Part shown: positions 1 to 64,000 of the stretch, piece after piece
How positions within the stretch are numbered: position 1 is the first letter of the stretch
Layout of the letters: each line of letters opens with the position of its first letter
Source of the DNA: Podarcis muralis
Taxonomy: Eukaryota
Reading direction: 5' to 3'
Length of the DNA: 64,000 nucleotides
Assembly: GCF_964188315.1 (NCBI RefSeq)
Contig: NC_135659.1
Location: 46,190,001-46,254,000 of the forward strand
Made by a program: the position numbers and the translations under genes
Notes under the pieces: model-generated
The model's database searches: none
What the model saw: only the letters and a program-made list of their open reading frames with translations
What the model was told of the DNA's origin: nothing

Positions 1-137
1 AAACTACTAATATGCATTTACTGTACTATAGAAATGGCAACTTGAGCATTAAGTCTTAGTACACAAATGAGGAAGCAATCAATCAAATCATGAAAATATA
101 GTCATTGAGCCTTTCCTATGTTACATACCACACCCTT

Positions 138-638
138 AATAATAATAATTTATACCCCGCCTGTCTGGCTGGGTTTCCCCAGCCACTCTGGGAGGCTTCC
201 AACAGAATATTAAAATACAATAGTCTATTAAACATGAAAAGCTTCCCTAAACAGGGAAGCCTTCAGATGTCTTCTAAAAGTCTGGTAGTTGTTGTTCTCT
301 TTGGCATCTGGTGGGAGGGCGTTCCACAGGGCGGGTGCCACTACTGAGAAGGCCCTCTGCCTGGTTCACTGTAACTTGGCTTCTCGCAGCAAGGGAACCA
401 CCAGAAGGCCCTGTGCACTGGACCTGTGTCCGGGCAGAATTACGGGGGTGGAGACACTCCTTCAGGTATACTGGACCAAGGCCGTTTAGGGCTTTAAAGG
501 TCAGCACTAACACTTTGAATTTTGCTCAGAAACTTATTGGGTAGTGTAGGTGTTATGTGGTCTAAGCGGCCGCCCCCAGTCACCAGTCTAGCTGCTGCAT
601 TCTGGATTAGTTGTAGTTTCCGGGTCACTTTCAAAGGT
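138..638 (-). mobile_element. L2-type LINE 3' fragment
   Basis: (AAT)n tail at ~138-148. The minus-strand frame gives LVLTFKALNGLGPVYLKE, typical of the L2/CR1-group ORF2 C-terminus. A similar 3' end recurs at ~30640-30830. Confidence 0.7.
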
Positions 639-2039
639 ACAAACACTTGACCAATCAACCCCATGTCTTATCTGCTTAAATGAGATTTATGGAAACATTT
701 GCTTAGATCTATGTTTTTGCTCACTATTAAGTCCCAAAGATGCAACTATGTCTAGGACCAGGACAGAGAGAGTTAACAACCAGCAGTAACACATAAGTCA
801 AATAACTATTAAAAACCTAGCACTTTGGTCTGCAATGTGTTTACTTTGGGATATGGGTCAGATTCATTTTCATTTCATTTTAAAATATGACATTCCATAT
901 CAAGCAGCATGTGCATGCTTCAGGAAAAGTTAAAGCTGCAGTGTGCCATTTTATTCTCTAACCCATAACCAGTTGTCATGTTGCAATTGAACTAAACAGA
1001 ACTAAGTTAATAAGCAGCTTATACTTTGCAAACCAGAATTCCTGCAGGTTGAAAATAACAAGTAGCTAAGCATTTGGCAATGAAGAAAATGGAAAGGTTT
1101 TCCTTTCTCAAGGCCCCCATTAGCTCTATCCCTTTGATGGGTTGAAAAAGGAGAAATATGTTCTCAGAAACAAGCCACAATTTGTTTTATCAAGGATTCG
1201 ACCCTGAGAGTACAAAGAAGGTCAGATTAGTAGAAGCAGAGAAAGACACAACAGGAATGGTCTTTATTTCAACCTTGAACTAAAGAACCTTTAGTACGTC
1301 TACAAAAGAGGTGGAATCAGCAAAAGTACTACCAGGAAGAAGAAAACTAATGGCTAGAACTGGGTAACAAGAACATCCACCACAGCATGGAGGAAAACAT
1401 TCTTGCAGAGGAGCCTCATCTCCATTTTCCTCACTGGAATTAGAGAAAAGTTAAACTATTGATACTGAGAATGTTAAAATCATGGAGTTGTGGAAGGGGG
1501 GATTTACATCATTTAGTTTTGGAAGCAGCAAGCATGTTCCTTATTTCAGAATTTTGCAGCTCATTTCAGAATTTTGCAGCTTCACAGACGCTTATTCTAT
1601 TATTATATCCAAAGTGTAGGTTTCCATGCCCTTAAAAAGAAAATGGTGTGAACAAGAACTAACTCCGCACAGCAGAGAAACCAAATATGATAATATACAG
1701 CCTTTGATACAAAGGAACGTTCAGTTGCAAGCAATGGAAAAAAAAAAACAAAGCAAAAACCCCAAGGTCTCCAAAATTAAAACATGGCAACTGATGCAAC
1801 ACAGAAATGTATTAAGCGAGCAGTAAAATCTACACAGGAAGGTGAAAGAGCTCCAGATTGCCAGTTCCTGTTGGAGGAGGGGTGCGGGCTTCCCTAAGGG
1901 TATAAAGGAACACCAAAAAGAAACACCCCCGGTACACTAAGGGGCAGTAAGGAAGCCCCCTCAATGCCTTACGCCCAGAGATGGGAACCCCGTCCAAGGC
2001 GTAACCCACATTTTGGGTGCAGTGCGACCTAGGCCAGCG

Positions 2040-2650
2040 CAGGATCCTGCTGGCCCTAAAGTGCTTTGGGCGAGGAGGTGGAGCTAGTCCTCAGCAAGCC
2101 CGCTTCTGTTGCGGGAAGGTTTCCGCGACGGAGGGTCCGCGCCCACCAACGCTGACCGGGGGTGGGGGGTGGACTTGAGCGGGCGGGCGGGGGGCTCTGC
2201 TTCCAAGGTCCGGACCTCGGGGAAGGCGTTCCCCAGCGGAGCCTGGGCTCCCCGCAGGCGCCCAGTTGCCAGGCCCACTCTCTCCGGCCCACCAGCAGCC
2301 CCTCCCACCGCCCATGGCGCTCCGCGCGCGCACAGCGGAGTGTGGGGCGGAGGAACCGCAATCTCGACCTGTGGGGACCGTGAGGGGCGCAAGGGCAACG
2401 GGGCGCGGAGGGGGTCAAGCAGGAAGTTTTCACCTCAGTCCGAAGAACCCTCCGAAGGCAACACGCGGCAAGAACAAGATGGCGGCTTAGGTGTGGGGGT
2501 GGGGTGGGGGTAGAAAGGGGCCCAGAGAAAGGAGGCCTCGGACCACGGGACCATGGCCCCGCCCTCCTCACCCGATTGGAAGAAAGCGAGGCTCGTTTGC
2601 ATAACACGGGCGGCAGCGGAGGAGGAGGACAGCCTGGTCCTTCCTTTCTG
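2040..2650. promoter_or_regulatory. CpG island / probable bidirectional BTF3L4-TXNDC12 promoter region
   Basis: Sharp GC/CpG enrichment against an AT-rich background. YY1-type AAGATGGCGGC at 2476-2486, GC box (CCCCGCCC ~2557), ATTGG at ~2576 and G-tracts at 2495-2520. Confidence 0.8.
2434..2495 (-). other. BTF3L4: Probable non-coding exon 1 of BTF3L4 (coding exons lie outside the window to the left)
   Basis: Minus strand reads CTAAGCCGCCATCTTGTTCTTGCCGCG...GGACTGAG|GTGAAA (donor at 2433) within the CpG island. Assignment rests on the known head-to-head BTF3L4/TXNDC12 arrangement in vertebrates; no BTF3L4 coding sequence was seen here. The 5' end is approximate. Confidence 0.5.
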
Positions 2651-3496
2651 TTTTTACCTAGACAATAAAACGGCAGCCCTCAATGCAATGCAGTGAGCGC
2701 AGCAGGATAGACGTGCCCAGGGGTGGGGAAGAGGGACACAGAGAAAAATGCCTCTGAAGCAATGTATGCTGGGAGTTGTAGTCATCCTTAGGAGCAGCTA
2801 GCAGGAATGGAGTGGTGCTTTTTTTTGCAATGCGCACAAGCTGTTCTTTAGCTTGGGGTGGAAGAATATTAATGTTTTTGTAGCGCATGATAGGAAAGAG
2901 CTTGTTTGCGTTTTGGGATTACTGCCCCCCCCGGCAACCTCCTCCTTTCGTTGATCAGAATGAAGCTGGAAATTGACTTAACCGGCCTTTCAAGAATCAG
3001 TTCCCCACCGCTTCTGACTTTCCCCTTCAAAGTGCCACTGAGTTTGCCCACGGCCCCAATCCTACGTCAGCTCTTCCTGCGGAACAAGCTTCGCTGAATG
3101 CAGAGGGACTTGCATCAGAGCAAGCCTGCTGCAGGACTGTGCTTCGAACTGGGGAGCTGATGTTACAGTTGCCTTTCATGAGCCGTCGGACCAGAGTTAG
3201 GACAGTTCGCCTTTTAGAAATGCACGAGAAACGAACAACTCCGTAGACACTTAGAAATCCCTACGTAGATTCCGAGCGGAAAAAGGAAGACACTCTTCTG
3301 CACAGCATGAGAACTATACATGTGCGTATATAATAATACCCCGGACCCAAATCTCTGAAGCGCCTCCTATATCCTTCCGATAACATCACTTCCTCTTAAA
3401 CAAAGAAGCTGACTTGGGTTAATCAGATACTATTGCTTAAGAGGATCGCTGTGCGGAGCTGGAGTAATTGTCCTGGTGAAGATCTTGGCAGACAGC

Positions 3497-3581
3497 ATGA
3501 AGGTTCAGTTAGCAGCGCTGTCGACTTTCCTGCTTTGCCAATTGCTTGTCGCAGTTTCTGCTGGGGAAGCATTTGGAAAAG
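3497..3581 (+). CDS. TXNDC12: TXNDC12 coding exon 1 (signal peptide)
   Basis: ATG at 3497 (gacagcATGa), hydrophobic [28 protein letters not shown], phase-1 donor AAAG|gttaga; joins in frame to exon 2 giving ...FGKGFGDH. Identified by phase and signal-peptide character; sequence diverged from mammals. Confidence 0.85.
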
Positions 3582-6500
3582 GTTAGATACCAATTCTTAT
3601 TTCCTCTTTTGTTTTTACTGATGTTTTCAAATGCCTGTGCTTTGCAAAAAATAAGCAAAAAGGTTTAGGGTGTGATCATCCCTAAGCTATCTGTGATAAC
3701 AAATACGATTCTTATAGTTTGCATCTACTATTGGAAAAATACGGTAGTTGATTTCAAGAGAGTACTGTAGTTTCTCTAGTCTAGGCCATGAGTTGCTCAG
3801 GGTGGCAGTTTCCAGGGCCCTTTTTGTTTTCAGAGTTCAGTTCAAATAAAAAGATGTGTATAAATCCTTTAGGAAAGAGAATTGCTTGCTTTGGAATAAC
3901 TTCAAACTTCATTGATGTTCCTAGGAATGGTATCTTAGATTGCCATTCTAAAAGCATTTATTTCTTCGTATGTGGTGATATATAGAAAATTGTTTTTATC
4001 TTCTGTAACTGATGCTTTAATTTATGCAGCATATATTCCCCCTTTTCTTTCAAGGTTTTGGAGATCATATTCACTGGAGGACACTGGAAGATGGGAAAAA
4101 GGAAGCAGCAGCCAGGTATCTTGTGCAAGCGGGACAACCTTGTACAACCTTAAAACTGGCTTATTTGGAAATTAATTTCCCTGTTATCCATAATAATTGC
4201 TTCCAAATAAGTGAACTGAGGTGTAAATTTCATAAGGTTAGCCTTACTATTAAACAACGTCCTGGCTTATCACTACACTCAAAGATGCAGAGTTTATACA
4301 TAAAAACAACCTCCTCCATACCAAAGTAAATTTGCTTTAGGTTGTGAGCTGTATATGCTGCTTTTCACCTTCTGATGAGAGAGATAGTCCAAACCTAAAT
4401 CAAGTTTACTTTGTAGTAAGTCCTAGGAAATTCAATTGAATTTTCCCTCTCTGTTAGTATTGTTCAAAAAAATTCTAATAAATTAAAACCAGCAGGGAAA
4501 AAATATTCTGGAAAACTCTCAGTTGACTCCCATGCAGAATTAGGCCTGTCTAAACATGTTTGGAACTGGATTACTTAAGCAAAAGAATTGCAGTCACAAC
4601 CTAAAAACCTGAAGCTGCAGATTAATACCAGTAATAGCCTTTTGTAAGAACTTGATCTCCAGCCTTACACAAGAAGACGTGAAATTATTCAGAGACTGAC
4701 AAACTGATCACCTCGAGTTCAACCATACAGTTGGGATTTCATGCTGCTGCTGCAATTAATTGATACTCTTCTTTAATTGCTTTTTAAGTTAGCACATGGA
4801 AATAACATGCTTTTAAAGGAACAATCTGTGCTTTGATATGAAAATGTTTTAGTGATGATCACTGGTATACCTGAGTACAGTTTTGCTTGGAATGAAATAG
4901 AGATTAGGGCTGTAGTCATATTTACAACACTAGGGTGGCACGTTGTGAGCGCTACATGGCACCTTTCAACTTCTGTTGTTTCCAGCTTTTAGTGTGACAT
5001 ATTTTGAGGATAGATTTTCACAGGTGAATGTCAGGAGGGTGAGATTTGGGGGAGAGTACGCTTATTTTGTTCTTGGGACTAATAGCAGCTTCCACAGCGG
5101 TTTCTCAGCTATGCCATGGTGCATTTGGGAAAAGAAGAAAAGAAACTGCCCCAGCTGGGTAGCCAGTTGCGACCTGTGTGGTTGTGTGGAACCACCCTCC
5201 TTACACTGGTGTCACTGCAGCTTACCTGGACAGGGCTGGGGTGAGGTGGTAGCAAGATTGGGGTGGCTGCACCAGTGGAGTCAATCTTGTCCTCCTGCCA
5301 GCACATCTGTACAGCCCCCAGCTTCAGTAGCACTAATGTTGGGATGATGGCTGCACACAGGCTGCTACTGTGGGTAGCTACTATACTTGGCGTGCATCTT
5401 CCAGCGAGGAGTTAGAAGCCTTCAACTTCCAAGGTTCTGGGACTAATTACACTTTCCTTGGCCAACTGTAAAGGTGACTTCTGGCATGCTCTGGAGAGGG
5501 ATCCAGCTATGACCTGGATCTTATTGCGCCATTAACAGGAGCTGACATTCTTCTGTTACAGTTGTGCTGTGGACAAGAACTTTGGATAATGAAAAACCCA
5601 ACTAGCTCACAAATGTAGAGACCTTTGGAAAATTGGCTTCTTTATTACAACACTGAACTCCTTGCACATCAGCTGATGCTCAGTCTTGCTTTCTGCAGGG
5701 ATCAGCTGTGTAAGCAGTTGATGCAGGATCCATCCAGGACATGGGATGTCAAGTGTGGGGCAGCTGAACGTGGTTTGGGGGGAAGCAGTCTCCTGGGTCA
5801 AATGGGGAGGGATGGTGGGGCAAATTTGGCCCACAAGCCAGAGGTTAGCCACCCCTACACTAGAGCTATAATCCTCTGCACACTTACTTGGTAGTAAGAC
5901 ATAAATGTTTTCTTCTAGTGTTTTAATAAGGTAATATATAAAAAGGGATTCTTTCCCAGCTGAGTACAGTGATCTTCATAAGGCAGATGTTGGTGAACCC
6001 CAACTCCCATCAGCCCCGGCCACCATGGCTAATAGTCGGGGATGATGGGAGTTGGAGTCCAACAATGTATTGAGAACCGCACGTTCCCCAGTCCTCCCAT
6101 AAGGCACAACAAAATAATAATAGCAAGTATATGTGGGTTGTGGGCAAAGCAGGTGATGTGCAAAAATGTAACATCATATAAATGGGCAATATGAGTGAGG
6201 GCTGGATAGAAGATGGCTGGGCAATTAAGGCAACACATGAAAGACTTGCACTTCTTGGTCATTGTCCATAGAGTTTAGTGTGCAGCTCTTTGACCTACAA
6301 ATATTGCTCCCGATCTCCCTTTTAGGTTTGCTTGGATTTATTTTTTTTACCACACCTCTGACAAACATAGTAGTGCCTAAGAAAGCTTTTCACATTGTGA
6401 ATTCCAGGTTTAATCCTATAAATCACTTGCATATCTAAAGGTGAAATCACTTGAGTAAACTAGACCTCCTTTTCCTGTAAGGTGGACAGTTGGCTAATCT

Positions 6501-9500
6501 TTTATTAGGTATAAAAGAGTAGGACATATTAACCTTGTTCTTAATAAATCTTTAATCTTAATGAAGCTACAATGGAACCCCCTTCCTTTTATAAATTTCA
6601 TTCTGCAGTTGCACCTTATAGAACAATCTTGTGCATGTTTACTCAAAAGTAAGTCTTAAGAGTATTGGAGTACATTAATGGTGCATTTCAATGTCTTTTT
6701 TTTATTTTTTAGTGGGTTGCCACTCATGATAATCATTCACAAATCCTGGTGTGGTGCTTGCAAAGGTAAGATAAATTAACATTCCCTGAGAGCACTTCAG
6801 AATCTTCTAATTGGATAGATACATAACATTTGTAGGAGAAAGTGTAATTTTACAGAGAGTATAGCATATATGTATTGTCTTCATAAATAAAACTATACTT
6901 ATAAGGTAGGGTTTTTTTTCTAGATATAGCTGTGGCTAAATGCTAGTTGAAAAGCTGCCTAAGCTTTTACTATTTGGATTCTGTGAGCCAAAGTTCAGAG
7001 AGTAAAGATTAGACATGTACTACACTGATGAACAAACTTACTTCAAACACCAATGAAAATGTAAAAATACTTTTAGTTCAAGAGTGACCATTTCTTTTGT
7101 GTTTTTTATTGAAAAAACCGAGAGCATTGCTTATGTTTCTTCGGCTTTTTATACTTGTATAGAACTGTTTTGTATCACTTTTTCTTTGTATTAGGTATAT
7201 TAACAAAAGTAACAAGGGCTGTTTCTTTTTATTTAAATGCGAGGATTTTGATGACTGATTCTGGTTGTGATCTAACTAAAGTTAGTCATGCTTAAGTCAT
7301 ACTGAAATTTAGAGTGCAAGTTAGGTGCGAGACAATTGTTACCATGAGACTGATATAGCTGGGTTAGGACCCTTGTGATTAGAAGCATGTGTGTAACATG
7401 TGTGTAAGAATTATGACACTTGTTCTCTTTCCTGATTAATTTTTCCTTTCTATGCTTTTCTTAGCTTTAAAACCAAAGTTTTCGGAATCTAAGGAAATCT
7501 CAGAGCTTGCCCATAATTTCGTGATGGTCAACCTTGAGGTAAGTTTCAGTTGGATAGTTGCTAAGATACTGAAATGAAGCATTTCCCCGTATTCTTCCTT
7601 GGAACTTTCTGAGACAATTTATGAAGATACAGAAAGCAAACATAAAACATTCTCTGTATTTGGTGGGGGGGTGAGGAACTACACCTCCATTGATTTATTC
7701 ATTATTTTACATTTCACATCCTTAATACAGTGGTACCTTGGTTCCTAAACTTAATCCATTCTGGAAGTCTGTTGCAAAACCAAAGCATTCCAAAACCAAG
7801 GCGTGCTTTCCCATAGAAAGTAATGCAAAATAGATTAATCCATTCCAGACTTTTAAAAACAACCCCTAAAACAGCAATTTAACATGAATTTTACTATCTA
7901 ACGAGACCATTGATCCATAAAATGAAAGCAATAATCAATGTACTGTACTATAAAATAAATGAGACAGTATTGTAGATAAAAATTAAAATTATTTTTTATT
8001 CTTGCGTGCACTATGATAGTTATTGTTTGGATGGGGGGGGGGGCTTTTATCCATTTCTGCAGTCACACAATCAATCAGTAGCTGAACTGGGTTCCACACA
8101 GTCACAAAAACAAGTCACAAGCCACAGTCACAAGTCAGTGCCATAAAATGAAGAACAAGTCACAGTCAAAACAACGAAAAAGCCACACAAACAAAAACGC
8201 AAAAAAATAGCAAAAACAAAAGCTCCAAATATCACTTCTGTTTTGCGTGGGTGCTCGGGACTGAACAGGCAACACACTCAACAGGAAGCCTCTGATTAGC
8301 AGTGGGGGACTCAATTTACAAACATAACACACTCAACAGGAAGTGGAACGTGTTCAGCTTCCAAGGCAAAGTTCATAAACCGGAACACCTACTTCCAGGT
8401 TTGCAGCATTCTATTTCCAAGTTGTTCATAAACTAAGCTGTTCTAAAACCAAGGTACCACTGTGATGTTGAATGAATGAACAAACTATTATTGTCAAAGT
8501 AATAGTCTGCTGTTTTCACAAAGAAATATTACTGATGAACAATTGCAGTGACTTGCCCTTCTTTCGAGGGGTGATATCCAACTGTGGCGTCCATCTTGCA
8601 GAATGGATCTCCATACCTTGAAATGCCAAAGGTTGAGCTTGAGAAACTTTGCATCCAAGGCAGTTGCACTTCCACAGAGCTGTGGGTCTTCCCTTTGGTT
8701 ATACATATAGAAACAATAAAGATAGATTTCTGTGGAAATAGTCCTAATGTTCCTTTACTTTATCTTTTTAACTTTCAGGATGAAGAGGAACCCAAAGATG
8801 AAGCTTTTAGTCCTGATGGTGGTTACATTCCCAGAATCATTTTCATGGGTGAGGCATGAGGCAGCTTCTTATCCCTCTTGGAGAACTGCATTGCTGTTGT
8901 CATCACATGGATGTTTTCATTTGTTCTCTCTGTTTTTTGTAGATCCCAGTGGAAACATCCATCCAGAGATCATAAATGAGAAAGGAAACCCCAGCTACAA
9001 GTACTTTTATACCAATGCTGAACAAGGTACATGTGAATTAAGTTCAAATTGGGCTTTATCTCAGATGGCTATAGTAGCCCTGGCAGCTCTCTGACTTGTA
9101 TTTCATTACAGGTGTCCTGATTAATTTACAGTTCAGAACTATATTGAATTATAGCCGATTACCATTGCGTGTAAATGGTGTAAGTTTAAGCATACACATT
9201 TAGGATTCTGTCAGACTCTTAAGTTACATCAGAGTATTGGCCAAAGAGAGGACATTTGACAGACTTGTTCTTTTTCACATCTTCTGTTAGGGGGTATGGA
9301 ATTATGATGGCGTCCGGCACGTTTCTGCTGCGCCACTGCGCTCCTGTGCCTAGCTCTCTTTCGCTCTCTCTTAGCATAGTCCTAGCAGAGGTCCCGCAGC
9401 GGTAGAAACTGTTGCCGTGTGTGGGTAATAACTCAGACTGTACGCAGGCTTCTTGCTTATCTCCAACAGTCTTTTATTGCGTAGAATAACATCGTAAATT

Positions 9501-10968
9501 CAGCCCGGCGAAAAACCAGACATGCTCTTCGCCTCTCAGTCAAAACCGAAAGACAACTCACACACAGAGACACATTCCCGTATGTGAACATAGCCACGCC
9601 TCAGAATGTGAGACGTCACTCAGAACTGTTTAACCCTGTAAGTTCTGATTCTCCTCACAGGGGGATAATGGAATAATTGAGCTTAAGAAATGGGAGGCAT
9701 TTCTAGAAATGTCTAGAATGTTTTGCTTTCTCATAGGTCAGGGTTCATCTGACAAGCCCTGTTATTCTGCTTGCCCAAGGCTTTCCTCCCTCCTTCCTCT
9801 GTGCCCCCCCCCAAAATTGGCTGGGGTCCAGTGAGGAGAGCCCTCAAAGCAGCATACTGTGGGAGGAGAGAGCAAAAATGAAGGGGAAATCTGGGTGCGT
9901 CCTATGGGGCGAATGCAGGCTTTCGCTGAAGCTTGGAGAGCAAGAGGGGTTGGTGCGCACCGACCCCTCATGCTCTCCAGGCTTCGGGAACACATCCGCA
10001 GCCTAGGCAGCCCTGCGGGAGTTCCCGCAGGGCTGTCTAGGCTGCGGATAGCAGCCTGCTTCCCGGAGCGCCGGGCATGCTGAAAGCAGAGCGCCCGGCG
10101 CTTCAGGAACACATCCGCAGCCTAGGCAGCCCTGCGGGAGTTCCCATAGGGCTCCTTACGCTGCGGATAGCAGCCTGCCGCCCGGCGCAAGGTACGCTCT
10201 GAAGCAGAGTGCCCCGCCCGCCGGGCAGACATCCGCAGCGTGTTGGAGCCCTGCGGGAGTTCCCCGTAGGGCTCCCTACGCTGCGGATAGCAGCCTGCCT
10301 CCCGGCGCGAGGGGCACCCTGAAGCAGAGCACCCCGTCCACCGGGCAGACATCTGCAGCGTGTTGGACCCCTGCGGGAGTTCCCCGCAGGGCTCCCCACA
10401 CTGTGGATAGCAGCCTGCCATCCAGCGCGAGATGCACCCTGAAGCAGAGCGCCCCGCCCACCGGACAGACATTCGCAGCGTGTTGGAGCCCGCCGGGCAG
10501 ACATCGGCCAGCCCCACAAGCTCGGGGGACAGCAAGGAGGCGCAGGGCTGCCATCCCGCTGTTCCTCGACCTGGTTCGGTTTCCCCGACCTGGTTTTGGG
10601 GGGGGAAATAAAGGGGAAATTTTTTCCCTTTATTTCCCCCCCAAAAAACTAGGTGCGTCCAAGGGACGGAGCGTCCTATGCGACGAAAAATACAGTACTT
10701 GGCTGGAGAACTGCACTGCAAAATTCAGAGAAGTAAAAATTTTGAAGTTTGGCTGTGTTTTGGTTTGCATATTGTCTCAGAAAATGTGAATTAGGCAAGT
10801 TTTAAATGCAAACTGGATGAATTTCTCTCCTATTCATGTCAATTGAACTGAACCAAGTACTAAGCATCTTTTATGTTTAATATTACAGTCATCCAAGGCA
10901 TGAAGGAAGCCCAAGAGAAGCTGACAGGCGATGCTTTCAGGAAGAAACATCTTGGAGATGAATTATAA
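3497..10968 (+). CDS. TXNDC12: Thioredoxin domain-containing protein 12 (ERp18/ERp19), spliced CDS join(3497..3581,4055..4115,6713..6765,7465..7538,8779..8848,8943..9026,10889..10968), 168 aa
   Basis: Seven GT-AG exons (85+61+53+74+70+84+80 = 507 nt) splice in frame to [168 protein letters not shown]. This has a signal peptide, WCGAC active site and xDEL ER-retrieval motif; the sequence is near-identical to mammalian TXNDC12 as I recall it. Confidence 0.97.
4055..4115 (+). CDS. TXNDC12: TXNDC12 exon 2
   Basis: ttttctttcaag|GTTTTGGAGAT...GCAGCCAG|gtatct; encodes [21 protein letters not shown]. Confidence 0.97.
6713..6765 (+). CDS. TXNDC12: TXNDC12 exon 3 (CGAC active site at 6750-6761)
   Basis: Long poly-T acceptor ag|TGGGTTG...TGCAAAG|gtaaga; encodes [17 protein letters not shown]. 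Confidence 0.97.
7465..7538 (+). CDS. TXNDC12: TXNDC12 exon 4
   Basis: ttttcttag|CTTTAAAACC...CTTGAG|gtaagt; encodes [25 protein letters not shown]. Confidence 0.97.
7728..8462. mobile_element. Non-autonomous Tc1/mariner (Tigger-like) element in TXNDC12 intron 4
   Basis: TIRs CAGTGGTACCTTGGTT / AACCAAGGTACCACTG; TA on the left, TG on the right. Confidence 0.85.
8779..8848 (+). CDS. TXNDC12: TXNDC12 exon 5
   Basis: actttcag|GATGAAGAG...TTCATGG|gtgagg; encodes [23 protein letters not shown]. Confidence 0.97.
8943..9026 (+). CDS. TXNDC12: TXNDC12 exon 6
   Basis: ttttttgtag|ATCCCAGT...GAACAAG|gtacat; encodes [28 protein letters not shown]; preceded by a 94-nt intron. Confidence 0.97.
9285..9754 (-). 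mobile_element. LTR-like segment (boundaries ambiguous)
   Basis: TG...CA termini (9285/9754, or inner 9305/9659), minus-strand AATAAA at ~9468-9473 and CpG-retaining sequence; no clean TSD found. Confidence 0.45.
9760..10695. mobile_element. Non-autonomous Tc1/mariner-like element, one end truncated, carrying an internal palindromic tandem array
   Basis: Right end ...GCGTCCTATGCGACGAAAAATACAG|TA has the same terminal architecture as the intact element at 29663-29831; the opposite TIR is missing at the junction with the LTR-like segment. Confidence 0.65.
9985..10495. repeat. GC-rich minisatellite, ~119-bp unit x ~4.3, each unit palindromic
   Basis: ATC(C/T)GCAGC unit starts at 9994, 10113, 10231, 10351 and 10471 (periods 119, 118, 120, 120). 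Confidence 0.95.
10889..10968 (+). CDS. TXNDC12: TXNDC12 exon 7 (coding part, ends GDEL-stop)
   Basis: tattacag|TCATCCAAGG...GATGAATTATAA; encodes [32 protein letters not shown] candidates follow near 11135, 11188 and 11783. Confidence 0.97.
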
Positions 10969-13917
10969 TACACTGGGGATCTGTTTTATATAAATTCAGA
11001 ATCTAAACTGATATATGACTCTTTCCCCCCTCCTTTTTCCCCAATGAGGAATTGTAGATGCACTGATACGATCTTTTTCCTACTGATAACTTGTTCGATC
11101 AAATACTATCTAATTTTTCAGACAGTGAAGTCAAAATAAATAACTCTGTCCTCTCTTGTTTACATTGAAATGCCTGTTTATAGGATAAATAAAGCTAAAA
11201 TACTTACTGATGAATGAATGTTTCAACCTTGAGCATATTATAAACCACAGTTTCAGTGGAGTTTAAGGCCTAACTCTTTTTAAATTGCTTATTCTCTATG
11301 AGGTAAAGGCTGGTATCTGGTTTGTGATGAGGACATTGGTCTTAATAGAATCATCTATTCCTTTTATCATAAACAGGCTTAGTCTTGTTTATTTCAGTAG
11401 GAACTTCTAGATATTAATGTTTAGGATTACAACAATCTTGCTTTTATTGTTCAGTATGAACTTTTACCAAGCCCACTGTACTAAACTGTCATGAACGCTA
11501 CACCAAGTAGAGTTATTTTCCTACATGCCCAAGGAGCAGCATGAAGAACATTGGAAGTACAAAATAGTTTTTCTTTTCCTTACAGAATTGCCTGCTGCTC
11601 CTTTGGTTACATTTAGACAGAAACATAGCTTTCCCATTTGTGCATTTGTCTTTTAATTCTTTTGTGAATAGAAGAGAAAATGTAATGAAGTATTTAGTGT
11701 GAAAATCTCTTAACTTGCTGAATGTTCTCGGTGGATGCCTTGCTTCATCATATTGTACTGTATTTTTGTATCTGGGTAAACAATAAAATTGATTTTTATT
11801 TTTCATTTCATTTTGAGATAACAGTAACTTCTATGAGGGGCTAAAGGCATAATGTTGAATTTGTGAAGTTACTGTTGAATGTTTCGTTCTTTTTTCCTAC
11901 ATGTTTTCATGCATAGACATCTGTAGTTTTTAAAAATCCCATTACATTCAGTAGTTCTGTACCTAACACTATTTTCTAAGCATTTAATTCAGCAAAGTTA
12001 AATGAGAATGGGTCTAACAAATTTGCCTGTTATTATGAAAATAAAATTACTTTTAAAATTTCTACAGTAATAGCGCTCACATCTTCCAGTGACAGCACAA
12101 TCCTAACTATGTATACTCTGTTGTAAGCCCTATTGAATTCAGTGGGACTTTCTTCCAGGTAAATGGGGCTAGGATTGCAAGCTTTGTAACAATTGTGTAA
12201 AAAGTTTTTATTAAGAGCAACCAACTTACTGCACACAAGGGGAAAACCTATGTTAGCAAGTTATAGGGAACTTACTGGCATGCTTTCCTTGATGTAATTA
12301 TGAAATGGTATGCAATACATTTCATTTCAAGACAAAAAAATCTCCAAGTGGTTTACAGCAATAAAATAGCGTAACAACAACATTGCAGTAAAATCAAAGT
12401 TTACTATAGGTAACTGATTTCTATTGCCTTTCTTGCTGAATGTTGAATGAGGAGCTATGAAAGTTTTTTTAAAAACACCAAAAAACCTTCAGTGCGTAAA
12501 TGTAAAGCCCTTTCTGGCATAAATAGTATGTTTTTAGCAGATTCAAGCTGCTGTGGTCAGATATTACTTTATATGTACTACATCCATAAAAACTTTTTTT
12601 AATGAAGAGTTGCCTTTACACACATTAAATTTTTCAATCATTTAATACAATATATCATTTTATTTTATTACTTTAAAAACTCTTCTGCCTTAGTTTAGTG
12701 GAATGTTCTCTACATCTGGAAATCAGCCGATACTTTGGCCAAAGATGGCATGACTTTCTCAAGAAGGCACTATTAGATTCACTCTTAATAATTAATACCA
12801 TGCATTTATCAAATAAATTTAATGGTGTGTTTACGTACCATTTTTACTTGCTCAGTCTACAGAAGATTATAGCCCTGATACTTTGTTTGGGCTCACCATT
12901 TCTGTAAAACAGCAGTTCTGTGTAAATTCTCTGTAGGCACTTGTCTTAGTTGTCCAGTCATATCAATACCTGGAAAAAATGCTACAGCCATCATGGGAAC
13001 CAGAGTAATTATGATGTACAGAAGTGGTATATTAATATGAGCTTCACCCAATGCAGTAATGTGGTAGCTGTTTCTATGAACAGGACCTGGGATTGTAGTG
13101 ACTGCTGGTTTCAGTATGTACAGTAAGCCACGGTTAGTTATTTCATACATTCTGATTCTGACTTTTAGGGAAAGCTTGCACTAGTTAGCTTGCAATGAAG
13201 CTTGAAACAATTGATATAAAAAAATAGCTATATACAAAATCATATACAGGTCAATGAAAAATAAATACAATATTTGATGTTGTGAATAAGTCTTTAGGGT
13301 TGTCTACTTAACGACACAAGAAAGGCCAAGCAGAGTTATTGGGAAATTAAATTCCAGAGGTTTGGGCCACCAAGCAAATGCCCTATCTCGGGTACCTGTC
13401 TGCTGGACTGACCTTAGTGGTGAGTGTGAATAGGGTTGCAAAGACAAATCCATACAGATAGAAGGGGTTCTTCAGATCATCTGATTACAAACCAGTGTTT
13501 TAAAGGTTAGTGTCAGCACTTCCAGACATAAGACGGGTAACACAACCGAAAATTGACTAAAGCCCTGCCTTTCACATGCATTCTAGTATTTGAGTTTGCA
13601 CCAGTCGAAGTTTCTGGACTGTTGTCAAAGGCAGCCCTATGAAAAGAGCACTACAGTAATCTAAGCATATGAATTTGGCCAATTTCTGCACTTGCTGCCA
13701 AGTGCTTAATTACTGTCTGGCTCTATCTTTTGGCTTATGTGCATGGATTTATTTCAGAAATGAGTTTTAATCAAATGGGTTAATTTCCATTTTGGAAGGG
13801 GGGGGGGGAAATCCTTGTAAAATATCTATCAAGCAAGAGGAGACAATCTTAATACGTATTTATTTCCACAAACATCATCATCATCATTATTATTAATTTA
13901 CTAATTCTGTGCAAGAA

Positions 13918-14663
13918 CTCAGGTTAGCTTAATTGGTAGAGAATCTGGGGTGTGGGTTCAAGCCCCATATTGGGCAAAATATTCCTGCATTGTAGGGGGT
14001 TGGACTAGGTCAGTGTTTCCTAACCGGGGCCCCCCAGGATATTCCAAATGAGATATTGGTGAACATCACATAAATGGGTGGCTGCAGCACCAGGCTAGAG
14101 GGCAACAAAGGGAAGTGAGAAGTGAAGGAAAACCTTTTTTAAAAAAACAAAATACAAAACATGATTGGCTGGCCAATCACAAGCGGGTAAGGGATCGGCC
14201 CACCAGGGCCTAGCTCTCCTTTTTGCTACATGTGTTTTCTTGGAGCAGTCCTGGTTTGTTTCTGGAGGAAGAGGGAGATCCCGTTTTGACCAGAAGAGCC
14301 TGCAATCCAGAACCCCCAGGTCAGGTGGGGTGGTGGCAATGGGTAGGGCTGGATGAGCTGGAGCTGCATGTGGCTGCCGCCACCACTGGGCTTCTGCGCC
14401 TGACTCTGCAAGGTCTGGGCCTTCGGATATTGCTGAGGGGTGCAGGGCCAGTAGGCAGCATCGGCCCAGCTTTGCAAGGTGCAGGGTGAAATCCATCCCA
14501 GCACCTAGCCATGGGTGTAGCCAGGATTGGGGGGGGGGGGGAGATCTTTTTGCACCAGAACCTCAGATTTGTATTGATTTTTACTGATTTTTGCTTATGG
14601 GGGGGTTGGGAAACACTGGACTAGATGATTCTCGTGATCCTTTCCAACTCTATGATTCTGTGA
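13918..14663 (+). mobile_element. tRNA-derived SINE with CR1-like tail, split by a hAT insertion
   Basis: A-box TAGCTTAATTGG, B-box GGTTCAAGCCC, and tail ...CCAACTCTATGATTCTGTGA resuming after 14618. Confidence 0.7.
14011..14618. mobile_element. Non-autonomous hAT element
   Basis: TIRs CAGTGTTTCCTAACC / GGTTGGGAAACACTG; 8-bp TSD GACTAGGT / GACTAGAT. Confidence 0.85.
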
Positions 14664-14816
14664 AGTATCTCAAAGTGATGCACAATAAAAAAGCAGAAAA
14701 CTGAAAAACCAAAATGATATATTCAAAAACAAGACAATACGAAATAGACACCCATGGCAGAGACCCATTCATGCAGCTGGAAAAGCCCATCAGAACAAAA
14801 AATGTTTCCACTTGCT

Positions 14817-14974
14817 CAGTGGCGTAGCATGGGTTGTCAGCACCCGGGGCAAGGCAAGTAATTTGCGCACCCTAACCCGTGGATTTGCGCCCCCTAACCT
14901 GTGGATTTGCCCTAACCCCAGATGTTGCGCCCAGTGCGGCCGGCCCCCCCTGCACCCCCCACGCTACGCCACTG
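14817..14974 (+). mobile_element. hAT MITE, copy 1 (158 bp)
   Basis: TIRs CAGTGGCGTAGC / GCTACGCCACTG; perfect 8-bp TSD CACTTGCT. Confidence 0.95.
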
Positions 14975-15162
14975 CACTTGCTTCCAGAATGTGTGGATAT
15001 TTGGCGCATGTCCCCTCTGGACAGGAATGTTTTCCCACAGAACGGAGGCCGTCACACTGAAAGCCCTGCTGAGTTACTGTAGAATAGGCTTCTGATATCT
15101 TTGGAGCTTGCAGGAGGACCTCTTCCACAGACCACAATTATTTTCCTACTGGGTATGTAAGG

Positions 15163-15480
15163 CAGAAGAGAGCCTTCTCGGTGGCTGCTCCCAGACTTTG
15201 GAACTCCCACCCCAGAGAAGTTCCTTGCTGTCCTTCTGCTGGCAGGTGAAGACTTTATACGGGCTTTTGGGAATTGACTGCTTTTAATTAAAGGGCTGGT
15301 GCTCTACTGTTTTTATTGTAATTACTGGTATGTTTAAAACAGATTTTATATATCTCTATAGTTTTAATTCCGCCAATGTTTAATTGTATTTTAATGTTTT
15401 TTAAAATGTTGTTAGCAGTTATTGTTTTTAGCTGTAAAGATGCCTTGAGTCCCATCAGGGGGAAAAGTGAGATATAAGTA
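15163..15480 (+). mobile_element. Old L2-type LINE 3' fragment
   Basis: AGAGCCTTCTCGGTGGCTGCTCCCAGACTTTGGAACTCCC is typical of the L2 ORF2 end (RAFS-A-P-LWNSLP), followed by a T-rich 3' UTR. Confidence 0.55.
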
Positions 15481-16099
15481 GGTAAGAAAGTAAATAACAA
15501 GATAGTCTCTCAAGTAACTTGGTCCCAAGCTGTATAGAGAGCTGTATCTGCTATTACCAACACCTTGAACTTGGCAGGATTGCAGATTGGCCCCCATGCA
15601 AATCTCGCAAGCAAGGCACCAGCTGCAGCCTTAGGACCCACCTCAAGGGTAGCCCTATTCCAGATTATTTCGCTTGTGAAAAACTATTGCCTTAAAAACG
15701 TGTTTCCCTACATAAAGTAAGGAAAGTTTTAAAATTTGTCATTTTAAAATACTCCTCGTTCACCACCAGGTGGAGGTACCCACTTGCGGGGTGTAGCTGC
15801 ACGCTTTATGTGTGCTAAACTAGCCAACCCTGAAATCATTTTCAGCCTGCTAACTATAGCTAATTCAAACCAGGTTGACCCAGCAAACCAAGAGGAATGG
15901 AGCCAAATCCAGATTAATAATGTTATTTACTCCTAGCATCCTTGTAGAATATTACTTCATTCCCTTCAAAGGCCTTAAAAAAACACACCAAAAAACAAGG
16001 AATGATTGTTGTGGGGGGTCAACTTGGAAACCACAGTTGGACAACCCACGACCCTCAACTGCTTTAGTGAGGCCTCCTGACAAGCCCTCGAAATCCCCA

Positions 16100-16900
16100 A
16101 CCCATTTGACCTGCTGCCCCTCTTATCCTCCCTCCGAGGGGGAGAGCGCGAGAGGCGTGTATGGAGCTCTACGGAGACAAAGCGAGAAATGTAAGACTAA
16201 ATCTAAGTGAATCAATAAGAAAGGAGGATACGATGGTATGTAAATTAGACGGGCAGGTTGAGATGACAGGAGGGGTTGGGATGGATGCGGCTCTGTAGGA
16301 GAGAGGGGCAACCCGGGCAGCGGCTGAGAAACCCGCCGCGTCCGCCGGTTCCCACTTATTCTGCCCCGCGTGGGGAAGAAGGCGGGAGGCCTGTGGCAGG
16401 AGCTCCGCCCCGAGGGTTGTCTTCTGCTGCGCCGGGTGAGAGGATCCGCGGGATGTGTCGCTAAGCCGGACACACGCACGCTCTTCTCCGCCCAGAGGTC
16501 CGGGAGCGCACGCAGCTCGGGCTCGGCTGAATCTCCCACCAAGCGCCTCCTGCTCGCCGCTGCTCTTGGCTCCAGCCTCCCTCGCTTTACGCGCCGAGCG
16601 GTTCCCTTCCCTGCGCCGCGCCCCAGGTAAGAAGAGCGCGGAGGAGAAGACGGAACCCACCGGTCCCCCGCGCAACTTTCCCCCGTCGCCCGGCAGCCGC
16701 CTGCTTCGCATCTCCCCTTCCCCGCCGCAAAGAGCGAGCCTCGGAAGCCCCGGGATCCTCATTGCAAGGCGCAACCAGGGTTTATGTGCGCGCAAATCTC
16801 CTAGCGCTCGTGGGAACGGAGGGACGACATTAGAGCCGCAGATTAGGCTTTTTAGTGCTAAGGATCAACTCTGGAAATTGGACGGCGTGCCTCAGAGCAT
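16100..16900. promoter_or_regulatory. CpG island, RAB3B promoter
   Basis: Second strong GC/CpG island, 8 kb upstream of the RAB3B ATG exon, containing a strong splice donor at 16626/16627. Confidence 0.8.
16480..16626 (+). other. RAB3B: Probable non-coding exon 1 of RAB3B
   Basis: Consensus donor CCCCAG|GTAAGA at 16626/16627. The exon-2 acceptor abuts the ATG, which requires an upstream non-coding exon. The 5' start is an estimate. Confidence 0.7.
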
Positions 16901-19149
16901 ATGCAGAGGGCTTTTCCTGCCAGGTCTATCTCTATCTGAGATTTAGGGGCAGATCTTTCCGGTTAAAATGTTTGATTTCCTCCCGGGTTTATTGAGCGTA
17001 TCTTATTAATTTAATTAATAACAGACAAACAAACAGGGAGAAGTGGAGAGGGTTCCTCAGTCTTTCTCCTTGCTTTAGTAGCCCAGCACAGTATAAAACC
17101 TATTGGAGGAGACCAATCAGGAAATGATTTTTTACAGAATCAGTCTAGGTTGGATTTCTTTCAGCATCGTTTTCCTTGTTTTGGATAAAATGGAGCAAAT
17201 TTTAAAATAGCCCTGTCAACAATTGTGTATATGTGTGTGCACATAAACACACACACTTTCTTTGTCAAGGATGGTGCTAAGCCCTTAGCAGCTGAGTGAT
17301 GGTTGGCAGCCACTTGCAGTATGCTTCCTTACCTTTTGCATCATCTCATTCACTGGAAATGTGTAACAGTTTTCTAGAAAAATAGTCGAGTGTAATAGGT
17401 TATGCTTCAAATATAGCCAATGCATTTAGCTCTGCTGGTCATATAGATTTTTCCCATTTCTTGGTTTATCAGAATTAATAAGTGAATTGCTATACCTGGC
17501 TTCATTAACACACACACTAAATTATTGGAAATCCCAGAGTTTTGCATTAAATTATGCTCTTCTAATTGTTTGGGGCCTTGCTTGTTTTTCAGATTCTCTT
17601 CTTACAGATTATTCATGGCGTATTTGACTGCAGTTCAGACTTTAACTTCATTTATAATAGAAAAATACTATGGGTCTTGCCTAATGCATGTATGCTGTTA
17701 GCAGTGTATGAATGGAAACAGCAAGAAATATTGAGAGTATGTGAGCAATATTGATGCAAAACTAATCTCAGGAGTAAAATGTGAGCTATCTTTCCAGGAT
17801 AGTAGGATTGCCACATTAAATTTTTAAAAAACAGTAGACAGCTACATCTTAGAGCTGGGAAGATTTTTGTGGAGCTTGTGTTCTGATAAAGGGCATAGCT
17901 TTACAGTTTGAACTAAGCTGAGTGGAGGAGGGTGAGTGATCAAAATCTAGTGAATGTATTTGAAAATATATTCCATTTGAGTGTGTGTGCATGTGTGTGT
18001 ATGGATATATATTACGTTAAAGTTACCAGGGCTGAGAAGTTAAATCAATAAAATAATGGAGGCTCATGTGCGGGAATCTGTTAATATTACACCAAAACAT
18101 CCAGGCTTTGCAAAACACAGAAACAAAACCTGTAGCTAGAAAATCCAGAGAATGTGTTAAGAATATATTGTGGTTATCATGACATTACACAAACGAGAGT
18201 TTCAAAATAGATTATGCTGAAGAATAGCCTATCTATGTGTCTGTAACTTTGGTAGAATTTTTGGGGAAGGTTTCGGATGTTAATTGGAAGGGAGGCAAGC
18301 ACCCGACTATGGAACCAGGGAATAGAGCAATGTGGAATGAGAAAATAAGCTTGAAGGGAGTGGGCATTGATCTCAGCTGATATGTGGCAACTGGGATCCA
18401 GAGAAGCTTGGTCACCCAGGGATAGTATTTGTGGGCAAAAAGTCCCCAGTAGGAATTCTGCCACAAATTTTGTAAAATAGTTAACTGAATTGCAAAGGCA
18501 AAGATGGTGATATGGTGCCAACATAGGAAAAATGGAGGAACGTTAGTGAAATGCTGCTTGAGTTGGAGGAAGGATGATCTGCAGGGAGGATTTTTGCTGT
18601 TGCTTCTCTTGCACCCCCCGCCTAGTTTTGTATTAATTTTCTCATAGTAAAAAGGCAAAATTATAAGTAATAGTGAAGTTATATTGTATTTTTATTTGTT
18701 ATCAGGCCTTCTATATGCTAAGTTTGTTTTAACTAATGCTGTTCTATACCAATGATTTCTATGCAACCCAACATGTCACTATCACACTAGCTGCAATGTC
18801 TCAATATTAAAAATGATCAACGTGCAGGTATCTACCTCTAAAATTATTAAACCATATTAAACCAATATTGAAACTTGAAATACTTTGTATTATAATATGG
18901 GAGGGGGGTGGAGAGGAGGATTTAAAGATCTGTCTCATCTTACACACGAGAAAGACACCAAACCACATGATAGGAGCATAAGAAAAGAAGCTACAATCTG
19001 TGCTGGAGATCTTGTTTAGTAAATTCCTTTAGGCTGGTGGGTACAAGATACAGGGCCTTTTCTGTGTTGGCCCATGACCTATGACATTCAACCAATGAAA
19101 AGTTAGGCAGGCATATTGAAGACATGTCTGCATTTGATTTTTATATAGG

Positions 19150-19298
19150 CAGTGGCGTAGCGTGGGTTGCCAGCACCCGGGGCAAGGCAAGTAATTTGCG
19201 CCCCCTAACCCGTGGATTTGCGCCCCCTAACCTGTGGATTTGCCCTAACCCCAGATGTTGCGGCCGGCCCCCCCTGCACCCCCCACGCTACGCCACTG
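19150..19298 (+). mobile_element. hAT MITE, copy 2 (149 bp)
   Basis: Same TIRs as 14817-14974; perfect 8-bp TSD TATATAGG; differs from copy 1 by 3 substitutions and a 9-bp indel. Confidence 0.95.
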
Positions 19299-20224
19299 TA
19301 TATAGGGAAGCTGGAAAGTAGAGGCTATTGTCCCTAGTTGATTTTATTGTTTAAATGTAATGACTTTTTGTTTTGTTGTTTTAACTGTTTTGATGAATTT
19401 ATGGATTATACACTGCTTTGTGTATTGATTGTCCTAGCAAGAGGAATAGAAGTCTTTTAAATGATGATCATGAGAGCGTTGCTAGATCAGACCAAAGGCT
19501 CACCTAGTCCAACATCCACTTCTCACAGTGGTCAAAACCCACAGACAGGACATGAGCATAACAGCATTCTCCCAGTCATGTTCCCCAGCAACTTGTATTC
19601 AGAGGCATAAATCTCTTCTTCTTTAGAGGAGGAACTCTCAGATATGAAACCCTCTATTGCAGTTTGAATCAGTACACACCTGGAAGGGTTCATTCTACAC
19701 AAGTGCTATTTCTGCACATTTAAAGCTGCTTATGGTCAGAATGCGCTCTGTCAGTTCCAGTGGTCCCTAGGCAGGGGCAATAAACTCAAAAGACTGTGGA
19801 GATTTCTAATTTCCCCCCACCACAAATGTCTGTAGGTCAGGAAAATTATACTTCAGAATCTTTGTTTAGAAAAACCGGGTAGATAGAAAGAATCTCCTTT
19901 TGCTAGACGGGAAAGTACTCGTGCTTCTAGATTGACCTTGGTGCAATCACTAGTCTCCCAAAAGCTGTTGGATGAGAGAGGTTTATAATAAGGATTTAAA
20001 CTAGATTACTGTAAATGGCAGATAATCCAATTTTATAATCAACTCTGTCTGGTGGTTGTAACAAAGCTGGAGGCTCTCTGCTTTAAAATACTTTTGGATC
20101 TGTTATACATTACCCTCCAAAATGATATATATCAAGAATTTGTTATTGACAAATCCTTTTATTGATTATTAGTTGCCTCTAAACCAGGAGTAGGAAACCT
20201 GTGGCTGTTCAGATTTTATTTTAT

Positions 20225-20445
20225 TTATTTTAACATTTATATCACACCTTTCCTCCAAGAAGCAAAAGTTGGTGTACATGGTTCTCTGTCTCTCTACATT
20301 ATCCTTACAACAACCCTGTAAGGTAGGTTGTGCTGAGAGTGAGTGACTGGCCCAAAGTCACCCAGTGAGCTTCATGGCTGAGTGGGAATTTGAACCCTGG
20401 TCTTCTAGGTCTTACTCCAACCCCCTTAACTGCTACACCACACTC
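20225..20445 (-). mobile_element. CORE/MIR-like squamate SINE (reverse orientation)
   Basis: ACAACAACCCTGTAAGGTAGG...GACTGGCCCAAAGTCACCCAG...GAATTTGAACCCTGG is a recognisable CORE-SINE in reverse. Confidence 0.65.
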
Positions 20446-21231
20446 CCAACTTTCATCCACCCCAGTCAGCACGGTCATGGGTCTGAGATCATGGGAGCTG
20501 GAGTCCAAGAACATCTGGAAAGCCACAAGCTCCCCATCCTTACTCAGCTGTAGAAGAAAACTATGTGGGGTACACATCGGGATCACACATCTGGGGAAGC
20601 GCTTCCATATACTTAAATGTAAATGAGCCTTTTTCCTTGTGAAAGGGCATGCTGGGTGCTAATATTTCTTGCAGAATTCTTAGCGTCTGCCTTCTTCCAA
20701 CACATTCCAAAATTTCAGACTCCTAAGATCATATAGCAGAATCATAGTCAAAAGATGGGAAACAGTCAGCCTCAGGAATTATGCACTGACACCTGTAAAC
20801 AGAGCAAATTCGCATGTCCATTTTGAGGTCATCCTCCTCAGTTCATGTCAACTATTTTGCTCTGTAGATGAAATGCAGAAGTGGCAGTCCAGTTGGGAGC
20901 TGTGTGAAAGAATCTGCACCACTGATCATACACAGTGATCAGTGACCAGTAATTTGTGCTTGTGGCAACATATACATTTGAAGTCGCTGTCTTAATCATC
21001 CCCTTTGAACTAGTGAGCACTGCCTCGATACGTAAATGTAACCAAAGCCAAAATGAGATTTATGAGTTTCTTTCATCCTGGAATGCAAAGACATACTGTT
21101 TAGGGTTTTTTGTTGCAGGGTGTCGTACTTGCAGTTGTTATTGCTGCTTTATTGTATTTTTATTTTAGTTCTTGTGATTTATGTGAAAATTGTTCAGTTT
21201 GGTTGTGGGTTTTTTAAATGTTTTATTTATT

Positions 21232-21586
21232 GGGACGCGGGTGGCGCTGTGGGTTAAACCACAGAGCCTAGGACTTGCCGATCAGAAGGTTGGTGGTTCG
21301 AATCCCCGCAACAGGGCGAGCTCCCGTTGCTCAGTCCCTGCTCCTGCCAGCCTAGCAGTTCGAAAGCACGTCAAAGTGCAAGTAGATAAATAGGTACCAC
21401 TCCAGCGGGAAGGTAAAAGGCGTTTCCATGCGCTGCTCTGGTTCGCCAGAAGCGGCTTAGTCATGCTGGCCACATGACCTGGAAGCTGTATGCCGGCTCC
21501 CTTGGCCTATAGAGCGAGATGAGCGCCGCAACCCCAGAGTCGGCCACGACTGGACCTAATGGTCAGGGGTCCCTTTACCTTTTTAC
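21232..21586 (+). mobile_element. Full-length Sauria SINE
   Basis: GGGACGCGGGTGGCGCTGTGG head (A-box), GGTTCGAATCC B-box, and 3' GAGTCGGCCACGACTGGACC...CCTTTACCTTT tail; matches the truncated copies at 50571 and 52304. Confidence 0.92.
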
Positions 21587-24500
21587 TTTTGTTATGTTGT
21601 ACTTACATATTTTTTATGTCGTAAGCTGCCTTGAGCATGGTTTGAATTGTGGAAAGGCGGCATGCAAATTAAATTATATATGTATCTATGTTATGTATTC
21701 TCAGCTCTGCTTTGGACCTGACCTCTCTGCTGCTCTTCTTCCGTCTGTGTGATTAGGCTGATAGTGAGCACAACAGAACATTATTTGTTTGCTGCAAGAG
21801 AAAATGTGTTGATATGCCAGAGACTGCACCCTTGGTATAATTTGTTTATATCAGCTGCCCTCTTGTACAGAAATACAGAATGTCAAATGCATAATGCATC
21901 TTATGACTCACAGTTGTACCACAAAACAGTCTGGGCAGTGATTTTATTTCTCTGATCAGTTTCTATTTCTATTTTTATATATAGCTAGGATATGTGTTTC
22001 ATATTAGACAGACCCACTAGCCTGTAATTGGGGGGACGGATCAGATTGTTGGTTGAATTCTTAATAGTTGATCCAGATCATTATATAAAAGACTGTTGCA
22101 GCACTCGTGGCTGCTCACCCCAGCCACATATTCACACTGGACCATAGCTCAACGCTCAAGCACAAGCTTCACATGCAGTAGTTCCCTAGAGTAGCATCAG
22201 TCACTGAATGCAGCATGGATGTACTGTAGATGAGTAGAATTCATATGGATGCTGGCAGGTAAACATTCTGTGACTGAGTAGTCAGTAAACAATTAGTATT
22301 GTCTGACCTGCATAGAATTATCCCTACACTGGAATCTCCCTAAATCTGGAATGGGGAATTTGTGGCCTTCCAAATGTTGTTGGACTCCCACTCCCATCAG
22401 CCCTGGCCAGCCTGGCCAATGGTCAGGGATGAGGGATGGACAAATCAGTTATTTTCACTTTTCAAAGTTTCTCATTTTTCTCATTTTAAATTAGGTTCTC
22501 CACATTTCCATAGCAATCTCTGTATTACTTTAAAAAAAAACATCCTCATGGAAATCTGTCAGCATTTTAGTGTGAATTTCTCTCAATAAACATATTTTTG
22601 TATGCAGCTTTGACCAATAGACACATGTTTCCAACCAATTTTCCTTTATATAGGGTTGTCATATGTCTGAAATTTCCCAGACATAGCCAGTATTCAGCCC
22701 TTGTAAACAGTGTCCGGGCAGAAATTGCTGGAATGTCCATGTTGGCAGTGTAGATTTTTGTGAATTTAATAAAAAAATAGCTCAAAAACTAAAGCTCAAC
22801 AACTTAATACAATGCATTTTTGTATGCTATTTTCACTAATGTGCATTTCCTCCTAATTCATACATTATTGTTTGTATTATTTGGCTGGAGAACTGCATCT
22901 CAGAATTCTGAAACATGTGAATTTTTAAGGATAGCTGTGTTTTAGTTCACATATTGGTTCAGGAGGCTAGTCAGGAATCAGGGAGTTATTATCCAACAAC
23001 ATTAGGAGGACTGCAAGTTCCCACCCCTGCCCTAAATAAAGGAGGAAGGTTATATAAATCTAATAAGTAAGTACCATAAGTATTCAGAGACGTGCAGGTA
23101 ATAATAACAGAAGCAAGCACCTAGTATTGTACATAGAAACTCCACATATATTCAGGCAAGCTCTGGGATTACGGAATGGAAAAGACAGAAATCCTACCAA
23201 CCTGGGTTGTTGTTTTTTTACAACCCTCTTTTCAGCCTTTTCTCTGCAACTGTGATTAGAACAACAACTATTCCATATTCTGAATTCCAGGCTGACCATT
23301 GCATATAGATTCCGAACTATATACAGGCCTGACTATTTGAGTAGTTGCCATTTGAAGCAATTGTTTCAAGCCAGGAACTGTTGCCAGATGAAAAGAGGTG
23401 AAGACCATAGGGAGCAGATGCCCCAGGGTATCCCGTTATAGTCTGCTTAACAATGCGTGCAAACATTTTGTGGGTTCATCTTCATGCATTTTTAGTGTGT
23501 ACAGTACTGGTGCAAAAGATGGGAGGGGAATATTATTCCTTCACTGCTTAACCCTTTTATTAGTTTACATTTACATTTATTAATTTAAACTATTTCCTCT
23601 TTTTCTTTCCGCACCAACTTCTAGGTGGGTACATTAATAAGCTGTTCCTCACCATGTTCATAAATTTCTGCTTTCATTGTTAAGAAGCCCAGTGCTTTTT
23701 CCTAAGGGAGAAATGTACAAGCAATAAGCTTTGCAGTGCCCAGTTACAATGAAATTGACATGGCAAATTGGAATCTACTATATTGATAAGAAGTAATGAA
23801 TTTCCCAGTGGGGAAATTTGCAAGGAGCAAGAAAAGAATAAGTGCCAGAATCAAACTGACTAGGTAACTGGCATTAATACTTTTAATGGGAAAGGTTTTC
23901 ATCGGTCACACTCAAGTTTTTTCCTAATAGTCTTCTATAAGTCAGTTTTATTGTACATAGTATCTCCACAATGACAATCTTATTTGGAATCTTTTCTTTT
24001 TATTAGTGAGAAGAATTGACTTATCATCCTGGGGAAATTTCAAAATATAATATCCATGTGGTACCTGAATGAGAAAATGACAGAATACCTCTCCTTATAA
24101 GAGTGTCACCTGTGACGTTTTGATGCACTCGGATAAACATGGGAGCAGGAATCTATCACTTTAGCTGCTGTTCAGTAAACAATGCAATAATTAATACAAT
24201 CTGGGAGCCAGGTGGCTCCATTTAGCCTTGGCACAAAGTAGGATGTTTTTTCCTTCTTCGTTGTGAAATGTTAGCCAGCGACACTGAATTCTAATAATGA
24301 AACTTGGTCTGTTCAGTTCATATCAGCATGTAATGTAGGCAGGATTAATCATCTTTAAAATGTGCTATCTGTTCATAATCAATCCTAGGGATAGGGTGAA
24401 TATGGCAGAGTTATTCATAAGCTGTGTTTCTAAGCTATTCTCAGTTTATCTTGATCAGGGCACTGTCAACACCTGTTATCAAATACAGTACTCATTGAGT

Positions 24501-24841
24501 AGTCTATAGAATTATCCACACATGTATTTTCTTTATAAATCTAAACAGAAATAAAACCACATGCATCCCTCACTATGTTATGATTATGGAAGCAGGTGTT
24601 ATGTGCAGATCCGCTTCTGAATCAGGTCCTGCAAGTATGAAAAAGTAATTGCTTACTCTTGATAGATCCGTGTATGTATTGCTCCTGGAATGGAGCCATG
24701 AGTTCCACATTGTACAATCACTGCTATCAGCTTTGATACTCACCTGGAGATGAGGGCATGTGAGAAGGGATTGCACAGTGCATATTCTGTTCCTGAATAA
24801 ATTAAATCACAGAGAAAAATGTGCTACTCTTATTTCCTTAG

Positions 24842-62374
<37,533 letters not shown>

Positions 62375-62796
62375 TGCCTCAAAATCTCTAAGAAAGTTGT
62401 TGTTGCAGGATAGGGGGCAGGAACAGTACATCTTTTAAAAGAGATGTTTCAGTGCTGGTGGAGCTGGATATGTTCGTCTGATGTTTTGCAAAGTCTCTTT
62501 ATATATTTTATACAAAAACAGTGCAAGTGCAGATTGTGTTCCAGTGAAAAGTTATGCTACGGTTTAAGTAGTTTATATAGTCTGTCACATATTTCTGTGT
62601 GGTTCTCAATGTTACAGTCAAACACACTTTATTAGCATCTGATAGCTAGAGGCCACTGTTAACTATGGCACAAAAATTTAATTAAAAAAGAAAGGACAGC
62701 AGTTTGAACTATCTCACAAAAAGATCTTCAGAAGGGAGAGGCAATATTGTTCTTTGTGTAATTAACTGGTATCTTTGCTTAATAAGAATTGCACAG

Positions 62797-62840
62797 GAAA
62801 AGCTGTAGCTCAGTGGTAGAGCATGCAGAAGGTCTTAGAC
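62797..62840 (+). mobile_element. tRNA-derived SINE head fragment
   Basis: A-box-like TAGCTCAGTGGTAGAGC without a complete tRNA cloverleaf. Confidence 0.5.
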
Positions 62841-62857
62841 TCAGTCATTTAAACCTG

Positions 62858-63065
62858 GTAGGTAGCCGTGGTGGTCTGCCTTAGTCGAAACAAAATAAAA
62901 AAATTCCTTCCAGTAACACCTTAGAGACCAACTAAGTTAGTTATTAGTATGAGCTTTCTTGTGCATGCATCTGAAGAAGTGTGCATGCACACGAAAGCTC
63001 ATACCAATAGCTAACTTAGTTGGTCTCTAAGGTGCTACTGGAAGGATTATTTTTTATTTTTTTTT
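62858..63065 (+). mobile_element. Penelope-like element terminal fragment arranged as an inverted repeat
   Basis: GTAGGTAGCCGTG..GGTCTG...CACCTTAGAGACCAAC...GAAAGCTCATAC...GGTCTCTAAGGTGCTAC matches the reptile Penelope end pattern; 62-bp arms at 62908-62969 / 62982-63043. Confidence 0.8.
62966..63005 (+). ncRNA. Candidate minimal type-I hammerhead ribozyme core
   Basis: CTGAAGA (62971-77), A, palindromic stem II GTGTGCATGCACAC (62979-92), GAA-AGCT-C (62993-63000); short stem I (GC)AT/AT(AC). Confidence 0.55.
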
Positions 63066-63464
63066 CATTTGAACCAGTCATTTTCATTGAGGCAAAAACC
63101 ACCAAGCTCAGTCACTCCATACCACAGCAGCCACACCATTCACATGAGCATGTGTCAAAAGGAAAGGGTGGTACTTTAGAGGGGCATATTGCCAGAAACA
63201 CTGGGAACAAGTCCTTAGGGGCATTTTTCCTATAAAGCAGCATTTGAAAAGCCTTGGTATCTGCGTGGAATTCTGGACATGGTTTCAATTAGACTGCAAG
63301 TATGACAGTGATAGACATCCAAGGCCATTCAATGAGTTTACGGCTTAATTGCTCTACAGATAAATATTCAGACTGTTTAACTTTTTTTGCACTTGTGGAA
63401 GTACATTAGTTCCCAAGAAAATAAAAGATGTATGTAACTGGGAAAAGTTTGAAATAAAGAATTC

Positions 63465-63516
63465 TGTGGCACTTTAAGGACTAACAAATTTTGTATAGCA
63501 ATTAGCTTTTGTGAAC
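63465..63516 (-). mobile_element. Older Penelope terminal fragment
   Basis: TGTGGCACTTTAAGGACTAAC...TAGCTTTTGTG is a degenerate version of the arm at 62915-62962. Confidence 0.5.
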
Positions 63517-64000
63517 TAAATTTCACTTAATCAGAATATATCATTTAGGACCATTCCTATACTATTTAATATTTTAAAACTCATAAATGGCATGTATTAC
63601 ATGTGCACATAAAAACTACTGAAAATGACAAAGGTTACTAAAATTGACACACTCTTAACTTTTCCTGCCAATATCCTCTACCTTCACTGAGGTCAGCTAA
63701 GCTCAGGAAGCAATTATTTGTAATTGCAGGATCAGGCATTTGAAAGTTGCCCTTGACAATCTTGCAGCTACCTTAAGACTGCAGTCCCACATAACTCAAT
63801 GGAACATACTTCTGAGTGGACATATAAGATTGCACTGTTAATGTTCACACACAAACTCCACTTTGTCATAGTAGGAATATGAACTGTGATAGTAAGTCAA
63901 AATATGTTTAGTACAGAGTTTGAATTTGTATTAATTATAATGAGAAAGTTCTATTTTCTTGCACATTCGTGATTTGGTGTTTAGCAGGCACTTTCTGTGT

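What the first reader, a model, noticed from the sequence alone, without database searches (positions are those of the whole stretch)
62858..63065. Minimal hammerhead-ribozyme core in sense orientation ~600 nt after the RAB3B stop, caged inside a long hairpin
Seen: on the RAB3B-sense strand the sequence reads CUGAAGA-A-[GUGUGCAUGCACAC]-GAA-AGCU-C/AUAC. This supplies all conserved hammerhead core nucleotides, a perfectly palindromic stem II, a 4-nt self-complementary AGCU in place of stem III, and a predicted cleavage site after C63000. The motif sits in the 12-nt loop and right arm of a 62-bp inverted repeat (4 mismatches, extendable to ~80 bp through A/T tracts). Established: Penelope-like retroelements carry minimal type-I hammerheads that cleave as dimers, and mammalian RAB3B has a very long 3' UTR. 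Inference: if the lizard 3' UTR runs through here, the mRNA has two mutually exclusive folds. One is a long dsRNA hairpin (ADAR/Staufen substrate) that masks the ribozyme; the other is a ribozyme fold able to cut off the distal UTR. That would be a TE-derived conformational switch on a vesicle-trafficking mRNA. Stem I is weak (one C-A mismatch), so activity is uncertain.
Basis: partly seen in the sequence, partly recalled or inferred. Interest (0 to 1): 0.7.

Follow-up and report, generated by a model that had tools for sequence, protein, structure and literature searches.

The report
Penelope hairpin stub in RAB3B UTR
This is a short back-to-back insertion of a very common Penelope-type jumping gene in what is likely the untranslated tail of the RAB3B message; its self-cutting RNA motif is clipped and predicted to stay locked in a long hairpin, so it is likely an ordinary insertion scar and not an RNA switch.

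Summary
The sequence observation holds: hammerhead core at 62971-63000 inside a 62-bp inverted repeat. RNA-type contigs and a few stranded reads cover both flanks and stop at an AATAAA at 64043, so the RAB3B 3' UTR likely runs through it. The switch reading is not supported. The 34-nt motif occurs 6,710 times in this genome. It is the end repeat of a Penelope-like element with a 925-aa RT + GIY-YIG frame. The locus is a 209-bp head-to-head stub with a tail on one arm and an 11-bp target duplication, a published insertion shape. 41 of 100 sampled motifs are caged the same way, and the same junction, which causes the stem-I mismatch, recurs at 21 sites. The ribozyme fold is predicted 32-36 kcal/mol above the hairpin, and 24 above even with every left-arm A unpaired. 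No pile of RNA ends was seen at 63000; editing could not be judged. The scan found this arrangement before on other DNA (8 earlier notes listed).

The parts
62184..62374 (+). Last coding exon of a Rab3 gene, best match RAB3B; stop at 62372-62374
   Evidence: upstream exons at about 24.9-25.1 kb and 59.2-59.35 kb on +; RNA-type contig begins at the acceptor
62375..64000 (+). Likely 3' UTR, continuing to an AATAAA 43 nt beyond the window end (64043 in window numbering)
   Evidence: contig pieces 62183-62742, 62727-62889, 63073-64022 (X17) and 63073-64047 (X15); no depth in any of 4 runs beyond about 64093; no listed piece spans the hairpin
62845..62855 (+). Target-site duplication, left copy (11 bp)
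   Evidence: 1 mismatch to 63065-63075
62856..62969 (-). Left arm: Penelope end-repeat fragment antisense to RAB3B, starting inside stem II and carrying the roughly 32-bp tail (62856-62887)
   Evidence: Alignment to the full-length element in L115; 5 private substitutions in 113 positions
62970..63064 (+). Right arm: inverted, tail-less end-repeat fragment, sense to RAB3B, starting about 2 nt before the hammerhead core
   Evidence: 1 private substitution in 79 scored positions
62967..63004 (+). Minimal hammerhead motif; core intact, stem I 5' strand GCAT instead of the family's GTAT; predicted cut between 63000 and 63001
   Evidence: GTAT in 88 of 100 hits, GCAT in 1; same junction at 21 sites
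62908..63043 (+). 62-bp RNA helix with 12-nt loop (62970-62981) that buries stem II, GAAA and the cut site
63065..63075 (+). Target-site duplication, right copy (11 bp)

Best explanation
This is a 209-bp head-to-head stub of a high-copy Penelope-like retrotransposon, flanked by an 11-bp target duplication, lying in the likely 3' UTR of RAB3B, where it is predicted to fold as one long hairpin that keeps the hammerhead from forming. Shown: the two arms are copies of the element's end repeat; one carries the tail and the other does not; the parent has an RT + GIY-YIG frame between two hammerhead-bearing repeats; the same shape and even the same junction occur at many unrelated sites. Inferred: the element's protein nicked the target, copied the short front end of its uncut RNA twice (once from the tail end, once from the tail start), and the two copies were joined back to back; the join clipped the 5' strand of stem I. 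Predicted: the RAB3B message carries a constitutive double helix of 62-82 bp and is not cut at 63000; the copy is likely neutral and decaying.
For: 6,710 exact motif copies, control 0. 40 of 40 scored candidates (of 2,184) match most of the cassette on both strands, the 39 other sites at 87-93%. Full-length pLTR-ORF-pLTR units, hammerheads 3,010 bp apart, in 3 of 4 fetched regions; RVT_1 and GIY-YIG above Pfam cut-off. Of the first 100 listed hits on contig C1: 58 have an inverted arm within 700 nt, 41 are caged within 60 nt, 53 of the 58 have the tail on exactly one arm and 0 on both. Identical junction at 21 sites with different flanks, most with their own duplication. Fold gap 32-36 kcal/mol, against 1.2 for an isolated parent motif. 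4 of 4 private stem substitutions uncompensated. No place with many molecule ends in 4 of 4 runs (table 6; only 2 are raw reads). Same architecture in print: PMC8557442 Fig. 2 legend, PMC3846280 (passages read). Monomeric minimal hammerheads did not cut in vitro (PMC4209133, parts 1-2 of 4 read); the anole element's hammerhead needed its protein and no RNA-seq reads ended at the site (PMC11167929, parts 1-2 of 4 read).
Against: The core is unchanged at all 34 positions while the left arm has 5 private changes; at about 3% divergence (6 of 192) this is expected by chance about one time in three (my arithmetic), so it is weak. Locus-specific read depth was only 2-4 and reads on the hairpin were about 90% from other copies, so absence of cut ends at this locus is barely tested. 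13 reads of X24 have loose ends at 63001, about 4% of local depth; the loose letters look like a library adapter (recalled) and are unexplained. No other species and no empty site could be examined. Folding energies are model values without proteins.
Confidence: 0.9

Rival explanations
1. The ribozyme is dead, but the hairpin itself acts on the RAB3B message as double-stranded RNA (A-to-I editing, dsRNA-binding proteins, altered translation or stability), as inverted Alu pairs do in human 3' UTRs.
For: The helix is long and stable, likely transcribed, and has two A/C mismatches (62916, 62946), a context ADAR is known to favour (recalled). Effects of 3' UTR inverted repeats are in print (PMC3458544, PMC11263572; search listing and abstract starts only).
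Against: The A>G calls at 62916 and 62946 are the family's own letter (G in 19 of 19 aligned same-junction copies) and appear in both read directions, so they are cross-mapped reads, not edits. No compensatory changes. This is compatible with the best explanation as a side effect, not as a selected function.
Confidence: 0.2
2. One reading: the message switches between the hairpin and a hammerhead fold that cuts off the distal UTR.
For: All core nucleotides present; UTR likely runs through; cut-site strand (AGCUC, AUAC) is intact and could in principle pair with an intact family RNA in a mixed dimer; family RNA is abundant in the runs laid (493 and 243 reads).
Against: Fold gap 32-36 kcal/mol; opening only the 9-nt target costs 20.8 kcal/mol, 11 with left-arm A residues unpaired, against -2.5 for the AGCU duplex. 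The cage is made first during transcription. Stem I is clipped. No second sense motif in the 64-kb window at up to 3 mismatches. The same arrangement is common across the genome.
Confidence: 0.04
3. The 209-bp palindrome is a non-autonomous unit (MITE- or SINE-like) that moves as a whole.
For: Many look-alikes of similar length; one exact junction at 21 sites.
Against: Junctions differ from copy to copy among the 30 best look-alikes and the first 30 motif hits, either arm may hold the complete core, and arm lengths run from under 100 bp to kilobases; this fits fresh joining at each insertion. The 21 identical junctions join arms of different subfamilies.
Confidence: 0.05

Closest known systems
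Insertion unit of endonuclease-bearing Penelope-like elements: inverted 5'-truncated copy, 30-40-bp tail at one end, short target duplication (PMC8557442 Fig. 2 legend; PMC3846280)
   Same: Head-to-head arms, tail on one arm only, 11-bp duplication, tail overlapping the first codons of the ORF, TATA- and initiator-like motifs upstream in the parent repeat.
   Different: This copy has no ORF sequence beyond the tail and no promoter part; it is among the shortest forms.
Minimal hammerheads of metazoan Penelope-like elements (Cervera and De la Pena 2014, PMC4209133)
   Same: Core boxes, one extra base between positions 9 and 10.1, G10.1-C11.1 pair, palindromic 15.2-16.2, no helix III; the paper also reports pairs on opposite strands 100-700 bp apart.
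   Different: Helix I has a C/A mismatch from the junction; helix II is 5 bp with a 4-nt palindromic loop; the motif is buried in a 62-bp helix.
Neptune clade of Penelope-like elements
   Same: [quoted passage not shown]
   Different: No RT tree was built, so Neptune against Nematis is inferred from host range only.
PAc (Poseidon) element of the green anole (PMC11167929)
   Same: Lizard Penelope-like element with a hammerhead in the end repeat; two reverse-transcription starts that bound the tail would explain tailed and tail-less arms; uncut RNA is the template.
   Different: PAc is of another clade and its ORF starts in stem II; here the first in-frame ATG lies about 90 nt after the core, at the start of the tail.
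Inverted Alu pairs in human 3' UTRs
   Same: Transposon-derived double helix in an mRNA tail.
   Different: Made in one insertion event, 62-82 bp, 12-nt loop; editing or any effect here is not shown.

Membership tests
EN+ Penelope-like element insertion | Parent has one ORF with RT and C-terminal GIY-YIG between direct pseudo-LTRs | tested here: met
   925-aa open frame between two hammerhead repeats in L115, L116, L117; RVT_1 46.5 bits, GIY-YIG 24.6 bits
EN+ Penelope-like element insertion | Inverted 5'-truncated copy joined head to head | tested here: met
   58 of 100 family hits likewise
EN+ Penelope-like element insertion | 30-40-bp tail at one end only | tested here: met
   Tail on the left arm only; exactly one tailed arm in 53 of 58, both in 0
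EN+ Penelope-like element insertion | Short target-site duplication | tested here: met
   11 bp, 1 mismatch; empty site not seen
Neptune clade | [quoted passage not shown] | tested here: met
   Cysteine cluster read by eye in the parent frame; criterion from PMC8557442 passage
Neptune clade | RT groups with Neptune references in a tree | not tested
   No reference RT sequences were fetched
Minimal type-I PLE hammerhead | Conserved core, extra base after position 9, G10.1-C11.1, palindromic 15.2-16.2 | tested here: met
   against the features listed in PMC4209133
Minimal type-I PLE hammerhead | Helix I of 4-5 bp | tested here: not met
   GCAT against ATAC leaves a C/A mismatch; family GTAT in 88 of 100
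Minimal type-I PLE hammerhead | Second copy on the same RNA for the active dimer | tested here: not met
   One match in the window at up to 3 mismatches; nearest downstream copy (65757-65946) is antisense and beyond the RNA end
Minimal type-I PLE hammerhead | Self-cleavage | not testable with these tools
   No pile of ends in 2 raw-read runs, but locus depth 2-4
Two-state RNA switch | Two folds of similar energy or a kinetic window for the weaker one | tested here: not met
   Gap 31.7-35.9 kcal/mol in whole and nascent RNA, 23.7-25.0 with left-arm A unpaired
Edited 3' UTR inverted repeat | A-to-I edits in the arms | tested here: inconclusive
   A>G calls equal the family letter; reads cross-map; no matched DNA laid

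The most novel reading that the evidence does not exclude
When the Penelope element is expressed, its protein opens the hairpin and its RNA pairs with the intact cut-site strand of the RAB3B copy as a mixed hammerhead dimer, cutting off about 1 kb of distal UTR with the poly(A) tail. Thousands of caged stubs would make host messages conditional targets of a transposon ribozyme acting in trans.
Probability: 0.03. Interest if true: 0.75.

Novelty: new member of a known kind. Interest (0 to 1): 0.12.

Why it matters
As found, little: one of thousands of stubs of a known insertion shape. Its only distinction is that it likely sits in a mature mRNA tail, which makes it a usable test case for whether such hairpins are edited or change expression. 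The family as a whole is the more useful object: it has many intact 925-aa frames, and short copies start 4-8 nt before the hammerhead and span the cut site, which bears on how these elements copy themselves. If cutting in trans were real it would be a new way for a transposon to act on host messages.

Tried and rejected
Rfam: no hammerhead family matched; the mir-559 and other microRNA matches are below their gathering scores and reflect a generic hairpin, so a microRNA precursor was rejected. Editing: A>G at 62916 and 62946 rejected as cross-mapped family alleles. Run search: no listed holder is on record as RNA; X15-X20 are guessed RNA, so I relied on their exon and poly(A)-signal boundaries. 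The single-cell run X22 had no reads on the flanks. The dimer paper by Lunse et al. (PMC5785218) was not held; I saw only a review's summary (PMC6765202, passages). Paper searches for Penelope + inverted + lizard + hammerhead gave 1 paper and for Neptune + squamate + inverted repeat + hairpin 1 preprint (passages seen); neither listing concerns RAB3B. Supplements of these papers were not read and may hold reptile motif alignments. A dimer energy routine begun was left unfinished; only the AGCU duplex was computed.

Full report
Observation. The motif and the hairpin are as described. The core runs 62971-63000, the 62-bp helix pairs 62908-62969 with 62982-63043 and has three mismatches and one U-G pair. 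The upstream exon translates to a Rab3 C-terminus whose best PDB match is Rab-3B, with the stop at 62372-62374. Rfam has no hammerhead match here.

Copy number. The exact 34 bases 62971-63004 occur 6,710 times in the 1.52-Gb genome, 0 for the reversed control. A search with the whole cassette gave 2,184 candidates; all 40 that were scored match most of it, each on both strands (these are the best candidates, not a random sample).

Parent element. Longer copies lead upstream into an RT + GIY-YIG frame. A protein search found many open frames, several of 918-925 aa. Three of four fetched regions hold a complete unit: hammerhead repeat, 925-aa frame, hammerhead repeat, the two hammerheads 3,010 bp apart, plus an inverted copy that lacks the tail (the fourth is a truncated copy inside another element). 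Both Pfam domains pass their cut-offs. The tail encodes the first residues of the ORF, and a cysteine cluster lies between RT and endonuclease, which PMC8557442 (passages) gives for the Neptune and Nematis clades; Neptune is my inference, no tree was built.

Anatomy of this copy. Aligned to the parent, the left arm (62969 down to 62856, minus strand) begins inside stem II and carries the tail; the right arm (62970-63064, plus strand) begins about 2 bases before the core and stops before the tail; an 11-bp duplication with one mismatch flanks the pair. PMC8557442 (Fig. 2 legend) and PMC3846280 (passages) describe this shape: inverted 5'-truncated copy, tail at one end, short duplication. PMC11167929 (parts 1-2 of 4) shows two reverse-transcription starts that bound the tail in an anole element, which would give one tailed and one tail-less arm; applying that here is inference.

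The cage is routine. I examined all of the first 100 listed hits (contig C1 only; both members of a pair are counted, and two hits are a duplicated locus). 88 have the perfect stem-I strand GTAT; 58 have an inverted arm within 700 nt; 41 are caged as here; 53 of the 58 have the tail on exactly one arm. Scaled to 6,710 hits this is of the order of two thousand or more, a rough extrapolation. The exact junction of this copy, which creates the C/A mismatch, occurs at 21 sites with different flanks, so the weak stem I is a joining scar. Against about 190 family arms this copy has 6 private substitutions in 192 scored positions; the 4 in the helix are all uncompensated.

Folding. With ViennaRNA constraints the hammerhead-shaped state lies 35.9 kcal/mol above the ensemble of the whole cassette and 31.7-35.9 above in nascent RNAs ending at 63004-63020, since the caging arm is made first. 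Making left-arm A residues unpairable, a worst case for editing, leaves 23.7-25.0; opening only the cut-site strand costs 20.8, or about 11 in that case. These are model energies, with no protein and no tertiary contacts.

Expression. Twenty of 24 listed runs hold the stretch, six of them guessed RNA. I laid 4 runs on 62150-64300. X17 contigs start at the exon acceptor, pass ATTAAA 62681, enter the insertion by 34 bases, and resume from 63073 to 64022; an X15 contig ends at 64047, at the AATAAA at 64043; no run has depth beyond about 64093. The raw run X24 has depth 2-4 on both flanks, all in the direction expected for plus-strand RNA in a stranded library. No listed piece spans the hairpin, so continuity is inferred. 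Reads on the hairpin are about 90% from other copies: their differences equal the family letters, including A>G at 62916 and 62946. No place had many molecule ends. Against my reading: 13 X24 reads have loose ends at 63001 with letters that look like a library adapter (recalled); this is about 4% of depth, mostly from other copies, and unexplained. X22 had no flank reads.

Literature on activity. A single minimal hammerhead did not cut in vitro and dimers cut weakly (PMC4209133, parts 1-2 of 4). The anole element's hammerhead cut only with its protein, was not needed for insertion, and no RNA-seq reads began or ended at the site (PMC11167929). There is no second sense copy in the window. In a mixed dimer the RAB3B cut-site strand could pair with an intact family RNA, which sidesteps the stem-I mismatch but not the hairpin; this is the novel case, rated 0.03.

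Earlier notes of this scan. A look-up by sequence and one by place found nothing. A look-up by words listed 8 notes on other genomes that reach the same reading; they are unchecked AI notes and came after my own reading was recorded.

Verdict. A real feature, a new instance of a known Penelope insertion shape, likely inside the RAB3B 3' UTR as a constitutive hairpin; the switch is not supported. Interest 0.12.

Noticed in passing
L033-L062, L120-L178 (first 100 motif hits on C1); parent L115:4890-4935: In 64 of 100 hits the match to the parent stops within 10 nt upstream of the core, mostly at 4-6 nt. In the parent an initiator-like TCAGT lies there, 30 nt after a TATA-like box. Short copies may be complete copies of the RNA's front end, all spanning the cut site, so made from uncut RNA. 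Not shown by reads: 324 X24 reads run on upstream of this point.
   Followed up: partly
G000:C10:37734500-37741500 (L115), C4:52892000-52901500 (L116), C8:36039500-36049000 (L117): Near-identical full-length Penelope units with open 925-aa frames; the family looks recently active.
   Followed up: partly
L114:5757-5946 and L114:7559-7603 (65757-65946 and 67559-67603 in window numbering): Two more fragments of the same family just downstream of the RAB3B RNA end: a young 190-bp antisense piece (99.5% to L036) and a 45-bp tail piece.
   Followed up: partly
window 63001 (run X24): 13 reads with loose, adapter-like ends at the position next to the predicted cut site; likely short library fragments from other copies, unexplained.
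   Followed up: no
L033, L036, L056, L118: Several Penelope copies sit inside or beside the same kind of LINE-like reverse-transcriptase sequence; in L118 the two frames are fused in one 945-aa open frame.
   Followed up: no
G000:C18:58230, C14:47900, C15:49061 and 76585, C20:29576595 (L009, L011-L014): One hairpin insertion with the same flanks recurs near several contig ends, suggesting it lies in a duplicated subtelomeric segment.
   Followed up: no
window 61801-61930 and L114:4396-4500: Two similar copies of another small repeat flank the last RAB3B exon and UTR (seen); not identified.
   Followed up: no
window 62796-62850: A short tRNA-like or SINE-like stretch directly before the target duplication (seen); not tested.
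   Followed up: no
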